Sequence record: NC_100372.1
DNA from: a phage
Direction: 5' to 3' (one strand)
DNA length: 64,000 nucleotides
This document shows positions 1 through 64,000 of this stretch, piece by piece (positions within the stretch are counted from its first letter, which is position 1; each line of letters begins with the position of its first letter). A program made the translations under genes and the position numbers. The notes under the pieces were generated by a model, which was not told the DNA's origin, ran no database searches, and saw only the letters and a list, made by a program, of their open reading frames with translations.

Positions 1-32
1 AATACAAAGAGACGATCTGCACACCTAAGAAC

Positions 33-1163
33 GTGGGTCGTGCCAATGAAACTACAGCTGAGCAACAGGCTGAGCTGGAAGCGATCAGTAAGTGGGAAAA
101 ACAAGTCCGTCTGGGGTATGTTGAAAATATGGAAGATTGCGAGCAGGGTGTTGACCTTTTACCCATGCTGGTGCATGACTACCTGAAGCGTGGAAAGGCA
201 CTTAAATTACCTTGCTGGATCTTGCGTAAGTTAGATGGCCTTCGTCTACTGGTTGTTTTCCAAAACGGTGAGCCTAAATTTATTTCCCGTGGTAATAAGT
301 CCTACCCTATTCAAGGAAAGCTTCTGGAGCAACTTCGTTCTTTCCACTTCACCACCGGGATTAAACAGCTCGACGGAGAGATCTATATTCATGGTCTGCC
401 TCTGCAGAAAATAGTGTCTCTTGCTAAACGTTGGCGCACACAGGAAGAGATTCAGGCCGAGATCGATAAAGACTACGAGGCAGATAAAAAACGCCGTCAT
501 GCCGCAATTAAGGCAGGCTTATCAACATACAAAAACTTCAATAAGGTAGATATTCCTGTTGATGTTGAGCCTGTTCGTGATGATTTGCGTTACGGAGGGT
601 ACTGTAGCTATGACTTAGAGTATCATATTTTCGACATCCCTAGTGACAAGGTATGGTGGGATCCGGAAACAGAATCTGGACGATGCAAGGATCTTATGGA
701 TGCAGAAGATACCATTACCACTCTGATGCTTGACCATATCAAGGTTGTTGACGCAGAGCTTGCGTACACAGTTGATCATTGCGAAGAATCTGTTGGTGTA
801 TTCATGTCCGAAGGATATGAAGGTACTATCATGCGTAACTTCTGTGGTAAATACGAATACGGTCAGCGAACATCTGAAGCATTGAAATGGAAAAAGTTCA
901 ACGATGCTGAGGTGAAAGTTATTGACGTTGAGAAAGATAAGAATGATGAAGGTGTTCTTATCTGTGTTGACAAGGAAGGTATCGTTGTTAAAATGAAGAT
1001 GAAAGGTACGCACGAGGAGCGTAGCTATGACAGGATGCAGGAAATGATCGGCAAGTTTGTCACCTTCAAATATCAAGCAAGGACAGAAGACAACAACTAC
1101 CAATTCCCTGTCGGCATCTGCGTCCGAAATGTTAACCCAGACACTTGGGAGGTTCTGGAATGA
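33..1163 (+). CDS. ATP-dependent DNA ligase (start uncertain; frame is open back to the window edge)
   Basis: Adenylation motif I K-L-D-G-L-R (RKLDGLRLL), motif IV-like EGTIMRN, motif V-like LKWKKF. No stop in frame between nt 3 and 33, so the N-terminus may lie upstream of the window. Confidence 0.85.
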   Translation: MGRANETTAEQQAELEAISKWEKQVRLGYVENMEDCEQGVDLLPMLVHDYLKRGKALKLPCWILRKLDGLRLLVVFQNGEPKFISRGNKSYPIQGKLLEQLRSFHFTTGIKQLDGEIYIHGLPLQKIVSLAKRWRTQEEIQAEIDKDYEADKKRRHAAIKAGLSTYKNFNKVDIPVDVEPVRDDLRYGGYCSYDLEYHIFDIPSDKVWWDPETESGRCKDLMDAEDTITTLMLDHIKVVDAELAYTVDHCEESVGVFMSEGYEGTIMRNFCGKYEYGQRTSEALKWKKFNDAEVKVIDVEKDKNDEGVLICVDKEGIVVKMKMKGTHEERSYDRMQEMIGKFVTFKYQARTEDNNYQFPVGICVRNVNPDTWEVLE

Positions 1164-1190
1164 TGTAGGAAGGTTTAGTAGGTAACGGTA

Positions 1191-1250
1191 GCCAATTGAA
1201 TGATGGTTTTTCAATTGGCACCTGCATAACCACATTATGCAGTGTTGTTG
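1191..1250 (+). terminator. Tandem hairpins downstream of the ligase gene
   Basis: GCCAATTGA(1191-1199)/TCAATTGGC(1211-1219), then CTGCATAA(1222-1229)/TTATGCAG(1235-1242), followed by TGTTGTTG. Confidence 0.45.
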
Positions 1251-1287
1251 ATCGGGTTAGTTATGAGTAAATTGGAGAGTATGAAAA

Positions 1288-1758
1288 ATGAAACTTGATA
1301 AAAATGTTCAACGAAAAGCTTTCTTGGATATGATCGCATATTCAGAAGGTACAGATAACGGTAGACAACCTACCAAGGATCGGGGCTATGATGTCATAGT
1401 CGGTGGCAAGCTGTTTAGCGATTACAGCAAGCATCCGGGTGTGTACGTTAAGCTAAATGCTAAACTTACCTCCTCTGCTGCGGGGCGCTACCAAGTTTTG
1501 GAGAAGTTTGCTAAACACTATATGAAACAGTTAGGATTACCAGATTTTGGCCCTGCCAGTCAGGATAAGATCGCACTACAATTGATCCGTGAGTGCAAGG
1601 CGCTCGATGATATTGATGAAGGTCGTATTCATCAGGCCATCCATCTTTGCAGATCCCGATGGGCAAGCCTTCCTGGTGCAGGGTACGGTCAGCATGAACA
1701 GAAGATTGAGAAGTTGATCGAGGTGTTTAAAAAGGCAGGCGGCATTGTCCTAGATTAA
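1288..1758 (+). CDS. Endolysin, phage lambda R-type lytic transglycosylase (GH24-like fold)
   Basis: Nearly collinear with my recollection of lambda R: QRKAFLDMIAYSEGTDNGRQ, GYDVIVGG, AAGRYQ, WASLPGAGYGQ, catalytic E in AYSEGT. Confidence 0.92.
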   Translation: MKLDKNVQRKAFLDMIAYSEGTDNGRQPTKDRGYDVIVGGKLFSDYSKHPGVYVKLNAKLTSSAAGRYQVLEKFAKHYMKQLGLPDFGPASQDKIALQLIRECKALDDIDEGRIHQAIHLCRSRWASLPGAGYGQHEQKIEKLIEVFKKAGGIVLD

Positions 1759-1761
1759 TCA

Positions 1762-1790
1762 TTGACATGACCACATGGACGTGGTATTGT
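1762..1790 (+). promoter_or_regulatory. sigma70-type promoter with palindrome in the spacer
   Basis: TTGACA(1762-1767), 17 nt spacer, TATTGT(1785-1790). Spacer holds ACCAC-ATGGAC-GTGGT. Confidence 0.6.
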
Positions 1791-1821
1791 TACCTAGTAA
1801 AATGTTAAGAAGGGTTTAACC

Positions 1822-2028
1822 ATGAAAGATTTTCTGTTGGCAATTTTGTTCATGGCAGCATGTCTGGCCTGTGGTGTCGTGTTTGCAGGTGAAACAGCGT
1901 ATCTTGTCGATGTATATCGGGACAATGGTAAACGTATTTGCCTTTATGAAACAAGCCAAGGTGAGCTCTACGAGCTTGTTAAACAAGGCGAGGCTGGATC
2001 TTGTCCTCGGACTCACTTCTTCGAATAA
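1822..2028 (+). CDS. Small secreted protein (signal peptide; possible lipoprotein)
   Basis: N-terminal h-region LLAILFMAACLACGVVFA followed by a charged mature part with 2 Cys. SD-like AAGAAGGG 8 nt upstream. Lies just after the endolysin. Confidence 0.55.
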   Translation: MKDFLLAILFMAACLACGVVFAGETAYLVDVYRDNGKRICLYETSQGELYELVKQGEAGSCPRTHFFE

Positions 2029-2038
2029 GGTTGGTAGT

Positions 2039-2257
2039 ATGGCTTTAGAAGGCACTGATTATATTCACGATTACCGTGGGAGTGCAGTGTATGTGGGCGA
2101 TACTGTTGCAGTATACTACGGTTATGGTTCCCTAGAAACAGCGAAGGTCATACAGATCAAGAATGACCGTGCTAAGCTTGAAGTTTATTACTCTAATGGT
2201 GAAAGATCGATTTCTAAGTGGAAAGATGGTCATTGTATGGTCAAATTGGAGGGCTGA
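2039..2257 (+). CDS. Hypothetical protein (72 aa)
   Basis: ATG at 2039 inside track ORF 1871..2257. The upstream part of that ORF overlaps the 1822..2028 gene. Stop overlaps the next start (TGATG). Confidence 0.55.
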   Translation: MALEGTDYIHDYRGSAVYVGDTVAVYYGYGSLETAKVIQIKNDRAKLEVYYSNGERSISKWKDGHCMVKLEG

Positions 2258-2721
2258 TGGAAGACGGACGTTTAATGAAGTCTGAACGCAGGCTTATTGT
2301 GCAGCTGATCCCAGAAACAGCTTGGTATAATAATCTCCGAAACGCTGTGAAGAAGAGTGAGTGGGATAAGATCCGTAAGAAGTGCTACAGAGAAGCCAAC
2401 TATACTTGTGAGGTGTGCGGCGGTAAAGGCAGCAAACATCCGGTGGAGTGTCATGAACTTTACACTTTCGAAGAGGGAGTGATCCGGCTTGTCGGACTGA
2501 TAGCGTTGTGCCCAGATTGTCACACATCGGTGCATCCTGGGTTAGCAAATATCCGTGGAAAGTATGCTCAGGCAGTTAATCAGTTGGCTAAGGTGAATAA
2601 GATCACCAAGGGTATGGCAGAGGCCTATTACCGAGACTGCTTTGCAGAATGGCGGGAGCTTAGCAAAGTTCCTGAATGGAGAACTGACTTTTCGTGGATA
2701 GAGGGTTACCTTGATGGCTAA
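2257..2721 (+). CDS. HNH-type zinc-finger nuclease
   Basis: CEVCGG...HPVECHELY...CPDCHTSVH (CxxC / H / CxxCH arrangement). ATG 2257 overlaps the upstream TGA. Confidence 0.65.
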   Translation: MEDGRLMKSERRLIVQLIPETAWYNNLRNAVKKSEWDKIRKKCYREANYTCEVCGGKGSKHPVECHELYTFEEGVIRLVGLIALCPDCHTSVHPGLANIRGKYAQAVNQLAKVNKITKGMAEAYYRDCFAEWRELSKVPEWRTDFSWIEGYLDG

Positions 2722-3004
2722 GAAACCTGTAAAAGAGAAATTTGATAAGACAGCTTTTGTATTCGATACACCTCTGGACGACATTATTAGAGGTATGCAA
2801 GCACTGTATCGAAAGGCTGAATCTGAGCAGTTGTCTGAATCAGAACTTTACTGGCTTGGTTGGTGGGAGTTAAACCTGCCTAAAGCTGAAAGTTCTTGTC
2901 TGAGAACTGTTAAAACGTGCGCCCAAGAAAACGCCGCACTTGGAATCTACCACAAAAGGAAAAGATCAACAAAAAGCTCTCCAAGAAAGACTAAAAAGTC
3001 TTGA
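2711..3004 (+). CDS. Hypothetical protein with basic C-terminus
   Basis: ORF overlaps the previous stop. C-terminal HKRKRSTKSSPRKTKKS. Confidence 0.55.
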   Translation: MMAKKPVKEKFDKTAFVFDTPLDDIIRGMQALYRKAESEQLSESELYWLGWWELNLPKAESSCLRTVKTCAQENAALGIYHKRKRSTKSSPRKTKKS

Positions 3005-3030
3005 CAAAAGTGCTATTAATCTGATATTAT
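3001..3030 (+). promoter_or_regulatory. sigma70-type promoter
   Basis: TTGACA(3001-3006), 18 nt spacer, TATTAT(3025-3030). Confidence 0.6.
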
Positions 3031-3063
3031 CAGTCAGATATTTATAAACTAGGAGAACTAGAC

Positions 3064-3372
3064 ATGCTTAAAATTTTTATTGTTGAAGATAAAGATATTG
3101 TCCAGTTGTATGCAAACGAGAATCATAAAGGTATGATCCTGAAGAAGGCAAGCAACCTTCATGAAAACACCATTCAACCTGGCGATGTAATTAAGATCTG
3201 TGGCTATCTGATACCAGACTCCTTGATGAAAATAACCCACCACTGGGGGTCTAATCCGTTCCTTTTTGAAAAATATTGGGATGTTGAGTCGCTTATTGCA
3301 GAGAGTGATGATGCATTCCATTACAGCATCCAACCATCTTGCAGAGTAACTAACAGGAGGGTCTTTGAGTAG
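3064..3372 (+). CDS. Hypothetical protein
   Basis: AGGAG SD upstream of ATG 3064. Follows the promoter at 3001. Confidence 0.65.
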   Translation: MLKIFIVEDKDIVQLYANENHKGMILKKASNLHENTIQPGDVIKICGYLIPDSLMKITHHWGSNPFLFEKYWDVESLIAESDDAFHYSIQPSCRVTNRRVFE

Positions 3373-4504
3373 AGAATATCCGCTTATTGAGTCCATAGAT
3401 TGTCTAGCTGATCTTCTTGAACCTGACGCTATAGTTTATTATGACTTCGATCAGGTTGCATACCAAGCTGCAGCAAGCTGTGAAAAAAGGACAATTGAGG
3501 TAACACATAAAGCCTCCGGACGTAAGAAGGTGTTTAAAACACGAACAGAGTTTTGGGGGAGGCAGAAGAACGCAGTTGGCGGCTGGTTAAAGGCTGAGAA
3601 CACCAACCGTGAAGCTGCATGTAAAAAAGCTGGCAAGGAGTTTATTCCGTGGACACGAGAAGATTTCGATGTCTTGGATATCCAAACCCCTGATCCTGTA
3701 GAGAACTGCTTGCACACAATTAAGTGTAAAGCTAATGCAGTCCTTAACTATCTCGGTATTCCTGAAGATCGGTGCGTAGGGGTGCTTGGAGGAACAGGCA
3801 ATTTCAGACTAGATCTTCCCATGCCGGAACGATATAAAGCCAACCGTAACAATACTCTTCGACCACTGTTGCTTGAAGATGCAAGACAGTATCTACAAAA
3901 GCAATATAACGCTCAAGTGATCAACGGTATTGAAGCTGACGACTGGTTAGCTATCCAGCAATTTGAAGGTTGGAACCACTACCAGAAAACAGGAAAGTTC
4001 AACAAGTTTATTATCTCTATAGATAAGGACCAGCGAACACTTCCTGGGCTTGTATTCGATCCGATGAGGAACGATAAAGGTGATTTTGTAAGAGAGACAC
4101 CTATGCTCATTGATAACGGTATGGGTAACATATTCATGAAACCAAACGGCGATGTTGGTGGGTATGGAATGTTGTTCTTCGGTTATCAAATGCTGTGTGG
4201 TGACTCGGCTGACAATATTAAGCCTTACCAAGGGCTTATTGGTAAAGGAAAGTTTGGAGATGCATCTGCATTCTCCTTACTGTCTCAGTGCAGCACACCG
4301 AAAGAGATGTGGTTAGCAATTATTGATCAGTATAAAAAATGGTTTCCGAAAGGTGCCGTTAAGTATACTGATTTCAATGGTATCGACCGTAGGATTTCCG
4401 TAGGCCAGTGGATGAGTATAATTTTTGACTGTTTGTATATGAAGCGAACATTCAATGATCAAACAAAACTTGTTAACGTTCTTAGAAATGTTGGAGCAAT
4501 TTGA
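3365..4504 (+). CDS. 5'-3' exonuclease / flap endonuclease (FEN, PIN-like)
   Basis: GIEADDWLA, ISIDKDQRTL and CGDSADNIKP acidic-cluster motifs typical of T5 D15 / T7 gp6 / Pol I 5' nuclease family. TTG start preceded by AGGAGGG. Confidence 0.8.
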   Translation: MSREYPLIESIDCLADLLEPDAIVYYDFDQVAYQAAASCEKRTIEVTHKASGRKKVFKTRTEFWGRQKNAVGGWLKAENTNREAACKKAGKEFIPWTREDFDVLDIQTPDPVENCLHTIKCKANAVLNYLGIPEDRCVGVLGGTGNFRLDLPMPERYKANRNNTLRPLLLEDARQYLQKQYNAQVINGIEADDWLAIQQFEGWNHYQKTGKFNKFIISIDKDQRTLPGLVFDPMRNDKGDFVRETPMLIDNGMGNIFMKPNGDVGGYGMLFFGYQMLCGDSADNIKPYQGLIGKGKFGDASAFSLLSQCSTPKEMWLAIIDQYKKWFPKGAVKYTDFNGIDRRISVGQWMSIIFDCLYMKRTFNDQTKLVNVLRNVGAI

Positions 4505-4827
4505 TGACTAAAAATTCTGTAGATAATGCAATTATGGAAGCTGTTTTTGAGGATGATCATACAACAGGGACCCTTAAAACAAAAAATACATTTATTGTTG
4601 CTACAGGTATGTGGCGGTTGTATGAAGATGACACTATTGCATACATCCTGTATACTGATGATTACGCAGATGATCGTGTATGGTCTGCTGTTTTAAAAGA
4701 AGATTGCGAGCTGATTGAGGGCGAGCGGTTATGCATGTTTACCAGCGTGGAAACAGACGTTAAGCTTTGCTCTCTTGTGCTATTCAAAGACAAAGCTTAT
4801 TCTCCAGATGAAGAGGAAACAGCATGA
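4504..4827 (+). CDS. Hypothetical acidic protein
   Basis: ATG 4504 overlaps the upstream TGA. No motif recognised. Confidence 0.6.
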   Translation: MTKNSVDNAIMEAVFEDDHTTGTLKTKNTFIVATGMWRLYEDDTIAYILYTDDYADDRVWSAVLKEDCELIEGERLCMFTSVETDVKLCSLVLFKDKAYSPDEEETA

Positions 4828-5453
4828 GAGAAAGACTGCTGTCTATAGACCAGTCTCTTACCCACACAGCCTGTGTTGTATGGGACGATGGTAAGCCTGT
4901 TCATAAGATTGTGTTACGCACACAAAGCTCATCTGCAAAAGAGAAGAAACCAGGGACGGTTTCTTTTGCAACAGCTGCTGAGCGTATTGACTGGATCTGC
5001 AAACAGGTTAGATATTATATCCACACGCACGGAGTCGATACTGTGGTTATGGAAGGGCTTTCCTTTGGATCGCGAGGTGATGCCACACGTGAGCTGGCTG
5101 GGTTGTTTTACGGTCTTGAAGTTATGCTTTGGGATGCTTTAGCAGATTGTGAAAATGACGGCCTGTTTAAGGTTCACACAGTGACACCAACAACTGCCAA
5201 AAAGTTTGCTCGTAGTCATCTTCCTGAAGAACTTGCTTTTGAGGAGAAGAAAAAGCTTGACAAAAGGACAGGTAAAGAGCATACTGTGAAGAAACCTGTT
5301 ACGATGGATAAAAAGTTGATGGTTAAGGCCTGCGAAGTATCTGAACCCGGGTTCCTGGATGGGATCAACTTGGTACAAGGTAAGGCCGATCTCGCAGATG
5401 CTTATTGGATAGGCAGGGCGCATCTGGAGGGATTATCGCAAAGCGTAAAATAA
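4824..5453 (+). CDS. RuvC-like Holliday junction resolvase
   Basis: LSIDQSLTHTACVV (first catalytic D), VVMEGLSFG (E), ADLADAYWIG (C-terminal D). Arrangement matches the RuvC/RNase H fold. Confidence 0.7.
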   Translation: MRERLLSIDQSLTHTACVVWDDGKPVHKIVLRTQSSSAKEKKPGTVSFATAAERIDWICKQVRYYIHTHGVDTVVMEGLSFGSRGDATRELAGLFYGLEVMLWDALADCENDGLFKVHTVTPTTAKKFARSHLPEELAFEEKKKLDKRTGKEHTVKKPVTMDKKLMVKACEVSEPGFLDGINLVQGKADLADAYWIGRAHLEGLSQSVK

Positions 5454-6010
5454 GAAAGAAAGCTGTCAAAGCCCCCGTTCATAGCGGGTGGCTAAAAGAT
5501 TCTAAGGACATAGCTAACTTTCGGAAAGAATTGTCAGAAGAGCAGGATGGTCTTGATCCGATCTTGTGCGAACCACTTCGTAAGCCTTGTTTAGATCATG
5601 ATCATCTGACTGGTCGTTGCAGGGGTGTTTTGTCCCAATGCACTAATACCTTTGAGGGGTATGTGCTTAAATACTGGATGAAATACTGTAACGAGTATAC
5701 AGATTGCAGTTTATCAGAGGCGTTACGCCGGATGGCTGACTATCTGGAGAAAGACTACAGCGACTTCCCGCTCCACAAAAACTACAGAGATGATATGACA
5801 AAGTTCTTGAGGAGATGCTCTAAAGCTACGATTATTGCACGTGCAGAATCAGATCTCGGTCTTGTCATTAATTCAGAGTATACCAAGCATGAGGCTATTG
5901 AGGCCTACATGCAGGAGTTTATAAAGAAAACTGAGGAGAGAGATTTCTATGGGGACGAAAAAGGTATTCAATCCTTGCGATTCAGTTCTGATCAGGATGA
6001 AATACCGTAA
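5405..6010 (+). CDS. Endonuclease VII-family (Endonuclease_7) protein; start codon uncertain
   Basis: CLDHDHLTGRCRGVLSQCTN matches the LDHDHxTGxxRGxLCxxCN core. No in-frame ATG before the domain. Only TTG 5405 or non-canonical codons after GGAGGG(5425-5430). Confidence 0.7.
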   Translation: MDRQGASGGIIAKRKIRKKAVKAPVHSGWLKDSKDIANFRKELSEEQDGLDPILCEPLRKPCLDHDHLTGRCRGVLSQCTNTFEGYVLKYWMKYCNEYTDCSLSEALRRMADYLEKDYSDFPLHKNYRDDMTKFLRRCSKATIIARAESDLGLVINSEYTKHEAIEAYMQEFIKKTEERDFYGDEKGIQSLRFSSDQDEIP

Positions 6011-6170
6011 CTGGAAAGGTGTTGTTGCAGATCGCTGCGTTACTGAGCCTAATTTATGGTTTGGCTCTACAGAGTATCATAAAGAAGAGCAGTGGTTGAT
6101 GCATGCATTTGACGTAGATAAGGGCGAATACCGTGACTTCGCTTTAAAAGACATTCTTCAGTTTTACTAA
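5997..6170 (+). CDS. Hypothetical protein (57 aa)
   Basis: ATG 5997 within track ORF 5949..6170. Confidence 0.5.
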   Translation: MKYRNWKGVVADRCVTEPNLWFGSTEYHKEEQWLMHAFDVDKGEYRDFALKDILQFY

Positions 6171-6182
6171 GGAATCTTAACG

Positions 6183-7166
6183 ATGATGACAAAGTTAACT
6201 CTTGAGCAAATTTTAACACTAAAGCAACAGGGATACACTAATAGACAAATTGCTCGTGAATTTTTAGGGCGTGAGTCGCGTGAGAGCTGGATCCGACTAC
6301 AGCTTAAACGTGCACAAGAGAATATGTCAGAGATTGTAGGAGAGGCAACGGAGCGCTTCCTTGAAGAACACAAAGGCGCTAAAGTTTGGGTGTATGATAC
6401 AGAGACATCCCCAACAAACGGCTGGTTCTTTGGGCACTATAAGACCAACATTCAAACCTGCGGTATTGAAATTATGCCTTATATGCTAACTTTCGCAGGT
6501 AAATGGTTAGACAGCCCTAGTGTGGTCGACTGTGCTCTTCCTGATTACAAAATGTGGGGCGAGGATATCCACAACGATCTTGAACTGATTCAAGATTTGT
6601 GGTATTATCTGGATAAATGTGATGTTGCAGTAGCGCACAACTCTGGTTTTGACTGTGGATGGGCCAACCAACGATTTGCATTTCACGGTTTACCACCAAC
6701 AAGTCCATACAAAGAGGTTGACACCCTCAAGATGATTAAAAAGGCATTCCGTTTGAATGCAAACACGTTAGAGTATGCATGTAAATACTTCCAACTGGCC
6801 CGACAGAAGCTGATTGACCACACATTTGAAATGTGGATCAAGTGTGTTCATGGTGATCTTGAGGCGTTTAAACAGATGCGGGAGTATAATGTTGGGGACA
6901 TCTTGTCTCTTGAAGGCCTGTATTTGCTGGCGCGTCCGTTTGCTAAGCAGCACCCTAACATGTCGTTGTACTACCAAGATGAGGAGTCAAAAGTTCGTTG
7001 CCCACGTTGTGGTGGAGAACACCTTCACGAGGAAGAAGCTTTGGCGTATACTCAGCTGAGTGCATTTAAAACATACCGCTGCGAAGGTTGTGGATCTGTT
7101 GTTCGTGATCGTAACAACATCCGTACTAGGGAAGAGATGAAAAACACCCTTATTCAGATAATCTAA
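6183..7166 (+). CDS. DnaQ-like 3'-5' exonuclease with N-terminal HTH and C-terminal zinc ribbon
   Basis: DEDD motifs VYDTET, AHNSGFD, YNVGDI. N-terminal GYTNRQIAREF helix-turn-helix. C-terminal CPRCGG...CEGCG. Confidence 0.75.
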   Translation: MMTKLTLEQILTLKQQGYTNRQIAREFLGRESRESWIRLQLKRAQENMSEIVGEATERFLEEHKGAKVWVYDTETSPTNGWFFGHYKTNIQTCGIEIMPYMLTFAGKWLDSPSVVDCALPDYKMWGEDIHNDLELIQDLWYYLDKCDVAVAHNSGFDCGWANQRFAFHGLPPTSPYKEVDTLKMIKKAFRLNANTLEYACKYFQLARQKLIDHTFEMWIKCVHGDLEAFKQMREYNVGDILSLEGLYLLARPFAKQHPNMSLYYQDEESKVRCPRCGGEHLHEEEALAYTQLSAFKTYRCEGCGSVVRDRNNIRTREEMKNTLIQII

Positions 7167-7172
7167 CAAATA

Positions 7173-7200
7173 GAGGGAGGCTTGCGCCTCCCTTTTCCTT
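7173..7200 (+). terminator. Rho-independent terminator
   Basis: GGGAGGC(7175-7181)-TTGC-GCCTCCC(7186-7192) followed by TTTTCCTTTT. Confidence 0.8.
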
Positions 7201-7211
7201 TTGGAGGCACT

Positions 7212-8018
7212 TTGAGCAAGAAAGAGTCCAACGACAAATATTACACAGACCCCGAGTATGCAGAATATCTTGTTGGTAAAGTAAAAGGTAAGTATGGGAA
7301 TTGTGCATACGTTGAGCCTTCTGCTGGAAAGGGTTCTTTTTCAAAACTATTTTCAGAGATACTGTCGTATGATTTGGTACCAGATCCTGAATTTGAAGGC
7401 CCAACCCCGTGTATTAAGGCAAACTTCTTAGAGGTGTACCCCAAGGCCGATGTATTCATAGGTAATCCTCCATTCGGCAAAAATTCGTCTTTAGCTTGCA
7501 AGTTCTTTAACCACTGTGCATCATTGCTAGAGCCTGGTGGAGCTATAGCCTTCATCTTGCCACGGACTTTTGAAAAAATATTTTTTGCAAACAAACTGGA
7601 CATGTCGATGCACCTTATTTACAGCGAAAGGTGCCCCAAGAACTCGTTTTTACTTAACGGCAAACCTTATGACGTGCCATGTGTTTTCCAAATTTGGGAG
7701 AAAAAGGTGTGCAATAGGGACCCTGTAGAGATCGGGGAGAATAAGTTATTTTCTTTTAGCACACCGGACGATTACGACTTCTGTATAAGACGTGTTGGGT
7801 ATAATGCTGGGAAAGTATTGGGAGAGGATGACCCAAAATCTGAAGAATCAACATATTTCATAAAATCTTTAGTTGATGGTGTTGACAGAGTGTTTGCTGA
7901 GTGCTATTCTTCTTTTCAAGAAGAAGCAGGTAAGACTGCTGGAATGAAGAGTATAGGCAAGAAAGAACTACAATACATTTTGGAGACCAGGTATGATCAA
8001 AAGTATAGACTTGACTAA
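7212..8018 (+). CDS. DNA N6-adenine (or N4-cytosine) methyltransferase, NPPF type
   Basis: AdoMet motif VEPSAGKGSF followed by catalytic IGNPPFG. TTG 7212 after GGAGG is preferred because the track start 7182 lies inside the terminator hairpin. Confidence 0.8.
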   Translation: MSKKESNDKYYTDPEYAEYLVGKVKGKYGNCAYVEPSAGKGSFSKLFSEILSYDLVPDPEFEGPTPCIKANFLEVYPKADVFIGNPPFGKNSSLACKFFNHCASLLEPGGAIAFILPRTFEKIFFANKLDMSMHLIYSERCPKNSFLLNGKPYDVPCVFQIWEKKVCNRDPVEIGENKLFSFSTPDDYDFCIRRVGYNAGKVLGEDDPKSEESTYFIKSLVDGVDRVFAECYSSFQEEAGKTAGMKSIGKKELQYILETRYDQKYRLD

Positions 8019-8451
8019 AGAGCTTACTGATGCAAAAGCTTTTGGTGAGACAGCTGTGCAAAGGGGGCAGGCTATGGGGCTGGCACTACCTTTTGTCTTA
8101 AAAGAGCATTTTACAGATTTTCAGCTTATCCGTGGTGAAAAGGGGATGCTTATTCTGGAGCATAAGCTGAGTAAGAAACGTTATAAAGTTGTTTTTAATT
8201 CTAAAGCTCCAACAAAACTTGGATTCAGAACTTACAATCTCAACCCTTCTTATACTAAGGGTGTTGGAAGAGTGGAACAGCAACATCTCAGTGCTAGAGC
8301 TTCTTTAGCCCCTTTGATGCTAAATTTCTCAGGTGTTGCTTTGGGATACCTGGATAAGAAAAGAGTTCTTCATGTTCGTTTTACAGACTTCGTAACGCTT
8401 TTAGCTAACAACGAAGTAGATGAAAAGGGACGTGTAAAAACAAACTTCTAA
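7993..8451 (+). CDS. Hypothetical protein
   Basis: ORF overlapping the upstream gene end. No motif recognised. Confidence 0.6.
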   Translation: MIKSIDLTKELTDAKAFGETAVQRGQAMGLALPFVLKEHFTDFQLIRGEKGMLILEHKLSKKRYKVVFNSKAPTKLGFRTYNLNPSYTKGVGRVEQQHLSARASLAPLMLNFSGVALGYLDKKRVLHVRFTDFVTLLANNEVDEKGRVKTNF

Positions 8452-8478
8452 TAACGTGCAGTATGATTGGAGACCGCA

Positions 8479-8670
8479 ATGACACCAGAGTTAACAATTC
8501 CAGACAGCTTTTCAGAAAGCTTTATCCCAGAAATGATGAAGAAGATGCAATCACTGCTTGATCAGATTGAGGAGGCTGTTTGGGAAGACGATGCTGTAGT
8601 AGCTAACGAGCTGGTAGATAAGTGTAAAAGTATTATTGATGCAATTGAAGAATACCACGGAGGTTTTTAA
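8479..8670 (+). CDS. Hypothetical acidic protein (63 aa)
   Basis: ATG 8479 five nt after GGAG. Stop overlaps the next start. Confidence 0.55.
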   Translation: MTPELTIPDSFSESFIPEMMKKMQSLLDQIEEAVWEDDAVVANELVDKCKSIIDAIEEYHGGF

Positions 8671-9272
8671 TGGATATTATTGTTCTTAATGCTCCACCAA
8701 GTTCTGGAAAAGACCATATCGCAGATCTTTTGTTGGAAGCCATTCCAAACTCGCATCACCGCGAGGTAAAGGAAATGCTATTCAGTGTGGCAATTAAGGC
8801 AGCGGGTATTTCACCACAGTTGTGGAATGCACTCTATGATCGCCGCTACAAAGAAGAACCGTGCCCGTTCTTAATGATAGACGGCAAGCATGTTTCTCCG
8901 CGAGAATGGATGATCCATTGTAGTGAAAATCTGATTAAACCTATCTTTGGTGAAGACGCTTTCGGTAAGGCCGCAGTCGCATCCTTGAAGAAAGATTTCC
9001 CTGAAGGTAAAGGGGTTGTTGTTTACTCCGATGGTGGCTTCAAAGAGGAGCTGGCATGCCTTGGCGAGTACGCATACAGCACAGGTGGCGATCTTCTACT
9101 GTTCCGTATCCACCGTGCAGGATATGATTGGGGAAATGATTCCAGAACTTACCTTAGCCTAGAGAAGAACGGGATAAAAGGTATCGAGTTTGATGTTGTT
9201 AACCCTGAGGGGTCTCCTTGGGAGTGCGCATCTGAGATTGTGTGCAAGTATATTGATGCTAAAGAGGTCTGA
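8670..9272 (+). CDS. Deoxynucleoside monophosphate kinase-like P-loop protein
   Basis: N-terminal P-loop LNAPPSSGKDHIADL resembling T4 gp1 (SGVKRSGKDT). Size and context (nucleotide metabolism) fit. Confidence 0.6.
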   Translation: MDIIVLNAPPSSGKDHIADLLLEAIPNSHHREVKEMLFSVAIKAAGISPQLWNALYDRRYKEEPCPFLMIDGKHVSPREWMIHCSENLIKPIFGEDAFGKAAVASLKKDFPEGKGVVVYSDGGFKEELACLGEYAYSTGGDLLLFRIHRAGYDWGNDSRTYLSLEKNGIKGIEFDVVNPEGSPWECASEIVCKYIDAKEV

Positions 9273-9277
9273 GAACA

Positions 9278-9871
9278 ATGCTGATCGGAATTGATGTAGA
9301 TTTAACACTGGTAGACTCAGGAACAGCATGGTGGGAGTGGCTAGAGCGTTTATATGGTCCAGCCAGCAAGACAGTCGCTAAACCTTCTAACGGACTGATG
9401 TATTACGATCTGTCAAAGTATTGGCCTGATCGCCCCAAAGAAAACATCATAGGGCCTTTTGATTTCTGGAGTGACCCGTTCCTCTACGACTTTCTTAAGC
9501 CTGAAGAGGGGGCTATTGAGGTTATGAAAGATTTGGTGGCTCGTGGTCACAAGCTTGCATTTATCTCTGTATGCAAGAAAGGTCACCTTGCATCTAAATC
9601 AAGGTTCTTAAAGCGTTGGACCAGCGATTTTATGGATCTGGACGATCACACCCAGGGTCACGGCTTCTACGCCACACATTTCAAAGGTAATGTGGCTGTA
9701 GATGTTATAATTGACGACAGACATGAATACCTGAACCAATTCGCTTCACGCCCTGAAGTTATTAAAATCTTAAAAGACACTCCTTATGAGCAATTCGAGG
9801 AGTTGAAGGTCAGTGTTGACTATACCACCAATAGTTGGTATAAAATAGGAAAGTTTTTAGAAGGTATTTGA
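9278..9871 (+). CDS. HAD-superfamily 5'(3')-deoxyribonucleotidase-like phosphatase
   Basis: Motif I IDVDLT (DxDxT). C-terminal acidic motif DVIIDDRHE. Confidence 0.7.
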   Translation: MLIGIDVDLTLVDSGTAWWEWLERLYGPASKTVAKPSNGLMYYDLSKYWPDRPKENIIGPFDFWSDPFLYDFLKPEEGAIEVMKDLVARGHKLAFISVCKKGHLASKSRFLKRWTSDFMDLDDHTQGHGFYATHFKGNVAVDVIIDDRHEYLNQFASRPEVIKILKDTPYEQFEELKVSVDYTTNSWYKIGKFLEGI

Positions 9872-9872
9872 A

Positions 9873-10073
9873 ATGGGCAGATGTTCTAAAGGTGGCGATC
9901 CTGTAGTCAGATACGGTGACTGGCTAGAGGTATATGATCTTGGAGGTAAGCTAGTGTATGCCTCCAGGATCACCCAAGACATGTGCTCTGATATGTTTAA
10001 CAGATACCTTGCATTTAAGGCCAACATAAACCCAGACGAAATTTCCAAAATTAAAACAAGGAGAGCTAAATAA
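9873..10073 (+). CDS. Hypothetical protein (66 aa)
   Basis: Tightly packed between the HAD gene and thyX. Confidence 0.5.
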   Translation: MGRCSKGGDPVVRYGDWLEVYDLGGKLVYASRITQDMCSDMFNRYLAFKANINPDEISKIKTRRAK

Positions 10074-11056
10074 TGCTAAAACTGTGCACTGCAAAGATTA
10101 TTGCCGACAGCATTTCCGAGAAAGGTAAGCGTATCACCACTTTTGAGCTAGAGTATCCTCGAATTATTCACTCAGAGCTTATGACACATCGAGTGTTCAG
10201 CCGAAACGCCATGTCTTCTCGTGCAGTTCCTGTCGGTAAGATGCTACAGCAGATCGTGGAGAATCCGGCAATGCCAGTTCGCTTCGGTGTAAATAAGCGA
10301 GGGATGGAAGATGGTGGGGAACACGATCAAAAGATCCGTGTAGAGTATACCGACATGGAGTTAACTCCTGAAGAGTTTTGGAAAGAAGCTGCAAAAAACG
10401 CCGCGTGGCATGCAGAGAAGTTCGCCCTTGCTGGTTACCATAAGCAAGTATGTAATCGCTTAGTGGAGCCGTTTCAGCGCATGAAAACAGTTGTAACAAG
10501 CACCGAGTGGAATAATTTTTTCCATCTGCGTTGCTGGCACGATGCTGATCCTACGATTCAGATGCTGGCTAATTGTATGTGGGATGCTCTTATGAATAGC
10601 ACTCCTGAAACCCTTAAACCAGGCCAATGGCACACCCCATATGTAGAGCACGTTTATTTGGACGGTGAGTTTAACTATGCCGTGCGTGACACAGAAGGGA
10701 AGCTATGCATTCTCGATACTGGAGAAGCTCTATCTATTAGTGCGAGCTGCTGTGCACAAGTATCTTATCGCAATATTGACAGCACGTTTGAAAAAGCAGA
10801 TAGTGTGGCTAAAAAATTGATTGGTGGGGATCGTATTCATGCAAGCCCTTACGAGCACCAGGCGACACCTATGGATCACGATAATGCAATGGAACGTTTA
10901 AACTACTACCTGTCTTCATGTGAAATCACACAAGATAGTTGTGTTTGGCAGGAAGGTGTAACCCATCAAGACCGTGATGGTAAATTCTGGTCTGCCAACT
11001 TTTGTGGGTGGGTTCAGCACAGACAGTTGCTTAATAACCACTTCATGAAAGGGTAA
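10073..11056 (+). CDS. thyX: FAD-dependent thymidylate synthase ThyX
   Basis: ThyX signature THRVFSRNAMSSRA (RHRxxSxxxxS-type). Length about 330 aa. Confidence 0.9.
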   Translation: MLKLCTAKIIADSISEKGKRITTFELEYPRIIHSELMTHRVFSRNAMSSRAVPVGKMLQQIVENPAMPVRFGVNKRGMEDGGEHDQKIRVEYTDMELTPEEFWKEAAKNAAWHAEKFALAGYHKQVCNRLVEPFQRMKTVVTSTEWNNFFHLRCWHDADPTIQMLANCMWDALMNSTPETLKPGQWHTPYVEHVYLDGEFNYAVRDTEGKLCILDTGEALSISASCCAQVSYRNIDSTFEKADSVAKKLIGGDRIHASPYEHQATPMDHDNAMERLNYYLSSCEITQDSCVWQEGVTHQDRDGKFWSANFCGWVQHRQLLNNHFMKG

Positions 11057-11085
11057 GCCTATCACAGCGATAGGTAACTTTTGTG

Positions 11086-11114
11086 TTGACTAATAGCATT
11101 AGATAATCTATAAT
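11086..11114 (+). promoter_or_regulatory. sigma70-type promoter (near consensus)
   Basis: TTGACT(11086-11091), 17 nt spacer, TATAAT(11109-11114). Confidence 0.75.
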
Positions 11115-11154
11115 AGTGGCTCACTTTGTTGGTGAGCCAGAAAGGGAGACAGAT

Positions 11155-11616
11155 ATGAGTGATGTTATGATTCCTAAAAAGACATTTATTTCAGTTACTT
11201 TAGATTTCCTATCTACCGTTCCTGGGTTTAACGTTCGCACACGAAACGGTCTTCGAGCTGCACTCTTTGCCGTAGGGTTTGATTTAAAAAATATTGATGT
11301 TCTTCGTGGAAAAAACGTTAGATGCAAAAATAAACCAACTCATTATCGAAAGGCCGATGTATTTGCTGGTGTCATGCGTGCAGACTTTAGATACCCACAA
11401 ATGTATAATGGTGTAGATATTCTAGATGTAGATAAAGCACCCGGTGAGACAATGCTTGTTCAAGATCTTCCGTATGATATCCCCGTAGAGGATCGTGTCA
11501 ATGTAAGAAAGTATACAAAACAATCTGAAAAGGCTGAAGATATTCATATTGTTGATGAACCTTTCAATTTTGAAGATCTGCATCGCCTGGAAAAATTATT
11601 CGGTATTGAAAGCTAA
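11155..11616 (+). CDS. Hypothetical protein
   Basis: ATG 11155 after GGGAG. The track start 11116 would precede the predicted transcript start. Confidence 0.6.
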   Translation: MSDVMIPKKTFISVTLDFLSTVPGFNVRTRNGLRAALFAVGFDLKNIDVLRGKNVRCKNKPTHYRKADVFAGVMRADFRYPQMYNGVDILDVDKAPGETMLVQDLPYDIPVEDRVNVRKYTKQSEKAEDIHIVDEPFNFEDLHRLEKLFGIES

Positions 11617-11626
11617 GGTGGTGAAG

Positions 11627-11857
11627 ATGAGTCATAACTCCAAGTGGAAGGATCTTGGTTTTGCAAGTCGGGCAGAATATGTTGGTTGGCTTTGGTTCAA
11701 TGGCCTGACAAACGATATTAAAATGTATGATGATGTTTATTATGACGAGTATACAGGTAAAATTATAAATATCTCTGTAGAAGAGGATACCTTTACCCAA
11801 CAAGATACTGATACCTGCCTTGATAAATACGTTGATGAAGTGGAGGAAGCAAATTGA
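11627..11857 (+). CDS. Hypothetical acidic protein (76 aa)
   Basis: ATG 11627 after AAGGTGG. Stop overlaps the nrdA start. Confidence 0.55.
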   Translation: MSHNSKWKDLGFASRAEYVGWLWFNGLTNDIKMYDDVYYDEYTGKIINISVEEDTFTQQDTDTCLDKYVDEVEEAN

Positions 11858-14169
11858 TCACCAAGGTAATTAAAAGCAACGGATGTGAAGTAGCATTCGA
11901 TCCGGAACGTTTAAATAAGGCAGCTATTTTCGGTGACGACGGTAACGGCAATTGGTCACATATTGCACTTGATGCATACAAACGGCTGTATGATGGATGC
12001 ACAACCAAAGAAGTTAACCAAGCTATTATAGACTCCTGTGTTAGCCGTAAGGACGAAGCACATTCTCGTATGGCTGGTCGTGTTCTTATCGGTCAGATTT
12101 ATAAAGAGGCTTTTGGAGGATTCACAAAGATCCCTTCCTTACCATCATTTTACAATACCATGGTTGATAAAGGGTATTGGGAGGATATGGGCTATAGCTT
12201 TACCGAGTTAAACACTTTAGACACTGTTATTGATCACAGTAAAGACCTTGGTTATGGCTATGCAGTCCTTAAACAGTTTCGAGACAAATACGGGATCAAG
12301 GATACTCTTAAAGACACCCTGTTCGAATCTCCACAGATGATGTTTATGGGGATAGCGATGGCTGTCATGAAAAATATGCCGAAAGAACGCCGTATTGACG
12401 ATGTTGTAAAATTATACACTTATCTGTCAGACTTAAAGATCAATGCCCCGACACCGTACTTAAACGGTCTACGCACAGGCAAGACAGGGTATGCATCTTG
12501 TTGTGTAATAAAAGCTGACGATACAGCAAAATCTATTGGTGTGGCACGTGAAGTTGCATACACAATGACGGTTAACCAAGCAGGTATTGGCTACTATTTA
12601 TCATCAAGATCTGCAGGTGATGGTGTTCGTGGTAACACTATTAAACATATGGGCAAGATTCCATATTATCGAGGTATTGATGCTGGAGTTAAGGAGAACA
12701 GACAACAATCACGTGGCGGTTCTGCAACAGTATCATTCCTTGCACTGGACCCGCAGATTGATGAGCTAATCCGTTTGAGAAACCCTATGACTGTTGCTTC
12801 AAAAAGAATCAACACCATGGACTACTCTATAGGTATTAATAGGTCGTTTATCAACCGTGTGGCTAAGAATTTAGATTGGATGCTTGTTTCTTATAAGCAC
12901 GCTCCTCAACTGCATGAGGGTATCTTCACCATGTCTATGGAGGAGTTTGATGCAGAGGTTGATCGTATCGCTAAAGATGACAGTATTCCTAAAACATGGA
13001 TCCGAGCTAGAGATCTTGCTGTTGAGCTGATCACTCAGCGTACCGAGGTTGGAAGGCTGTACGTATACTGGACAGATGAGATGAATAGACATACACCTTT
13101 TAAAGATGTAATCTATTCAAGTAACCTGTGTGCAGAAATAGCCCTCCCGACAAAAGGCTATTCAGATATGCGTAATATCTTCAAGTACGATGTTGATGAT
13201 GGCGAAGTTGCATTGTGCTTCCTGTCATCTCTTGTAGCCGGAAGGGTTACCCCAGAGGAGTATGAGGATGTTGCATACTACACGGTGCTTATGATTGACA
13301 ATGTTATGGAAATCATGACATATCCGTATGAAAATATGGAGAGCACTGTTAAAAAACGCAGATCCATTGGGGTTGGCCTTACTAATGTTGCACATTTTAT
13401 TGCCAGCCACAAGGTTACTTACGGATCTCCTGAAAGTAAACAGCTTGTTCACGATCTTGCAGAACTTCACAGCTACAGCTTGCATAAGGCAAGTTTACGA
13501 TTGGCAAAAGAGCGTGGTGTCTGTGAGTGGATGCATAAAACAAAATACCCGGAGGGTTGGTTACCAATCGACACCTATAACAAAGAGGTCGATAGTGTGG
13601 TGAAAGATCCTTCTCTTAAGCAGGATTGGGAAGGGTTACGTAAAGAAATCATTGAAAATGGTGGGCTACGTAATAGCGTTCTTGAAGCATATATGCCTAA
13701 TGAAAGCTCTTCGCTGGCAACAAACACCACTAACGGGGTTTATCCTGTCCGTGAACACATTATCTTTAAAAAGTCACCACAAGGGCAGGTGCTGTTTATC
13801 GTTCCTGAATATGATGAACTGAAAGAGTATTATACCTCGGCTTGGGACGTTGATACTAGCGACATGATTGATATGTATGCTGTGATTCAAAAATTCACAG
13901 GACAGGCAATCAGTGCTGACCTATATATTGATTACACCAAGTTGAAAGATGGTAAAATTTCAATGAAAGAGCAGCTGGGGTATCTTATCCGTGCTACTAA
14001 ATTCGGGATGAAGACATGGTATTACTTAAACTCTCGGGTTGGTGCTGGTGACTCTTTGACAGAGGAGCTTCACGCGAAGAAACAGGCTGAAGATGAAACC
14101 AGAAAGAACTATCCTTTGATTGCAGATAGTTCAGTTGAAGATCCGTATTGCGAAAGTTGTGCACTGTAA
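11854..14169 (+). CDS. nrdA: Ribonucleotide reductase class Ia, alpha subunit
   Basis: N-terminal ATP-cone (VIKSNGCEVAFDPERL), active-site NLCAEI, C-terminal CESCAL redox pair. TTG start after GGAGGA. Confidence 0.95.
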   Translation: MITKVIKSNGCEVAFDPERLNKAAIFGDDGNGNWSHIALDAYKRLYDGCTTKEVNQAIIDSCVSRKDEAHSRMAGRVLIGQIYKEAFGGFTKIPSLPSFYNTMVDKGYWEDMGYSFTELNTLDTVIDHSKDLGYGYAVLKQFRDKYGIKDTLKDTLFESPQMMFMGIAMAVMKNMPKERRIDDVVKLYTYLSDLKINAPTPYLNGLRTGKTGYASCCVIKADDTAKSIGVAREVAYTMTVNQAGIGYYLSSRSAGDGVRGNTIKHMGKIPYYRGIDAGVKENRQQSRGGSATVSFLALDPQIDELIRLRNPMTVASKRINTMDYSIGINRSFINRVAKNLDWMLVSYKHAPQLHEGIFTMSMEEFDAEVDRIAKDDSIPKTWIRARDLAVELITQRTEVGRLYVYWTDEMNRHTPFKDVIYSSNLCAEIALPTKGYSDMRNIFKYDVDDGEVALCFLSSLVAGRVTPEEYEDVAYYTVLMIDNVMEIMTYPYENMESTVKKRRSIGVGLTNVAHFIASHKVTYGSPESKQLVHDLAELHSYSLHKASLRLAKERGVCEWMHKTKYPEGWLPIDTYNKEVDSVVKDPSLKQDWEGLRKEIIENGGLRNSVLEAYMPNESSSLATNTTNGVYPVREHIIFKKSPQGQVLFIVPEYDELKEYYTSAWDVDTSDMIDMYAVIQKFTGQAISADLYIDYTKLKDGKISMKEQLGYLIRATKFGMKTWYYLNSRVGAGDSLTEELHAKKQAEDETRKNYPLIADSSVEDPYCESCAL

Positions 14170-14174
14170 TTTAA

Positions 14175-14197
14175 AAAGGGGCTTCGGCCCCATTTTA
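14175..14197 (+). terminator. Rho-independent terminator / attenuating hairpin
   Basis: GGGGC-TTCG-GCCCC followed by ATTTT. Confidence 0.7.
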
Positions 14198-14208
14198 GAG
14201 GTAGAATA

Positions 14209-15297
14209 ATGGCTGTATTTAATACTGAGAACACTGCTCATAAAACTGGTGATTATCCGCTGTTTTTAGGACAGCAGATGGGGATGTACGACTCTATTAA
14301 CAAAAAGTACCCACAGCTGTTTGAACTATACAAAAAACAAAAAGAACAAGATTGGGCAGAGGACGAAGTAGATTTGTCACAGTCTATTTCGGATTTCGTA
14401 ACATGCTCAAAGTCAACTTACGATGTAATGGTGCAGACACTGATGTGGCAATGGGAGGCAGACAGTGTTGCAGCAAGATCTATCATTTGTCTGTTTTCAC
14501 CATTTATCACTAATAGTGAACTTTTCACCTTGTTGATGAAGCAGTCTGAGATCGAGGTTCTTCATGCACTAACTTACTCAGAGATTGTTAGACAATGCCT
14601 TCCTAATGCTCGTGAGATTATAGAAGAGATTCAGGAAAACCAGAACGTGCTAAGCAGGTCTGGAGTTATTGTCAAATATATGCAAGAGCTTGAGGTTATT
14701 GGTGCAAAATACCGACTGGATCCTTCCAGTGTTGAAGAAGATGTTGTACGGAAATGTATCCTTAGAGCACTTTTTGCACTTTTAGCTCTAGAGAGTATTG
14801 AGTTTATTGCAAGTTTTGCATGTACGTTCGCAGTAGCTGAGCAAGGTATTTTTGTTCAAGTTGCACAACTCGTTCAAAAAATTATGCTTGATGAGATGCT
14901 GCATTCGAAAGGTGATTTTGCTATCATCGATATCCTGCTTGATGATCCTACATGGGAGCAAAGCTTTCTTGAGATTAAGGGAGAGTTAAAAGAGATTCTT
15001 GACGAAGTACGGATCAAGGAGTACGGTTGGAGTGACTATATTTTCAGCGAAGGAAGGGCGATTATAGGGCTTAACTCACCATTACTTAAAGAATGGGTTG
15101 ACTATAACTGTTCACCGATTTATGATTACTATAACATCGACAAAGACTTTGTGCCGCCAACAAAAGACCCGTTACCGTTTATGCAGGTGTGGATGAAACC
15201 TTCACTGCAACAGACGGCTAACCAGGAAATGTCTAACACCGACTATCGCGTCAACACAACTGTTAATGACGCTGAAGAAGAAATTTGGGAGTTTTAA
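14209..15297 (+). CDS. nrdB: Ribonucleotide reductase class Ia, beta subunit
   Basis: Di-iron ligand motifs EIEVLHALTYSE and DEMLHSKG. Acidic C-terminal tail ...EEEIWEF. Confidence 0.93.
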   Translation: MAVFNTENTAHKTGDYPLFLGQQMGMYDSINKKYPQLFELYKKQKEQDWAEDEVDLSQSISDFVTCSKSTYDVMVQTLMWQWEADSVAARSIICLFSPFITNSELFTLLMKQSEIEVLHALTYSEIVRQCLPNAREIIEEIQENQNVLSRSGVIVKYMQELEVIGAKYRLDPSSVEEDVVRKCILRALFALLALESIEFIASFACTFAVAEQGIFVQVAQLVQKIMLDEMLHSKGDFAIIDILLDDPTWEQSFLEIKGELKEILDEVRIKEYGWSDYIFSEGRAIIGLNSPLLKEWVDYNCSPIYDYYNIDKDFVPPTKDPLPFMQVWMKPSLQQTANQEMSNTDYRVNTTVNDAEEEIWEF

Positions 15298-15300
15298 TAT

Positions 15301-15579
15301 ATGAGCTGTGAAAAATCTTTTTTCATTATCATCTACGGTAAGGATAACTGCCCACATTGTGTAAGAGCAAAAGAATTTGCAGCAAGCAAAGGTATACCTT
15401 TCGTATACAAGACGCTCGGTGAAGGATACACAAAAGAAGAGCTTATTGAGAAGTGTAGTCCATTTGTTCCCAGAACGTTGCCTCAGATCTTCTTGGAAAG
15501 CAACCTTGATAGTGTCCACATAGGTGGTGCTGACGATTTCATCTCTTTTGTTAAGAATGGTTTTGGAGAGAAAAAGTGA
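15301..15579 (+). CDS. Glutaredoxin/thioredoxin-like redoxin
   Basis: Active site CPHC near the N-terminus (YGKDNCPHCVRAKE). Located between nrdB and nrdD. Confidence 0.85.
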   Translation: MSCEKSFFIIIYGKDNCPHCVRAKEFAASKGIPFVYKTLGEGYTKEELIEKCSPFVPRTLPQIFLESNLDSVHIGGADDFISFVKNGFGEKK

Positions 15580-17699
15580 AAGTTGTAAAACGGGACGGTA
15601 GAGAAGAGGTCTATAACGGAGTTAAGGTAATCAAGGCGGCAGAGTCCGCCTTACTTGAGTCTGGGCATACTGAAGAAGAAGCTTACCGGATCGCTTGTGC
15701 GATTAATGAAGTTGTTGCCAACAATCTACCAACCGACCAGTGCACGATCTCTGTAAAAAATATCCATATCCTTGTTGAAGATGCTCTTATGGATATGGGT
15801 TTAAAATGTGCAGCCAGAGAATATATCCAGTATAGACAGACAAGAGATAATAACAGAGAGGCAGGTGGAAAACTGCTTGCAGATATTAGTGGCTTCTTGG
15901 ATCGAACTTGTGATGAATTTACAAAAGAAAACGCAAATAAGCCCACTAATCATGTACATACTCATCGTGACCTGCTTGCAGGTATCCTTAGCAAACACCT
16001 TGCATCAACACAGATACTGCCAGATCGTGTCTCCGAAGAGCACAACAAGGGATTCATCCATGTGCATGATCTTGACTATCTGATCAGTCCGTTAACAAAC
16101 TGCTGTTTGGTGAATTATCCGGATATGCTGGAAAACGGATTCAACATTGGCAACGCCCATGTCAGTAAGCCGAAGTCAATAGGGGTTGCAACAACAATCC
16201 TCAGCCAAATCTCTAGTGCAGTAGCTAGTGCTCAATATGGTGGTCAGACCATGAGCCATATTGATCATTATCTGGCGCAGTATGCTGAAGCAACCTATGA
16301 GAAGAATCTTAAATTTTGTCAGGAACATTGGTTGCCGGATGCTGAGACTGTTGCAATGCAAATGACGGATAAAGACGTGTTTGATAGTATGCAAACTTTG
16401 CTATACCAAATCAATACGTTAACTTCTGTCAACGGGCAAACCCCATTCATCACATTAAGTTTAGGACTGGATACCTCAATCTTTGGTAGAATGATTACCA
16501 AAAACTACCTGAAAGTCCACAAAATGGGTCTTGGTGAAGAACGTATCACACCTGTGTTCCCTAAGGTGCTGTTCTTCCTGGAGGAGGGTATCAACATGAA
16601 CCCCGGGGATCCTAACTATGATTTGAAACGATTAGCTCTGGAATGCTCTGCAGAGCGGATTTATCCTGACTTCGTATCTGTACCACTAAATAGAAAAGTG
16701 ACAGGTTCAACAGAAGGTAATGTCACAAGCATGGGTTGCCGGAGTTTTCTTAGCAAATACAATGACTTGGAAACAGGAGAGGAGAAATACCTTGGCAGAT
16801 TTAACTTAGGTGTTGTTAGCCTTAACCTACCAATGATTGCGGCAAAAGCTAAAACGGAAGGTGTTGATTTCTTTGCAGTTCTTGACGAGTACTTGGATCT
16901 GGCATACGAGGCTCATCTTGTAAGGGTTAACCGTCTAAAAGGAACAAAGGCAGGGCAGAACCCCATCATGTGGTGTGAAGGAGCTCTTGCTCGCCTGGAT
17001 CCTGAAGAGAGTATTGATAAACTCTTCTATGACGGGTATGCTTCCATAAGTATTGGATATATTGGTGTGTATGAAACCTGCCAGATTTTAGGCAGAGAGG
17101 GAGACAAGTCCTTAGCTCTTGGGATCCTTCAGCACATGAAAGACGCTTGTGATCGGTACAAAAAAGAAAGTGGTCTGGCATTCAGCTTGTACGGCACTCC
17201 TTCAGAGAGCTTGTGCTATAAGGCTGCAACATGTCTAGATCGTGAATATCCTGAAGTGTTGAAGCACGAGCACGAATACCTTACCAACAGTTTCCACCAG
17301 CCCGTGTGGATCAATAGCTCACCTTTTGACAAGTGGAAGTATGAGGAAGGTTTTGCTATGATCTCTTCTGGCGGTAACATTGGATACATAGAAACACCTA
17401 ACCTGAAAAACAACCTGGATGCTTTGGAATCCCTTGTCGATTTCGGGTATAAACACATTATGTATTTTGGTATTAACCAACCTGTGGATAAATGTCTTAA
17501 GTGCGGATTCTCTGGTGAGTTCAGTGCAACAGCTAAAGGCTTTGTATGCCCAGAGTGCGGAAACCATGAAGAGGGAACGATCAGTGTGATTAGACGTGTA
17601 TCTGGGTATCTGTCCAGTCCAAACTCCCGACCTTACAACAAAGGTAAGCAAGCGGAAGTTATAGAACGGGTTAAGCACTACGGCAGCTGTGGTTGCTGA
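15576..17699 (+). CDS. nrdD: Anaerobic ribonucleoside-triphosphate reductase (class III)
   Basis: N-terminal ATP-cone, C-terminal zinc site CLKCG...CPECG and glycyl-radical motif RRVSGYL. Confidence 0.95.
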   Translation: MKVVKRDGREEVYNGVKVIKAAESALLESGHTEEEAYRIACAINEVVANNLPTDQCTISVKNIHILVEDALMDMGLKCAAREYIQYRQTRDNNREAGGKLLADISGFLDRTCDEFTKENANKPTNHVHTHRDLLAGILSKHLASTQILPDRVSEEHNKGFIHVHDLDYLISPLTNCCLVNYPDMLENGFNIGNAHVSKPKSIGVATTILSQISSAVASAQYGGQTMSHIDHYLAQYAEATYEKNLKFCQEHWLPDAETVAMQMTDKDVFDSMQTLLYQINTLTSVNGQTPFITLSLGLDTSIFGRMITKNYLKVHKMGLGEERITPVFPKVLFFLEEGINMNPGDPNYDLKRLALECSAERIYPDFVSVPLNRKVTGSTEGNVTSMGCRSFLSKYNDLETGEEKYLGRFNLGVVSLNLPMIAAKAKTEGVDFFAVLDEYLDLAYEAHLVRVNRLKGTKAGQNPIMWCEGALARLDPEESIDKLFYDGYASISIGYIGVYETCQILGREGDKSLALGILQHMKDACDRYKKESGLAFSLYGTPSESLCYKAATCLDREYPEVLKHEHEYLTNSFHQPVWINSSPFDKWKYEEGFAMISSGGNIGYIETPNLKNNLDALESLVDFGYKHIMYFGINQPVDKCLKCGFSGEFSATAKGFVCPECGNHEEGTISVIRRVSGYLSSPNSRPYNKGKQAEVIERVKHYGSCGC

Positions 17700-17702
17700 T
17701 AC

Positions 17703-17732
17703 TTGACAAAAGCCACAAGGATGTGGCATATT
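17703..17732 (+). promoter_or_regulatory. sigma70-type promoter with palindrome in the spacer
   Basis: TTGACA(17703-17708), 18 nt spacer, CATATT(17727-17732). Spacer holds GCCACA-AGGA-TGTGGC. Confidence 0.55.
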
Positions 17733-17762
17733 GTTGTTACACAGTAAACTAGGAGGTGCAGT

Positions 17763-17879
17763 ATGTCGTCAGGTATTTATAAAATTTGCAAGTGTGGTTG
17801 TCATTGCAATCTTCGTTGGTGCAAGGCACTGGATGATTTTATTTGGCATTGTCCTAAATGTGATGCGGAGTACTTATGA
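17763..17879 (+). CDS. Cys-rich mini-protein (38 aa, zinc-ribbon-like), translationally coupled to nrdG
   Basis: MSSGIYKICKCGCHCNLRWCKALDDFIWHCPKCDAEYL. AGGAGG SD. Its TGA overlaps the nrdG ATG (ATGA). Below the ORF-track size cut-off. Confidence 0.55.
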   Translation: MSSGIYKICKCGCHCNLRWCKALDDFIWHCPKCDAEYL

Positions 17880-18349
17880 ATATTGTCGGATACACAGAAA
17901 TATCCTACACCGAAGGGCCAGGTCTCAGGACGGCCTTGTGGGTATCTGGGTGCCCACACGCTTGTCCTGGTTGCTTTAATCAAGCATTTTGGTCCAAAGA
18001 TAAGGGAAGAGAATTCACCGAAGAAGATTTGCAGAGAATTTTGTCAGATTTGGACAATGAATCTATATGCGGTATTTCTTTGCTTGGTGGAGAGCCTTTG
18101 GCTACGTATAATGAGCCCGGTATTATTAAACTTATGAGGAGAATTAAGGAAAAGTTTGGTGACAAGAAAACTATTCTTGTGTATACTGGGTTCACATTTG
18201 AGCATATCTCTAGTGATGTTCTTGAGCTGGCTGATATCATCATTGATGGCAAGTATGTAAAAGATTTACCAACAAAGAAACCATTCCGAGGCAGCGATAA
18301 CCAAAGAATGTTTAAAAAGGTAGCAGGCGGTTGGGTTCAGGTTGACTAA
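17876..18349 (+). CDS. nrdG: Anaerobic RNR activating enzyme (radical SAM)
   Basis: CPHACPGC radical-SAM cluster motif (CxxxCxxC). Size about 157 aa. Confidence 0.92.
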   Translation: MNIVGYTEISYTEGPGLRTALWVSGCPHACPGCFNQAFWSKDKGREFTEEDLQRILSDLDNESICGISLLGGEPLATYNEPGIIKLMRRIKEKFGDKKTILVYTGFTFEHISSDVLELADIIIDGKYVKDLPTKKPFRGSDNQRMFKKVAGGWVQVD

Positions 18350-18352
18350 TCG

Positions 18353-18382
18353 TTGACAAAGCTTTGGTAAGTTGGTTATAAT
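18353..18382 (+). promoter_or_regulatory. sigma70-type promoter
   Basis: TTGACA(18353-18358), 18 nt spacer, TATAAT(18377-18382). Confidence 0.7.
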
Positions 18383-18411
18383 TATCGTAATGAAAGCAGA
18401 GGAGGTGCCAA

Positions 18412-18525
18412 ATGGCTAAAAAAGCCTTGAAGAAGGCGTACAAGAAAGAGATTGCGCTTGAGCTTAAGAAAAAACACAAGCGTGAAAAGAAATATCATGA
18501 AGATGAAGAGGGGGTGCAGCAGTGA
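18412..18525 (+). CDS. Lys-rich mini-protein (37 aa)
   Basis: MAKKALKKAYKKEIALELKKKHKREKKYHEDEEGVQQ. GGAGG SD. Stop overlaps the GTG of the next ORF. Confidence 0.45.
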   Translation: MAKKALKKAYKKEIALELKKKHKREKKYHEDEEGVQQ

Positions 18526-18872
18526 CACAAGAGCGTATTGATTTAGCCAGTAAGTTTGTAGATCTCATTTTGCCACGGTTGGTTACTCAACATGCAGACG
18601 CTATTTCTACCAATCTTGATGGCTTACGCCTAATGCTGAACCGAACAGATGACCCACGTATTCGGGCCGATTTAGAGGCCTCTGCCAACAAACTGGAAAA
18701 GTTCTTGCAAGTAGACACGCAAGAAGCCTTGCACAAGATTATGGTGGAAGGTTTCTCTAAAGAATTCACCGTTAAAGAGCTTAAGGAGCTGATCCGCCAA
18801 GAAGAGATGAATATCCGAGTTCAGGCTGTTGCAAGCAGCATGGAAGCGGCTATTGAAAAACTGTTGCAGTAA
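18522..18872 (+). CDS. Hypothetical protein
   Basis: GTG start overlapping the upstream stop. Helical-looking sequence. Confidence 0.6.
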   Translation: MTQERIDLASKFVDLILPRLVTQHADAISTNLDGLRLMLNRTDDPRIRADLEASANKLEKFLQVDTQEALHKIMVEGFSKEFTVKELKELIRQEEMNIRVQAVASSMEAAIEKLLQ

Positions 18873-18910
18873 AAGTCCTTGACACATCTCAATCTGAAAG
18901 GAGTCCCAAC

Positions 18911-19699
18911 ATGGGTCGAGCTAAAGAAACAAAACGCATGCGTGATGAAGCCAGAGAGGCTCGCAAATCTGATCGCCTGCGTAAGGCTGCTGAGAAATTT
19001 GCTGACGAACGAGAGCACACAGCTCCAGCTCTCCGACCAATGAACAAAAAGCAGCAAAAGTATCTTGATTATCTAGGATCGCGTAAGATTATTATTGTAA
19101 ACGGTGTGTTTGGATCCGGTAAGACATTCATGGCATCCGCATATGCAGGTGATCTTTTGCGTAAGAACGAGATTGATAAGATCATTGTTGCACGCCCTTA
19201 CGTTCAGACAGGAAAGACTTCAGGGTTTAAACCTGGAAACGCAATGCAGAAACTGTGGCCCTATCTCCGAAGCATGATGGACACGATTTGTCGTCGTGTT
19301 GGCAAAGGTGCTTTTGCCGCAATGCTGGGAGATGGTCAGAACAGTCGTATCGAGATCTGTGAAGTTGAAAGCATTCGTGGTCGTAGTTTCGATGAGCGAT
19401 GCTTTGTCCTAATTGACGAGGCACAGCAAACTAACCCTGAAGAGATGTTGTCAATTATCACAAGGATCTCTGATCAGGCCACACTTGTAATCATGGGTGA
19501 TAATAGCCAACGTGACATCCCTGGTAAGTCTGGGCTTGCATGGGTAACGGATTTCTTTACTCGTCATCCAGATCCTGAGGTTGGGATGATTAGCTTTGAT
19601 AGCCCAGATGATGTTGTTCGTTCTGGATTGGGCCGTCAGATTGCACTCAATCTTATTAAGGATCGTGCAAATCATATTTGGACACCTGTTTCCGAGTAA
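18911..19699 (+). CDS. phoH: PhoH-like ATPase
   Basis: Walker A GVFGSGKTF, Walker B VLIDEAQ, PhoH-like C-terminal region. Confidence 0.9.
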   Translation: MGRAKETKRMRDEAREARKSDRLRKAAEKFADEREHTAPALRPMNKKQQKYLDYLGSRKIIIVNGVFGSGKTFMASAYAGDLLRKNEIDKIIVARPYVQTGKTSGFKPGNAMQKLWPYLRSMMDTICRRVGKGAFAAMLGDGQNSRIEICEVESIRGRSFDERCFVLIDEAQQTNPEEMLSIITRISDQATLVIMGDNSQRDIPGKSGLAWVTDFFTRHPDPEVGMISFDSPDDVVRSGLGRQIALNLIKDRANHIWTPVSE

Positions 19700-19743
19700 T
19701 ACAAAAGGGTGGTTATTCCACCCTTAAATATCTAAAACAATTA

Positions 19744-19772
19744 TTGACAAACAGATAAGTTTTAGGTATTAT
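19744..19772 (+). promoter_or_regulatory. sigma70-type promoter
   Basis: TTGACA(19744-19749), 17 nt spacer, TATTAT(19767-19772). Preceded by hairpin AAGGGTGG/CCACCCTT (19705-19725). Confidence 0.7.
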
Positions 19773-19797
19773 CGAACAAAACAAGGAGAATGACAGT

Positions 19798-20109
19798 ATG
19801 GCTACAATACAAGAGAGACTGAATAAGATATACTGCCTATTTGTCTATAACGGTGAGACAATTTTGGCAAACAAAGGATACAAGAATGTGTGGATTAAGG
19901 ACAGCGGTGGTAACATAATCAACTTGGCGCTACTACGTGAGCGAAGACACCGATTCTTCACTGAGTCCCGTGTTATTGAAAGCAACACATTTTACAGAAC
20001 AGGGGATAAAGTAATTGTTGACAATGACACGTGGTATGTGGTAGACTGGCAATCGTTGACCTGTGATGCTTCTGACAATTGTAAGTATTCCATGGTAATT
20101 GCTAAATAA
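19798..20109 (+). CDS. Hypothetical protein
   Basis: AAGGAG SD upstream. No motif recognised. Confidence 0.65.
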   Translation: MATIQERLNKIYCLFVYNGETILANKGYKNVWIKDSGGNIINLALLRERRHRFFTESRVIESNTFYRTGDKVIVDNDTWYVVDWQSLTCDASDNCKYSMVIAK

Positions 20110-20170
20110 AGGCAAATGAGAATCAGGTTTAAATAGATCGCTTTTAACTTTCCAACATTAAGGACCTCAC

Positions 20171-21220
20171 ATGAATTTAACACCTCGCAGCACCATGGTA
20201 CACGGCATGAAAGAAAAACAGAACGGCTTCGAACCGATGAGTAATAAAATGTTTGGTATGCCTGGTGGTATTATGGAAACATACAGCTACCCAACGCCAG
20301 TTGTTGACCACGTGCTTTATATTGACGATCTTGATGATTTGCAGGATCATATGTCCCGTTTGCAAACAATTCGTATGGCACGGCCGGAAGAAAGTATCCG
20401 TGTAATTGTTAACAGCCCTGGTGGTTGCGTCCACATTGCTATGGCGTATTTGCAGGCATTCCGCGAGTCTCAGGCAAGCGTTGTTGTACACGCTGAAGGG
20501 ATGTGCTGCTCAGCAGGAACAATCTTATGGCTGGGTTGCAAAGAACGAACTGTGGCTCCGGACACAGAGTTTATGTTCCACTACTATCAAGGTGGCACCT
20601 ATGGCAACGGTGTGAACATGAATACTCAGGTCAACTACTGGAAGAAACGTTTTGAACGCCTGATCGAAAAATACTACGGTGGGGTTCTGACAGAAGATGA
20701 GATCGCATCCATCACGGCTGGTGGAGAAGTGTGGTTGGATGGAGAAGAGCTGGCAGCTCGAACTGGTGCTATCATTCTGGACGATGAAAACATTCAGCGC
20801 ATTCAGAATGGGCAGAAACCGAAAAAGCTTTTGGCAAAAAGTGATGAAGAAGGTGTGCTAGGCGAAGCAGGCCTGCCAGAGATTCACCAATGCACATCTC
20901 TGGACGAGCTGGTCCATGCTGTTGAGTCTGCAAAAGTAAATGGTATGAAAGGTGATGTTCACACTGTGTTCCTGAATCTGCAGATGGAGAGTGGTGAGAC
21001 CGTTAAGATTGCACTGGGTGAGATTACCTCGGAAGATCTGCAGCGATTCTCTGTGGTAGAGCTTCAGGACATTTTGTCCCAATTGAAAACCACCCTGAAC
21101 GGAGGTGAAGAAGTTCAGGTTAAAGATAAGACCCGCAAGCGTCTGGTGGACAATATTATTAAAACAGCAAAAGAGCTCAATGAAAAAATCCTGGGCGCAG
21201 GAATTGTCGAAGAAGCTTAA
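20171..21220 (+). CDS. ClpP/S14-like serine protease with about 150 aa C-terminal extension
   Basis: VNSPGGCVHIAMAYLQAF, nucleophile region GMCCSAGTILWLG, His region EFMFHYY. Collinear with ClpP INSPGG...AAS.G...MIHQP. Confidence 0.75.
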   Translation: MNLTPRSTMVHGMKEKQNGFEPMSNKMFGMPGGIMETYSYPTPVVDHVLYIDDLDDLQDHMSRLQTIRMARPEESIRVIVNSPGGCVHIAMAYLQAFRESQASVVVHAEGMCCSAGTILWLGCKERTVAPDTEFMFHYYQGGTYGNGVNMNTQVNYWKKRFERLIEKYYGGVLTEDEIASITAGGEVWLDGEELAARTGAIILDDENIQRIQNGQKPKKLLAKSDEEGVLGEAGLPEIHQCTSLDELVHAVESAKVNGMKGDVHTVFLNLQMESGETVKIALGEITSEDLQRFSVVELQDILSQLKTTLNGGEEVQVKDKTRKRLVDNIIKTAKELNEKILGAGIVEEA

Positions 21221-21232
21221 ACATTAATCTTA

Positions 21233-21256
21233 AAGCCCTCTTCGGAGGGCTTTTAT
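21233..21256 (+). terminator. Rho-independent terminator
   Basis: AAGCCCTC-TTCG-GAGGGCTT followed by TTTAT. Confidence 0.85.
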
Positions 21257-21271
21257 GATCTGGAGATTTGC

Positions 21272-21805
21272 ATGACTTGTGCTAGAAAACCTGACGAACA
21301 ACGTAACGCCTATGATGAATATGTGACACCAGAGTGGTGTGCAGAAGGGTTGTATGACCTCATTCCGTTCCCAGAAGATTGGACCTATTTGGAGCCTTGC
21401 AGGAATAGCGCCTCAGGTGTGTTCTACTCCCGTATGCCGTTAGGATCTGCATGGGGAGAAATCCAAGAAGGTGTTGACTATCTGAATACGGAATACAACC
21501 ATGTTGACTGTATTATCACCAACCCGCCGTACAGCCTGGCTCGTGAGTTTGTGGACAAGGCGTTGAAAGATGCCGACGTAGTTATTATGCTTTTGCGTCT
21601 TAATTTTCTGGAAAGCAAGGCCAGATTTGAATGGTGGCTTGATAATGCCCCTACCACTGTGATCACAATATCTAAGCGTCCATCATTCCAATCGAATGGC
21701 AGAACTGACGGGCAAGCATATGCATATTTTGTGTGGGACAAGAAGAACCGTTTAGACCTACCACCATTTATGTGGTTGGCACCTCCGGAGGCAGACTTGA
21801 AATGA
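21272..21805 (+). CDS. DNA methyltransferase, NPPY type (N6-adenine/N4-cytosine)
   Basis: Catalytic motif IITNPPYSLAREF. Small single-domain phage-type MTase. Confidence 0.8.
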   Translation: MTCARKPDEQRNAYDEYVTPEWCAEGLYDLIPFPEDWTYLEPCRNSASGVFYSRMPLGSAWGEIQEGVDYLNTEYNHVDCIITNPPYSLAREFVDKALKDADVVIMLLRLNFLESKARFEWWLDNAPTTVITISKRPSFQSNGRTDGQAYAYFVWDKKNRLDLPPFMWLAPPEADLK

Positions 21806-22086
21806 AAATGAGTGCTAAGGACAAGTTGCACCAGTTAGCGCTAAAACGTCCTGTAACTCTCCCTGACGAGCTTAACTCCATTTATGATGCGATTGTAGGG
21901 GAGATACAAAATAAGGCGTTAGCAGGCTTTCTGGGATGCGGATTTTCGATAAATCTTCCATCACACCTCTCAGACTACTTCCCACACATCGTTGGGGATT
22001 TGAGGGCAGGAGGTCTGCAGGTGGATGTTGTTGGCATCTCCCCGGAGAAAAATAACACAGTTGCCTACTTGACAGTGACCTGGTAG
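21802..22086 (+). CDS. Hypothetical protein
   Basis: ATG 21802 overlaps the upstream TGA (ATGA). Confidence 0.6.
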   Translation: MKMSAKDKLHQLALKRPVTLPDELNSIYDAIVGEIQNKALAGFLGCGFSINLPSHLSDYFPHIVGDLRAGGLQVDVVGISPEKNNTVAYLTVTW

Positions 22087-22122
22087 TAGTGTATTTTGTT
22101 TTCAACAAGAGGGGGGTCATCT

Positions 22123-22362
22123 ATGTATAAGTCATTTTCAATTTACTCAAGACAGGCAAAACACTACACAGAGATTCTGATCACTCAGAAAAAATCTGTG
22201 GAAGGTGAGTGGGAATATCATCATAAAATGTTGCGTCCAGACTGGGTTTTTGATAGGCTTATTGCTATGATCCCTCTTGGAGAAGTATACCCTCTGACAG
22301 GTCATAGGGATGCTTGGGATTTAATTGACTATATAGATTCATTTAAGGAGCCTAGATTATGA
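22123..22362 (+). CDS. Hypothetical protein
   Basis: ATG 22123 after AGAGGGGGG. Confidence 0.55.
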   Translation: MYKSFSIYSRQAKHYTEILITQKKSVEGEWEYHHKMLRPDWVFDRLIAMIPLGEVYPLTGHRDAWDLIDYIDSFKEPRL

Positions 22363-22757
22363 AGATTGAGATTACTGAAGAAGGTAAGAAAGTCTCTGGT
22401 AACTATGCAACAGTTATCCGTGATGTAATGTTCGAAGTCACTAAGATTGGCACATCCAAGGTTGGTCAAACGGTGAGTGTGCAAGGTAATATCACCGCAG
22501 GAGAGAAGATATTCATCGTGATAAAAGGCCAGGATCCTGTAGAAGGGACAGTTGGACGTGGTGGATACTTGTGTATCTCTGAAGAGCCTCGCATGCTAGT
22601 TGCTGATAACTCCACAGGTAAAAAGCGAGTATGTAACACGGACGAGGTGATGATTATCTATCCAGTCAACCCGGATGATCCGGCAACATGGATTGTGGGA
22701 AATGAAATCTTCTCTTTAGAAGAGCTATCCTTCCCAGCTCCGCGATCTGTTCAGTAA
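22359..22757 (+). CDS. Hypothetical protein (MKIEIT... family-like N-terminus)
   Basis: ATGA overlap with the upstream gene. Confidence 0.6.
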   Translation: MKIEITEEGKKVSGNYATVIRDVMFEVTKIGTSKVGQTVSVQGNITAGEKIFIVIKGQDPVEGTVGRGGYLCISEEPRMLVADNSTGKKRVCNTDEVMIIYPVNPDDPATWIVGNEIFSLEELSFPAPRSVQ

Positions 22758-22796
22758 TAATTTATCTTGCCAGGGACGGCAAAAGCAGGAGGTAGC

Positions 22797-23030
22797 ATGA
22801 AAGTTAAATTTCTTACAGATTTAGGGTACCCTTCCTTGGTTGACTGCGTTGGTAAAATTGTGGAAGCAAAACGGCTATCTGCAAACGATAATGTTGTCAT
22901 GGTTAAGGGAAAAGATTTACTAGCTGCAGGTGCAGAGTCTGGCAGGATCTCTCCTGACTATACGTATTACCTGTCTTTAAGTAATCTACCAGAACGAGGC
23001 GGCAAAGGCCTTGAAGTTGTGGAGGAGTGA
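22797..23030 (+). CDS. Small acidic protein, KGxDLxAAGA paralogue family
   Basis: MKVKFL...VMVKGKDLLAAGAE...VVEE. AGGAGG SD. Confidence 0.65.
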   Translation: MKVKFLTDLGYPSLVDCVGKIVEAKRLSANDNVVMVKGKDLLAAGAESGRISPDYTYYLSLSNLPERGGKGLEVVEE

Positions 23031-23035
23031 CAGGT

Positions 23036-23572
23036 ATGCTTCTGATTAACTGGGAAGACCTCTATGGGGACAAAGACCCTGTTGCGTTTGTTGATCGTAG
23101 GTGGAGGTACACTGAAGAACAACTGGCTGCAAAAAATTTAACTGCAAAACGCAGAAAGATCATCCAGTGCAAGTACAAATACGCACAGTTTGCTGCAAAA
23201 GTGTCTCCACAAATCGAGAGTTTTGTACTTAAATTGTATGACGAGTACCTCAAATTCAAATTGGATTTTGTACAGGTATACCGTGCACAGGTACGTCCAG
23301 ATACCAACATCTGTAGATGGAAGGTTGTTTGTGATGGTAAAGATTTGCCGCTCAGTTTGACAATTGAGTGGCGTTGGGGGTATCATGAGTGCGGTTTGTA
23401 TGATATTTGGGATGTCATTGTAGATCCTGCTAAGTACCTGAACACAGAGGAGCTGGAATATATCAATAAGGTTATTCTAGATATGTTTTTCAGCTACACC
23501 CATGAAAACTCTGAGAAAGAACGGGATAATTTTCTTGACACCCTCGGCAACCACCTGCAGTGTACAATTTAA
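23036..23572 (+). CDS. Hypothetical protein
   Basis: ATG 23036, 10 nt after GGAGG (GTG 23027 is too close to the SD). Confidence 0.6.
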   Translation: MLLINWEDLYGDKDPVAFVDRRWRYTEEQLAAKNLTAKRRKIIQCKYKYAQFAAKVSPQIESFVLKLYDEYLKFKLDFVQVYRAQVRPDTNICRWKVVCDGKDLPLSLTIEWRWGYHECGLYDIWDVIVDPAKYLNTEELEYINKVILDMFFSYTHENSEKERDNFLDTLGNHLQCTI

Positions 23573-23590
23573 CCTACAAAGGAGGAGCCA

Positions 23591-23827
23591 ATGAGTATAG
23601 ATGCTGTGCTGATAGGTTACCTGGTAGTAGCTGTTATAACAGCAGTAATCTTGGCAGGTATATGCATCGTGTCTACACGAAGGGTGAAGTTTGATGATTT
23701 TATCACCATCATCACTGCTGCGCCCTTTTGGCCTGTTGTTATCTTCATCGTAATAATGTGCCTAGTTGATTACCACAAGAATATCCGTAAGGAGAAAAAG
23801 GAGAGTAGGGATGGATACCGCACCTAA
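23591..23827 (+). CDS. Membrane protein (2 TM)
   Basis: Two hydrophobic spans VLIGYLVVAVITAVILAGICIV and ITAAPFWPVVIFIVIMCLV. AAGGAGGAG SD. Confidence 0.65.
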   Translation: MSIDAVLIGYLVVAVITAVILAGICIVSTRRVKFDDFITIITAAPFWPVVIFIVIMCLVDYHKNIRKEKKESRDGYRT

Positions 23828-23963
23828 AACTGTTTATACTGTTCTTAAAGAGATTGCGTTCTACGCAGATCTTAGCCGGGCACCTTTATGGGAAAAGAAT
23901 ATGTATTTAAAATGGTGCGTGAAATTAGGGGGGCCTTCTAATGTTTCAAGCCATGTTTATTGA
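23811..23963 (+). CDS. Hypothetical protein (50 aa)
   Basis: ATG 23811 within track ORF 23766..23963. Confidence 0.4.
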   Translation: MDTAPKTVYTVLKEIAFYADLSRAPLWEKNMYLKWCVKLGGPSNVSSHVY

Positions 23964-24069
23964 AATGCTCTCTGGGGTATTACTGCTGGTAGCCATTTTG
24001 GGTGGCGCGGCACTGATGTATAATTATCTTGAAAAAGGGGACAGTAATGACAAAAAAATAAATCCTTAG
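23941..24069 (+). CDS. Single-TM mini-protein (42 aa) ending at an A7 run
   Basis: MFQAMFIEMLSGVLLLVAILGGAALMYNYLEKGDSNDKKINP. See the frameshift finding. Confidence 0.45.
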   Translation: MFQAMFIEMLSGVLLLVAILGGAALMYNYLEKGDSNDKKINP

Positions 24070-24235
24070 AACAGGCTGAAAACCTTCTCCACGAGCTGGT
24101 AAAGGAGTGGAAAGTTGAATACTCAGATTTTAATGCAAGAGAGGGGGAAGATTATTGGCCTACAGAGCGCTCAGAGGGAGAGTGGTATCAAGATTTCATA
24201 GAATGGCTATATCAGACGTGCGATGAGGGGTGACG

Positions 24236-24691
24236 ATGTTTGTTAAATATGTAAAAACGTGCCTCAACAACCTTGGTAGAGAGCATTGGTACACACTGCT
24301 TGAAAAAGGAGAAATTTTAACAAAATCTGGAAAGATAACTTTGATACCTTTGGACGATAAAGACCCGTCACTACTTGTCATAGATGATTACGTTACAGGT
24401 GTGTCGTACGAGGTATCTGTGGAGAGGTTAATACGCAGATCTGGAGGTCCTTATGACCGAAGAGAGTATGTTTTCGATTCCGTTACAGAGAAGGAAGATC
24501 CGTCCCTAATGTTTAGAATGGTAATCAGGGATATGAAATCATCTATAAATAGGATCGTAAAGGACATTAAGGAGCCTTTTAGGGTAAAAGTTAATAAGTT
24601 TTTTGATTCTAAGATCAACATACTCACCGTTGTGCTAGGCGTAATTCAACTTCTGTTAATTTTGCACTATTTTGAACTGTTGTTTAAGTAA
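24236..24691 (+). CDS. Hypothetical protein with C-terminal TM helix
   Basis: ATG 24236 after GAGGGG. C-terminal ILTVVLGVIQLLLILHYF. Confidence 0.6.
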   Translation: MFVKYVKTCLNNLGREHWYTLLEKGEILTKSGKITLIPLDDKDPSLLVIDDYVTGVSYEVSVERLIRRSGGPYDRREYVFDSVTEKEDPSLMFRMVIRDMKSSINRIVKDIKEPFRVKVNKFFDSKINILTVVLGVIQLLLILHYFELLFK

Positions 24692-24751
24692 TGTGCATTA
24701 TGGCACAAAGGATGTGCCATAATTAAATAAACTAAGAAAGAGGTAGAGAGA

Positions 24752-25099
24752 ATGTCAAAGATTAAATCGATATTAATGTGGGTGGCTGTTGTAGCTTTTG
24801 TAGGATACTGGACTTGGGAAACTGAATTAAAAGATATTGGGTATACCAGCCTTGAGAGCAAGGCGTGCATTGGCATAACCGATGCATTCAGGCAGAATGC
24901 TATGGATCACGAATGTGTCGATGCAGATATAGATGAGAAACTGTCTAAGGACAAAGATTTTTACCATGGTCATGCCTTGCTTGATAGTGGTGACACTGTG
25001 GAATTCTGGTCGTGGTTCCGTGAAGATGGGACAATAAAGACAGCAGTAAAGATTTCCAACAAAGAGTTGATGCTGTTGCAGCAGAAGGAGGTGCAATGA
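24752..25099 (+). CDS. Membrane-anchored/secreted hypothetical protein
   Basis: N-terminal hydrophobic ILMWVAVVAFVGYWTW. AGAGG SD. Confidence 0.6.
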   Translation: MSKIKSILMWVAVVAFVGYWTWETELKDIGYTSLESKACIGITDAFRQNAMDHECVDADIDEKLSKDKDFYHGHALLDSGDTVEFWSWFREDGTIKTAVKISNKELMLLQQKEVQ

Positions 25100-25383
25100 T
25101 CTGGATATCCTACGCTGATGGCACCATGCTGTATACTGCAGGTACTAGATATGAAGTTAAGGAGGACGATAAAAAATTTATCGTAAAAACATTTGACAAG
25201 GACGACAACCTTTTGCTAGAATTGACTTACAAGGTTGGGGATGTATCTAGCATCCAATTAGATTGCGGTCATAAAGATAACCCGCTCAAGAAACCTGGGG
25301 TAGGTAAAGCTTCAGAAGAACGCCTGTCTCGTATTGCAGAAAGCGTTTCTGCACAAAAATCTAAAAAGGGGACTAGAAAATGA
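25096..25383 (+). CDS. Hypothetical protein
   Basis: ATGA overlap with the upstream gene. Confidence 0.6.
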   Translation: MIWISYADGTMLYTAGTRYEVKEDDKKFIVKTFDKDDNLLLELTYKVGDVSSIQLDCGHKDNPLKKPGVGKASEERLSRIAESVSAQKSKKGTRK

Positions 25384-25574
25384 AAAACTTACATTTTAAC
25401 ACTTATTACTACAACACTTTGAATGATTTGTATTATATTGTTCGAAGTAAAAATCCTGAAACAGTCCTATTCTGCCGCGAACCTTTCAAAGGAGAGGAAG
25501 TGGAGTCTGAGATGAATGTTAGCCAGATTACCTCTTTGTTGCTCTCAGGTGCAATGGAAGAAGCAATATTCTAA
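25380..25574 (+). CDS. Hypothetical protein
   Basis: ATGA overlap with the upstream gene. Confidence 0.55.
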   Translation: MKNLHFNTYYYNTLNDLYYIVRSKNPETVLFCREPFKGEEVESEMNVSQITSLLLSGAMEEAIF

Positions 25575-25592
25575 ACCAGGCGGGAGGGTTTT

Positions 25593-25778
25593 ATGAAGCA
25601 CTATTGTCTGTCTGGTAGGATGGGGGTGGATTGTGATTGGGTTTTCTTAAAACTTGTCAGCGTTCGAGAGTCCATCCCAGAGGAAGAGCAAGAAAGTGAG
25701 CTGATGTCATGGATCAACTATTACGGCAACACTTTCCGGCATGTCAAAATGGAAGAGCTGCCAAACGAGGCTGATTGA
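25593..25778 (+). CDS. Hypothetical protein
   Basis: GGGAGGG SD upstream. Confidence 0.55.
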   Translation: MKHYCLSGRMGVDCDWVFLKLVSVRESIPEEEQESELMSWINYYGNTFRHVKMEELPNEAD

Positions 25779-25780
25779 TT

Positions 25781-25870
25781 ATGGTCGCATCAATATTAAC
25801 GTTTATGGGTGGCGTGGCATTCGGATTCATTCTTTGTCTGTTTATAGTTATCATGGCTATGCGAGGCTGA
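25781..25870 (+). CDS. Single-TM mini-peptide (29 aa)
   Basis: MVASILTFMGGVAFGFILCLFIVIMAMRG. Fills the gap between neighbouring genes exactly. Confidence 0.4.
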   Translation: MVASILTFMGGVAFGFILCLFIVIMAMRG

Positions 25871-25873
25871 ATT

Positions 25874-26158
25874 ATGAAACTGTTCGAGTGGTTTAAAAAG
25901 TTTAAATACCAGGCTGTTGCTGTATCGAAATGGACCGTCCGCTGGGTGGACGATGATGGAACACAAATTCCCGGTGATCAGGATACCGGATACTGGGTTA
26001 TGATGGAGAACGGATTTGGGAAAAGGAAGTTTAAATGTGTTGGTGCTCCTACTCTTTTAAATGTTAGAAGTGTGCCAGGGTACAGCACTATGGTTGTTTG
26101 GGAGCTATCCGGTGTTCCTCCTGCTAATGTGCAATATCTGCCAAACCCAGAAAAATAA
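25874..26158 (+). CDS. Hypothetical protein
   Basis: GAGG SD. Start as in the ORF track. Confidence 0.6.
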   Translation: MKLFEWFKKFKYQAVAVSKWTVRWVDDDGTQIPGDQDTGYWVMMENGFGKRKFKCVGAPTLLNVRSVPGYSTMVVWELSGVPPANVQYLPNPEK

Positions 26159-26170
26159 AAGGAGAAGATA

Positions 26171-26455
26171 ATGAGCAATGGTGTTAGCAATAGTGCTGCA
26201 GAGTTTAAAGTGATCTGTAAAGGAACTTATTGGATAGTGAAACAGAAAGTGTACCTATTCGGTTTCATACCGTTTTGGCAGAGATTTTGCTGGGGAGCTA
26301 ACGAGCTTAAGAGATACGCAACCAAGGCTATGGCACTTATTGGTATAGCTGAATACATTGCTGCCAGGGACAGAGAGGGTAAAACTTGTTACTACACTGC
26401 TGACGAGATTCGTAACAGTGTTTACGTTCCACAACCGCCCGATGGAGACCGCTGA
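26171..26455 (+). CDS. Hypothetical protein
   Basis: AAGGAG SD upstream. Confidence 0.6.
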   Translation: MSNGVSNSAAEFKVICKGTYWIVKQKVYLFGFIPFWQRFCWGANELKRYATKAMALIGIAEYIAARDREGKTCYYTADEIRNSVYVPQPPDGDR

Positions 26456-26679
26456 TGAAAGTTAAAGTTTTAGATTCAAGCTTCTATATTGGTCAGGAGC
26501 CCTTAGTGGGGAAAGTGTTTACCGCTATCCCTAACGAAGATTATCCTGACCTTCTAAAAATAAAAGGTGCAGATCTTATTGCCGCTGGTGCATCCCAGGA
26601 ATGCTTTGACAGTCAGTGGACCTACAACTTTGCCCTAGGAGAGGATGTGGAGATAGTGGAGGACGATCATGAAGGTTAA
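26455..26679 (+). CDS. Small acidic protein, KGxDLxAAGA family
   Basis: MKVKVLD...LKIKGADLIAAGASQE...VEIVEDD. Confidence 0.65.
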   Translation: MKVKVLDSSFYIGQEPLVGKVFTAIPNEDYPDLLKIKGADLIAAGASQECFDSQWTYNFALGEDVEIVEDDHEG

Positions 26680-26923
26680 AATTCTTGACTCTAACGTCTA
26701 CTTGGGACAATCCTTCCTGAAAGGAAAGGTAGTACCTGCTGTATACTTCGAAGGGTTGCCGTGGGACGATCCTGTGCGGCAAAATCACAGCCATGTAGGC
26801 CACAATGTGGTGTTCATCTTGGGATCAGACCTGATCGCGGCTGGTGCCCCGGAATATTATTTCGGAGAGGACTCGTATTATGCCTTTGGGGCAGGGTCAG
26901 ATGCAGATATTTTAGAGCTGTGA
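26669..26923 (+). CDS. Small acidic protein, KGxDLxAAGA family
   Basis: MKVKILD...ILGSDLIAAGAPE...ADILEL. Confidence 0.65.
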   Translation: MKVKILDSNVYLGQSFLKGKVVPAVYFEGLPWDDPVRQNHSHVGHNVVFILGSDLIAAGAPEYYFGEDSYYAFGAGSDADILEL

Positions 26924-26935
26924 TGGGGAACTGTT

Positions 26936-27334
26936 GTGAAAAATAAACTGTTCAAAGTTACAATGAAAATTCGCGGAGCTTGGAGCGTAAAGCAAGGGCG
27001 TATCCCCGAATTTGAGAAAGACTTCTACGTAGTCTCCACCTCGGAGGAGGCTGCATGCTGGCAGGCTGGCTATGCCTATGCAAGAACCTGGTACGAAGGA
27101 TACCAGACTGGAGGCTATGACGGAGAAATTGTCAGTAAGGGTGTGGAAGAAATTAATGTGTTGACAAGTGAAAAAGTTTTTGTTATAGTGCATCCAGATT
27201 CCAGAGTGAAGCATTACTGGAATGCCAGAACAAAAACCTGGACACCGTTTGCAGATTCTGCTACACCACTTTTAAACCAGAAAGCTCTTGACTCTGCCCC
27301 AAGCTATGGGGTTGTTGAAGAAAAGATAAGCTGA
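26936..27334 (+). CDS. Hypothetical protein, paralogue of 29141..29536
   Basis: Shares FVIVHPDSRVKHYWNARTKTWTPFADSATPL with FVMRHPHSNIAYYWDVLNNEWTPDLQKATVL. GTG start. Confidence 0.6.
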   Translation: MKNKLFKVTMKIRGAWSVKQGRIPEFEKDFYVVSTSEEAACWQAGYAYARTWYEGYQTGGYDGEIVSKGVEEINVLTSEKVFVIVHPDSRVKHYWNARTKTWTPFADSATPLLNQKALDSAPSYGVVEEKIS

Positions 27335-27351
27335 AATAGTGGGGTGCTTAC

Positions 27352-27642
27352 ATGATGGATTTAGTTTTGGACGCTGATAACACCGGATCGTTTAAAAAAG
27401 ATGGTGTAATAAGCATGGACCAATCCTGCGATGTCAAGATTGACTCAAAATGGACCTACAAGTTTGACGGTGAGATCTTCGCAAATGATGAGAAGGTCGT
27501 GGATGCTGTAGCCATTTTAAACGCTTTAGGGTATGACCCTGTGAACTCATTGATCAAGGATCCTGTTGAGTTTGCAGAGTATGTTCGTAAAATGGCAGAT
27601 CTTGCAGTAGATATTTTAAAAACTATCGACAACAAGTTGTAA
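27352..27642 (+). CDS. Hypothetical acidic protein
   Basis: Start as in the ORF track. Confidence 0.6.
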   Translation: MMDLVLDADNTGSFKKDGVISMDQSCDVKIDSKWTYKFDGEIFANDEKVVDAVAILNALGYDPVNSLIKDPVEFAEYVRKMADLAVDILKTIDNKL

Positions 27643-27648
27643 AAACTG

Positions 27649-27677
27649 TTGACACAACGCTTCAGATTTAGTATCAT
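27649..27677 (+). promoter_or_regulatory. sigma70-type promoter upstream of the HPF homologue
   Basis: TTGACA(27649-27654), 17 nt spacer, TATCAT(27672-27677). A 5' leader hairpin AAGAGGG-GTTGGT-CCCTCTT at about 27687-27709. Confidence 0.7.
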
Positions 27678-27723
27678 TGTTTTCAAAGAGGGGTTGGTCC
27701 CTCTTCTTTAAAAGGAACACATT

Positions 27724-28041
27724 ATGCAAATTGAAATCACTGGCAACGTAGAGATCACTGAAGGTATGGTGTCTTTCATTTCCAACAAAATGTCCAAGCT
27801 GGAGCGTTTGCACCCCTCTGCCAACTATGCACGTGTGAGTGTAAAAGTTGAAAATGATCACCAGGAAGTTATGGCTTTCATTTTTGACACTTCTGGAAAA
27901 GAAGTTATCGCCAAAGCTAAAGGTAGTGATGCTTACGAGGCAACTGACCGTATGGTAGATGTTGCAGCACGCCAGTTGGCTAAGTGTGGTGGAAAGAAAG
28001 GTAAGGGAAAAGGCAAAGTAAAGATTGACTTTTTAGATTAA
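27724..28041 (+). CDS. hpf: Ribosome hibernation promoting factor / RaiA (YfiA) family homologue
   Basis: MQIEITGN-VEITEGMVSFISNKMSKLERL...VKVEN...AKAKGSDAYEATDRMVDVAARQLAK aligns along its length with E. coli HPF as I recall it (MQLNITGNNVEITEALREFVTAKFAKLEQY...LKVEK...ASAEGQDMYAAIDGLIDKLARQLTK). It has an extra Gly/Lys-rich tail. Confidence 0.85.
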   Translation: MQIEITGNVEITEGMVSFISNKMSKLERLHPSANYARVSVKVENDHQEVMAFIFDTSGKEVIAKAKGSDAYEATDRMVDVAARQLAKCGGKKGKGKGKVKIDFLD

Positions 28042-28050
28042 GGTGCTACA

Positions 28051-28152
28051 ATGGGCACGATTAAGAAATTAATCCCAAATGTAGAGATTGCATGCTTTGA
28101 AATTATGTTTGCAATCGCAGTTGTAGTTAATGTGTTAGGTTACGGCTATTAA
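28051..28152 (+). CDS. Single-TM mini-peptide (33 aa)
   Basis: MGTIKKLIPNVEIACFEIMFAIAVVVNVLGYGY. AAGGTG upstream. Confidence 0.4.
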   Translation: MGTIKKLIPNVEIACFEIMFAIAVVVNVLGYGY

Positions 28153-28178
28153 TATCAAATAATTGAGGAGACCTCTAA

Positions 28179-28448
28179 ATGAAAATTAAATTATTCCAAA
28201 CTGAGCTGGCAGACAAAAACTGTGGACTGGTTGAAGGCATGATCGTTGAAGCACAACCAGTTGACTACATGAAGGTGGTTCGTGATGCCCTGGGTGAAGG
28301 TTTTGATCTGATGGAGCCAGCTCTGCGAGAAGATGTCATCGAAATGGCTAAAAAGCACACACCGGAAGGTTTGGTAGTGTTTGTTGCTCCAGGTAATGGA
28401 GAGGAGTTGATTGTAACTCCGGATGTGTATGAGGTTGTAGAAGAGTAA
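28179..28448 (+). CDS. Small acidic protein, ...YEVVEE paralogue family
   Basis: MKIKLF...GLVVFVAPGNGEELIVTPDVYEVVEE. GAGGAG SD. Confidence 0.65.
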   Translation: MKIKLFQTELADKNCGLVEGMIVEAQPVDYMKVVRDALGEGFDLMEPALREDVIEMAKKHTPEGLVVFVAPGNGEELIVTPDVYEVVEE

Positions 28449-28540
28449 TCCTGCTTGGGTTGGAATACTTTCCTCGACAAGAAAGGTTTATAATTATTTG
28501 TGGGAAAGGAATCCCCATCTCTTACCAGAGGTGATACTAT

Positions 28541-28804
28541 ATGATTGTTTATTTTAAAACTTCAGGTGGATACCCTGATTCTCAAAGCTTGATTGGAAAA
28601 ACGTGCACAGCATACTCACCTCTTGATGAGGAGGTAAGTGGTATCCTACGAGATATGTATCGGATTGATCCACAAGAAGCTTTTGATCAAAACCTTGTAT
28701 TTGTCAAGGGATCAGACATAAAGTCTTTGGGGGCATTCCCTGAAGCAGATGATGATGCTGTTTATTCGTTTATGACACCTTTTGAAGCTATGGTTGTGGG
28801 GTAA
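28541..28804 (+). CDS. Small acidic protein, KGxDLxAAGA family (divergent)
   Basis: LVFVKGSDIKSLGAFPEADDDAVYSF. Confidence 0.6.
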   Translation: MIVYFKTSGGYPDSQSLIGKTCTAYSPLDEEVSGILRDMYRIDPQEAFDQNLVFVKGSDIKSLGAFPEADDDAVYSFMTPFEAMVVG

Positions 28805-28808
28805 GAAT

Positions 28809-29141
28809 ATGAAAGTACGCTTTATTGGTGAAACAATTCCTGTGCATCTCCGGTCTCCTGAAGACTCTGCAGATCTTGCATCTCAAAAGGCGAGAGGGTA
28901 TGATAAGAAAGTGATCTCAAGCAATGTAGAGCTTGAGGCCACCAGTCTGCCTGACCCAGCTGCATTCTTCAATCATTATGGCTACTATTTTAGCAATCTG
29001 ATGAATATTGGTGAGCTTGTGTTTATTAGTGGTGGAGAGATAGTTAGCAAGCTTGGTGGAGATCCGGATATCTTTCATGAAACCTGTCCTTTTGCATTTG
29101 TGGTGGGTTCAGATGTGGAAGTTATTGAGGAGGTTCGGTAA
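28809..29141 (+). CDS. Small acidic protein, KGxD family (divergent)
   Basis: MKVRFIG...LVFISGGEIVSKLGGDPD...VEVIEEVR. ATG 28809 inside track ORF 28782. Confidence 0.6.
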   Translation: MKVRFIGETIPVHLRSPEDSADLASQKARGYDKKVISSNVELEATSLPDPAAFFNHYGYYFSNLMNIGELVFISGGEIVSKLGGDPDIFHETCPFAFVVGSDVEVIEEVR

Positions 29142-29536
29142 TGGTAAGTCTATACCGTGTTGAGTATAGCTCGGATACTGTATACAACGTAAGAAGCAAA
29201 GATCGCAGTGATAGAGTGCAAGAAATGTATGTTCTTGCAGATAGTCCGTTATCTGCAGCGTTCAAGGCAGGAGCTCTTGCATCTCGTTGGAAATTTGAGG
29301 GTGGATCTTTCTATGAAGAAACCCTCGAAGATTCTGTTGTTATTTCTTCTGTAGAGGTTTCAACCGACTACGAAGGGAAAAAGTTCGTAATGCGGCACCC
29401 ACACAGCAACATTGCGTACTACTGGGATGTTCTGAACAATGAGTGGACCCCTGATCTTCAGAAGGCCACTGTTCTAACCCCATTCCTGGCAGATAAGTTC
29501 CCACCAGAAGGTAATTTATCTGCACTGTTTCAGTAA
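29141..29536 (+). CDS. Hypothetical protein, paralogue of 26936..27334
   Basis: See 26936..27334. ATG overlaps the upstream TAA. Confidence 0.6.
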   Translation: MVSLYRVEYSSDTVYNVRSKDRSDRVQEMYVLADSPLSAAFKAGALASRWKFEGGSFYEETLEDSVVISSVEVSTDYEGKKFVMRHPHSNIAYYWDVLNNEWTPDLQKATVLTPFLADKFPPEGNLSALFQ

Positions 29537-29554
29537 TTTTATGCCACACAGGTG

Positions 29555-29583
29555 TTGACAACACCAACCCTGTGTGCAATAAT
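29555..29583 (+). promoter_or_regulatory. sigma70-type promoter embedded in nested palindromes
   Basis: TTGACA(29555-29560), 17 nt spacer, AATAAT(29578-29583). GGTGTTGACAACACC palindrome sits inside CACACAGG...CCTGTGTG. Confidence 0.6.
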
Positions 29584-29615
29584 ACCTTCATCTTAACAAG
29601 ATAGGAGACCGACTG

Positions 29616-29873
29616 ATGAAGATTAAATTGAAAAACCTTGAAACGGCAGAGATTCAGGAAGGTGTTGATTTCCGTTCTAAAGATGGAGACATCCTAGAGG
29701 CGAATGTCCCGACATATAAGTTGATTAAAGGTTTTGGCAACGTTCCGGAGGAGGATATTACAGACATTCTTATGATGTTGATCCTTGACGGGACTGTGTT
29801 TGTAGGTGAAGGTGAGAACGCTATTGCAATCCCGAGCCATTTTTATGAAGTAGTTGACGAAGAGGTGCTGTAA
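29616..29873 (+). CDS. Small acidic protein, ...YEVVDEE family
   Basis: MKIKLKNL...GTVFVGEGENAIAIPSHFYEVVDEEVL. Confidence 0.65.
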   Translation: MKIKLKNLETAEIQEGVDFRSKDGDILEANVPTYKLIKGFGNVPEEDITDILMMLILDGTVFVGEGENAIAIPSHFYEVVDEEVL

Positions 29874-30224
29874 ATGAAAGTAGAGATCACAGGTTTTGAT
29901 ATGAATGCGGTTCCGGAAGATATTTTAGCTAAACTCCCGGAAGGTTTTAGTAACGGTGTTGTGGTGGATGCTGTCCCTCCTACCAAAGACATTCTGCTGC
30001 AGTATGGTGTAGCAGAGGAGGATGTCGATAAAGTTCTTACAATGATGGCAATCGACCGTGTTGTCGTTGTTAAAGGTCTTGAAGGTTTTGATGACGATCC
30101 TCTGATTATTCGTGGTGATGACTATCGCATCATCGACAACGAAGGCCAAGAGTTCTACGAACCTTCTGCTGAAGATGTTCTTAACTTACTACTGGAAGCA
30201 GGCACCGAAGAGGAGGAAGAATAA
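29874..30224 (+). CDS. Small acidic protein, same family
   Basis: MKVEITGF...RVVVVKGLEGFDDDPLIIRGDDYRIIDNEG. Poly-E tail. Confidence 0.65.
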   Translation: MKVEITGFDMNAVPEDILAKLPEGFSNGVVVDAVPPTKDILLQYGVAEEDVDKVLTMMAIDRVVVVKGLEGFDDDPLIIRGDDYRIIDNEGQEFYEPSAEDVLNLLLEAGTEEEEE

Positions 30225-30553
30225 TGAAAATTGATCCGTTACTGAAGGCTCGTGCAGAAAAAGCATACACTATCAAGCTGACCTCTCTGGTCCCTACTTG
30301 TCATCCGGATGTAGGTTGGCCTGAAGGCCTGGTAGAGGGGACTGTAACAGCTGCATACCTTCCTAACATCAAATACCTCATGGAGATCTTGGAGATGGAT
30401 GAGGAAACTGCAGAACAGTTCCAGTTAGACATGAAACAAAGTGGGACTCTGGTTATTCACGGGTGGTATAATACTAAAGATGCAGAAGATCCTCTGGTAA
30501 CTTCTAATCTGGCATATGAAATCTTAGGACCTTTGAACTTGGGGGAAGATTAA
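30224..30553 (+). CDS. Small acidic protein, same family (divergent)
   Basis: GTLVIHGWYNTKDAEDPLVTSNLAYEILGP. Confidence 0.6.
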   Translation: MKIDPLLKARAEKAYTIKLTSLVPTCHPDVGWPEGLVEGTVTAAYLPNIKYLMEILEMDEETAEQFQLDMKQSGTLVIHGWYNTKDAEDPLVTSNLAYEILGPLNLGED

Positions 30554-30840
30554 TGAAAGATTTGGTCAAGATCAAGATTAAAGATACCAATGGAGAACTC
30601 AGCCATTTTGGAATTAACGATGGTGACGAGCTGGTCGCCCACCTGCCTACCAAGGAAGTTGTAAGCAAGGCTGTTGCCGGAGAAGAAGATGCAATGCAGG
30701 CTGCTGGTGTGGATGAAAACTATGTAGCCATGTGCATGTGCCGAGATCAGGTTGTTCTGTATAAAGCGTATCGACCAAATGGAGCACCTGAGTGGCTTGT
30801 TTTCCGACCCGAAGGGTATGAAATTTTAGAGACACTATGA
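30553..30840 (+). CDS. Small acidic protein, same family (divergent)
   Basis: VKIKIKD...QVVLYKAYRPNGAPEWLVFRPEGYEILETL. Confidence 0.6.
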   Translation: MKDLVKIKIKDTNGELSHFGINDGDELVAHLPTKEVVSKAVAGEEDAMQAAGVDENYVAMCMCRDQVVLYKAYRPNGAPEWLVFRPEGYEILETL

Positions 30841-30920
30841 TAAATCTTGCCAAGGTTGCAATGGCACTGCTAATTATTTGCTGGATAGTGACCTTGGCAC
30901 TATGTCTTGTATTTCATTAA
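30837..30920 (+). CDS. Single-TM mini-peptide (27 aa)
   Basis: MINLAKVAMALLIICWIVTLALCLVFH. ATGA overlap with the upstream gene. Confidence 0.4.
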   Translation: MINLAKVAMALLIICWIVTLALCLVFH

Positions 30921-30929
30921 GGGGGCTGT

Positions 30930-31193
30930 ATGAACATCTTGGTGTGGGTTGTGGCAGTGGCGTTTGTTGCGTGCCTCTCTTGTTGGGTTGCTGTGAGGAT
31001 TTCTATAGCCACTCTTCGGAAATTAGGGTTCTCAGAGTGGGATATTAATATCCTTTCTTTTCGCAATGAGACAATCTCAGCCGCCCTGCTGTGCAAGAGG
31101 TTTAAGTGGGAACCTTGTGAGGTCATGAACTATCTAAGAACAGGGGATATTCCTGAGAGATTTAAAAAAGTTCTTGACGGCAAAGACAAATGA
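30930..31193 (+). CDS. Membrane-anchored hypothetical protein
   Basis: N-terminal TM ILVWVVAVAFVACLSCWVAV. AAGGGGG SD. Confidence 0.6.
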   Translation: MNILVWVVAVAFVACLSCWVAVRISIATLRKLGFSEWDINILSFRNETISAALLCKRFKWEPCEVMNYLRTGDIPERFKKVLDGKDK

Positions 31194-31202
31194 TAGTATA
31201 GT
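31174..31202 (+). promoter_or_regulatory. sigma70-type promoter
   Basis: TTGACG(31174-31179), 17 nt spacer, TATAGT(31197-31202). Confidence 0.6.
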
Positions 31203-31221
31203 GACTAACAAGAGGTGAGGA

Positions 31222-31362
31222 ATGACTGATTTTACTGAAGCTTTAATGATGGCCTTATCTGTTTTAGCGCTATCGGTGTGTTTTGGAGCGTTATTCACAT
31301 CTCTGGTTAGAGTTTTACATACCATATTATCACCCAAGGAGCACAGTAATGACGAAGATTGA
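31222..31362 (+). CDS. Single-TM mini-protein (46 aa) ending in UGA-C
   Basis: MTDFTEALMMALSVLALSVCFGALFTSLVRVLHTILSPKEHSNDED. GAGGTGAGG SD. Confidence 0.45.
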   Translation: MTDFTEALMMALSVLALSVCFGALFTSLVRVLHTILSPKEHSNDED

Positions 31363-31443
31363 CTTAAATGCTGGCGACCATTTGTTGTCAAATGCATCGG
31401 GGATTATCTTGGATTCACAATCGGCAACACTTACGAGGCGGTA

Positions 31444-31599
31444 GTGGCGAAGGTTTATCATGATAAAGTCCTCAGCCTTGTGTTTGACTGTGATGATGAC
31501 GGAGATGACCGTTACGTCTGTGAGGTGCTGGCACGTGACGATAGTGAAGACCAGAAATTCCTGGTTATTGAACTGAACGGTATTTTTGTAGAACGTTAA
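31444..31599 (+). CDS. Small acidic protein (51 aa from GTG; the open frame extends upstream to 31363 without a start)
   Basis: GTG 31444 five nt after GAGG. The frame is continuous with the 31222 ORF across its TGA. Confidence 0.35.
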   Translation: MAKVYHDKVLSLVFDCDDDGDDRYVCEVLARDDSEDQKFLVIELNGIFVER

Positions 31600-31627
31600 T
31601 TTAAAACAATATAAGGAGACTCTTACT

Positions 31628-31933
31628 ATGGCTAAATCTAAAGTTGAACTGTTCACCTCTCTGCCTTCTGACACTGCAGAGCGTGATCGCCTCCGTAAAA
31701 CAATTGAAGAGCTGGTGGAACTTCAGCTTCAGATTAAAGATCTGAAAGACGCTATCAAGGATATTATTCTTGTCGAGAAACAGGATCATCTGTATTCTCC
31801 TAAGTTTATCAAGTCATTGGTGGCTACCGAATTCGATATCCGCTACGAAGCTGAAAAACGTCGAGCTAAAATCGAAGAAGAGGTTGAGCACATGTCTGAA
31901 GCAGACATTCTGTTCAAACGCTCTGCAGAATAA
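31628..31933 (+). CDS. Hypothetical coiled-coil protein
   Basis: AAGGAG SD. Heptad-like RKTIEELVELQLQIKDLKDAIKD. Confidence 0.65.
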   Translation: MAKSKVELFTSLPSDTAERDRLRKTIEELVELQLQIKDLKDAIKDIILVEKQDHLYSPKFIKSLVATEFDIRYEAEKRRAKIEEEVEHMSEADILFKRSAE

Positions 31934-31941
31934 CAACGAGG

Positions 31942-31965
31942 AGGGGTCTTGGCCCCTATTTTTAC
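31942..31965 (+). terminator. Rho-independent terminator
   Basis: AGGGG-TCTTGG-CCCCT followed by ATTTTTAC. Confidence 0.7.
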
Positions 31966-31986
31966 TATCTATGGAGAAGATCAGAA

Positions 31987-32313
31987 ATGCTAATGCCGAT
32001 TACTGTAAAAGAGCTAAATGAACGTGATGCAGGGGGCCTGTGGCCTGCACGGAAAATACGCTGCGTTTATATGAAAGAGAATCTTGAGCACCTTGATCAG
32101 CAGATTGCGGTTGGTGATATTTTCGAAGTTCTCTATTCTAATCGTCGCAACTGGGAAACCATTCAACCTTCCGGTTTTGTTCTTGCCAGACTTGATACTG
32201 GAGAAGTGATTATCCCCGGGCTGGATATTGTCTTCGAAATTATCCAGGAGTGGGATCCTGATAAGATTAAATATGAAGAGTTATTCGGTGAAGGTATTAT
32301 CAAGCCTGTGTGA
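31987..32313 (+). CDS. Hypothetical protein
   Basis: Start as in the ORF track. Confidence 0.6.
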   Translation: MLMPITVKELNERDAGGLWPARKIRCVYMKENLEHLDQQIAVGDIFEVLYSNRRNWETIQPSGFVLARLDTGEVIIPGLDIVFEIIQEWDPDKIKYEELFGEGIIKPV

Positions 32314-32321
32314 GGTGGATT

Positions 32322-32621
32322 ATGTCTACAACGACAGCTAAATACTCCTATATGCCAGCAACCTCAGCAGAAATAGACTTCAGTTTCGATGTGTTTCCAT
32401 TGTTTGAGATAGTCCTGGCATACCCAACAATTCTATCTACTCCTGAATCACTTGTACCTGTTAAGTTGCAGAACGCTATGCATTCCATGCACTACAACAA
32501 TAAATGTAGGCACAGATGGTGTCAAGACGAGGAAAAAGATCTGGAGAGTTTGAAAGATTTTGACAGTCACCTTTTGACACCTTTTAGTTACTCAAACCTA
32601 GACAAACCCTCATGGGTATAG
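32322..32621 (+). CDS. Hypothetical protein
   Basis: ATG 32322 (the track start 32310 is GTG). Confidence 0.55.
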   Translation: MSTTTAKYSYMPATSAEIDFSFDVFPLFEIVLAYPTILSTPESLVPVKLQNAMHSMHYNNKCRHRWCQDEEKDLESLKDFDSHLLTPFSYSNLDKPSWV

Positions 32622-32645
32622 CAAAATATCAAATTTAAGGCACCT

Positions 32646-32672
32646 AGGACGCTCTGTGGCGTCCTTTTCTTT
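32646..32672 (+). terminator. Rho-independent terminator
   Basis: AGGACGC-TCTGTG-GCGTCCT followed by TTTCTTT. Confidence 0.85.
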
Positions 32673-32834
32673 ATCTGGTGCACGATTCCATACCTTAGAC
32701 AATTAATCTCCTTACAGAGCGTTTAAAGGCATCCTACAAACAACTCTCTATTTCGAGCGTAGCGAGAACGCACGCCCGTTTTGACCCAAATCACCATACG
32801 CTCGGATTTTAACCAAACCCTCGCGGTGTTTCTG

Positions 32835-32863
32835 TTGACACATTACCGCTCCTGTGATAATAT
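32835..32863 (+). promoter_or_regulatory. sigma70-type promoter
   Basis: TTGACA(32835-32840), 17 nt spacer, TAATAT(32858-32863). Confidence 0.65.
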
Positions 32864-32895
32864 CCACACATCGTTTGAAGAATATGGGATACACA

Positions 32896-32976
32896 ATGAA
32901 AACATTGTCAGAGGTTTTAGTGGTGATCCTGATGATCATTGCGTCCATAGCGGCTGTTGCCGGAATATGCTTATAG
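32896..32976 (+). CDS. Single-TM mini-peptide (26 aa)
   Basis: MKTLSEVLVVILMIIASIAAVAGICL. First ATG after the 32835 promoter. Weak SD. Confidence 0.35.
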   Translation: MKTLSEVLVVILMIIASIAAVAGICL

Positions 32977-33051
32977 CATCGACACGTTCCAGCCATATGT
33001 CGATAAAGTCTTATTTTTTAAACATGTTGCCGGAATACTCACGGGTGGAAC

Positions 33052-33237
33052 ATGACCAACACACATGCATCTACAGAAACATCTGAAGGAGTGACAGAGG
33101 AAAACTTCAATTCTGAGGATTCTCTATCTCCGTCCCAGGTGGACCCTGAGGCTGATGACCTAACGTGGGAGGATATCATAGCCATCTGGTTCTCTATTAT
33201 GCCTGAGCACGAAGAGTTCAGAGGTGGGAGACTATGA
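33052..33237 (+). CDS. Hypothetical highly acidic protein
   Basis: GGGTGGA upstream. D/E/S-rich. Confidence 0.5.
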   Translation: MTNTHASTETSEGVTEENFNSEDSLSPSQVDPEADDLTWEDIIAIWFSIMPEHEEFRGGRL

Positions 33238-33357
33238 AGCACCGAGCCCACATAAGTTTATCATGCTAAAGCATGGCCTGAAGGGGCAAACGTGCATAAT
33301 TCCATCGTATTGGAACGTATAAACCCCGTTCACACTCTCATTTCCAGAGGAGATTTC

Positions 33358-33573
33358 ATGAAAATAGAAATATTTGGTGGGGCTGACAACACTCGTGGCC
33401 TGATTTACCTTGAATTCGATGAATCTTACCTGCCAGAGGTGTTAAATATAGATGCTGTTGCGGAAGCCCTTGATGTAGACCCTAAAGATCTCTACTCCCG
33501 TGCTGAGATTGATGGTTGGGAAGAGACTCTGAACATTGATTTCAGTGAAGTAGTAGATGAACCTTTGGACTGA
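33358..33573 (+). CDS. Small acidic protein (MKIEIFGG..., family-like)
   Basis: ATG 33358 after AGAGGAG. Last gene of the + strand arm. Confidence 0.6.
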   Translation: MKIEIFGGADNTRGLIYLEFDESYLPEVLNIDAVAEALDVDPKDLYSRAEIDGWEETLNIDFSEVVDEPLD

Positions 33574-33713
33574 CACACAAGTCTGCTTTGCAGGTTTAGC
33601 TGCTCAGCTAAGGTTCTGGAGTCACCTATAACATCTTCCAACTAAATTTCCTACCAACACAGTTACTTACCCACCACACATGACTGTTTGCTTGTTTAGT
33701 GAGCAGTCATCCC

Positions 33714-33741
33714 TTGACATTCTTGCCTATCTTGATAAAAT
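33714..33741 (+). promoter_or_regulatory. sigma70-type promoter firing into ORF-free DNA
   Basis: TTGACA(33714-33719), 16 nt spacer, TAAAAT(33736-33741). No ORF with an SD downstream. Confidence 0.5.
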
Positions 33742-33936
33742 TAAGTTCTTCTCTTTTCTTTTACCGAGTAATTCGGGTTTTCTGTTCTCTTCGGTTTGAA
33801 GGGGTATGGAGATACACCTGAGTGAACAGGGTGAACAACCGAACCTTTAGCTATGGCATTAGCATGGCGAAGCGGACGGGTGACGAAAGAGGGGCCGGAG
33901 GACACCAGTCACTGCCATATAGTATATGGGTGATAA

Positions 33937-34476
33937 CCTGAAGAGTCTGAATAAGTGTTTAAGTACCAGTCAGAGGAAAAGGTGAATGGTAGCCGAAGGG
34001 GGAGGGGGGTTTCTTATATCTTTAATTTGTATACTTTATATACACTTGTAAACCAATTCAATTAGGATCTGTTTACCACACAAAGTGGATGGAGACAAAT
34101 ATCACCTATTAAACTTGAATTATTTATAGAAAATACCACAACACCGCTTAAGTCTTTGATTTTACACACAAATCTTACAAATATCCTACCTCCATATTTA
34201 ACATACTTGTAACATATTCCATATCCTACCTGCCTGATCAATTTACTCCCACCACATTCCCACATTTTCCCTGTCTGTACTACCCCACCCCCGCCGGGAG
34301 TCCCGTCATATCTGGCTTTCCAGCAAATATCACACCCACAAATATCATCACCTGAAGAGGGTTTCATCCCATAATACCTGCCTTACCTGAAGAGCGCTTC
34401 ATACACCACCTAAATTTTTTAATTGACCCCTCCCCGCCGCCGGAGAGGTTGGCTTTTCCCACACAGGCCTGAAGAG
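33937..34476 (+). repeat. CCTGAAGAG 9-mer, 4 direct copies
   Basis: Copies at 33937-33945, 34351-34359, 34386-34394 and 34468-34476. Confidence 0.8.
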
Positions 34477-34706
34477 TCAGCCAGAAATATCTGAACAGGT
34501 CCAGTTATGCCCCGATTTTGTGCTTGTCCTACAGGAGTGCTGCCCTGTCAGGAGCCGGTAGCGACTGGAGTGCTGCCAGGCGGACGGAATGGGAATACTT
34601 CTCATTTTTATAATAATTCTCAAATATCGAGGCAGTGAGGCAAATTAATAGGCCAGGCCGTTCACACAGTGGCACAACATTTGCAATCTATCTTGTGGGA
34701 GTGAAT

Positions 34707-34740
34707 GAGAATACCTATCATTGTGAGAATGGTTATCATT
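34707..34740. promoter_or_regulatory. Two adjacent Fur-box-like sites (GAGAATNNNTATCATT)
   Basis: GAGAATACCTATCATT (34707-34722) and GAGAATGGTTATCATT (34725-34740). The second matches 13/19 of GATAATGATAATCATTATC. Confidence 0.4.
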
Positions 34741-35038
34741 ACGGGCAATTTAACATAATACCTATTATGCGCACCACTGGCGATACATACAGGGATTGAT
34801 AACATGGGTTACTGTTTACGCACATAACAATTATATTTATTACTATTTGTGTGGGATATAGTTAGCAACCAATAGATTAGATATTGACCTGCAGACTTCT
34901 GACCGTCCAGACGTCTAAACGCCCACACAACAAGGATTATACATACATTCCTGAATGTAAACAGGGCCGCAAAAAATGCTACCATACCAGTTTGTAAATT
35001 TTTCATGCAGCACTTGACAAAGAGGAGAAAAACTTGTC

Positions 35039-35100
35039 TGACACAATGTGACAAAATTGCCACTTTTGACACTTTTACCTTTGACACAATATGACACAAT
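35039..35100 (+). repeat. TGACACAAT iteron cluster (5 copies, 3 perfect)
   Basis: Perfect copies at 35039-35047, 35082-35090 and 35092-35100. Variants at 35049 (TGACAAAAT) and 35067 (TGACACTTT). Confidence 0.8.
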
Positions 35101-35193
35101 AACGGCTGTTACTATTCCATATCTCACTGTTTACGTATAGACTGTTTACGCCTGAATAGTTTACGCCCAAACTGTTTACACAGAGATGATAAG

Positions 35194-35432
35194 CCATGAC
35201 ATTCGTTTGCATGAAAACAATTAACAAGTTAATAATATATGACATAATATAAAAGCAGGGCAACTATTAGAAGATCTATAGTTGCCTTGCTTGTTATGTC
35301 ATGATTAACTAAATACAAGGCAACTATGATCTGAATAATAGATTGCAGAAAAACTATCACGGGGGTGATTGTTACTGCTTTTATATTATGTCGCGACTCC
35401 GTCGCGCCATGCCATTCGTTTGCATAGTTGCC
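35194..35432. repeat. Nested direct-repeat / inverted-repeat / palindrome structure
   Basis: 19-nt DR CCATGaCATTCGTTTGCAT (35194-35212 and 35407-35425, 1 mismatch). 18-bp perfect IR GACATAATATAAAAGCAG (35241-35258) / CTGCTTTTATATTATGTC (35375-35392). GGCAACTAT/ATAGTTGCC at 35259, 35278, 35319 and 35424. Confidence 0.85.
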
Positions 35433-36040
35433 TTATTGTTACAGGTAAAACAATTACATTATTAATTATTTCTTATCTTTCTCTTAGTCATCTAATGATT
35501 CCAGTCAGTATAGTAATGTACAGTAAACATTAGACGACTAAAGATTTCTCTGTGTATAATAACTTATCGTGACAATTTCGAACTGTTTACGAAAAATGTT
35601 GACACCTGAGCTGATTTATGTTATGCAGTTTACACGAATAATTATTTTATGCAGGTATTGACTATTCCGTTATTCTGTGGTTGGAATAAATACTTTGCAG
35701 ACTATAGAATGGCGTGCGTACGTGAATTCTGAGATCTGGCGGCTATAGTTATACTCGATTTTTCGCGTAGAACACGCTTTCGATGCTGTGTAAGTGTATG
35801 ACTTATAAAGATTTTTAGTTGTTGACAAGATATTGGAGATGTGCATCAGGTTAAAATTTGTGCAATAGCGGCATTACGTGCACTTTTGGGAGAGAAAACG
35901 GGTAAAAATGGCCCTGCTACCACACAATGAAAGATTATGCAATGGTTATTTTCCATGTATATTTGTACAGTATGTGGGATTGATGGCTAGTCAATTATTC
36001 CACTTGCCAGGTAGGGCCGTTTATGGTAGGAGAAGAGCAG

Positions 36041-36069
36041 ACAAAAAGAAAGGGGCCTTTAAGCCCCTT
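36041..36069 (-). terminator. Rho-independent terminator ending the - strand arm
   Basis: On the - strand: AAGGGGC-TTAAAG-GCCCCTT followed by TCTTTTTGT. Confidence 0.8.
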
Positions 36070-36087
36070 GATAATTCAGTTAAGAAA

Positions 36088-36507
36088 TTATAATGATTCG
36101 TATATTTCAAAAATCCGATTTGCCAGGTCGTTACGGTAGCGGAATTTTTCATCGCGCTTGATCATTAAATCCTTATAGCCGTACTCTTTAAGCACTTCAT
36201 TAACTTTATAGCGGCATACCTGCATATTATCTTGAGCGTCACCAATAAACTTGTTGCTGTGGTGCATTGCTTTAATTTCTTCTTCCAGGACCAGGGCAAC
36301 TACCCGGACCGGATCAAGCTGGTAGGCGGTAACATCTATGCGGCATTGTAGACGGCTTTTAACGTCTGCCACCGGATATACTGCAACCTCTTCCCCGTCA
36401 ACATTGACAATAATTAGTTTACCATCGATTTCGAATCCTTTCGCCGCCGGACCGTGACAAAAAGCGTTATCAAAGCTATATGCCGGATTATCAGATTTAA
36501 TGTTCAT
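36088..36507 (-). CDS. Hypothetical protein
   Basis: AGAGG SD. Own promoter at 36557-36585. Confidence 0.65.
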   Translation of the reverse strand: MNIKSDNPAYSFDNAFCHGPAAKGFEIDGKLIIVNVDGEEVAVYPVADVKSRLQCRIDVTAYQLDPVRVVALVLEEEIKAMHHSNKFIGDAQDNMQVCRYKVNEVLKEYGYKDLMIKRDEKFRYRNDLANRIFEIYESL

Positions 36508-36556
36508 GGTGTTTTTACCTCTTAGTTAATTTTCTTACAACTTCCCTTCAAAAAAG

Positions 36557-36585
36557 AATATAGCAAAACTGCCGATCCCTGTCAA
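36557..36585 (-). promoter_or_regulatory. sigma70-type promoter (-35 inside a palindrome)
   Basis: On the - strand: TTGACA(36585-36580), 17 nt spacer, TATATT(36562-36557). ATCCCT-TGTTGAC-AGGGAT palindrome brackets the -35. Confidence 0.7.
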
Positions 36586-36651
36586 CAAGGGATAGCATAA
36601 TTTTTATGTGATCAAGGGGCTTTATCGCCCCTGACCATGCAACCTGTTGTA

Positions 36652-36915
36652 TTATTTGTTGCTCATCCAGTTTTCCCAAGCTGCCTGATAATCTGCCTCA
36701 CTACGGCGGATCTCTTCTTGTTCTTCAAGCCGGATCTCTTCTTCCAGGTACCCCAAGATATCGGCTTTTTTGGTCTGGCGTAACATCCAATCGTCTTTTT
36801 TGCGAGTAAAGATCTTGTACGCTTTCTCGCAAACTTCTTTTTTGCTACCTTTTTGGACTTCAAGAATTCTGTAAGCCATGTACTGAACTAGTTTGAGCTG
36901 GTCAAGACGTTTCAT
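36652..36915 (-). CDS. Hypothetical protein
   Basis: AAGAGGAAA SD. The overlapping track ORF 36663..36863 is rejected. Confidence 0.65.
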   Translation of the reverse strand: MKRLDQLKLVQYMAYRILEVQKGSKKEVCEKAYKIFTRKKDDWMLRQTKKADILGYLEEEIRLEEQEEIRRSEADYQAAWENWMSNK

Positions 36916-36971
36916 GATGTTTTCCTCTTTATGTGGTTCGTTTCGATTAGTTGATAATATAGCATGAATTG

Positions 36972-37190
36972 CTATTTACTCACAACAATATCGAAAACAA
37001 ATTTTTCTTTGTTGTCAAAACTCACGTATCCGATTCGACCACGCAATCCCCGAGTAGTGCCGTATTCGTAACCATCAAGGCCTTTAACCTTCCAATCCGT
37101 ACCCATTAAAACCGCATTATATTTCTGACCAACTACAAAAGCGCTACCAGTTGATTCAATGCAAACAACTTTAATTTTACGGGTTGCCAT
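36972..37190 (-). CDS. Hypothetical protein
   Basis: AGAGAGAAAG upstream. No motif recognised. Confidence 0.6.
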   Translation of the reverse strand: MATRKIKVVCIESTGSAFVVGQKYNAVLMGTDWKVKGLDGYEYGTTRGLRGRIGYVSFDNKEKFVFDIVVSK

Positions 37191-37252
37191 TTTCTTTCTC
37201 TCTTTTTGTGCGGTTCTGATTAGTGGGCCTTTTGGCCCGTGTCATTATCTTA

Positions 37253-37525
37253 TTACTTACGGCGGCAGAATTCAAGCGTTTTTAATTGATAATCTTCCTC
37301 AGCCTGAAGTACAACCGCCTCGATCATTTCGTTGGCATTGTTGAAGCCATACCCTTTAGCGAACTCGTCCGCACCACCTTCGTGATCATGTTCTGCGTTC
37401 ATCGCTTCCACGAAATGGAATTCAAGATTATTGAGATAAGGGCTTGATGTTCCGTCCTCTTTTTCGATGAGATCCCAAATAGTATTAAAACGTGATTCGA
37501 CTTCTTGGTTAATCCAGCTTAACAT
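37253..37525 (-). CDS. Hypothetical acidic protein
   Basis: AGAGAGGAAAA SD. Promoter at 37580-37608. Confidence 0.65.
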   Translation of the reverse strand: MLSWINQEVESRFNTIWDLIEKEDGTSSPYLNNLEFHFVEAMNAEHDHEGGADEFAKGYGFNNANEMIEAVVLQAEEDYQLKTLEFCRRK

Positions 37526-37579
37526 GGCGTTTTCCTCTCTTCTGGTTGTTGTGTGGGCACTTTTGCCCCTTCAAGATAA

Positions 37580-37608
37580 ATGTTACCCCACCGCCTGGCA
37601 GGTGTCAA
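37580..37608 (-). promoter_or_regulatory. sigma70-type promoter
   Basis: On the - strand: TTGACA(37608-37603), 17 nt spacer, TAACAT(37585-37580). Confidence 0.6.
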
Positions 37609-37630
37609 CGGTTTTTATAGTTTTTTATAT

Positions 37631-37677
37631 GACAGGCACCCCCGGTGATTGTCTCCCCCCGTCGCCAGGTGCCTGCC
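37631..37677 (-). repeat. GC-rich hairpin element, copy C (candidate ncRNA / protein-binding hairpin)
   Basis: On the - strand: GGCAGGCACC-UGGCGACGGGGGGAGACAAUCACCGGG-GGUGCCUGUC. The 23-nt core (37635-37657) is the exact reverse complement of 45480-45502. Confidence 0.7.
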
Positions 37678-37692
37678 GTGAAACAAGTATAA

Positions 37693-37720
37693 CAAAAAAC
37701 AGGACCATTACAAGCCCTGT
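37693..37720 (-). terminator. Rho-independent terminator
   Basis: On the - strand: ACAGG-GCTTGTAATGGT-CCTGT followed by TTTTTTG. Confidence 0.7.
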
Positions 37721-37737
37721 TTTATGGTTTATAAAGA

Positions 37738-37929
37738 TTATATTTTTTCGCCTATATAGTCCGGTCGGTTTTTCTCTGTCATACGCTTAAGCAATTCTTG
37801 CATGTTGCTTATGGCTTGCAGTGTATCCTCTTCAAGGGATGAATCGAGATAATCAGGATCATTCTTCACCTTGCAATGGTTATGGTAACGTAGTACTGCC
37901 AGTACTTTTTTAACTTCTTCTGCTGTCAT
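37738..37929 (-). CDS. Hypothetical protein
   Basis: AGGTGG SD. Third gene of a 3-gene unit. Confidence 0.6.
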   Translation of the reverse strand: MTAEEVKKVLAVLRYHNHCKVKNDPDYLDSSLEEDTLQAISNMQELLKRMTEKNRPDYIGEKI

Positions 37930-37937
37930 TATTCCAC

Positions 37938-38072
37938 CTAAAACAATGAGTTAATATATAACATTAGATCGCTGACTACCAGGACAACACTGATCAGCAC
38001 ATACCTAACCATAAGGGGAAAGATCGCCAACATTGCCACCACGATCCCCATGGTAATAATTATCTTTCTCAT
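37938..38072 (-). CDS. Membrane mini-protein (44 aa, 2 hydrophobic spans)
   Basis: MRKIIITMGIVVAMLAIFPLMVRYVLISVVLVVSDLMLYINSLF. ATG 2 nt after the upstream stop. Below the track cut-off. Confidence 0.5.
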   Translation of the reverse strand: MRKIIITMGIVVAMLAIFPLMVRYVLISVVLVVSDLMLYINSLF

Positions 38073-38074
38073 GG

Positions 38075-38359
38075 TTAACGGTTCACGTAAGTTTTCCCGT
38101 TTACGGTTATCGGCAGATCCTCCAGGTCTGGATCTTCTTTAAGGTCGCGAGCAAGTTCACCGCACCGGACGCCCTCGAATCCGTAGTACTCTGTAGTGCC
38201 GTCCTTAAAAGTTTTTGCGGCAAGGCATAGGCGATAAGTAACCCCGATTTGATTGACGGCATGGATATCAGTTAGATCTACCTCTTTTGCCAACTCTTTA
38301 GCCATTACAGGCGCATTAAGTCCAACAACCAGGGCAACCACTGCGATCATCTTTTTCAT
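38075..38359 (-). CDS. Secreted (periplasmic) protein with Sec signal peptide
   Basis: MKKMIAVVALVVGLNAPVMA|KE, a typical n-h-c signal with an AxA-like VMA site. AGAGGA SD. Confidence 0.7.
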   Translation of the reverse strand: MKKMIAVVALVVGLNAPVMAKELAKEVDLTDIHAVNQIGVTYRLCLAAKTFKDGTTEYYGFEGVRCGELARDLKEDPDLEDLPITVNGKTYVNR

Positions 38360-38450
38360 TGTGTCTATCCTCTTTCTGCTACGTTTAAGGCGGCAGTAAC
38401 CGCCTGTTTATGCTTTGTTGGTTAATTTTCGGGTATCTGTATAAATTAAA

Positions 38451-38666
38451 CTATGCTGTACGCTCAACTATAACAACGGCTTGAGGGATCTCACCTTCAA
38501 CCACTATCAAGGCTTTTTTCTGCGTGATAGATATCTTTACCCGCTTCAGCGTGGCGGTAAAATCTTTCATTTCGTCACGTGGTGTTTTAGTGCAATACCA
38601 GATCTCAGGCTTGCCGATCTGCAAGTTGCGTAAAAATTCTGTTTTGCCTGTTTTGTTGGTGATCAT
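38451..38666 (-). CDS. Hypothetical protein
   Basis: AGAGGGG SD. Confidence 0.6.
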   Translation of the reverse strand: MITNKTGKTEFLRNLQIGKPEIWYCTKTPRDEMKDFTATLKRVKISITQKKALIVVEGEIPQAVVIVERTA

Positions 38667-38722
38667 TTGCCCCTCTTTATTTTTTCATAATTTCAGGAGG
38701 GGCCTTTTCGGCCCCGCCAGGC

Positions 38723-39007
38723 TTATTTATTGATGGCGTGCAACGGGAAAGGTACGCCAGGTTGATAGATAACTTTTACAACCTCATCAGGGCAAAAGAA
38801 GTTGCAAAATTCACCGCAATAGGCTTCGTCTTCTTTTAGCTCTTCATCAACATACTCAAAAAAGTAGTCGATGCTTGGATAATCCTGGCCGGGATTATAG
38901 TCGACCATTGTCAGGACTAGCTCAAGATCGTTGCGTAGGATATGCATACCAGCTTTTAAGTATTTGGCTTCCATTTCTACTACATCGCCAACGGTAACAA
39001 TAGCCAT
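38723..39007 (-). CDS. Hypothetical acidic protein
   Basis: TAGGAG SD. TTGCAT/GATAAT promoter about 39070-39100. Confidence 0.65.
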   Translation of the reverse strand: MAIVTVGDVVEMEAKYLKAGMHILRNDLELVLTMVDYNPGQDYPSIDYFFEYVDEELKEDEAYCGEFCNFFCPDEVVKVIYQPGVPFPLHAINK

Positions 39008-39215
39008 GGTTTTAACTCCTATCTATCCGGTTAATGATTGGAGGCCTCACCGCCCCCCCCGACACCCTTTATTATCCATATTGTAGGACTTGATGCAAGT
39101 ACTTCTTTAAAAAATTTTTAAGCGCCTTGGGGCCGCTGTAACGCCAAAATAATAAAGGCCATGCGGGTTGCATAGCCTTTAGATGATTATATCGCTGTAG
39201 GCCCTGCTGGGGGCC

Positions 39216-39566
39216 TTATTTTGCATTATTTCCTATATTGCCGCTACGGTACCAGCGTTTACGGTGAAAATGGTAATAATCGCCATCGGCATTGAACATC
39301 AGATGGTTTTCAATAACCAGCTTACGAAGGTGGGCCGGATCTTGTTCCATTCTTGCCAGACTCTGGCGGCTGTTACGTAAGCGGATAAATTCCATATTCA
39401 GGCCGTTGATTGCAGCATGGATGTCAAAGTAACCACCTTTGAGACGTTCACGCATGGCGTTAATCTCAACACAATATACAGATTTCTCACAAATCAAGGT
39501 ATTAGCCAGGGCGCGGACCTGGGCAAGGGGGTTAAGCTCATTAAGGTAATATAGTTTTACTTTCAT
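39216..39566 (-). CDS. Hypothetical protein
   Basis: Start as in the ORF track. Weak SD. Confidence 0.55.
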   Translation of the reverse strand: MKVKLYYLNELNPLAQVRALANTLICEKSVYCVEINAMRERLKGGYFDIHAAINGLNMEFIRLRNSRQSLARMEQDPAHLRKLVIENHLMFNADGDYYHFHRKRWYRSGNIGNNAK

Positions 39567-39583
39567 AAAATAACCTGCTGAAA

Positions 39584-39883
39584 CTAGTTTGAGAAAACAT
39601 CGTTCACAATAGCGATCACAATGCCGTTCACCTTGTCACGGTCAACAATGCACAAATCGCCATAGATCATGTGGTAGTCTGGATGATCTTTCACGGAATA
39701 ATCAATGAGTGTTTTCTTATCGTCCAGCTTACTAACTTCCATTCTCATAACGATATGAGAATCATCAAAGGCATTATTCCGAAAAGTCATAACCTGACCG
39801 CCAGGGCACCCGGTGATCTCTACTTCCACGCCGTCTACGATCTGACCATCAAAGAAATAAAGATTATTAGCCTGGATAAACAT
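39584..39883 (-). CDS. Hypothetical protein
   Basis: ATG 39883, 8 nt after GGAG (the track start 39904 is GTG). Confidence 0.6.
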   Translation of the reverse strand: MFIQANNLYFFDGQIVDGVEVEITGCPGGQVMTFRNNAFDDSHIVMRMEVSKLDDKKTLIDYSVKDHPDYHMIYGDLCIVDRDKVNGIVIAIVNDVFSN

Positions 39884-39927
39884 GATCATTACTCCTTTTT
39901 GCACTGATTATTTTAACAGGGTTTAAA

Positions 39928-39972
39928 TTTACTTTATTGATGGCCCTGGAGTCAAGGCCATCTAAAAATAAA
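39928..39972 (-). repeat. 45-bp perfect repeat, copy 1: hairpin with the -35 hexamer in its loop
   Basis: Identical to 43671-43715. On the - strand: GATGGCC-TTGACTCCAG-GGCCATC, then about 18 nt to TAAATT. Confidence 0.85.
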
Positions 39973-39974
39973 TT

Positions 39975-40175
39975 TTACAGGCCTACAATCTCTTTAATTC
40001 GTTTTACTGCTGCCTCAGCGCCTTGAGGGTAAAAATTATGGTAACCAATCACGCGGGTAATACTGATCGCCACTTGATGATCTTCATAATCGCCTTTGAA
40101 GATTTCTTGACCGTCAATCAGCACGGCAATTTTTTCTTCTTTTTTGAAGTTAATAACGCGGATATTGTTGCTCAT
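39975..40175 (-). CDS. Hypothetical protein (66 aa)
   Basis: ATG 40175 after AAAGGAGAAA. Confidence 0.6.
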   Translation of the reverse strand: MSNNIRVINFKKEEKIAVLIDGQEIFKGDYEDHQVAISITRVIGYHNFYPQGAEAAVKRIKEIVGL

Positions 40176-40280
40176 TTTGTTTCTCCTTTCTGGTCTTTGT
40201 GTTGGTGGGGATTGCTCCCCGTTGATTGTTATTATCCATATTTCCGGACCGGATTGCAACACCCTAGAAGAAAAATTTTT

Positions 40281-40310
40281 GAAAAAGTTAAGCCCCCAGG
40301 GATTGGGGGC
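40281..40310 (-). terminator. Rho-independent terminator
   Basis: On the - strand: GCCCCCA-ATCCC-TGGGGGC followed by TTAACTTTTTC. Confidence 0.7.
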
Positions 40311-40315
40311 CGTTA

Positions 40316-40435
40316 TCAGTTACTTACAGCGATAAAGTACATCCCTACGCCTAACAATATTTCAAGGGCGATGATCTCAAGCCATACCGTAACACGGCGC
40401 ACCTTATCGGTGCGGGGCTTATCCTTGGGTGTCAT
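40316..40435 (-). CDS. Single-TM mini-protein (39 aa)
   Basis: MTPKDKPRTDKVRRVTVWLEIIALEILLGVGMYFIAVSN. GGAGG/GGGGGAG upstream. Confidence 0.45.
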   Translation of the reverse strand: MTPKDKPRTDKVRRVTVWLEIIALEILLGVGMYFIAVSN

Positions 40436-40455
40436 CGTCTCCCCCTTTCCTCCTG

Positions 40456-40677
40456 TTAGCAGTGACGTGGTTTGCAATGGCCCCCAGGAGTATTATCACC
40501 ACGCACATTACAAGAAAAATTATCTCTGTCGTTGTTCGATCCATTGTTATAAAATTCCTTAAGATCAGGCCTGAAAATAAAGCTTTCGTTATTGAATCCA
40601 TCCCGCCAGGCGGCTGGCTTCAAATCTTCACTAAATGGATTAATTAACGTGGTATTATTTAAACGGCTGGCCCACAT
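40456..40677 (-). CDS. Hypothetical N/D-rich protein (73 aa)
   Basis: Preferred over the overlapping TM-like track ORF 40419..40601. It has fewer rare codons and a clean stop-SD-ATG junction to the next ORF. Confidence 0.45.
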   Translation of the reverse strand: MWASRLNNTTLINPFSEDLKPAAWRDGFNNESFIFRPDLKEFYNNGSNNDRDNFSCNVRGDNTPGGHCKPRHC

Positions 40678-41026
40678 ATTTTCTATTCCTCTCAAATAAG
40701 CGATCCGCCTCAGTTAAACAAATCTCATGGGCGTGATCTCTGGTTTTAGCTTCATCGAAAACCTGTTGTGCAAGGCTGCAACGTAGGGAGACTGGAAGAT
40801 CACTATAATAGGCGTTGACAAACGTTTGAGCGTCGTACAGGTCTGAAAATACTTTACCCTTTCTATTATTCCCCTTGTCAACAATTGCAAGGATAACCAA
40901 TACAATAGTTGCAACCACTCCCAGGAAGATAGATATAATAAACCATAAAAAGGCGGATCTACCCATCTTGCCAGCGATCCAGGCGTTAAACAAGGCAACT
41001 AATATAGCCAAAATAATAAATTCCAT
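40655..41026 (-). CDS. Membrane protein (2 TM) with cytoplasmic C-terminal domain
   Basis: MEFIILAILVALFNAWIAGK...FLWFIISIFLGVVATIVLVILAIV. AAAGAGG SD at ATG 41026. Confidence 0.65.
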   Translation of the reverse strand: MEFIILAILVALFNAWIAGKMGRSAFLWFIISIFLGVVATIVLVILAIVDKGNNRKGKVFSDLYDAQTFVNAYYSDLPVSLRCSLAQQVFDEAKTRDHAHEICLTEADRLFERNRKYVGQPFK

Positions 41027-41093
41027 TCTATGTACCTCTTTTACAGTTCTGATTAACAATAAGGCGGCAAATATGCCGCCGCCTGTTACCTGA

Positions 41094-41474
41094 TTAAAAA
41101 TTATCGCCGTAAATCTTTCCGCTTTCTACCCATACCACCACGCGGGGCATACTATCCCACACATCTTGTTTTAGATTGAGCGAGTGCAGTTCTTCGGTGG
41201 TGCTCATACCGGGCACGGGCTGATTGTATACTGCAAAACGACCGCCTGCATAATCATAGGCCAGGGTTAAATCACACTGGATCATCTTTTTGATCATGGC
41301 ATTAAGCATAGCGTTAGCCGCGTACTGATCTCGTTTTAATGGCAACTCTTTAATCAGTTTGCGATAGTTTTCGATATGGTCGCACACTGTTTCACGCGGA
41401 AGATCTTTCATATCTTCACGGAATGTAACCAGGTTAAACATAACGGTGTCAATAGCTTTAGTAGTGTTTTTCAT
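41094..41474 (-). CDS. Hypothetical protein
   Basis: ATG 41474 after AAGAGGAAA. Confidence 0.65.
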   Translation of the reverse strand: MKNTTKAIDTVMFNLVTFREDMKDLPRETVCDHIENYRKLIKELPLKRDQYAANAMLNAMIKKMIQCDLTLAYDYAGGRFAVYNQPVPGMSTTEELHSLNLKQDVWDSMPRVVVWVESGKIYGDNF

Positions 41475-41529
41475 GATGTTTTCCTCTTTGTTTTGTGGGA
41501 GGCAAGTCATCTCGCCCCCTTGAGTTTTA

Positions 41530-41557
41530 AATATAGCAGGTTTTTAGATTATTGCAA
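41530..41557 (-). promoter_or_regulatory. sigma70-type promoter
   Basis: On the - strand: TTGCAA(41557-41552), 16 nt spacer, TATATT(41535-41530). Confidence 0.6.
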
Positions 41558-41565
41558 CACTTTAT

Positions 41566-42189
41566 TTATGAAAAACTCATCTCACCATATTCATCCACAT
41601 CAAACCGCCAATCATTGGCTTCAATAAGGCCGATCAGGTTTTCGGTAGTAAACTGTTCAAGATAGGCCTCCTCCAGGTCTACATAAACCTTGCGGGATAG
41701 CTCCCGTACCGTCTCGGTGATCAGCTCTTCCAGGTCTTCCACTTTGTTTTCTTGTTTGGCGGTCAGATCTAGCCAGGTGGTATCAATGTATCCGCTTACA
41801 GTGTTTTCATGGCTGTAATGGCTGTACTTGTCGCGTTCAACACTGGCTGATAACTCGCCATCGTGCATTGTGCCGAACAAGTGACGAATTGATCGGAACT
41901 TGGTCAGGGCCTTTACTTTACGCAAGAATTTTTCTAAATCCACGTTTTCAGCACTGATTGACGCGCCGTCACCCTGGCACCAAAAGCCGGACCAATGTAC
42001 TTCGGTATCTTCAAGGCCGTACTCTGGAAAAACTTGTTCTTTATAATATTCAATTACACTTTCTGCGAAAAAATCCTCTCCGCTGTGTTCTTCTCTTTCG
42101 CGGACCATTTCAATAGCTTTTTCTTTTTGTTCGTCGGTCAGCACGTCGAAAGATAAATTGCAACCTGTGGTAATGTTAACGGTGGTCAT
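41566..42189 (-). CDS. Hypothetical acidic protein (207 aa)
   Basis: AGGAGAAAA SD. Contains HWSGFWCQGDGA. No family assigned from memory. Confidence 0.7.
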   Translation of the reverse strand: MTTVNITTGCNLSFDVLTDEQKEKAIEMVREREEHSGEDFFAESVIEYYKEQVFPEYGLEDTEVHWSGFWCQGDGASISAENVDLEKFLRKVKALTKFRSIRHLFGTMHDGELSASVERDKYSHYSHENTVSGYIDTTWLDLTAKQENKVEDLEELITETVRELSRKVYVDLEEAYLEQFTTENLIGLIEANDWRFDVDEYGEMSFS

Positions 42190-42246
42190 GATATTTTCTC
42201 CTGTTTTCTTTATTAGTGGCGGGAAGTTTTCCCGCCTGTGTGTTTA

Positions 42247-42274
42247 ATTATACTTATTGAGATTTACTTGTCAA
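42247..42274 (-). promoter_or_regulatory. sigma70-type promoter (consensus hexamers)
   Basis: On the - strand: TTGACA(42274-42269), 16 nt spacer, TATAAT(42252-42247). Confidence 0.7.
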
Positions 42275-42524
42275 CACTATTTTTTAAATTATTGTGGCGT
42301 AAAATGTTCAAGATCTCTTCAACGTCATCAACACGGCGGTAATTTTTAAACGCTACCAATTGCCCCATGATTTTAATCACTGGGCGGCCTTGCCAGTGCC
42401 CCTGGAGAAAGCGCGCCTTGACTTTATCGGTGGAGCTATCACGCCACCAAATGGCCTTGTTGTTGCAGTAGTAAAAATTATTCAGGACAACATCAACCTT
42501 ATCAAAATTTTTTAATTTACGCAT
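42264..42524 (-). CDS. Hypothetical protein
   Basis: AAAGGAG SD. Confidence 0.65.
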   Translation of the reverse strand: MRKLKNFDKVDVVLNNFYYCNNKAIWWRDSSTDKVKARFLQGHWQGRPVIKIMGQLVAFKNYRRVDDVEEILNILRHNNLKNSVDK

Positions 42525-42556
42525 GGCGTTTACTCCTTTCTCTCTTTGATGTGGTT

Positions 42557-42584
42557 AGTATAGCTAACCTGTTTAAGATGTCAA
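42557..42584 (-). promoter_or_regulatory. sigma70-type promoter
   Basis: On the - strand: TTGACA(42584-42579), 16 nt spacer, TATACT(42562-42557). Confidence 0.7.
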
Positions 42585-42765
42585 GCTTTAAATAAAATCA
42601 CTGTCAATAATATTTTTAACGCCATAAAACGGCCCTGGGCGATGTTTTCAGGTTAAGAAAGGCGATTGCATAGGTGGGGGCCTTTTCGGCGCTTACAGGG
42701 CCAACCAGGGGCGCTATTCGTAGGATAGAAATAAAAAGCCCCGCACAATGGCGGGGCGTTGGTTG

Positions 42766-42963
42766 TTATTTGTCTTTATGGCGGTATCGTTCTGCCTGTC
42801 GTTCACGTTCCAAAAGTAGGCCAGGCAATTTACGATCATAATGATTTCGCCAGATCTTTCCAAATCTTTTTGGCTTATTTAGTTTATTGTTACGCTGGCG
42901 GCGTTCCGGCAGCTCTTCGGAATCATGAGATCGCTTTACAATCTTCTCAAAATTAATCTTCAT
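42766..42963 (-). CDS. Hypothetical basic protein (65 aa)
   Basis: ATG 42963 after GGGGGG. R/K-rich. Confidence 0.5.
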   Translation of the reverse strand: MKINFEKIVKRSHDSEELPERRQRNNKLNKPKRFGKIWRNHYDRKLPGLLLERERQAERYRHKDK

Positions 42964-43306
42964 ATATTCCCCCCTTGCTAACTTCAATATTTGCCTGAAT
43001 AGCCCGGATACGGCGCTTTATAACTTCCTGGTCTGTGTGATCGTATCCCCAAAAGTCTACAATTTTTGCGCCCCCCGCCTCCAGGCGGTATAGTGTTTCC
43101 TGCATCTTGTAAGCCGGGACCGGTCGCGGTGTTACTTGGTCACCTTCTTTATTTTTATACTTTATAATATAATCTTCGTTATCGTTGAATGCCCAAAATG
43201 GATATTTTGCAAGGGCGTTGCTTTCTTTTTCGTTCTTAGATTGGATCTTGTTTACAATTAAAGCCGTAGCAATAGCGCCGATAATAAAACTTGCACCGCT
43301 GATCAT
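42953..43306 (-). CDS. Membrane-anchored hypothetical protein
   Basis: ATG 43306 after AAAGGAGAAAG. N-terminal TM ISGASFIIGAIATALIV. Confidence 0.65.
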   Translation of the reverse strand: MISGASFIIGAIATALIVNKIQSKNEKESNALAKYPFWAFNDNEDYIIKYKNKEGDQVTPRPVPAYKMQETLYRLEAGGAKIVDFWGYDHTDQEVIKRRIRAIQANIEVSKGGIYED

Positions 43307-43381
43307 GTTACTTTCTCCTTTCATGGTGTTAATAAATTATCTTTATAGATGGCCCTGCAGCCAGGACCACCGAAAAAATAA

Positions 43382-43627
43382 CTATTTCACAATGCCCACA
43401 AAACAGATCCCGCCTTCCCCGACGTAGGCAATATCGGTCACTTTGTAGTCGGTTAAGATCTGTTTATTCAGATCATTAATAAAATCGGTCATTGCGTTGG
43501 TGTAGTTGTCTTCCATGTCTAGGGAATAATCCCAGGTGTAAACCTTTTTACGTCCGAAGCCTTTAACAACAACACGGGCACCTTTGGTGTTGGTTGGTGC
43601 ATAGTATTTAGTGATTAGTGCTGCCAT
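43382..43627 (-). CDS. Hypothetical protein
   Basis: GAGGAG SD. Confidence 0.65.
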   Translation of the reverse strand: MAALITKYYAPTNTKGARVVVKGFGRKKVYTWDYSLDMEDNYTNAMTDFINDLNKQILTDYKVTDIAYVGEGGICFVGIVK

Positions 43628-43670
43628 GGTTTTAACTCCTCTGTATTAGTTCAGTGTTAACAGTGTAAAG

Positions 43671-43715
43671 TTTACTTTATTGATGGCCCTGGAGTCAAGG
43701 CCATCTAAAAATAAA
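43671..43715 (-). repeat. 45-bp perfect repeat, copy 2
   Basis: Identical to 39928-39972. Sits between the stop of 43717..44121 and the start of 43382..43627. Confidence 0.85.
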
Positions 43716-43716
43716 C

Positions 43717-44121
43717 TTAGTAAGTTTTCAGTACTTTACCGTCCAACCTGTCAAGCTGGATCTCGATAGCTGCAGAAAACCTATTGTACACCACGTCGCC
43801 CATGGAATCCAACCAGTCTATGACGTTATACACCTGCTCTTTGTTCTTGCAGGTCCGGATCCGTTTCATGATGTAAGCCGGATCAATATTGGTACTTTCG
43901 TTGGTGTTCCCCTGTACCTGATTTGCCGTATTAGTTACATCTTTAATGGCCTTTACCACCACCTGGAAGGGCTTTAAGGTGCCTTTTGCGTTCATCTCAC
44001 GCGCTTTTGCGGCGCGGTTGTTATATGTTACACAACGGCGGCAAATGTTCACCAAATGCATGTCAATAATTTTTTCATCGTTTGCCAGTTCGTTCATGAT
44101 GCGGCGTACGTTCTTATTCAT
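43717..44121 (-). CDS. Hypothetical protein
   Basis: AAAGGAAAAAG upstream. Confidence 0.65.
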   Translation of the reverse strand: MNKNVRRIMNELANDEKIIDMHLVNICRRCVTYNNRAAKAREMNAKGTLKPFQVVVKAIKDVTNTANQVQGNTNESTNIDPAYIMKRIRTCKNKEQVYNVIDWLDSMGDVVYNRFSAAIEIQLDRLDGKVLKTY

Positions 44122-44203
44122 GATCTTTTTCCTTTGTGTTGGCGGGAAACATTCCCGCCTTTTGTGACTAGTTTACTTGAATTTTGCAGCGTGTCAACAA
44201 TTT

Positions 44204-44602
44204 TTATTCGTGGGCGCATGTTACAATGTGCTTTTTATAGCCCAGGTGGTTAGCAAGTGCCGACAAAAACTCTTCTTCATAGATCCAGCCGTTGGCAGTG
44301 ATCCCCATAGCATTTAATGCGCTCTCAAGTGCTGCATTAGCTTTATCGTAACCGTGACCGCTCGCCTTCCCGCCAGTATAACCGTACTTATTGTTCTTGT
44401 TGTCGTGAATCCAAAAAACGCAGTATTGAGTGTTCCCGCTGGCGGCGGCATAATACCGGATCTCAGCTACTTCGTGCAAATTATTGTCATCGTCCAGGCC
44501 CACCAGATTATAAGCCTTGTAAAATCCACGATCACGGCGGCAGTTCTTGACATCAGAAAAAGAAAAGTCCGCATTATCAAAATTAAAGGTAGTGGTTTTC
44601 AT
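44204..44602 (-). CDS. Hypothetical protein
   Basis: AAGAGGA SD. Confidence 0.65.
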   Translation of the reverse strand: MKTTTFNFDNADFSFSDVKNCRRDRGFYKAYNLVGLDDDNNLHEVAEIRYYAAASGNTQYCVFWIHDNKNNKYGYTGGKASGHGYDKANAALESALNAMGITANGWIYEEEFLSALANHLGYKKHIVTCAHE

Positions 44603-44666
44603 GATTTTATCCTCTTAGTGTCTTTTGTGCTTTTAGTGTATTTGGTGTCGGACTGTATGTCAATAC

Positions 44667-44864
44667 TTATTTTTTATTAAACCAGTGGTTGATCTGGCCT
44701 TTTGTCAGGGCGCAACGATTAAGCTGTTGCCGGGTATAGCTCTGACCGCGACGGAATTTATAAAGGCCTTGCCCGTTGTTGATGGTTACGTCCACCTGGC
44801 AAATCATTTGATCGGTGACGGCCTGGCGAGTGTTGCGACGTACTTTAATTCCGTAGGCGTTCAT
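44667..44864 (-). CDS. Hypothetical protein
   Basis: AGAGAGGA SD. Confidence 0.6.
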   Translation of the reverse strand: MNAYGIKVRRNTRQAVTDQMICQVDVTINNGQGLYKFRRGQSYTRQQLNRCALTKGQINHWFNKK

Positions 44865-44947
44865 GATTTTTATCCTCTCTGTTAATTAGTGTGGTGTTGT
44901 TCACCTTGCGAGGATAAGAATAACAGAACTATCCGAGCTGTCAACCA

Positions 44948-45121
44948 TTAGTTAGAATTATTTTTTGGGCAGAATTCTCCAGCCGCCGCCCCTGCCAGGT
45001 TAACCATCATTTTTTCGTACTCTTCTTTATGTTCCAACGCTCCCGCCATAGCCTTTTCAACCAGGGCGATAGCCTCAGCGTCATTAATCGCTACATTTCC
45101 AGGGATCCTATTACCTTTCAT
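44948..45121 (-). CDS. Hypothetical protein (57 aa, below the track cut-off)
   Basis: MKGNRIPGNVAINDAEAIALVEKAMAGALEHKEEYEKMMVNLAGAAAGEFCPKNNSN. GAGGAGG SD. Confidence 0.5.
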   Translation of the reverse strand: MKGNRIPGNVAINDAEAIALVEKAMAGALEHKEEYEKMMVNLAGAAAGEFCPKNNSN

Positions 45122-45281
45122 TTTTGTACCTCCTCTTCAATTGTTACCTGCCCTGTAGCATAGGCCTACCAGGTTTGCAAGCTTTCACTCTCTCCTACCT
45201 GGTCAGTCAGGTCCTGCCAGGCTGGCCCCGCCAGGTTGCAGCGGTTGGTGTATTATGTTAGAAAAAATTTTTGAAGAAGTG

Positions 45282-45312
45282 TTGACAGCGGCCCCGCCAG
45301 GTGGCACAATAT
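45282..45312 (+). promoter_or_regulatory. Candidate + strand promoter upstream of hairpin element A
   Basis: TTGACA(45282-45287) then CACAAT/CAATAT at 17-19 nt. Antisense to all neighbouring genes. Confidence 0.4.
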
Positions 45313-45327
45313 ACCTATCGAAAGGAC

Positions 45328-45374
45328 GGCAGGCACCGGTGACGGGGGAGACAACCACCGGGGATGGGCGCTGC
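45328..45374 (+). repeat. GC-rich hairpin element, copy A (candidate ncRNA)
   Basis: GGCAGGCACCGGTGACGGGGGAGACAACCACCGGGGATGGGCGCTGC. Inner stem CCGGUG/CACCGG. Followed by the Fur-box-like GAGAACGGTTATCATTATC (45382-45400). Confidence 0.65.
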
Positions 45375-45461
45375 ATAAAATGAGAACGGTTATCATTATC
45401 ATTTAAAAATTTATGCAAAAAATCCTTGCTTTCTTTGTCCTGTGTGATACTATAATAACAA

Positions 45462-45504
45462 GCCGGGGCAACAGGGGCCGGGAGACAATCACCGGGGGTG
45501 CCCG
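45462..45504 (+). repeat. GC-rich hairpin element, copy B (candidate ncRNA)
   Basis: GCCGGGGCAACAGGGGCCGGGAGACAATCACCGGGGGTGCCCG. Starts 6 nt after a consensus TATAAT (45451-45456). Followed by the Fur-box-like GAGAATGATTATCATT (45518-45533). Confidence 0.65.
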
Positions 45505-45639
45505 TTATTCTGCAAACGAGAATGATTATCATTCAAAATTCTAAATGAGAACTTTTCGCATTTCATAAATTTAGTTAGCATGCTAATTACCTACCGTGAC
45601 AATTCTATATAAAATAATACCTCCTTAAATATTTCCATA

Positions 45640-46110
45640 TACAAATTTTAAAAATCCATTTCCGAAAACGAAAAATCGATTTCGTCCCCAAAAATTTCAG
45701 GTCGAGCTCCGGAACGATTTCCAGAAAATCTGATTCAGAAAACGAAAAACAGATCGAGTACTAAGAAATTTATCGAGAAAAATTTTCAGAAAATTCAATC
45801 TTTGAAACGAAAAACAGATCGAGTACTGAGAGAGATGTATCAAAACCTGCTGAGAATAATGGGTTTATTGTTATAAAGGGTCAAAGGTAAGCTGGGAAAG
45901 TTCCGGTAGAAGGGTGAGAGTATGTGCGGAAAATCTGGAATAGTAACTTAAAGTACGGTGCGAACGATAGAATGAGCAGCACATCTTATCGCGCCTGTCT
46001 TGAAAAATCCATTTTAGTTTTCGATCCATTTTCTGATTTTCTAAGAATTTTAAAATATCCGGCTAGGTAAAATATCAAAAGGAGGAAATCCATTTTAGAA
46101 ATCCTCCTTA
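45640..46110. repeat. AT-rich degenerate tandem repeats / iterons (origin-like)
   Basis: 22-nt perfect DR AACGAAAAACAGATCGAGTACT at 45741-45762 and 45806-45827, with a degenerate copy at 45667. AAATCCATTTTAG at 46005 and 46086, with variants at 45652 and 46023. Confidence 0.75.
46071..46109 (-). terminator. Rho-independent terminator
   Basis: On the - strand: AAGGAGGA-(15 nt loop)-TCCTCCTT followed by TTGATATTTT. Confidence 0.6.
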
Positions 46111-46138
46111 TACTTGATGTGCCAGGGATTTTCAAGTA

Positions 46139-46468
46139 TCAACTGTCTTTGTTTTTAGGCTTGTGCATACGTAGAGGTATGGTCTTTATAACATTCCATC
46201 TGCCCAACCCCTCCCAGTTCCAATTGTGAGCGTGATACCCAGTTATGCATGCACTGCTGGCGTGATCATAAGCATAAGAGAACGCTATGCGAACCAGGTG
46301 GGGCCAGTCCCTCCACGGCTGTGGACCGTAAGCCTTTCTCCAACACCGACACAAACTAATTGTCTCAAGAATAGGTAGAATAACAAATCCATATACCGCC
46401 ACCAAAATGGTAAGAGCAATGATTGTCAGGAATACATACCCTGCAGTTGAAATAATGATCTCTGTCAT
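46139..46468 (-). CDS. Membrane protein (N-terminal TM hairpin)
   Basis: IIISTAGYVFLTIIALTILVAVYGFVILPIL. ATGA overlap with the upstream gene. Confidence 0.65.
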   Translation of the reverse strand: MTEIIISTAGYVFLTIIALTILVAVYGFVILPILETISLCRCWRKAYGPQPWRDWPHLVRIAFSYAYDHASSACITGYHAHNWNWEGLGRWNVIKTIPLRMHKPKNKDS

Positions 46469-46668
46469 TTGTCATCCCCTTTCTTACGGATATAGATGTG
46501 AGAGCCTGCTTGTACATAAATTTCCCGACCATCTTCTGCAAAGATGTGGAATACACGGTCGCCTTCGTATTCAATACGGGATATCTTCATAACGGTCTTC
46601 CCACCCGGAATGCGGATCTCATCACCCACAGCAATGTTCCATGCAGATTTAAGCTTAAACATCTGCAC
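46465..46668 (-). CDS. Hypothetical protein
   Basis: Overlapping starts and stops within an operon-like run. Confidence 0.6.
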   Translation of the reverse strand: MQMFKLKSAWNIAVGDEIRIPGGKTVMKISRIEYEGDRVFHIFAEDGREIYVQAGSHIYIRKKGDDK

Positions 46669-46900
46669 CCCCCTTTGGGAGCTCTAACTCTGGCATAGCC
46701 ATATACGCCACGACAGGGTTGTAATCAAAGTAGAAATGACCGTTAATTATCCCAGTTTTGTGGGCATAGTCACCAGATCCTGCAAGAACAATCTCGCAAA
46801 CTCCGAAATCCACCTCGCCATTCTCATCTGCCATGGCTACAATATACTTTCCTAGAGGCATGTTTTTAACGCCGTCTACAAATGTCCACCCTTTGTTCAT
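46655..46900 (-). CDS. Hypothetical protein
   Basis: CAGGAG SD. Confidence 0.6.
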   Translation of the reverse strand: MNKGWTFVDGVKNMPLGKYIVAMADENGEVDFGVCEIVLAGSGDYAHKTGIINGHFYFDYNPVVAYMAMPELELPKGGADV

Positions 46901-46920
46901 ACTTTATCTCCTGCACTTTC

Positions 46921-47253
46921 TTAAGGTAACCAGTAAACAATTTCGCCTTTCAGTTCCATGTCGTTACCGACATAGATTTTCCAGCCATCCATTTTAGCCA
47001 CTGCAGGAGTGAAGCCCGTAGAACCACTAACCTCTTTCCAAGTCCCGTAGTCAGGTTGCCAGATATAGAATCCACCTCCCTTGTCCCATGCTCCATATAC
47101 CACATCGAGCAGGTTGCCCATTGCAACAATAGTAGGCCGTGGGAATAATACATCTACAGATGCGCCACAATTTCGGGTAGATTTTAAATTACAATCCCAA
47201 AAGATGTCTGCCAGTGTGGCGGCGATAGCTTTACGTCTTTCTAATGTTACCAT
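46921..47253 (-). CDS. Hypothetical protein
   Basis: Start as in the ORF track. Confidence 0.6.
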   Translation of the reverse strand: MVTLERRKAIAATLADIFWDCNLKSTRNCGASVDVLFPRPTIVAMGNLLDVVYGAWDKGGGFYIWQPDYGTWKEVSGSTGFTPAVAKMDGWKIYVGNDMELKGEIVYWLP

Positions 47254-47263
47254 GGCACGATAC

Positions 47264-47455
47264 TCACTTGTTGTTAAGAAGTTCTAAAACTTTCTGTTTT
47301 ACTTTATCAAGGTCTGTTGATTCAAAAATTGTGCGATATCCCCAACTTTGCCCATAGGAATAACTGCAATCCCCGTAACACCATTGCTCAACTTGATAGT
47401 ATTCAAGGAATGGGTGCTGTCTGACTATGATACCGTCTCGATTAAAAATTACCAT
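47264..47455 (-). CDS. Hypothetical protein
   Basis: AGAGAGGGA SD. Confidence 0.55.
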   Translation of the reverse strand: MVIFNRDGIIVRQHPFLEYYQVEQWCYGDCSYSYGQSWGYRTIFESTDLDKVKQKVLELLNNK

Positions 47456-47518
47456 AATTTATCCCTCTCTGCTAGTCTATGTTTGTATTATATACTGCAG
47501 TTTTCAGATGTCAACCTT

Positions 47519-47713
47519 TTACAGGTTACTCCAGTATAATCGGCATTTACACTTCGGGCAATGAGGTTCTTTTATGTAATAACCATCAGTCTTTGGAACA
47601 CTTTTTGGTGCAGTTTTAAGATTGTACCGAGTAAAGCACCGGAAGCAGGTTACCTCTCCTACCTGTTGATCGTTTATCCACTCACCAGAGTAAAGCTCTT
47701 TCTTGTTTCTCAT
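47519..47713 (-). CDS. Zinc-ribbon protein (64 aa)
   Basis: CFRCF...CPKCKC (CxxC x2). ATG 47713 after GGGGAGAG. Confidence 0.55.
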   Translation of the reverse strand: MRNKKELYSGEWINDQQVGEVTCFRCFTRYNLKTAPKSVPKTDGYYIKEPHCPKCKCRLYWSNL

Positions 47714-47739
47714 AATTCTCTCCCCAATCCTCTGCAATC

Positions 47740-47910
47740 TTATACCAGAATCTCCAGCCAGAAAGCACACGGGAACACTTTGAGGATTGAATCTTTACTA
47801 GGCTCGGAAGTTCTTTTTCCGTAGGGCAGGTAGAAATACCCTCCTGCAGATTCAAACATGGCTCCTTCTGTTGTATCTATCACAGCTAGAATTAAGATTT
47901 TAGTCTCCAT
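47740..47910 (-). CDS. Hypothetical protein (56 aa, below the track cut-off)
   Basis: METKILILAVIDTTEGAMFESAGGYFYLPYGKRTSEPSKDSILKVFPCAFWLEILV. GGGGAG SD. Confidence 0.45.
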   Translation of the reverse strand: METKILILAVIDTTEGAMFESAGGYFYLPYGKRTSEPSKDSILKVFPCAFWLEILV

Positions 47911-47964
47911 AGTGCTCCCCTGTCTTAATCGTTGTGGTGACTATACCACCTTAAAATATAGCTG

Positions 47965-48423
47965 TCAACACTCTTTGTACTCCACCACGATAATATCTAT
48001 ATCAAAAGTGGCAAGGTTAATAATGTCCTCTACATGTTCCCACTTCAAACCGCCTATGCCGCACCCGATCTTAGGGATGTAGAATGGTAAAATCGACCCC
48101 TCAAATACTTCATTGACTCGCTCAAAGCCTTTCAGTATTGAGAAATATTCAGCATTAGGCCCTGGGTAGAACTGAGTATACAGATTTATTCCGTAGACAA
48201 TACCTCTCGGAGATAAGTGCTCCCAGCGGGAGAACGCGCCCAGTTTACTTAGGCAACCGTGCATAGTCATTTTATCAGCTTCCAATGCTTGAGGGAACTC
48301 ACGGGCAATCTGTTTTGCTACACCCTTACCCATTGTGTGGAAGCAGTTACAACCGTGGATCAGGTGACCATCACCGCTCTTAAAAAGGGAGATTAAATCT
48401 CCCTCTACAGTATCAATAATCAC
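47965..48423 (-). CDS. Macrodomain protein, TARG1/DarG-like (ADP-ribose hydrolase family)
   Basis: HGCNCFHTMGKGVAKQIA and IPKIGCGIGGLKWEHVEDII match the TARG1-type NC..MG.G(I/V)A and P.IGCG..GL.W motifs. GTG 48423 overlaps the upstream stop. Confidence 0.8.
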   Translation of the reverse strand: MIIDTVEGDLISLFKSGDGHLIHGCNCFHTMGKGVAKQIAREFPQALEADKMTMHGCLSKLGAFSRWEHLSPRGIVYGINLYTQFYPGPNAEYFSILKGFERVNEVFEGSILPFYIPKIGCGIGGLKWEHVEDIINLATFDIDIIVVEYKEC

Positions 48424-48838
48424 GATATTCCAGCTCCTCTTCCACAATTTCAAAAAACTCAGTCCAGCACTGTGGCATATTGGAGTTACCGAAGTGGCTT
48501 TCATAGTAAAGGTTTTTACCGCTCGGAAGATAGAAATCTGTTACCTCATAAAATCCACAATCGTCGCACTCTCCCTCTTCAAACTTGGCCTTAACCTTAA
48601 TGCCGAGGAAGGTGAAAAGTTTATGGATATCTTCGGTCTCGAACTCCCAATTAATGTTGTTTTCCGCATCGGTGTAAAACTGGATCAGTAGGCCATCATC
48701 CATTTTTCCAAAATATTCTGTGAAGTAGCTTCCTTCCCAGAAGTCTTTGTGACAAATAATATCCATGCGCTTGCCCATAATAAAGGTGTGGGCGTTTCGT
48801 GCATCGTCACGAATCAGTTTTGGCATTTCATAAATCAT
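48413..48838 (-). CDS. Hypothetical protein, translationally coupled to the macrodomain gene
   Basis: Start as in the ORF track. No motif recognised. Confidence 0.65.
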   Translation of the reverse strand: MIYEMPKLIRDDARNAHTFIMGKRMDIICHKDFWEGSYFTEYFGKMDDGLLIQFYTDAENNINWEFETEDIHKLFTFLGIKVKAKFEEGECDDCGFYEVTDFYLPSGKNLYYESHFGNSNMPQCWTEFFEIVEEELEYRDY

Positions 48839-48903
48839 CGTAGTTCTCCAGGATCAATAGGTGGTGCTACAGGAAGATCATAAAACATGGCGATCACATT
48901 CTC

Positions 48904-49101
48904 TTACGCAGGAATTGCTTCAAACAGGCCGTTATCGATACCATCCTTCAAGTAAAGATTATACTCTATGTCAGTATCTGTGTAAAGGGCAGCATCTAGC
49001 ATTCTATCTGTGAGTCCATCCATTGGGTGGAGAAACCACCACCCACGCCAGTCAAAGTAACAACCTGGTGCATCTTCTCTCACACGGATTCGATAAATCA
49101 T
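48904..49101 (-). CDS. Hypothetical protein
   Basis: CAGGAGG SD. Confidence 0.6.
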   Translation of the reverse strand: MIYRIRVREDAPGCYFDWRGWWFLHPMDGLTDRMLDAALYTDTDIEYNLYLKDGIDNGLFEAIPA

Positions 49102-49197
49102 GGGCAGTGGCCTCCTGTTAGTTACACATCCCAGTTTTCTTCGTTCATCACATCCTCCAGCTCAACAAGGTTATAATTGCACACCTTACAACCCGTG

Positions 49198-49614
49198 TCA
49201 ACAGAAAACTTCAACAAATTCTTCCACAGTTTTAATGTCATGGGAAAAAGGTTTGCGGCTATAACGGGCAATAGCACTGTCAACCACCGCCCGGTACTCC
49301 AAATCTTCAGAATATTTCATGAAGCATTGCAACGTCTCTGGACAGATAGCCAGATAGCTCCACCACCCCTCTTCAGATTGGTAGTCAAATCCCATACTCT
49401 CTAGCCACGAAGCGTATACACCTGCACCTTCCAGCCAGTGAGTATTTTCATCAAGAAACTTGTTCACAGTCATGTGAGCTTCTAAGCATTTATCCAGCTC
49501 TTTTCCGTTAACCAGCCACGCACTGACAGTGGCGCATCCAAGATCCACAGATTGAGCTGATAGATTGTATTGGTCATAGTTCTCAGGTTTAACAATGATA
49601 TCTTCTAATGTCAT
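49198..49614 (-). CDS. Hypothetical protein
   Basis: AGAGGA SD. Confidence 0.65.
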   Translation of the reverse strand: MTLEDIIVKPENYDQYNLSAQSVDLGCATVSAWLVNGKELDKCLEAHMTVNKFLDENTHWLEGAGVYASWLESMGFDYQSEEGWWSYLAICPETLQCFMKYSEDLEYRAVVDSAIARYSRKPFSHDIKTVEEFVEVFC

Positions 49615-49676
49615 TTTTCAGTCCTCTATATACAAAAATGCCCCACCCTTTCGGGTAGGGCTATGTTAACTAGATG

Positions 49677-50903
49677 TTAAAAAGGTATGTCATCATCAAA
49701 GGCGTACTGTGCCGGATTCTGATCCATCGGGTCGTCTTCCGCATCATCTACAGGAGGAGCGTCTACAGTGTTTTGCTGTGGGGCGGCTTCCTGTTTGGCA
49801 GCTTGAGGCTCTTGATGGTCAGTGGCTCCAGCACCGTTCTTGATCCAATCATACAACGGTTCAGCAAGATTAGTCAAGACATCTTTTGCCTCTGCAGTAA
49901 TTGCTACTGCAAAATCATCAACTTTCGTTTTCTTGTCAATACGGCGACAAGCGTTCAATACCGCATTACCAACACTGGCACCTACTTCATCTTCAGTTCG
50001 GTTAGTGGCTTGAGCGTACTCTTTCTTAAGCTCGATGGTGACCACGTGCAGTGTTTTAGCCACATCTAAAGGGCTGTCAATCTTAAACCCGCGATCCAGG
50101 ATGATCTGCAATGCATTGATACTGTGCCCTGTCTCTACACCGATGGGGTCGTAAGAGGATTTACGCTTACCACCAGAACCTTGTGTACCGTTCTCTGCTT
50201 TAGGCGGGTAGGCCTTGAAGCCGCTGATAATATTCCCGGTGTCTTTGTCAACAATAGCTGCAACACGACCACCTACCACCAGGTCTTTAAGCTGCTCATC
50301 AGAGACAACCATAGCACCTTCACCAATCTTGTGATCATTGACAGTAACCACGTTGCCAACAATCTGAGTCACATCGCCATAGATGCGTAAAACGTCCTGA
50401 TTGGCATTCTGCTGAGGTTTCTGCTTCTGGCCTTGTGATTGTGCACCTTGTTGCTGTTTTTGCTGCTGAGTCGCTGCTGGAGCCTCTCCTGCACCCAGCT
50501 TGACCATCTTAGCCAGGGAGCCTTTGTAATAGGTCTTACCGTTATGCTCGTTTGCCTTCAAAGGGATATTTACGATCCATCCTGGCGTTACAGTTTCCCA
50601 CTTGTCATCAATTTTAACAGAGACAGAGTCTTGATGACCCGGTTTAAGCAGCTTATCACCCATACTGATCCAAACTTCTTCACCACCTTGAAGCAGGTTA
50701 TCAGAGGAATCCAGTTCAGAAATCAGTAAAGAGATGGTGTGGCTGGATTCAATTTTCTTACCTTGCCACACAGTGGTTTTAATACCTGTTGTAGGATCAG
50801 CACCTTTGATAGGCTTGATGCTGACACGTTTAATCATGCCGTGAGCCAGTAAAACAGTTTCACGCGGATTCATCGGGTTAGCGAATTGTTGAATAACGCT
50901 CAT
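49677..50903 (-). CDS. SSB-like protein carrying the bacterial SSB C-terminal tip (...FDDDIPF)
   Basis: Last 7 residues FDDDIPF equal the E. coli SSB acidic tip. Q/G-rich low-complexity linker. Placed in the replication module. The OB fold was not verified. Confidence 0.65.
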   Translation of the reverse strand: MSVIQQFANPMNPRETVLLAHGMIKRVSIKPIKGADPTTGIKTTVWQGKKIESSHTISLLISELDSSDNLLQGGEEVWISMGDKLLKPGHQDSVSVKIDDKWETVTPGWIVNIPLKANEHNGKTYYKGSLAKMVKLGAGEAPAATQQQKQQQGAQSQGQKQKPQQNANQDVLRIYGDVTQIVGNVVTVNDHKIGEGAMVVSDEQLKDLVVGGRVAAIVDKDTGNIISGFKAYPPKAENGTQGSGGKRKSSYDPIGVETGHSINALQIILDRGFKIDSPLDVAKTLHVVTIELKKEYAQATNRTEDEVGASVGNAVLNACRRIDKKTKVDDFAVAITAEAKDVLTNLAEPLYDWIKNGAGATDHQEPQAAKQEAAPQQNTVDAPPVDDAEDDPMDQNPAQYAFDDDIPF

Positions 50904-51268
50904 TATTTATCTCCTTGTTCTTCGTTAGTGTTTGCCGTGTGTGCAAACCCTGCTTGAATTAATTTGTCCTGAACTTGAGCCAACAGGCCCATTGCAAAAC
51001 TTGTGGTCCCAGAGAGGGCCATCAGCATATCTCGTTGTTGAGCTACCCAACCTAAGGCATAGTCCAAACGACGATATTTTTCTTCTTCACGCAGAGCCTG
51101 GAATAATTGTTCAGCCTCTGGCTGTTGTGTAAGCTCCTGAAGTCTTCCCATGAAAGAAGAAAGCACTAGCAGAAGAGACACTTGATCTTTACTTAACCCT
51201 AAGAAAAATTCTTGAGGTTGTTCTTGCTCGTTCATCGCAACCGACGCTTGATCGTTCATTTGTTCCAT
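50903..51268 (-). CDS. Hypothetical protein
   Basis: ATG 51268 after CGGAGA. Confidence 0.55.
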   Translation of the reverse strand: MEQMNDQASVAMNEQEQPQEFFLGLSKDQVSLLLVLSSFMGRLQELTQQPEAEQLFQALREEEKYRRLDYALGWVAQQRDMLMALSGTTSFAMGLLAQVQDKLIQAGFAHTANTNEEQGDK

Positions 51269-51351
51269 TATGGAATCTCCGATTTTATTTGAACAACATA
51301 GAAGGAGACACCATTTTAGCATCTCCTTCTGCAAATTACAACAGGTATTTG

Positions 51352-51597
51352 TTAGCCAATTACTTCGAAAGTACCCCAACTCCCGTTCAGCAGGCAGGTG
51401 ATCGGATCACCATCATCGTCAATTATTTCAAAGTTTTCAACATCCAGAATATGGTCATCGAACACAATGCTCTTATCGCCACCACCAGAAATAACAGCGT
51501 ATTCCTTACCTTGTGTTAGGTTCTGGCAACCTTTGCCGCCGAAACCAACTTCAACACAACGTACTTTCTGTCCTGCGCGAGCAACTACTCCAGCCAT
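51352..51597 (-). CDS. Small protein, G(K/E)xY...DD.G paralogue family
   Basis: LTQGKEYAVISGGGDKSIVFDDHILD...DDDGDPITC. Confidence 0.6.
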   Translation of the reverse strand: MAGVVARAGQKVRCVEVGFGGKGCQNLTQGKEYAVISGGGDKSIVFDDHILDVENFEIIDDDGDPITCLLNGSWGTFEVIG

Positions 51598-51614
51598 CTT
51601 AAGGTCTCCTGATA

Positions 51615-51917
51615 TTAATCGTCAAGTTCAAAATAGATTTTAACAGCTTCATCAAAGATTGGAATCCCGATGTTGTTGATAAGCTGCCAAACTACCATAT
51701 CTTTTCCTGGATCTGGGAGAATGTCAACCTTTCTCCATGCGCTGTATATCCAGTTCGGACCGCCTTCTGCACTAACTGGTAGATTTTCACCAGCTTCTTG
51801 TAAATACTTATACAGCAAAAGGTATTCTGGGTACTCTAGAACACTGTCCTCTGTAGTATATAGCAGTTCACGGTATACTTTCAAGAATCCTGTTGGGTTG
51901 ATGTTTTCAGTCTTCAT
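51615..51917 (-). CDS. Hypothetical protein
   Basis: ATG 51917, 9 nt after GGAG (alternative start 51935). Confidence 0.55.
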   Translation of the reverse strand: MKTENINPTGFLKVYRELLYTTEDSVLEYPEYLLLYKYLQEAGENLPVSAEGGPNWIYSAWRKVDILPDPGKDMVVWQLINNIGIPIFDEAVKIYFELDD

Positions 51918-52311
51918 TTGCTGCTTCTCCTGCATTCATCAGATCTGCCATAGCGTCACCAACGAAGAGGACAACCACGTCGTTGACAGCGTCAGCATCA
52001 TCTTTATTGATGTTGCTGAATTTGGGGCACACTGCAATGACCATATAGACCCCGTTGCCCAACTGAACAGTGCGTGTAGTGCACATTAGTGTGGTGCTTG
52101 TGCCTTCTTTAAAGGCAAATCCTTGCAGACGTTCTTCCAGAGAGTCACCTGTGGATTTCAACAAGGCAAGATCGCCCAATGCGTAGGTAGTGTCCTCATA
52201 GGTCAGTCCAGAGGTCAATGTTGCCTTTCCATCAGAAACTATAATAACCCCATCGGCACCGTCAAGCTCAGAGGCTTCAAAGATATTAATATCCCAAATG
52301 TTTTTCATCAC
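51907..52311 (-). CDS. Hypothetical protein
   Basis: ATGA overlap with the upstream gene. Confidence 0.6.
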   Translation of the reverse strand: MMKNIWDINIFEASELDGADGVIIVSDGKATLTSGLTYEDTTYALGDLALLKSTGDSLEERLQGFAFKEGTSTTLMCTTRTVQLGNGVYMVIAVCPKFSNINKDDADAVNDVVVLFVGDAMADLMNAGEAANED

Positions 52312-52568
52312 GCTTCCTCGTCATCTAATGAGTTGAAGATTTCACCGAAGTATTCTAAGACTTCCAGCTCACGGGTGGTGCAGAAAACACAGTCCCCGTT
52401 GTCATCTTCGATAACGGCCTCTTTACCAAGAACATCCACTTCAAATTCGTCGTTTAACAGAACGGAACCTGTGTAAACTTTATCTGCCGTGCAGTCCCGA
52501 AAAGCAGAGTCCTTCTCCAAGTAGTCTGGCTTAACCTTGGCTTTAATTCGTTGATATTGTTTGGTCAT
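52308..52568 (-). CDS. Small acidic protein, paralogue of 52632..52886
   Basis: KVKPDYLEKDSAFRDCTADKVY...EDDNGDCVFCT vs LKPECVANDRAFKDCTIGTVY...KDDEGDSVWCT. ATG 52568 lies downstream of the promoter at 52600-52628. Confidence 0.6.
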   Translation of the reverse strand: MTKQYQRIKAKVKPDYLEKDSAFRDCTADKVYTGSVLLNDEFEVDVLGKEAVIEDDNGDCVFCTTRELEVLEYFGEIFNSLDDEEA

Positions 52569-52599
52569 TGCTGTGGTCCCCTTTCGTTTTGATAGGGCC

Positions 52600-52628
52600 A
52601 TTATATTAGGCCCTATCGCTATTGTCAA
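52600..52628 (-). promoter_or_regulatory. Consensus sigma70 promoter with a palindrome across the -10
   Basis: On the - strand: TTGACA(52628-52623), 17 nt spacer, TATAAT(52605-52600). ATAGGGCC-TAATATAA-TGGCCCTAT. Confidence 0.8.
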
Positions 52629-52631
52629 GTA

Positions 52632-52886
52632 TTAATGCTCAGGTTTTACAAAAACTACTTCGTTAACAGTGCACCAGACAGAATCTCCTTCATCATCTTT
52701 AAAGGTAAGACACTGGGCTGAGTTTTCCAACTCATCGAGCTCTTCTTGTGATAAATAGGTCCCTTCTTCCAGAAGAGCTTTTACCAGAGGGTTCTCACAA
52801 AACTCTGCTTCATAAACTGTACCGATTGTGCAATCTTTAAAAGCTCGGTCATTTGCAACGCACTCTGGCTTCAAAGTGATTTTCAT
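52632..52886 (-). CDS. Small acidic protein, paralogue of 52308..52568
   Basis: GAGGAG SD. See the paralogue motif. Confidence 0.65.
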   Translation of the reverse strand: MKITLKPECVANDRAFKDCTIGTVYEAEFCENPLVKALLEEGTYLSQEELDELENSAQCLTFKDDEGDSVWCTVNEVVFVKPEH

Positions 52887-52962
52887 TTTAGCAGTCTCCT
52901 CAATTATTTAAAAATCAACTCTCTGTTTGTGTGGAGCATCTTATATCCAATCTTACTTCTTG

Positions 52963-53334
52963 TCAATGACTATTTTCAATCATCCACACAGGGTCGAGGT
53001 AAATTTGTTGGCGTTTTGCCCAATGACAAACTTCATTGTACATCTGAATCTCTTTGTCTGTCAATTCACGAATAGGCTCATCTATACCCTCATTTTTGTG
53101 GTAATCCCAGTCGGCATCGATTTCCCACAACCATGACTTACGATCTTCACGCTTACGCACACAAAAGTCCCCAGGACGGCCTGCCAGTGCATTTAAGAAC
53201 TCGTTCTCCGCTCGCTCCTGAAGAATACTAAGGAGCAAAACGTTGGAGCATGACCGTAAAATATGCTTCAGCTCACAATCATCAATCTCAACTTCAATAC
53301 GTTGCTTGACTGTGTGGGTACCTTTTACTAACAT
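52963..53334 (-). CDS. Hypothetical protein
   Basis: ATG 53334 after GAGGAGG. Confidence 0.6.
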   Translation of the reverse strand: MLVKGTHTVKQRIEVEIDDCELKHILRSCSNVLLLSILQERAENEFLNALAGRPGDFCVRKREDRKSWLWEIDADWDYHKNEGIDEPIRELTDKEIQMYNEVCHWAKRQQIYLDPVWMIENSH

Positions 53335-53344
53335 TCTACCTCCT

Positions 53345-53539
53345 CTATACAAACTCTGCAAGGGTTGTGTTGTTCACCGCACCACAGTAGATGGAATATC
53401 CCAACCCATTATGGTGCAGAAACCACGGCACACCTTGGTCATCCTTCACGTATACATCTCCATTTTCCGTGAAGGGCCAATACTCTTCCCCAAGGGTAAA
53501 ATACCTACTCATACCTTCAGCCAGATACTTTACTTTCAT
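53345..53539 (-). CDS. Small protein, G(K/E)xY...DD.G..W(F/Y)(L/I) family
   Basis: FTLGEEYWPFTENGDVYVKDDQGVPWFLHH. Confidence 0.6.
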   Translation of the reverse strand: MKVKYLAEGMSRYFTLGEEYWPFTENGDVYVKDDQGVPWFLHHNGLGYSIYCGAVNNTTLAEFV

Positions 53540-53763
53540 AGATCCTCTTCAACAACTACAAACTTGGCAAGTAGGGTGGTCCCATAGATATGATACTCAC
53601 CATTTGCCAGATGGGAGATATACCAGGAGATACCGTCCTCGTCTTCGATCATATTGTTCCTGCGATCCTTATCGTAATAAACCTTGTAGACCTTACCTTC
53701 TTCAAAGAATGACAGGTCTGTCATCTTTTCTTCTACAAATGTAGCTTTAACCAAAGTTGTCAT
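53536..53763 (-). CDS. Small protein, same family
   Basis: FEEGKVYKVYYDKDRRNNMIEDEDGISWYISH. Confidence 0.6.
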   Translation of the reverse strand: MTTLVKATFVEEKMTDLSFFEEGKVYKVYYDKDRRNNMIEDEDGISWYISHLANGEYHIYGTTLLAKFVVVEEDL

Positions 53764-54044
53764 TGATCTGTCTCCTTCTTGTTGAGCCGGAACACTGCAA
53801 TAATAGCATTTCCAAGATGCAGTGTCAAATCATTCCCCAGATACCATAACATTCCACGGTCATCTTTGATGAAAGGATAACAATCCGGTGCTTTCCAGAC
53901 ATTATACACTTTGCCGACCTGAAAGAAATCAGGCCCTGTTGGAATTTTAGTACCGGGCCACACTTGAGACACCTGAACGCACTCTACCTGCATAATGACA
54001 GGGATAGTCATAGAAGTAAATGTTTTTGTTGGTTCTACTACCAT
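53760..54044 (-). CDS. Small protein, same family
   Basis: FQVGKVYNVWKAPDCYPFIKDDRGMLWYLGN. ATG 54044 after GAGAGGAG (the track start 54134 would overlap the polymerase gene). Confidence 0.6.
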   Translation of the reverse strand: MVVEPTKTFTSMTIPVIMQVECVQVSQVWPGTKIPTGPDFFQVGKVYNVWKAPDCYPFIKDDRGMLWYLGNDLTLHLGNAIIAVFRLNKKETDQ

Positions 54045-54093
54045 AAAAGTCTCCTCTCTGTCTAACAACACTTCCGTGTGTTGATAGTTTACA

Positions 54094-56871
54094 TTAGTGA
54101 CAATCGCCCCAGTTACGACCGCACAAGTATTCACCTGTGATCTGGAACGGAACGCCCATCATTTTAGAAGCCTGCCAGAAGCAATGCACCACCATTTCGC
54201 CCACAGGGCTCCAGATAAGTTCAAGCTTTCCGTCATCGTTCAAGATAGGATCGTATACCGTATTTCCGTCCTTGTCAACCACTTCGTTTCCGTCCTCATT
54301 TTTGCGTGCCTTTTTGTACTTATGACCGTCGAACACATGAAGTTTAGCCTCTTGTTGGGCTTTAAATGTTTCCAGCTCTTCAATTGTGTCGAAGGTGTAT
54401 ACAGTTTTATACTTAGGGGTGTCAGGCACTTGAAGCTGATATTCGTCATGGTAATAAATAATACGACGAACACCTTCATCATACCATCCACGCTTCACCA
54501 TTTGGTGGTGCATGAGGATTCCGACCAAGTCGCACAACGATGCACCGCCATTTTGCTGATATGCATTAAGCAAAGAGTGTTTAGAGCGGGTCCAAATGGC
54601 ATGCCCGTCAAAAGAGTAGATAAATTTCTTACCTGTTGCTTCCCAGAATTTCTCCAGATCCTCTTTGCGCCCCTTAAGACCTGGGTTGGCATCCCAGAGA
54701 GCATCAATTACTCTCTGCCCCAGTTCTGGAGAGATATCCAGCATATCTGCAACTTTATCTTTTTGTGCCCCATACATAACCCCATACGTGATAGGTTTAC
54801 CATCGTTACGAGACACCTCTCTACCTGCTACTTTTGTATATGCCTCAGCATTGTTTTGGTGCGCGTCCCCGTTACTTACAACATCATAATACAGACCGTT
54901 GTCAAACTCAAAGGCACCCCAGGCCCCGATGAGCTGCTCTAAGTTGGACCCGTCAATACCGATCTCAAAGTATCCAGGAGGAACACCCCACAGACTACGC
55001 ATCTCTTTACCCATAACCACTTTAGGAGATGGTTTAGGCATGTTTGCACAAATACTATGTTTCTGTCTGGAAGTGTTTGTTAATCCAGAACTTTTAGCAG
55101 GAAGCTTGTGGTCAATCTTCAAACGTGGATGATTAAGAAGACCAGTATCTACCTTATCTTCCTTGATTGGATCAAGGACCGATCTGCGGTTTCGCAATGA
55201 TAACCACAAAACGATATCTTTAGCCATCTCTCCGTTCAATTTTTCAAGATTCGGGCACAGGTGTCCAAACGTATCTTTCAGTTGCGGAGAAGTAATAAGC
55301 GCTCTGGCTTTTCTACGTATCTTCCCAAACACTTCCTTTTTAATCCTTTCTGAGTTAGGGAAGCTTCGGAACTTGTGCACGGTTGTCTGGAACTTAGCAT
55401 CGGTTTTGTTCCAGAAGTTGATAATCAGGTCACAATACTCTGACTCTAAAAGCTCGTCCATATATGCATATACTCGTGCATCAACATCTGCATCAGGTAG
55501 AGCTTTCTTCTTGCTGTCTTTAGTTACATCCTTAGTTCTCCACATTGTCGGAAGCCAACCAGCACTGATCAGGTATCGCTTAATGTCGTCCTGGTTGCTG
55601 ATTTTCATAGGTATCTTGCAGTCCGGCATTCGCTTCTGCTGTAGATCACTTATTGCCTGATCCATTAGCTCTTTAGGTAAAGGTTGTGGTGTGGAGGTGC
55701 CCTTAATATAGCCTCTCAAGAAATCAGCCATCTTATCGGGGTCTTTGCAGCCCATCTCTTCACACCATTTTATCCCCATCTTGCTGACATCTCCTGTGGA
55801 GGTAAATGCTCGCTTAGGCGGGGCTTTGAACTCTAAAGCGCTCATGTCCACAGGATAGCCAAGCTTATCTTTTAACCATTTCCAACCATTATTGGAGATT
55901 GTCCCATCTTGGTTAAACGGCTTTTCAGGGAACTTGGGCCGCTGAGACATTGACAACTCTTTTAAAGGAAGTTGAGGTTCAACACGATCAGCGATCTCTT
56001 TCATCCACGCATCGCAACGGTCCCGTAAAGCAATAGCCCCATCTATGTCGAAATACACCCCCTGTCGAGCCTGCAGCTCCATCAGAAAGTGCTGTAACAT
56101 GCCTCGGCGTAATGCGTTCTTCCAGGTGATTTTCTTGAAGCCTTTCGGCTTCTCTTTGGCAGGATCGTACATAAAGTTCTGCATGTCAGATTTGCCGTAG
56201 AATACACCTTTTGATTCCGCTACCAACTCCTTCCAGAGCAACTCCTGGATGATAACGTCCTCGAACACACGATCCACATACTTCCACAGAGGAAGCTCAC
56301 GCCAGTCATCGATTTGAACTTTCTGGTTACCAAGGGCATAGCCCCATGCCATAAGGCCATGAGGTCCAACAGGTTGCATTTTCTTGGTAACTGGATTAAA
56401 TACTGCGTCCGGACAACCTTTTGGCAAAGGGCGGTCAGGCCACAAGATTCGACTCATTGCTAACGTATCGAACAGATTAACCTGGTGGTCGTTGATAGTC
56501 CCCATGCATTTAGGATCACGGAACATATCAAAATGAATACCGGATAATCTCTCCATCAGCATAAAGTCGTAGCTGTAGCAGTTATGACAGTTCAAAGCTG
56601 TAGGTGACCAGTCTGAGTTGCCTGTAAGCCAGCCTTCCAACTCTGAAAAATCTGCTATGCGAGCCTCAAAATCTGTATAAAGGGTCTTCTTTGCCAGAAT
56701 GAAGTTCTTAGCTTTCTCCACATCCTCTTCAGAGTAGTGTGTGCGGTCATTTAGAGGAAGGAACAGCATAAAACGGTTCTTATTCAGCTCTTTAAACAAA
56801 CCGCAGTGATAATAAAGATCTGGGTCTTCCAGCAGGCCAGAGGCCTCAAAATCGAACGACCACATGCTCAT
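54094..56871 (-). CDS. DNA polymerase, family A (with 3'-5' exonuclease domain)
   Basis: Exo I FDFEASG, Exo II NCYSYDFMLM. Pol motif A IGIDGSNLEQLI, motif B RNDGKPITYGVMYGAQ, motif C YYHDEYQLQV. Confidence 0.93.
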   Translation of the reverse strand: MSMWSFDFEASGLLEDPDLYYHCGLFKELNKNRFMLFLPLNDRTHYSEEDVEKAKNFILAKKTLYTDFEARIADFSELEGWLTGNSDWSPTALNCHNCYSYDFMLMERLSGIHFDMFRDPKCMGTINDHQVNLFDTLAMSRILWPDRPLPKGCPDAVFNPVTKKMQPVGPHGLMAWGYALGNQKVQIDDWRELPLWKYVDRVFEDVIIQELLWKELVAESKGVFYGKSDMQNFMYDPAKEKPKGFKKITWKNALRRGMLQHFLMELQARQGVYFDIDGAIALRDRCDAWMKEIADRVEPQLPLKELSMSQRPKFPEKPFNQDGTISNNGWKWLKDKLGYPVDMSALEFKAPPKRAFTSTGDVSKMGIKWCEEMGCKDPDKMADFLRGYIKGTSTPQPLPKELMDQAISDLQQKRMPDCKIPMKISNQDDIKRYLISAGWLPTMWRTKDVTKDSKKKALPDADVDARVYAYMDELLESEYCDLIINFWNKTDAKFQTTVHKFRSFPNSERIKKEVFGKIRRKARALITSPQLKDTFGHLCPNLEKLNGEMAKDIVLWLSLRNRRSVLDPIKEDKVDTGLLNHPRLKIDHKLPAKSSGLTNTSRQKHSICANMPKPSPKVVMGKEMRSLWGVPPGYFEIGIDGSNLEQLIGAWGAFEFDNGLYYDVVSNGDAHQNNAEAYTKVAGREVSRNDGKPITYGVMYGAQKDKVADMLDISPELGQRVIDALWDANPGLKGRKEDLEKFWEATGKKFIYSFDGHAIWTRSKHSLLNAYQQNGGASLCDLVGILMHHQMVKRGWYDEGVRRIIYYHDEYQLQVPDTPKYKTVYTFDTIEELETFKAQQEAKLHVFDGHKYKKARKNEDGNEVVDKDGNTVYDPILNDDGKLELIWSPVGEMVVHCFWQASKMMGVPFQITGEYLCGRNWGDCH

Positions 56872-56929
56872 ATACAGTTCTCCTTAAAGGGGAGGCGGTT
56901 GTACTACCCCTCCCACTCTTGGTTAAACA

Positions 56930-59008
56930 TTAAAAAGGTGTTTCGTCGTCTTCAAAACCAGGAACGTGGTTAGAGGACGGATCATCATACTGAAGATCTT
57001 CCTGTGTGTCAACAGGGTTAACAGCAGGGGTTATAACCTTATCAGCCACAACCTTGCCCACAGGTGTTTCTACAACTGCATGCTCCTGATCCTCAAACAT
57101 AGCCTGAGGTCTCCAAACAACCTCCCCACCTTCCCCATCTGTAAACATCTGCATTTCTTTGTCCCAGTACCAGTTGCTGGCATCATGGAACTTGCCTGTG
57201 TGGGGATCCATAACTAGAGTGTCTGCAATACCTAAGGTTTTTGCTGGGCGGTTTTTAAGACCTACCAGTCGGACACGTCCACGGGAACGATCCACCATCT
57301 CCTCTGCCTCTACCCCGACAACCACCCAGCTAAGTTGCTCCAATCCGGCACTACCGCGAAGGTTCTCTTTTCGTACAGGGTACCAGAAAGGTAACGGATT
57401 TCCATCCTTATCCTTCGGAGGTACAATCTCTGTGCGCTTCAGGTGAGCAATCACCAAGATAAACACATTAAACTGCTTACAGAACGCGGCTAGTTGAGTC
57501 ATAGCCATGTCAAGTTCTTTGCGCTCATCCTTAACATTAAGCCCTGAAATCACCATAGACAAGTGATCCAGCACAATGTAACGGCAGTGATACAGGCACA
57601 CCATTTGTTTAAGCTTAGTGATCAGCTCATCTACAGGAATGGAGCCGAAATGCTTGAACACTTTGATTTTTCCGGCCTTGGCCCAAGATTGATGAATCTC
57701 AGCGTGCTCCTGATCGGTCAGGAACTGACTGGGGTCTTCAACAAACTCTTTAACATCAAACCCCAGCTGGTTAGCGTACAGAGAGTTGATTGCTTCCTCA
57801 GGATCCTCTTCAAGGTGAATCAGGCACAGGCGATCATCCTCTTCATAATCATCAGCTTTAGGGCATGTTGGATCCATCAAGTATCTTGCAATGCAATGTT
57901 CCAGCTTCTTGGCTACAGTTGTTTTACCACCGCCAGACGGGCCTGTCAGCATCATCAAGGTGCCTTTGTGGAGTCCTTTCAGCATCTTCTGCAGTTTAGG
58001 GAACTCTGCACTAATATCCACGCCATTGGAAGTCTTCTTACGAAGAGATTCAATGGAGAAGTCTTCTAAATCAGATACAGCATCAGGCACATATTTGACT
58101 GGGTGACGGAACATGTTGACAATATCTTCCAGCTTTTTAGCCTTCAGCATGTCACGAATATCTTTTACACCATCAGGGTCGTTTACCTCACCTGGGTATT
58201 CCACGTGGTAAACGTTGTCAGCCATCAAAAATGCTGCGATATTATGCGTAGCTTCAACACCTTTGATAACGTGTTTTTGCTTCTCTACCTCGTTAGCTGC
58301 ATCGTTGTCCATTGCAAGGACTACTGTTCCGTAGCTACGGATAAATTTCTCATTGTTCGCAAAAGTGTCTACGGCGTTTGCACACCCGCAGTTAATTCCG
58401 ACAAAAGGCAGGCATGGTTTTCCTGCCAGATCACCGCCGTTGATAACTGCATCAATCCCATCCTGGACTTCTTTAGCCCACTGCTTCACCTTCGCCGGGG
58501 CTTTAGCATTGGTGAGAATTCCTTTTACTTGTACCTGATATGCAGCCTGCCACGCTGCAATAACATCTCCTTCCCCCTCACAAACGTTAATCTGCTTGCG
58601 GTTGTTGGAGGATGCACACAGCTTTTGACCAAACATCTGGGAGTTGGCCTTTACTATGCCGACAACCGAGAAATGGCCCCTTTGCTCTTTAGGGATTGTC
58701 CAGTCACGCTTTTTAAAGCCAGATAGATTACCGTAGCGGTCATAATACGGAAAGTAGGTGGCAGTAACAGTTACGCCATCCTCTTGGGATAGCGATGATC
58801 GTACACCAAAATATTGTGCAGCCATCAGTCCAATATTTTGTTGTGGAACAGGGACAATTTTAGTGTTTTCTAAAACAGTCTCCACAGTTTCAACTTCTTT
58901 TTCATCACGATAGTCTCGTTTCACACTTCCCCCACTTTTATACTTAGTTGCTTTCGGGTTTGGCTCACCGAAACGGTTGTATGCAGATGCCATGAATTTA
59001 CTGCCCAT
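56930..59008 (-). CDS. Bifunctional primase-helicase (T7 gp4-like: TOPRIM + DnaB/RecA-type helicase)
   Basis: TOPRIM CEGEGDVIAA and AMDNDAANE. Walker A LTGPSGGGKTT, Walker B-like YIVLDHLS. Acidic C-terminal tail ...GFEDDETPF. ATG 59008, 8 nt after AGGAG. Confidence 0.9.
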   Translation of the reverse strand: MGSKFMASAYNRFGEPNPKATKYKSGGSVKRDYRDEKEVETVETVLENTKIVPVPQQNIGLMAAQYFGVRSSLSQEDGVTVTATYFPYYDRYGNLSGFKKRDWTIPKEQRGHFSVVGIVKANSQMFGQKLCASSNNRKQINVCEGEGDVIAAWQAAYQVQVKGILTNAKAPAKVKQWAKEVQDGIDAVINGGDLAGKPCLPFVGINCGCANAVDTFANNEKFIRSYGTVVLAMDNDAANEVEKQKHVIKGVEATHNIAAFLMADNVYHVEYPGEVNDPDGVKDIRDMLKAKKLEDIVNMFRHPVKYVPDAVSDLEDFSIESLRKKTSNGVDISAEFPKLQKMLKGLHKGTLMMLTGPSGGGKTTVAKKLEHCIARYLMDPTCPKADDYEEDDRLCLIHLEEDPEEAINSLYANQLGFDVKEFVEDPSQFLTDQEHAEIHQSWAKAGKIKVFKHFGSIPVDELITKLKQMVCLYHCRYIVLDHLSMVISGLNVKDERKELDMAMTQLAAFCKQFNVFILVIAHLKRTEIVPPKDKDGNPLPFWYPVRKENLRGSAGLEQLSWVVVGVEAEEMVDRSRGRVRLVGLKNRPAKTLGIADTLVMDPHTGKFHDASNWYWDKEMQMFTDGEGGEVVWRPQAMFEDQEHAVVETPVGKVVADKVITPAVNPVDTQEDLQYDDPSSNHVPGFEDDETPF

Positions 59009-59792
59009 CAATTCTTCTCCTTACTACAGGCTCGTTTGCTAAGAATACAGCTCTTGCCCAGCCACGTGGTGTAAGGCTTCGAATCATCTTCGTCCTTGCA
59101 CTCTTTCCACCTAGCTTAGCGTGTTGCATGGAATAACCACTAACCACATCAACTATTTGCGGGACAGGTTTTGTGGCGGGGATTATAAATCCATTTCCTA
59201 TCCAACCGCAAGTTATTTTTGGGTAGGCATCACGTGGAGCTATAAATTCAGGAAACCATGGGTTTACATCATCCTCTGGTAAATACCCACCATAATCCGA
59301 AGGATGAAAACGGTAATCAGGTTTTCGCCACAGTGTTGACATAACTCCTACAGGGTTCTCTACATGCCACGGGCAATCGTAAATCTCTCCCAACTCTTCT
59401 GCAACCCGAGCATCTTTCACAGCATTAATTTGGATCAGAGGATCCTTAGCCAGCTTTTTCTTAAAGTGTGCAGCTCCGGATACTGCTAAATGCGTGCACG
59501 GAGGAAATGCAAGAATAAAGTCTGGAGCTGGATACATGCAAAAAGTTTCTTGAGGGAACCATGGATCAATCCAATAATCCACATAGTGAATGTTAGGATG
59601 ATCTGTTATCACCTCTGCATAACTACCGTGGTCAGCACCTTCTGCATTAAAGCACAGGCACAGGTACCCAGCTTTTGCCCAGTCAATAACTGCACCACCA
59701 GACCCGTCAAATAGACTCCACACAACACCTTTGTGGTAGTGTTCTTTGTAGATAAATTTCAATTTGCTGTCTCCTAATGCAAAAAGCCCCAC
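58998..59792 (-). CDS. DNA (cytosine-5) methyltransferase-like protein (compact)
   Basis: Motif I LFDGSGG, motif IV AFPPCTHLAVSG (catalytic PC), motif VI HVENPVG. Only 264 aa, so the target-recognition region is short. Confidence 0.75.
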   Translation of the reverse strand: MGLFALGDSKLKFIYKEHYHKGVVWSLFDGSGGAVIDWAKAGYLCLCFNAEGADHGSYAEVITDHPNIHYVDYWIDPWFPQETFCMYPAPDFILAFPPCTHLAVSGAAHFKKKLAKDPLIQINAVKDARVAEELGEIYDCPWHVENPVGVMSTLWRKPDYRFHPSDYGGYLPEDDVNPWFPEFIAPRDAYPKITCGWIGNGFIIPATKPVPQIVDVVSGYSMQHAKLGGKSARTKMIRSLTPRGWARAVFLANEPVVRRRIDGQ

Positions 59793-59813
59793 CCTTTCGG
59801 GCAGGGCCTAGTG

Positions 59814-60296
59814 TTAAACCCGGATACCTATTGTATACTCGGTGGATACCAATGTCAAATCTAAATTTAAAATTTCTTGCATCTCATAGTATGCATCCAG
59901 AGTGAGATACATTTCCCCATCCTCTTCTACATACTTGTCGAGATGTTTGAGGCACTTTGGATAACTATCAAGGGCAGCTTTTAAGCACTCAAACTCCGTG
60001 CTGTTGATGAATCCTTCCATCTTAGCTACCCGTTCTGGAGTAACAATAGCACTGTAGTGAGATTTAGCTTCCTGAATGCAATGGGTCCAAGCATCAACTT
60101 TCTCTTCAAAAAGCCCGAAGAATTTCTTTTTGGTGAGTTTCAGATTTTTTAAGTGCTTAAGCACTCGGTTGCCGATTACAGCCACATCACGAAACTTAAA
60201 GATAACTTTGTCGATATCCTCGCGGCCTATTTTCACAAAGCAGGCCTTGCACATCTCGGGAGCAGCGTAGCCTACCTTCCACATAAAATCTGACAT
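59814..60296 (-). CDS. Hypothetical protein
   Basis: AAGGAGAGAG SD. Confidence 0.65.
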   Translation of the reverse strand: MSDFMWKVGYAAPEMCKACFVKIGREDIDKVIFKFRDVAVIGNRVLKHLKNLKLTKKKFFGLFEEKVDAWTHCIQEAKSHYSAIVTPERVAKMEGFINSTEFECLKAALDSYPKCLKHLDKYVEEDGEMYLTLDAYYEMQEILNLDLTLVSTEYTIGIRV

Positions 60297-60308
60297 AACA
60301 CTCTCTCC

Positions 60309-60704
60309 TTATTCCTGAAAAGCAACAATATCATATGCACTTGCAGATGATCCTGGTGAAGAGTGACTCCAGTCTAGGTCATCAGAGTAGTCAGCATACT
60401 GTGCACCGCTACGTAGTTTGTATTTTACCCACTTACCTGGTGCAGGGTTTTCACCACCTTCCCATGCTTCCCAGCCTTCTGGTAGGCCATCCTGAGAGTA
60501 GTCGTCCACCTCACTAATAATCTTAGGGTTTGGCACCAAGATTCCGGCTGGTTCTTCCTTCTTAGCAAGTGTCCACACAATGTATGTGTCTGAACAGGAG
60601 CATGTCAGTAAAGTATACCCACTGTTCAGAACTTCTGAAAGCTCTTTTTCAGCATCTTCTAATTTGGTTAGGTGGTATTGGATAATCTTCACATCTGTAA
60701 TCAT
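60309..60704 (-). CDS. Hypothetical protein
   Basis: Start overlaps the upstream stop. Confidence 0.65.
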   Translation of the reverse strand: MITDVKIIQYHLTKLEDAEKELSEVLNSGYTLLTCSCSDTYIVWTLAKKEEPAGILVPNPKIISEVDDYSQDGLPEGWEAWEGGENPAPGKWVKYKLRSGAQYADYSDDLDWSHSSPGSSASAYDIVAFQE

Positions 60705-61006
60705 TAGAAACCTCCTGTCTCTTCAGCAAATGCAGCCGCTGTCGTCGCTGCATCCAGATAGGACTCTAGTTCACGTGCTGCACGTTTGTAAATCGAGTGG
60801 CGCAGATCATTTGGTAACTGGTGAAAATCAACCTCTTCTCCGTTGTGGTAAACATGCACATCAGTAATCTGTCTAAATCCATAATAATCAACATCAGAAT
60901 CACGGCACTCCGGATCTGGCAACTGGACAACTGCCTGAGCTTCTACAGTGAGCATATCGTCAAGTTCGAAATCGATTTCAAAAGTGTATGGTTTATAACG
61001 CTTCAT
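60704..61006 (-). CDS. Hypothetical acidic protein
   Basis: GAGGAGAG SD. Confidence 0.65.
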   Translation of the reverse strand: MKRYKPYTFEIDFELDDMLTVEAQAVVQLPDPECRDSDVDYYGFRQITDVHVYHNGEEVDFHQLPNDLRHSIYKRAARELESYLDAATTAAAFAEETGGF

Positions 61007-61076
61007 CGTTTGGTGCTCTCCTCAGTTTTGTGGGGAGGAGTTCCTCCCCCTTTTTTTTTTTTATACTCACATCTTA

Positions 61077-61418
61077 CTACTCAAGGTCTTCAGAGTCAAG
61101 CTCAAAAAGAATCAAACTGTGCATGCCTGCAGAGAGATCAACACACCCTGCAACAATAAGGGTTTGATAGTAAGGTTCAGCACCCTCAATATCTTCGTTA
61201 AAATCCACAACAAGGTAGTCACCTTTGTTAAAGGTGTATTTGTCCGATGTAAACGCAAAACCTGCCCAGTCCCCTACTGCAGGATCTTTATCAGTCACCT
61301 TTGTTAGCAGTAGATCTTTTTCACGGGATCTTTTAGTAAAATCGTGAATCACAACATCCTTCTCTTCAGGAGTCGGATTGCCACACACGTAGTTAACGAT
61401 ATTTCTCCACAAACTCAT
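61077..61418 (-). CDS. Hypothetical protein
   Basis: ATGA-type overlap with the helicase gene. Confidence 0.65.
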   Translation of the reverse strand: MSLWRNIVNYVCGNPTPEEKDVVIHDFTKRSREKDLLLTKVTDKDPAVGDWAGFAFTSDKYTFNKGDYLVVDFNEDIEGAEPYYQTLIVAGCVDLSAGMHSLILFELDSEDLE

Positions 61419-62785
61419 ACGTCCCCCTTTTCTGCTCTAGTTTCAAAATCTTTCCTGACTTTCTCGTCTAAGCCAGGGAAAGTTGTATTATAAAACTCTA
61501 CGACTCTCGGGTCAACAATAATATCCACCTCTCTTAATGGACGCAACAAGTTTATTCCTTGTATCGTCTTAACCCGACTCAAGGCAACATACGTCATTCC
61601 GGGAGAGAAAGCTCCGTTCTTTCCGAGGTCTAGGTTGTAACAATCTAACGTAAGTCCTTGACTTTTGTGCGATGTTACTGCGTACCCAGATTTCAAAGGA
61701 AGTTGCTCATAAGACCCGATCACAACCCTCTCTATGAACTTCTCCATCTTCCTTTCGGCAATATTGTACCTCTGGGAAGGTTTGTACTCGTTATTCTCCC
61801 ACAATCTCGGCTCAATTTCAACCTGTGTCCCGTCTTCCAGCTCAACCACCACAGACTTGGTCTTGAATTTTACCACTGTGGCGCGTGTCCCGTTGACATA
61901 GTACGGAACTTTGTGTGTCGGGTCAACATCGTTTGAGGTTATCATAACCTTCATCCCTATCTTCAGCCTCATTTCCTGCTCCACAGGCAGTGTGGAGGGG
62001 AACTTACCTTTCATTTTACCAATGTAGGTCTTCTCTGGGGCCTTGATGGCATCATAGAAACGTCTGTTCACCTCCTCTGCTTGCTTATTGGTGGCACAGA
62101 TGGTCAAGGCATCTGTTGGGACACCACCATGATAGCAACGAGTGTTAAGCTCTGCTACAACCTCTTTTATGCGACGACCTTCACGAACACAGTTCAACAT
62201 TGTGGCGAAGCGAACAGATTCCTGACGGAACTGGTCTACTAATGCTATATTGTGAAGATTAAGATCCTCCCAAGATTTTGTATAGCAACACAGGTCTGTG
62301 TGGTAGAAGTTGAAGTAGGCTTCTTTCTCCATAGAAGAGACAACTGGGGGTGCTTGGTAGAAATCTCCAAACAATAACACCTGAATGCCTCCGAAAGGTT
62401 TGTCATTTTTCCGAAGAAAGCGGAGTTTTCTATCCATCTCTATGAACTTGTCAGCACGGATCATAGAGATTTCATCGATAATTAGGATGGTAAATGCCTT
62501 GCTTTTCAGAGGCTTTGCTGTTTTTGCCCTTATTGCTGTCCAGTCTGACTCCATGCTCACACCTGCGGCAAGATCGAAAGTTCGGTGCGCTGTTGCTCCA
62601 TTAACGTTTAAAGCGGCTACCCCTGTCGGGGCAACCGTTATGCAAGAGTCTCCATACATGGACTGGATCATGTTGATAAGATATGTCTTCCCGGTTCCAC
62701 CAGGTCCACTTACGAAGACATTCTCACCGCTCATGATTGCAACAAGGGCAGCATCTGTGCCTACATCGTACTGCCCTTTTTCCAT
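61415..62785 (-). CDS. SF1B helicase, Pif1/RecD/Dda-like
   Basis: Walker A VSGPGGTGKTYL, Walker B LIIDEISMI, GDFYQAPPV, TSHKSQGLTLD, YVALSRV. Confidence 0.9.
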   Translation of the reverse strand: MEKGQYDVGTDAALVAIMSGENVFVSGPGGTGKTYLINMIQSMYGDSCITVAPTGVAALNVNGATAHRTFDLAAGVSMESDWTAIRAKTAKPLKSKAFTILIIDEISMIRADKFIEMDRKLRFLRKNDKPFGGIQVLLFGDFYQAPPVVSSMEKEAYFNFYHTDLCCYTKSWEDLNLHNIALVDQFRQESVRFATMLNCVREGRRIKEVVAELNTRCYHGGVPTDALTICATNKQAEEVNRRFYDAIKAPEKTYIGKMKGKFPSTLPVEQEMRLKIGMKVMITSNDVDPTHKVPYYVNGTRATVVKFKTKSVVVELEDGTQVEIEPRLWENNEYKPSQRYNIAERKMEKFIERVVIGSYEQLPLKSGYAVTSHKSQGLTLDCYNLDLGKNGAFSPGMTYVALSRVKTIQGINLLRPLREVDIIVDPRVVEFYNTTFPGLDEKVRKDFETRAEKGDV

Positions 62786-63990
62786 TACGCCTCCTCGTAG
62801 ATAATGTCGATAGTATTACCGTCGCGGTCAACCACGTACTCAATTGGGTCGCCATCTTTGCGCGATTCTGGAGCTACTACGATTTCGTAGCGGCATGCAC
62901 GGCACTTGGCGCTGTTGTGTTGGTAAGGTACACTAACTACATCGGCAGGGTCAACCATAACCGTCATCACAGTTCCGTAGCTCTTTGCATACTCTTTGCT
63001 GGCACAGTGCAGGCCATAAGAGCATGCAGCTTCCGGATCATCCTCTACAAAGTTACGAGGCATGGATACAAAAGCCCCCTGGTATTGTGGGACTTTACCA
63101 CTGTGCCAATCCACCCACTTGTCGCCGTTAAACTGAACCCCTTTGTAGCAAATGATTCGACCATCTTCTGCAATCTGAATGTCGTTTGCCTGCATAAAAT
63201 CGTAGAGCATGTTTACAGATTTTGCAGAAGGATTGCGTAGCAGGCGAACGAGGAATTTCACATAGCGGTCATCCAGTGTTCCGTCTGCATAATCTTTCTC
63301 AATTTTCTTTGCAATGGTGGATCGCATCTCTACACCGTAGTAGTAGAGCTTACCGTCTTTCATGATCAGGTTGTCTGCAAGTGTGGTGAACTCATTCTTG
63401 CGTTCCAGCCAGACAAGGATTTCACCAATTGCCTCGTCATATTCCTGAACAGAGATATGGTCGAAAACTTTCTGGTAAACTTCCTCACTTTCACTGCGGC
63501 GAATTTCAAAAATACCTTCGTTGCAGGTGATCTGGAGGAGTTCCCCGCAAATAACCACCAAAGGCTCGATGCTTCGGGTCTGTTGCTGAGACACACTGCT
63601 CACCACCTCCAGCACCGGGTCTTTTACTTCTACTAAAGGTTCTTCTGACTTGATTGCTACCCCAGTGAACCCTACACCGTGAACAACACACAGTGGATAT
63701 ACCACACCCCAACGTTTAACGGAACCTTCTCCTAAATCTAAGATCATGGCGTACTTACCGTTATCTTCCAGCCCATATCGAAATAAACGGGCCTCTTCAC
63801 GGGTTTCAAAATCCTCACGGGTGTAGCAGACGCTGTCACGGTCAGGATCGAACAACTCTGGGGCACCTACTGCCAGTGTCCAGGTTGTGTTACCTTTCTC
63901 AATAGCGCATGTGAAACCCTTCTTCTCAAGCTCTGCACGGCGGTCACGTGCTTCTTTACGAGTTTTGAAATGTTCGTAGATGAAAATCAT
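62785..63990 (-). CDS. Hypothetical protein (401 aa) with duplicated N-terminal F.TR(K/E)EAR..R..LE..G motif
   Basis: GGAGACC SD at the window edge. HFKTRKEARDRRAELEKKG and DFETREEARLFRYGLEDNG repeats. No family assigned. Confidence 0.7.
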   Translation of the reverse strand: MIFIYEHFKTRKEARDRRAELEKKGFTCAIEKGNTTWTLAVGAPELFDPDRDSVCYTREDFETREEARLFRYGLEDNGKYAMILDLGEGSVKRWGVVYPLCVVHGVGFTGVAIKSEEPLVEVKDPVLEVVSSVSQQQTRSIEPLVVICGELLQITCNEGIFEIRRSESEEVYQKVFDHISVQEYDEAIGEILVWLERKNEFTTLADNLIMKDGKLYYYGVEMRSTIAKKIEKDYADGTLDDRYVKFLVRLLRNPSAKSVNMLYDFMQANDIQIAEDGRIICYKGVQFNGDKWVDWHSGKVPQYQGAFVSMPRNFVEDDPEAACSYGLHCASKEYAKSYGTVMTVMVDPADVVSVPYQHNSAKCRACRYEIVVAPESRKDGDPIEYVVDRDGNTIDIIYEEA

Positions 63991-64000
63991 CTTGGTCTCC

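What the first reader, a model, noticed from the sequence alone, without database searches (positions are those of the whole stretch)
35194..35432. Nested DR / IR / palindrome architecture (about 240 bp) resembling a recombination or replication cis-site
The outer layer is a 19-nt direct repeat, CCATG(A/C)CATTCGTTTGCAT (35194-35212 and 35407-35425). The middle layer is a perfect 18-bp inverted repeat, GACATAATATAAAAGCAG (35241-35258) with CTGCTTTTATATTATGTC (35375-35392). The inner layer is GGCAACTAT / ATAGTTGCC, forming a palindrome (35259-35267 with 35278-35286) plus further copies at 35319-35327 and 35424-35432. A small GC hairpin, GCGACTCCGTCGC, lies at about 35393-35405.

Such concentric symmetry can extrude as a large cruciform or ssDNA hairpin. 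It is typical of origins, resolution sites or packaging signals.
Basis: seen in the sequence. Interest (0 to 1): 0.58.

Follow-up and report, generated by a model that had tools for sequence, protein, structure and literature searches.

The report
Conserved hairpin DNA beside phage genome end
The nested repeats are real: they form a highly conserved, strongly self-pairing stretch of non-coding DNA about 200 bases inside the left physical end of an rV5-like coliphage genome, probably a signal for end processing, packaging or replication.

Summary
The window comes from an rV5-like (Vequintavirus) coliphage. It contains a collapsed concatemer junction: the 460-bp direct terminal repeat maps to 34579-35038. 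The finding therefore starts 155 bp inside the left virion end, within a ~1.6-kb gene-free region.

The element is the strongest folding outlier in the 64 kb. It is single-copy in 117 of 119 relatives. Its core is 97.4% identical and 35406-35440 is invariant among 17 relatives, while the adjacent short-repeat arrays are only 68% identical. It is not coding, not in Rfam, not in host genomes and not multi-copy.

Other Vequintavirinae genera (KPP-1, SSE121, 4MG and others) carry a counterpart at the same place. Its 18-22-nt outer inverted repeat stays perfect through four changes made on both arms and one complete arm replacement.

A transposon screen of Bas54 found no insertions in the ~2-kb intergenic region, which I infer is this one. 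Phage FV3 nevertheless lacks the element, through a precise loss between the direct repeats.

Best reading: a DNA element that acts by intrastrand pairing in end processing, packaging or replication. The exact role is unproven.

The parts
34579..35038 (.). Direct terminal repeat (460 bp), present once in the window, i.e. the concatemer-junction form. It gives the context that defines where the finding lies.
   Evidence: Gotham's annotated 459-bp repeat_region is identical at both record ends and maps here. ECP2309 and bov11CS3 start at 34579. ECP2303 and Pr121LW have a record end that coincides with the block. Published repeat lengths are 458-459 bp (PMC7471380, PMC6563267).
35039..35101 (+). 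Array of TGACAYAAT-type units that starts at the first base after the terminal repeat. The same motif recurs in the arms of the 18-nt inverted repeat.
   Evidence: Copy number and order differ between relatives. Mean identity across 35039-35192 is only 68%.
35127..35179 (+). Four CTGTTTAC(G)-type units at exact 15-bp spacing (iteron-like array).
   Evidence: 8 copies in the window against 2.2 expected, 6 of them within 34812-35590. Copy number varies; rV5 and JLBYU08 have many more.
35193..35212 (+). Left copy of the 20-nt direct repeat (DR-L), a conserved island between two hypervariable stretches.
   Evidence: It is absent in V18.
35213..35240 (.). A+T-rich variable spacer. With the start of the core (35213-35252) it is about 85% A+T. 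In relatives it is the site of modular insertions of 15-63 nt.
   Evidence: Sequence. Insertions are visible. Mean identity over 35213-35236 is 73%.
35241..35258 (.). Left arm of the perfect 18-nt inverted repeat, the outer stem of the Y fold. It contains GACATAAT.
   Evidence: Invariant and 100% paired in 25 sequences.
35253..35292 (.). Central palindrome with 15-bp arms and a 10-nt loop (GGCAACTAT / ATAGTTGCC copies 1 and 2). It is the most plausible cruciform-extrusion site. Read on the minus strand it is followed by TTTTATATT and has been annotated as a terminator.
   Evidence: -13.8 kcal/mol, z = -6.4. Murica and Alma annotators call a minus-strand terminator here. The G35258-T35287 pairing is a wobble on the plus strand only.
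35316..35327 (+). CAAGGCAACTAT, motif copy 3. It pairs either with 35278-35289 (Y fold) or with 35424-35435 (tandem-hairpin fold).
35353..35372 (.). Short inner hairpin, ACTATCAC-GGGG-GTGATTGT (arm 2 of the Y fold).
   Evidence: The pair 35355/35370 is T-T in 5 sequences, T-G in 19 and C-G in 1 (EI-SP-GF).
35375..35392 (.). Right arm of the perfect 18-nt inverted repeat.
35393..35405 (.). GC hairpin GCGAC-TCC-GTCGC.
   Evidence: Invariant in 25 sequences.
35406..35441 (+). Right copy of the 20-nt direct repeat (DR-R, 35406-35425) overlapping GGCAACTAT copy 4 (35424-35432, minus strand), plus the conserved tail.
   Evidence: Columns 35406-35440 are 35 of 35 invariant in 17 relatives. In the 25-sequence alignment three phages (MG53, YP-6, HMD-6) have A instead of C at 35412.

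Best explanation
The feature is a cis-acting, non-coding DNA element of the genome-end (concatemer-junction) region of rV5-like phages.

Shown:
- It lies 155 bp to the right of the 460-bp direct terminal repeat, about 0.6-0.85 kb from the left virion end.
- It is single-copy and almost universally present in the genus.
- It is more conserved than its surroundings and is exceptionally self-complementary.
- A counterpart at the same position in sister genera keeps its arms complementary while their sequence changes.

Inferred:
- It works through intrastrand base pairing of DNA. When the region is single-stranded (replication, or strand-displacement synthesis at the junction) it folds into a Y-shaped hairpin: an 18-bp outer stem, a long arm built from the GGCAACTAT motifs and a short arm.
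- In supercoiled duplex DNA only the central 15-bp palindrome could extrude.
- The most likely role is in processing the concatemer junction. That means duplicating the terminal repeat and/or positioning terminase for the cut at 35038/35039, by analogy with the hairpin intermediate reported for T7.
- The repeat arrays to its left and the two invariant 20-nt boxes would be the protein-recognition parts.
- The 20-nt direct repeats are not target-site duplications. As a by-product they allow precise loss of the hairpin-forming unit, as seen in FV3.
For: Position:
- The terminal repeat maps to 34579-35038. Published repeat lengths are 458-459 bp.
- The element is single-copy in 117 of 119 Vequintavirus records.

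Structure:
- z = -12 for 35237-35396. It is the top outlier among 3,192 windows and holds the only long spaced inverted repeats in 64 kb.
- All candidate helices are 98-100% paired in 25 sequences.
- Variable sites are depleted in paired positions of the Y fold, p = 0.0097. The common polymorphisms fall in a bulge, in loops, or improve a pair.

Conservation:
- Core 97.4% identical, 35406-35440 invariant among 17 relatives. The terminal repeat is 94%, the downstream non-coding DNA 90-92%, the adjacent arrays 68%.

Not coding, not RNA family, not mobile:
- 1-nt indels occur in 5 of 24 aligned relatives.
- No Rfam match.
- No host copies and no true plasmid copies.

Sister genera:
- KPP-1's published terminal repeat is followed about 310 bp later by a perfect 21-nt inverted repeat with nested inner repeats, z = -11.5.
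- Across KPP-1, SSE121, 4MG, EspYZU15, KNP2, Ro1 and others, four arm positions change on both arms together. One contig (L086) has entirely different arms that are still perfect over 22 nt. There are no G-T intermediates.
- The right end of the terminal repeat shares a motif between the genera, TTTGTAAAT..CTTGACA..GAG..TTGT.

Experiment:
- No transposon insertions were recovered in the ~2-kb intergenic region of Bas54 in a highly saturated library. The equivalent window stretch has 151 TA sites, 27 of them in the element.

Precedent:
- Terminal-repeat duplication in T7 involves a hairpin intermediate (PMC4281155).
Against: - FV3 lacks the whole 213-bp unit, keeping a single copy of the direct repeat, and is nested among element-bearing phages. 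If that record is correct, the core is dispensable for plaque formation. V18 lacks DR-L and the GTTTAC array.
- Within Vequintavirus the arms are invariant, so there is no covariation in the window's own family apart from one T-T / T-G / C-G series and one T-A to C-G change in an apical stem. Single uncompensated changes occur at 35279 (V18, EI-SP-GF) and 35295 (Gotham, L025, JLBYU08).
- Sequence homology to the sister-genus element is only suggestive, so transferring its covariation evidence rests on position and architecture.
- Perfect inverted repeats can be maintained without function, by template-switch correction.
- The transposon-free zone covers ~2 kb and does not single out the element. 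It could also be technical: the preprint does not say whether the marker has its own promoter.
- That bas54_0134/0135 flank this same region is inferred, from gene order and from it being the only ~2-kb gene-free stretch. I did not check it on the Bas54 record.
- No data on DNA ends, nicks or intermediates were available.
Confidence: 0.4

Rival explanations
1. Replication origin, or part of one. The CTGTTTACG units at 15-bp spacing act as iterons for an initiator. The 85% A+T stretch 35213-35252 is the unwinding element. The palindromes lie next to it, as in the lambda origin (iterons, A+T-rich region, palindrome; my own recollection of that origin). Alternatively the hairpins act as single-strand priming signals.
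For: - Array of four units at exact 15-bp spacing, 8 copies in the window against 2.2 expected, clustered here.
- Copy number and sequence of the arrays vary between phages, as iterons do.
- An A+T-rich spacer lies next to the array.
- Two of the three GATC sites of the 1.8-kb region lie in the element.
- The region tolerates no insertions in Bas54.
- No origin has been identified for rV5.
- FV3 keeps the arrays, one DR box and the second A+T-rich copy (35447-35469), so an origin could survive that deletion.
Against: - No enrichment of good DnaA boxes and no IHF core site.
- The GC-skew turn here is explained by convergent gene orientation.
- V18 lacks the GTTTAC array and DR-L.
- The sister genera have only a single GTTTAC copy rather than an array.
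- No initiator has been linked to the site.
- The position hugging the terminal repeat is explained more directly by end processing.
Confidence: 0.22
2. An RNA-level or transcriptional element. One option is a structured non-coding RNA. The other is a bidirectional terminator or insulator (possibly an RNase III target) that stops convergent transcription from the two genome arms crossing the concatemer junction.
For: - The two arms are transcribed towards this region. Kropinski et al. expected but did not find bidirectional terminators between genes 163 and 164.
- Read on the minus strand, hairpin 35253-35292 is followed by TTTTATATT, and two groups annotated it as a terminator.
- RNA folds are very stable, z = -7.4 to -8.5.
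- The two wobble positions (35258/35287 and 35355/35370) are G-T on the plus strand and would be A-C on the minus strand. That fits a folded plus-strand transcript or plus-strand ssDNA.
Against: - No Rfam family matches.
- No conserved promoter faces the element. The candidate -35 at 35221 is variable and is separated from the -10 by insertions in half of the relatives.
- The plus strand has no T-tract terminator after the structure.
- A strong minus-strand terminator at 36050-36069 already ends the left-arm operon.
- Terminators are normally not the most sequence-conserved part of a region.
- The outer arms in all variants are perfectly Watson-Crick with no G-U intermediates. That points to a constraint on both strands.
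Confidence: 0.18
3. No dedicated function: a palindromic insertion or selfish mini-element. It would be a module that once inserted with duplication of a ~20-45-nt target, and is now kept perfect by template-switch (quasipalindrome) correction and spread by recombination between co-infecting phages.
For: - FV3 looks like an empty site with a single DR copy.
- The duplicated segment may extend beyond the DR: AAAACAATTA...TTAAT.AT follows both copies (family D3).
- The region is a hotspot for small hairpin inserts. A ~33-nt insert sits at two different sites, and a 48-63-nt module is present in half of the relatives.
- The near-identity of the core could reflect recent spread rather than selection.
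Against: - Single copy per genome. None in 5,426 E. coli genomes, none in plasmids other than a mislabelled phage.
- The inverted-repeat arms are not at the ends of the unit: 28 nt and 13 nt separate them from the direct repeats. A 20-nt target duplication is atypical.
- FV3 is nested, not basal. rV5 and the most divergent contigs carry the element, so loss in FV3 is more parsimonious.
- A counterpart occupies the same position in other genera.
- DR-L is a conserved island between hypervariable flanks.
- The region is insertion-free in Bas54.
Confidence: 0.12
4. A cluster of duplex-DNA binding sites for a phage or host protein. The sites would be four GGCAACTAT sites, two 20-nt boxes and the GACATAAT arms, acting by looping or a nucleoprotein complex (for example a terminase small subunit or a repressor). 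Hairpin formation would play no role.
For: - Sequence itself is invariant, not only pairing.
- Motifs occur in both orientations, and all four GGCAACTAT copies of the 64 kb are here.
- The DR boxes are conserved where they pair with nothing.
- Related TGACAYAAT units form an array next to the cut site.
Against: - In the sister genera the arm positions that vary always change on both arms, and one phage has totally different arms that are still perfect. Sites that merely bind a protein would drift independently at non-contacted positions.
- Spacing between the motifs is not conserved on the DR-L side.
- This reading is compatible with the best explanation rather than exclusive of it.
Confidence: 0.08

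Closest known systems
T7-type concatemer-junction processing: short exact terminal repeats, duplication of the repeat, hairpin intermediate (Chung & Hinkle 1990 as cited in PMC4281155; details beyond that citation are from my memory)
   Same: - The phage has short, exact, non-permuted direct terminal repeats. PhageTerm classed KPP-1's packaging as T7-like.
- The repeat is present once per junction and must be duplicated.
- An inverted repeat able to form a hairpin lies just outside the repeat.
- Arrays of short direct repeats flank the terminal repeat on both sides. I recall the same for T7.
   Different: - No sequence similarity. The host phage is a large myovirus with a 137-kb genome.
- The element is on the left-end side of the junction, and it is a ~150-nt branched structure rather than a simple hairpin.
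- No intermediate has been observed here.
- One relative, FV3, lacks it.
Iteron-type origins such as lambda ori (iterons, then an A+T-rich region, then a palindrome); from my own knowledge
   Same: The order of parts matches: an array of short direct repeats at fixed spacing, an A+T-rich stretch, then palindromes. The arrays vary between relatives.
   Different: - The units are 8-9 nt at 15-bp spacing, without internal dyad symmetry.
- The element does not lie inside an initiator gene.
- No DnaA or IHF signal.
- Sister genera lack the array.
- Initiation has not been mapped.
Counterpart element in Mydovirus and Seunavirus phages (KPP-1, KNP2, BIS47, Ro1, SSE121, 4MG, EspYZU15). As far as my searches show it is undescribed in the literature.
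   Same: - Same position, about 200-310 bp inside the right boundary of the terminal repeat.
- Perfect 18-22-nt outer inverted repeat with a 116-204-nt spacer that contains nested hairpins. Arms begin GACAYAATA / GACACWATAAC. There is a stem containing GATC.
- Comparable z-scores.
- The ends of the terminal repeats resemble each other.
   Different: - Overall sequence is not alignable with significance. The best local hit falls at the equivalent place in 2 of 4 phages, and only one beats all shuffles.
- The inner hairpins differ.
- The direct repeat brackets only the right arm.
- No GGCAACTAT motif.
Injection-stop / non-coding repeat region of phage T5 terminal repeats (from memory)
   Same: A gene-free stretch near a genome end that is dense in direct repeats, inverted repeats and palindromes.
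   Different: The T5 region lies inside a ~10-kb terminal repeat, several kb from the end, and is tied to two-step DNA transfer. Nothing suggests two-step injection here.

Membership tests
T7-type concatemer-junction hairpin / end-processing site | The phage packages unit-length DNA with short, exact, non-permuted direct terminal repeats | tested here: met
   A 459-460-bp repeat is annotated at both ends of Gotham and is identical there. At least 5 records end at the same boundaries. Literature.
T7-type concatemer-junction hairpin / end-processing site | An inverted repeat able to form a hairpin lies immediately outside the terminal repeat at the junction | tested here: met
   The element starts 155 bp, and the outer stem 203 bp, from the boundary at 35038. 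The distance is about 310 bp in KPP-1.
T7-type concatemer-junction hairpin / end-processing site | Hairpin-ended or nicked intermediates form at the repeat during infection | not testable with these tools
   This needs read-end or Southern analysis of replicating DNA.
T7-type concatemer-junction hairpin / end-processing site | The element is required in cis for maturation or packaging | tested here: inconclusive
   No transposon insertions in the ~2-kb region of Bas54. FV3 lacks the element.
Iteron-type replication origin | Array of repeated initiator-binding units at regular spacing | tested here: met
Four CTGTTTAC(G) units at 15-bp spacing, and the motif is over-represented.
Iteron-type replication origin | Adjacent A+T-rich unwinding region | tested here: met
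   35213-35252 is about 85% A+T, counted by eye from the sequence.
Iteron-type replication origin | Host-factor sites (DnaA boxes, IHF) and/or a linked initiator gene | tested here: not met
   One perfect and five 1-mismatch DnaA-like matches in 1.8 kb, against 2.8 expected. No IHF core site. Flanking small proteins have no Pfam domain.
Iteron-type replication origin | Replication initiates here | not testable with these tools
   This needs marker-frequency or 2D-gel data.
Transposable mini-element (MITE / IS-derived) | Terminal inverted repeats at the very ends, directly flanked by a short target-site duplication | tested here: not met
   28 nt and 13 nt separate the 20-nt direct repeats from the inverted-repeat arms. 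A 20-nt duplication is atypical.
Transposable mini-element (MITE / IS-derived) | Several copies per genome and/or copies in other replicons | tested here: not met
   One copy per phage genome. None in E. coli genomes. The only plasmid hit is a 137-kb vequintavirus.
Invertible segment / site-specific recombination site | The segment between the inverted repeats is found in both orientations, or is rearranged, among relatives | tested here: not met
   All 24 aligned relatives are collinear with the window.
Known structured RNA family (Rfam 15) | Match to a covariance model | tested here: not met
   No hit at E <= 1 in 34000-36500. Only one sub-threshold chance hit in the sister-genus loci.
Intrinsic (rho-independent) terminator | G+C-rich stem with a short loop, followed by a T tract | tested here: inconclusive
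   The minus-strand reading of 35292-35253 has a 15-bp stem then TTTTATATT, and was annotated as a terminator in Murica and Alma. The consensus scan did not call it because the loop is 10 nt. The plus strand has no T tract.
Protein-coding gene | Open reading frame preserved among relatives | tested here: not met
   The small ORFs here (e.g. 35229-35360 minus strand, 43 aa) are broken by 1-nt indels in Murica, IMG25, V18, LL12 and YP-6, and by a 33-nt insert in rV5, LL12 and A135.

The most novel reading that the evidence does not exclude
The Y-shaped hairpin just inside the terminal repeat is the site where Vequintavirinae (Vequintavirus, Mydovirus, Seunavirus, perhaps also Phapecoctavirus) duplicate their terminal repeat or prime end replication. 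It would be a shared, previously undescribed class of structured DNA end-processing element. It would also explain why the ~2-kb intergenic region of Bas54 accepts no transposon insertions. The two mutually exclusive folds could act as a switch between a replication conformer and a packaging conformer.
Probability: 0.25. Interest if true: 0.7.

Novelty: new variant of a known kind. Interest (0 to 1): 0.55.

Why it matters
rV5-like phages are widely used as therapeutic and biocontrol candidates, yet their origin, packaging signal and end-replication mechanism are unknown. The 2013 genome paper labels this region only as "non-coding". A 2025 transposon screen noted that its ~2 kb accepts no insertions and must have "an important functional role".

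This analysis does three things:
- It places the physical ends on the sequence.
- It dissects the region into the terminal repeat, two repeat arrays, two invariant 20-nt boxes and a branched hairpin element.
- It shows that a counterpart of the hairpin is kept complementary across genera.

That turns an unexplained essential region into specific deletion and arm-swap experiments. It also tells genome engineers which ~250 bp to leave intact.

Tried and rejected
- **Mobile mini-element:** rejected. It is single-copy, absent from hosts and plasmids, and its inverted repeats are not terminal.
- **Coding ORF:** rejected because of frameshifting indels.
- **Known RNA family:** none found.
- **Conserved sigma-70 promoter facing the element:** none convincing.
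- **DnaA and IHF sites:** not enriched.
- **More divergent Vequintavirus-type copies:**
  - The viral-contig scan with the central palindrome gave 27 loci, of which only 2 were true homologues.
  - The metagenome scan with the DR gave 19 loci, only 3 of them true and one a duplicate.
  - So covariation within the window's own family could not be tested properly.
- **Using the flanking 87-aa gene to find equivalent loci in KPP-1:** no homology.
- **blastn of the terminal repeat:** found only the same genus.
- **Homology between the window's element and the KPP-1-type element:** suggestive only.
- **Covariance model of the sister-genus element:** not built, because I expected calibration of a model of about 230 positions to exceed the time limit.
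- **My first tally of arm 2:** mis-registered and redone.
- **Literature:** no paper in the library describes the element.
Full report
**1. The observation**

Reading 34700-36000 and running the repeat finder confirm each feature.
- The direct repeat is 20 nt: GCCATG(A/C)CATTCGTTTGCAT at 35193-35212 and 35406-35425, 19 of 20 identical.
- The 18-nt inverted repeat, 35241-35258 with 35375-35392, is perfect.
- GGCAACTAT occurs at 35259 and 35319 on the plus strand and at 35278 and 35424 on the minus strand.
- The GC hairpin lies at 35393-35405.

None of this is chance.
- The four GGCAACTAT copies are the only ones in 64 kb, against 0.53 expected.
- The 20-mer has no third copy even allowing three mismatches.
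- Apart from four short overlapping palindromes, the only inverted repeats of 15 nt or more within 400 bp in the whole window are the two in this element.
- 35190-35445 folds with z = -7.4 to -8.5 on either strand, as DNA or RNA. 35237-35396 folds with z = -12.0.
- In a scan of 3,192 overlapping 160-nt windows this is the top outlier: GC-corrected z = -6.05, next -3.78.

The motifs permit two mutually exclusive conformers.
- The first is a Y-shaped fold. It has the 18-bp outer stem, a long arm pairing 35260-35289 with 35316-35346, and a short arm at 35353-35372.
- The second is two tandem hairpins, 35227-35310 and 35317-35436.

**2. Where it lies**

The window is from an rV5-like coliphage. 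119 phage records match, nearly all classified as or resembling Vequintavirus. Most annotators leave about 1.6-1.7 kb here without genes. The rV5 genome paper marks it "non-coding" and found no origin.

The key fact is the position of the physical ends.
- Vequintaviruses have 458-459-bp direct terminal repeats (PMC7471380, PMC6563267).
- Gotham's annotated repeat is identical at both record ends and maps to window 34579-35038.
- ECP2309, bov11CS3, ECP2303 and Pr121LW start or end at the same boundaries.

The window therefore holds the concatemer-junction form. The order is: right-arm genes on the plus strand, the terminal repeat once, then the left end. The finding begins 155 bp after the right boundary of the repeat.

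Between the boundary and the finding lie two arrays.
- TGACAYAAT-type units start at the very first base after the repeat (35039-35101).
- Four CTGTTTAC(G) units sit at exact 15-bp spacing (35127-35179). The motif occurs 8 times in the window against 2.2 expected.

Then come DR-L and an ~85% A+T stretch, followed by the core. Left-arm genes are on the minus strand and end at a strong terminator at 36050-36069. The two genome arms are thus transcribed towards this region.

**3. Relatives**

- **Presence.** The core (35237-35405) is present once in 117 of 119 records. It is absent from 5,426 E. coli genomes. Its only plasmid hit is a 137.6-kb vequintavirus genome.
- **Conservation among 17 relatives, excluding FV3.**

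| Segment | Mean pairwise identity |
|---|---|
| Core 35237-35405 | 97.4% |
| 35406-35440 | 100% (35 of 35 columns invariant) |
| Terminal repeat | 94% |
| Downstream non-coding DNA | 90-92% |
| Repeat arrays 35039-35192 | 68% |
| A+T spacer 35213-35236 | 73% |

- **DR-L.** It is a conserved island between two hypervariable stretches.
- **Pairing in the 25-sequence alignment.**
  - Every helix of both conformers is 98-100% paired, but the arms are invariant, so there is almost no covariation to score.
  - The exceptions are the pair 35355/35370 (T-T in 5 sequences, T-G in 19, C-G in 1) and an apical T-A to C-G change in one contig.
- **Where variation falls.**
  - Variable sites avoid paired positions of the Y fold: 8 of 118 against 8 of 34, p = 0.0097. 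The tandem-hairpin fold gives p = 0.23.
  - Single uncompensated changes occur at 35279 and 35295.
- **Not coding.** One-nucleotide indels in five relatives and a 33-nt insert in three rule out a coding function.
- **No RNA family.** Rfam has no match.

**4. Natural variants**

- **FV3.**
  - It carries one DR copy and lacks the 213 bp in between.
  - In a tree of the flanking sequence FV3 is nested next to Gotham and ECP2309, while rV5 and the most divergent contigs carry the element.
  - The simplest reading is therefore a secondary, precise loss between the direct repeats. That is the classic outcome for direct repeats bracketing a hairpin-forming segment.
  - It could also be a cloning or assembly artefact of an early genome project.
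- **V18.** It keeps the core but lacks DR-L and the GTTTAC array.
- **Conclusion.** The direct repeats are not transposon target duplications. The inverted-repeat arms lie 28 nt and 13 nt away from them, and the element is single-copy.

**5. Other genera**

KPP-1 (Mydovirus) has a published 514-bp terminal repeat.
- About 310 bp inside it lies a perfect 21-nt inverted repeat with a 164-nt spacer and nested inner repeats. It folds with z = -11.5.
- That region is alignable at 71-77% identity with Seunavirus phages.

Across KPP-1, SSE121, 4MG and EspYZU15, plus IMG/VR contigs whose lengths match the KNP2, BIS47, Ro1 and 4MG records:
- The outer arms are perfect in every phage (18-22 nt).
- Four positions differ between phages and always change on both arms.
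- One contig (L086) has completely different arms at the same place, still 22 of 22 complementary.
- No G-T intermediates occur.

This pattern is what selection for base pairing on both strands would give. Template-switch correction would give the same pattern. It is not what independent protein-binding sites would give.

The right ends of the terminal repeats share a motif, TTTGTAAAT..CTTGACA..GAG..TTGT. Both kinds of arm begin with GACAYAATA-like sequence.

Sequence homology of the elements themselves is only suggestive. The best local hit of the window's right half falls at the equivalent place in KPP-1 and 4MG, but only 4MG beats all shuffles. I therefore treat them as positional and architectural counterparts.

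Phapecoctavirus phages share the adjacent 139-aa gene at about 89% amino-acid identity. They also have a branched inverted-repeat element in their gene-free stretch, z = -8.9.

**6. Experimental hint**

[quoted passage not shown] The authors suggest an important function.

I infer that this is the same region.
- It is the only gene-free stretch of that size in these genomes.
- The gene index fits: bas56_0129 flanks it in AlexBoehm.
- All 12 records with host "Escherichia coli K-12", which I take to be the BASEL phages, carry the core.
- The window equivalent has 151 TA sites, 27 of them in the element.

Caveats:
- The result covers the whole region, including the terminal repeat.
- The preprint does not say whether the selectable marker has its own promoter. 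A silent region could therefore appear essential for technical reasons.

**7. Mechanism**

Shown:
- The position next to the terminal repeat.
- The strong and conserved self-complementarity.
- The non-coding, single-copy nature.
- The counterpart with compensated arms.

Inferred:
- The element acts as DNA through intrastrand pairing.
- A full cruciform closed by arms 116 nt apart is energetically unlikely in duplex DNA. The branched structure should form when the region is single-stranded. Only the central 15-bp palindrome (10-nt loop, -13.8 kcal/mol) is a plausible extrusion site.
- Phages of this type carry one repeat copy per junction and must duplicate it. T7 is reported to do so through a hairpin intermediate. 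I therefore favour a role in junction processing or packaging initiation (confidence 0.4).

Rivals:
- An iteron-type origin (0.22). The array, A+T-rich stretch and palindrome order fits, but DnaA and IHF signals are lacking and sister genera have no array.
- An RNA or terminator role (0.18). The minus-strand hairpin plus T tract has been annotated as a terminator. However, there is no conserved promoter, no Rfam family, and the arms are perfectly Watson-Crick.
- A functionless palindromic insert kept perfect by template switching (0.12).
- A pure duplex protein-site cluster (0.08), which is compatible with the favoured model.

**8. Comparison, novelty and verdict**

The element works most like the hairpin-forming inverted repeat at the T7 concatemer junction, and it is arranged somewhat like an iteron origin.
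- **T7-type site:** two defining features were tested and met (type of terminal repeat, adjacency of the inverted repeat). The decisive ones (intermediates, cis requirement) are untestable here or inconclusive.
- **Other families:** it fails the tests for a transposable mini-element, an invertible segment, a known RNA family and a gene.
- **Prior description:** I found no description of it in the literature searched.

I rate it a new variant of a known kind (structured cis-DNA at phage genome ends), with interest 0.55. It gives a concrete candidate for an experimentally flagged but unexplained region. Its function remains inferred, and one natural isolate appears to live without it.

Noticed in passing
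window 34579-35038: The window contains the phage's 460-bp direct terminal repeat as a single collapsed copy (concatemer-junction form). The left virion end is at 34579 and the right virion end at 35038.
   Followed up: yes
window 35039-35101: An array of TGACAYAAT-type units begins at the first base after the terminal repeat. Copy number and order differ between relatives. The same motif forms the outer part of the 18-nt inverted-repeat arms, and GACACWATAAC forms the arms in Mydovirus and Seunavirus.
   Followed up: partly
window 35127-35179 (also 34812, 34957 minus strand, 35583): CTGTTTAC(G) units at exact 15-bp spacing: 8 in the window against 2.2 expected. The array is expanded in rV5 and JLBYU08 and missing in V18. 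It looks like an iteron array.
   Followed up: partly
window 34608-34622, 34706-34720, 34724-34738 (inside the terminal repeat): Palindromes close to the Fur-box 7-1-7 consensus TGATAATnATTATCA, such as TGAGAATGGTTATCA. There are 8 strand-hits in 1.8 kb against 1.35 expected. Similar palindromes recur in the gene-free end regions of Phapecoctavirus (L046 58-75, 237-254) and of KPP-1 and Seunavirus (e.g. TGATAAGGATTATCA).
   Followed up: partly
window 33937-34476 (and 9500, 10367, 17001, 19436; 61362 on the minus strand): CCTGAAGAG occurs 9 times against 0.6 expected. Four copies cluster just left of the terminal repeat, so short-repeat arrays flank the repeat on both sides.
   Followed up: no
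L010 (rV5) about 973-1028, L068 (LL12), L069 (A135); L070 (YP-6) about 252-307. Window equivalents: 35293 and 35213.: A hairpin-rich mini-insert of about 33 nt (TTAACAYCCTYGAGACGARGGC..GAGTT) sits at two different sites. It lies inside the core in rV5, LL12 and A135, and directly after DR-L in YP-6. Each copy is flanked by a short duplication (TTA or TAAC). It may be a tiny mobile or templated insertion.
   Followed up: partly
between window 35236 and 35237, in AlexBoehm, Murica, APECc02, rV5, bov11, MG52, LL12, A135 and HMD-6 (part of it also in V18): A 48-63-nt module of three small hairpins (CTGGCTATGCCAG, GGTGACCTTTGGTCACC, CACCCCTTCGGGTG followed by TTTC) is inserted between DR-L and the core in about half of the relatives. 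The last hairpin looks like a plus-strand terminator.
   Followed up: no
window 34300-36100: GATC is depleted: 3 sites where about 10 are expected from the window-wide density. Two of the three (35273, 35328) lie in the element and pair with each other in the Y fold. The sister-genus element has a conserved CGATCA...TGATCG stem.
   Followed up: no
window 36088-36507 (minus strand); L046 1245-1664; L047 956-1375: The first left-arm gene (139 aa, no Pfam domain) has homologues of about 89% amino-acid identity in Phapecoctavirus, a different subfamily. There it again lies next to a gene-free stretch with a branched inverted-repeat element (L046 516-661).
   Followed up: partly
database records: Eighteen 'Campylobacter phage' records match this Vequintavirus region; the two I opened (MG065690, A135) and listed earlier (MG065654, C15) are classified as Vequintavirus, and A135 is flagged UNVERIFIED. 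One 137.6-kb E. coli 'plasmid' (CP057073.1, cattle faeces) also matches. These are probably mislabelled hosts or a carried phage genome.
   Followed up: no
window 36050-36069 (minus strand): A strong intrinsic terminator (AAGGGGCTTAAAGGCCCCTT followed by TCTTTTT) ends the left-arm operon about 600 bp before the element. The element therefore probably lies in a transcriptionally quiet zone.
   Followed up: partly

What the first reader, a model, noticed from the sequence alone, without database searches (positions are those of the whole stretch)
37625..37700. Third copy of the hairpin element, in inverted orientation 7.8 kb away, sharing a perfect 23-nt core with copy B
Nt 37635-37657 (GGCACCCCCGGTGATTGTCTCCC) is the exact reverse complement of 45480-45502. 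Read on the - strand, copy C (37677-37631) aligns almost base for base with copy A, as GGCAGGCACC(U)GG(C/U)GACGGGGGAGACAA(U/C)CACCGGGG.

C sits exactly between a - strand terminator (37693-37720) and the next - strand promoter (37580-37608). It is preceded by TTATAC 9 nt upstream. C is therefore co-oriented with the local genes, whereas A and B are antisense to theirs. This argues for an autonomous unit rather than a leader of a particular gene.

The spurious peptide TGTPGDCLP that appears in two unrelated track ORFs (37467..37790 + and 45203..45532 -) is a by-product of this repeat.
Basis: seen in the sequence. Interest (0 to 1): 0.62.

Follow-up and report, generated by a model that had tools for sequence, protein, structure and literature searches.

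The report
Conserved phage transcript-start element, third copy
The flagged sequence is a real third copy of a roughly 50-base element that forms the start of a transcript from its own promoter, and it belongs to a large, apparently undescribed family in rV5-like, phi92-like and Pseudomonas PAK_P3/PAK_P1-like phages whose conserved part is an 18-base linear motif rather than the hairpin.

Summary
Observation confirmed. 37635-37657(+) is the exact reverse complement of 45480-45502, with no such match in any shuffle. A profile search finds exactly three copies in the window: C on the - strand, A and B on the + strand.

The window is a Vequintavirinae (rV5-like) phage. The element occurs 1-3 times per genome in at least 244 phage records (Vequintavirinae, Stephanstirmvirinae) and in 65 Pseudomonas phage records (Nankokuvirus, Pakpunavirus). 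It occurs at nearly every operon start in one group of uncultured phages that share no detectable protein with this one. It is absent from 5,426 E. coli genomes and is not a bacterial repeat. No Rfam family or paper matches it.

In 61-62 of 63 unique copies a -10 hexamer ends exactly 22-24 or 29-30 nt before GGAGACAA, so the element is the first ~50 nt of a sigma-70 transcript. The conserved part is the linear block GGGGGAGACAAnCACCGG. The hairpin is strong in this copy only and shows no covariation family-wide. The B/C identity reflects lineage-specific gene conversion.

Function is unknown. My preferred model is a 5' RNA tag read by a host component, protecting against termination or Rho (about 0.35). 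The main rival is a set of sibling small RNAs (about 0.3).

The parts
37696..37723 (-). Intrinsic terminator of the upstream gene. Its loop carries the -35-like TTGTAA (37713-37708) of the element's promoter.
   Evidence: terminator 37723-37696; promoter TTGTAA-16-TATACT with TG. The same terminator-with-embedded-promoter design is seen in CR3, SSBI34, phita32, KP13-26, PD211 and L044.
37686..37694 (-). Extended -10 (TGtTATACT) of the promoter that starts copy C. Six nt follow, then the inferred +1 at A 37679.
   Evidence: In 61-62 of 63 unique family copies a -10-like hexamer ends 22-24 or 29-30 nt before GGAGACAA, and 29 of them have TGn.
37631..37679 (-). Element copy C: ACGGCAGGCACCUGGCGACGGGGGGAGACAAUCACCGGGGGUGCCUGUC.
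   Evidence: nhmmer E=2e-15.
37640..37657 (-). Invariant core GGGAGACAAUCACCGGGG, the only block of the family with high information content.
   Evidence: Information profile over 62 unique copies; alignment A1.
37580..37608 (-). Second (gene-proximal) promoter TTGACA-17-TAACAT between the element and the next gene.
   Evidence: The same tandem layout (element promoter, element, gene-proximal promoter, gene) is seen in the uncultured L011-type phages.
37253..37525 (-). Downstream gene (90 aa, no known family). It is not conserved next to the element in other lineages.
37738..37929 (-). Upstream gene (63 aa) whose terminator carries the element's promoter. It has a 40%-identical homologue in the same position in Salmonella phage SSBI34.
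45282..45310 (+). Promoter of copy A (TTGACA-17-CACAAT with TG).
45326..45376 (+). Element copy A, antisense to the flanking - strand genes.
   Evidence: I16; E=3e-8.
45426..45456 (+). Promoter of copy B (TTGCTT-16-TGaTACTAT, overlapping TATAAT).
   Evidence: Read. The position of the -10 is conserved in all B-type copies.
45461..45510 (+). Element copy B. It shares the exact 23-mer 45480-45502 with C.
   Evidence: E=5e-9.
45379..45562 (.). Three Fur-box-like palindromes AATGAGAAnnnTTnTCATT (45379-45397, 45515-45533, 45544-45562) lying after A and B.
   Evidence: (D11). The spacing after B-type copies is fixed from E. coli phages to Serratia and Phapecoctavirus phages.
45651..45831 (+). Iteron-like direct repeats (…AACGAAAAACAGATCGAGTAC…) toward which the A and B promoters point.
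   Evidence: D3, D6. Related iterons lie downstream of the element in CR3 and Nankokuvirus (about 160-260 nt) and, further away, in Pakpunavirus.

Best explanation
Copy C is a genuine third paralogue of a ~50-nt element that forms the first ~50 nt of a transcript.

Shown:
- Each copy lies 6-7 nt downstream of its own sigma-70 -10 box. For C this is an extended -10 built into the T-tract of the upstream terminator.
- The element is a self-contained promoter-plus-5'-module cassette. It occurs in front of unrelated genes, in front of non-coding iteron DNA (A and B), or alone.
- The family spans rV5-like, phi92-like, and Pseudomonas KPP10/PAK_P3-like and PAK_P1-like phages, plus uncultured phages with no detectable shared protein.
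- Only the linear block GGGGGAGACAAnCACCGG, at about +16 to +40, is conserved. The flanking hairpin is not.
- B and C are kept alike in this lineage by gene conversion.

Inferred:
- The element works as RNA on the strand set by its promoter.
- It acts as a promoter-proximal tag on the nascent transcript that is read by a component common to all the hosts, such as the RNA polymerase elongation complex with Nus-type factors, or possibly the 30S subunit.
- As a result, transcripts from these promoters escape premature Rho-dependent or terminator-dependent termination, or decay. The transcripts concerned are the untranslated RNAs from A and B, or mRNAs with long untranslated leaders, as for C and the operon copies in the uncultured phages.
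- In logic this resembles HK022 putL or a boxA-type signal. In sequence it is unrelated to them.
For: Anatomy:
- There are exactly three copies in the window.
- A -10 hexamer sits at a fixed distance in 61-62 of 63 unique copies, and 29 have an extended TGn.
- The terminator-embedded promoter is conserved across genera.

Family and host independence:
- The element is found in 137 and 244 phage records and in 65 Pseudomonas phage records. In uncultured phages it sits about 120-150 nt before the first ATG of nearly every operon.
- No protein is shared between those loci and the Vequintavirinae loci at E<1e-3. This suggests, but does not prove, a host rather than a phage partner.

Linear motif:
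- The information profile, the lack of covariation and tolerated G-run lengths of 5-11 all point to a linear motif.

RNA sense:
- In the proposed helices there are 24 G.U cells against 5 A.C cells, so 78.8% of cells pair on the sense strand against 69.2% on the antisense strand.
- The distance from the promoter varies (+16, +23, and 5 nt further in slur16), which is hard to reconcile with a rigid DNA site.

Part of longer transcripts:
- Only 3 of 62 copies have a clean terminator within 140 nt downstream.
- A and B point into about 600 nt without ORFs and then run antisense to genes. The operon copies have leaders of 150 nt or more. The early region is dense in terminators.

Precedent:
- putL starts at +3 of the PL transcript and acts on RNA polymerase without any phage protein (PMC9378689).
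Against: - No transcript data exist for this element. The start sites are inferred from promoter geometry only.
- put RNA has a defined two-stem fold and boxA has a defined sequence. This element has neither, and no boxA is present.
- Orphan copies followed by an intrinsic terminator and facing convergent genes look more like small-RNA genes (L075, L073, L078, L011 and L044; a closing helix plus UUUU in Nankokuvirus).
- Each gene behind an element also has its own proximal promoter, so the tag is not needed to express it.
- The absence of shared proteins was tested only on the roughly 120 kb of DNA in hand.
Confidence: 0.35

Rival explanations
1. Sibling small RNAs. Each cassette is a gene for a short non-coding RNA of about 50-100 nt, ended by weak termination after the closing helix or by processing. 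Its exposed invariant core acts in trans as a seed for a conserved host RNA, or as a decoy for a host protein or the 30S subunit. The core resembles a ribosome-binding site without a start codon (GGAG plus a 9-nt A/C-rich spacer).
For: - Every copy has its own promoter.
- The copies share an identical core but differ in their flanks, as sibling sRNAs do.
- Orphan units end at an intrinsic terminator 25-40 nt after the core.
- In Nankokuvirus the element is a closing helix followed by UUUU.
- L044 copies abut bidirectional terminators.
- Short 5'UTR-derived RNAs made by premature termination are common in phages (PMC10914365).
- True translation-initiation regions in one lineage look like the core (GGAGuAAUCACC-AUG).
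Against: - Only 3 of 62 copies have a clean terminator within 140 nt, and copy C has none.
- Within the 64 kb, the only complementary sites above shuffle level are the opposite strands of the copies themselves.
- There is no conserved terminator or Hfq-type 3' end.
- B and C differ in several genomes, so pairing between copies is not under selection.
Confidence: 0.3
2. A DNA-level site. The invariant block is bound as double-stranded DNA by a regulator, or is a programmed pause signal for RNA polymerase just after promoter escape, and so controls the promoter it follows or the one downstream.
For: - The primary sequence is conserved without structure.
- The core fits the consensus elemental pause G(-10)/Y(-1)/G(+1) if the pause falls at CAC-C|G (my own reading of the sequence against established knowledge).
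- Operator-like palindromes or repeats follow the element in both lineages.
Against: - The core has no dyad symmetry.
- Its distance to the upstream promoter varies (+16, +23, and 5 nt further), and so does its distance to the downstream promoter: the core lies about 70-85 nt upstream of that promoter's start here and about 100-115 nt upstream in the uncultured phages.
- It is conserved in phages with no detectable shared protein.
- A pause consensus needs only three bases, not 16.
- The -10-like GACAAU loses its critical last T in about half of the copies.
Confidence: 0.12
3. An origin-associated transcript, for A and B. The tandem promoters fire a G-rich RNA toward the iteron region to activate or prime replication. 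C would then be a dispersed duplicate.
For: - The order promoter-plus-element, then operators, then iterons is conserved in Vequintavirus, Certrevirus, Nankokuvirus and Pakpunavirus.
- The region is about 1 kb without genes.
Against: - C, and the many operon-start copies in the uncultured phages, have no iterons nearby.
- In Nankokuvirus a U-tract follows the element before the iterons.
- GC skew gives no origin signal here; it flips only with gene orientation at 33-34 kb.
Confidence: 0.1
4. A passive regulatory cassette. The repeat is only a promoter-terminator module copied around by recombination, like the promoter-plus-stem-loop cassettes of T4-type phages, and the core has no function of its own.
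For: - Terminator-embedded promoter cassettes without the element recur in the window (D1 family at 39925, 43334 and 43668).
- There is evidence of gene conversion between copies.
Against: The same 16-18 nt core is kept in phage lineages with no other detectable DNA or protein similarity and different hosts, while everything around it has diverged.
Confidence: 0.08
5. A host-derived or REP-like generic repeat.
For: None found.
Against: - blastn of the 181-nt region finds no match in 5,426 complete E. coli genomes.
- A scan of 185,579 species genomes gives 27 single, scattered hits, about the chance level. Only one locus is a real homologue (L044, a Pseudobdellovibrionaceae MAG contig, with two copies).
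Confidence: 0.01

Closest known systems
HK022 put RNA (putL/putR), a protein-independent processive antiterminator
   Same: It is a nascent-RNA element lying directly behind an early sigma-70 promoter (putL starts at +3). There are two or more copies per genome in opposite orientations. It acts on host RNA polymerase with no phage protein. It contains a weak -10-like NANNAT near +23..+28, and GACAAU lies at +27..+32 in copy C (PMC9378689).
   Different: put is about 70 nt with two defined stem-loops and an RNA triplex. This element is about 50 nt with no conserved fold. I recognised no similarity to put, but I did not have the put sequence to compare. The last base of the -10-like hexamer is not conserved. 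Several copies face no gene.
lambda/P22 nut sites and the rrn boxA antitermination signal
   Same: Like boxA, it is a short linear RNA motif near the 5' end of untranslated or long-leader transcripts that is read by conserved host factors. There is a small GNRA-loop hairpin (CCUG-GNRA-CRGG) and a GACAA-containing loop reminiscent of the P22 boxB pentaloop (the latter from memory). The 8-mer AGACAAUC is also present in the E. coli rrn leader between boxA and boxC (rrn sequence confirmed).
   Different: There is no boxA (UGCUCUUUA) in or next to the element. The boxB-like hairpins are weak and are not supported by covariation. The rrn 8-mer match may be chance (roughly 1 in 100 before allowing for the number of comparisons made). 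No N-like protein was identified.
Phage 5'UTR-derived or orphan small RNAs (ONT-cappable-seq candidates in Pseudomonas phages; lambda oop RNA)
   Same: It has its own promoter, a short non-coding product and sometimes a terminator close behind. Some copies converge on the 3' end of a gene, as oop does.
   Different: Here the conserved part is the 5' end, outside any antisense overlap. Most copies lack a terminator. It is not the published PAK_P3 sRNA1 or sRNA2, which differ in sequence and lie at 85-86 kb, whereas the element lies at about 50.8 kb.
Promoter-early/stem-loop (PeSL) cassettes of T4-type phages (from my own knowledge, not tested here)
   Same: It is a repeated terminator-plus-early-promoter module between small early genes of unknown function, and it is prone to recombination or gene conversion.
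   Different: PeSLs are defined by the promoter and stem-loop only. Here an additional transcribed 18-nt block is conserved far beyond one phage group.

Membership tests
Any Rfam 15 RNA family | Covariance-model match at or near the family's gathering score | tested here: not met
   The whole window gave 0 hits at the gathering threshold. The C region, the A/B region and six homologous loci gave only noise at E<=5-10, on terminators or snR9.
HK022 put RNA | Element begins within a few nt of the start of an early sigma-70 transcript | tested here: met
   A -10 hexamer sits at a fixed distance in 61-62 of 63 copies. This is inferred from geometry, not from mapped 5' ends.
HK022 put RNA | Two conserved stem-loops (~70 nt) supported by covariation | tested here: not met
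   No conserved structure was found. The element is about 50 nt long.
HK022 put RNA | Suppresses downstream terminators through the beta' zinc-binding domain | not testable with these tools
   This needs in vitro transcription or reporter assays.
boxA / Nus-factor antitermination signal | boxA sequence (U/C)GCUCUUUA in the leader | tested here: not met
   There is no boxA in any copy. The closest stretch is CGCUAUUC after the element in some copies, 6 of 8 matches by my own reading.
lambda/P22 nut boxB | Stable 5-bp stem with a GNRA-like pentaloop, bound by a phage N protein | tested here: inconclusive
   CCUG-GNRA-CRGG is 97.8% paired but shows one-sided changes only. The pairing of the G-run with (U)CACC around AGACAA is supported only by a G-to-U change opposite the invariant A in three copies. 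No N-like protein was sought successfully.
Hfq-type trans-acting sRNA | Own promoter plus Rho-independent terminator with a U tail | tested here: inconclusive
   The promoter is always present. A clean terminator within 140 nt is present in only 3 of 62 copies, and copy C has none.
Hfq-type trans-acting sRNA | Complementary target site | tested here: not met
   Within the 64-kb window, only the opposite strands of the copies themselves exceed shuffle level. Host targets could not be searched.
Intrinsic terminator | GC-rich hairpin directly followed by a U-tract | tested here: not met
   The copy C hairpin is followed by CAUAUAAAAAAC on the - strand and by CGUGAAAC on the + strand. It is not listed by the terminator scan.
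Host REP-like / bacterial interspersed repeat | Many copies in the host chromosome | tested here: not met
   No match in 5,426 E. coli genomes. Hits across 185,579 species genomes are at chance level.
CRISPR-repeat mimic (RNA anti-CRISPR) | Similarity to a CRISPR direct repeat | tested here: not met
   No CRISPR-DR family hit falls on the element at E<=10. Its resemblance to the E. coli I-E repeat is only vague (my own reading).
Protein-coding micro-ORF | Reading frame kept among homologues | tested here: not met
   The G-run differs by 1 and by 5 nt between close relatives. There is no conserved start codon.

The most novel reading that the evidence does not exclude
The 18-nt block is a new kind of linear, host-directed 5' signal, unrelated in sequence to boxA or put. 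Several unrelated lytic phage lineages (enterobacterial rV5/phi92-like, Pseudomonas PAK_P3/PAK_P1-like, uncultured phages) place it at the very start of selected transcripts. It would make host RNA polymerase, or the transcript, resistant to Rho, terminators or decay without any phage protein.
Probability: 0.2. Interest if true: 0.85.

Novelty: new variant of a known kind. Interest (0 to 1): 0.6.

Why it matters
rV5-like, phi92-like and PAK_P1/PAK_P3-like phages are widely used therapy candidates, yet their early regions consist almost entirely of genes and signals of unknown function.

A short motif kept invariant at the 5' end of selected transcripts, across phages that share no detectable protein and infect different hosts, suggests a direct interface with conserved host machinery. 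It gives a concrete, easily mutated handle for three things:
- studying how these phages control early, non-coding and antisense transcription;
- improving annotation, since many records call spurious ORFs across the element;
- possibly building a portable genetic part.

It is also a candidate new RNA family for Rfam.

Tried and rejected
- **Rfam.** Whole window at the gathering threshold, then permissive scans of C, of A/B and of six homologous loci. Nothing was found. No tRNA or tmRNA either.
- **Host repeat.** Rejected.
- **Literature.** The core sequence in six spellings appears in no relevant paper. Vequintavirus transcriptomics searches found nothing usable. PAK_P3 sRNA1 and sRNA2 are different RNAs. 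The supplement of the ONT-cappable-seq paper is not held.
- **Conserved hairpin.** Column-wise pair counts, RNAalifold, shuffle z-scores and a cognate-versus-non-cognate arm test give no family-wide support.
- **Trans target in the phage.** Only the copies' own opposite strands score above shuffles.
- **Pairing between C and the - strand RNA of B.** Rejected as a selected feature, because B differs from C in several genomes.
- **Shared partner protein.** None found between the lineages. The flanking proteins have no Pfam family. PHROGs hits were uninformative.
- **Coding, sigma-dependent pause, G-quadruplex, Chi/IHF/DnaA-box, CsrA/Hfq motif and tRNA-like readings.** Considered from the sequence and dropped, because the required bases are not conserved.
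- **Origin signal from GC skew.** None.
- **rrn-leader mimicry.** The 8-mer AGACAAUC is shared and the rrn sequence was verified. However, boxA is absent and the published NusA-binding data do not cover that segment. I keep this only as a lead.

Full report
**1. The observation**

The 23-mer GGCACCCCCGGTGATTGTCTCCC lies at 37635-37657 (+) and, as an exact reverse complement, at 45480-45502. No shuffle of the window produced a match. The repeat finder extends this pair to 29 nt at 93% and links C to copy A over 23 nt at 91%.

On the - strand, C reads ACGGCAGGCACCUGGCGACGGGGGGAGACAAUCACCGGGGGUGCCUGUC (37679->37631). It aligns with A and B as described. A profile built from 17 homologues finds exactly three sites in the 64 kb, at E = 2e-15, 5e-9 and 3e-8. 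The next hit is at E = 12.

- There is a - strand terminator at 37723-37696 and a - strand promoter at 37608-37580.
- TTATAC lies 9 nt upstream of the element. It is better read as the extended -10 TGtTATACT at 37694-37686.
- The shared peptide TGTPGDCLP is present in two mechanical ORFs.

**2. Where the window comes from and how widespread the element is**

The window is a Vequintavirinae (rV5-like) phage. The region 36-47 kb is 88-98% identical to many Escherichia rV5-like phages, and nearly every annotated gene under the match is a hypothetical protein.
- The 61-nt element alone hits 137 phage records with 264 places, usually 2-3 per genome.
- A diverged copy used as query reaches 244 records. 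These include Certrevirus (Cronobacter, Pectobacterium, Klebsiella phages), Serratia and Salmonella phages, and Stephanstirmvirinae, that is phi92-like and Phapecoctavirus.
- It is also present once per genome in 65 Pseudomonas phage records of the genera Nankokuvirus (KPP10, PAK_P3) and Pakpunavirus.
- Pattern scans of IMG/VR and of metagenomes recovered a further group of uncultured phages, here called L011-type. They carry the element at nearly every operon start, with at least six copies on one 42-kb contig.
- These phages have no DNA match to cultured phages. They share no protein with the Vequintavirinae loci at E<1e-3.

The element is not a host repeat:
- There is no match in 5,426 complete E. 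coli genomes.
- There are 27 single, scattered hits in 185,579 species genomes, about the number expected by chance for 17 specified bases. Only one locus is homologous (L044, a Pseudobdellovibrionaceae MAG contig, with two copies).
- No Rfam 15 family matches, and no paper in the library contains the core sequence.

**3. Anatomy**

In 61-62 of 63 unique copies, a -10-like hexamer with the key A2 and T6 ends exactly 22-24 nt (B-type and L011-type) or 29-30 nt (C-type) before GGAGACAA. Twenty-nine of these have the TGn extension. The first conserved base, nearly always A, lies 7 nt after the hexamer. The element is therefore the first ~50 nt of a sigma-70 transcript. This is inferred from geometry, not from mapped ends.

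For C-type copies the promoter is built into the preceding terminator. The -35 sits in the terminator loop and the T-tract runs into the extended -10. This design is kept in Vequintavirus, Certrevirus, SSBI34, Stephanstirmvirinae and L044.

Downstream of C lies a second, canonical promoter and then the gene. The L011-type phages have the same layout: terminator, upstream promoter, element, repeated TGTAAC sites, a second promoter (TTTACA-17-TATAAT), a short leader and the ATG.

The gene downstream of C is unrelated in five lineages, whereas the upstream gene is conserved between the window and SSBI34 (40% identity).

A and B in the window point away from any gene. The B-type copies in CR3, Nankokuvirus and Pakpunavirus likewise point into a non-coding region with palindromes and iterons. 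Some copies in the uncultured phages and in L044 are orphan units, followed after 25-40 nt by a terminator and facing convergent genes.

**4. What is conserved**

Over 62 unique copies, only the block gggGGAGACAAnCACCGg carries high information. A weaker UGCC-G--AU follows it. The 30 nt upstream of the block are variable.

The hairpin that drew attention is a property of this copy, not of the family:
- The closing helix of copy C is the strongest of the 28 representative copies tested (-22.3 kcal/mol; z = -4.2 for the 60-nt RNA).
- Most homologues fold no better than shuffles.
- Pair counts on the C-type alignment reach 78.8% paired but are indistinguishable from column shuffles.
- RNAalifold on 20 L011-type copies finds three base pairs.
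- Cognate 5' and 3' arms pair no better than non-cognate arms (mean rank 0.50; 373 of 2000 permutations do as well).

Weak structural hints remain:
- A 4-bp stem closes a GNRA loop (GCGA, GGGA, GGAA, GUGA). It is 97.8% paired but shows one-sided changes only.
- The G-run may pair with (U)CACC around an AGACAA loop. The only substitution seen in the run is G to U, and it falls exactly opposite the invariant A.
- These small helices compete for the same G residues.

G.U pairs outnumber A.C pairs 24 to 5 in the proposed helices. This favours RNA of the promoter-defined strand, although a G-rich sequence biases the count.

The G-run varies from 5 to 11 residues. This excludes coding and argues against a rigid DNA site.

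**5. The B/C identity**

Two alleles of the 3' segment (GGGGGUGCC and GG(G/A)CCUGCC) and three alleles of the N position are distributed as a mosaic among A, B and C:
- In this window B and C are identical.
- In EdH4 B and C are also identical, but with the other allele.
- In CR3, DU_PP_IV and SSBI34, B and C differ.

The 23-nt identity is therefore best explained by recent gene conversion, not by a requirement that the copies pair with each other.

**6. Mechanism**

The steps shown and the steps inferred are listed in the best explanation. My preferred reading (about 0.35) is as follows. The conserved block is a promoter-proximal RNA tag read by a component common to all hosts. It changes the fate of transcripts that would otherwise be exposed to Rho, terminators or decay.

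The arguments for this reading are:
- The element sits at the exact 5' end of the transcript.
- It is a linear motif.
- It is conserved in phages with no detectable shared protein.
- Most copies lack a nearby terminator.
- A and B produce untranslated RNA, and the operon copies have leaders of 150 nt or more.
- The early region is dense in terminators.
- putL provides a precedent. It starts at +3 and needs no phage protein (PMC9378689).

The main rival (about 0.3) is a family of sibling small RNAs acting in trans. The orphan terminated units favour it, as does the closing helix followed by UUUU in Nankokuvirus. Two findings count against it. Copy C, like most copies, has no terminator. No target exists within the window.

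Smaller shares go to a DNA-level site or pause signal, to an origin-associated transcript for A and B, and to a passive recombination cassette.

**7. Comparison with known systems**

The element works most like put or boxA in its position and in its apparent independence of phage proteins, but it fails their defining features of fold and sequence. It is neither of the published PAK_P3 sRNAs.

One lead is the 8-mer AGACAAUC, shared with the E. coli rrn leader between boxA and boxC. I verified the rrn sequence in all 5,426 genomes. This match may be chance, and the published NusA binding data do not cover that segment.

**8. Verdict**

It is conserved far beyond this phage and was not found in Rfam or in the paper library searched. 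The interpretation as an autonomous unit holds, but the emphasis on the hairpin does not. Function remains open and is directly testable.

Noticed in passing
window 34588-34606, 34704-34722, 34722-34740, 45379-45397, 45515-45533, 45544-45562: Six copies of a 19-bp palindrome AATGAGAAnnnTTnTCATT lie in two non-coding patches. Those checked match the E. coli Fur-box consensus in 14-16 of 19 positions. A copy sits at a fixed distance after B-type elements from E. coli phages to Serratia and Phapecoctavirus phages. CR3 has four after B and one after C. They could be Fur sites or operators of a phage regulator.
   Followed up: partly
window 45651-45831; L084 1395-1490; L085 ~850-948; L016 15190-15350: Iteron-like direct repeats (…AACAGATCGAGTAC…) lie downstream of A and B. 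Related iterons (TCGAGTAC in Nankokuvirus, CGATCGAGACCC in CR3, CCAGTYCCTAA in Pakpunavirus) occupy the same position relative to the element. This is a conserved ~1-kb non-coding region, possibly an origin.
   Followed up: partly
window 39925-39975, 43334-43384, 43668-43718: A 51-nt repeat family (D1) consists, on the - strand, of a terminator hairpin with TTGACT in its loop followed by a -10-like hexamer. This is the same terminator-embedded promoter design as at copy C but without the element, and it resembles PeSL-type cassettes.
   Followed up: no
window 36910-36937, 41469-41496, 44597-44624: The 28-nt repeat family D2 is a shared translation-initiation region (AAGAGGAAAACAUCAUGAAA on the - strand) of three small early genes.
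   Followed up: no
L032 (slur16) 225-240; L035; L016 vs L022: The G-run inside the element is length-polymorphic between close relatives (5, 6 and 11 G), which suggests slippage.
   Followed up: yes
L044 560-800 and 3900-4160 (Pseudobdellovibrionaceae MAG contig, 330 kb): Two element copies have the same terminator-embedded promoter, and each abuts the terminator of a convergent gene, on a contig binned as bacterial. This may be a prophage or a mis-binned phage.
   Followed up: partly
window 45573-45584; L085 ~735-795: The palindrome TTAGCATGCTAA lies between copy B and the iterons. Pakpunavirus has three GCTAAC-containing repeats at the equivalent place.
   Followed up: no
window 45975-46091 (- strand): A small ORF of roughly 38 codons has a strong AAGGAGGA ribosome-binding site inside the 'non-coding' region. 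It was too short to be listed at the ORF length cut-off I used.
   Followed up: no
window 33000-36000: GC skew flips sign here, where + strand genes meet - strand genes. Several database records of related phages start at about window 35,400.
   Followed up: no
window 37655-37644 and E. coli rrn leaders: The core shares the 8-mer AGACAAUC, followed by a G-rich stretch, with the E. coli rrn leader between boxA and boxC. The rrn sequence was verified at 7 places per genome.
   Followed up: partly
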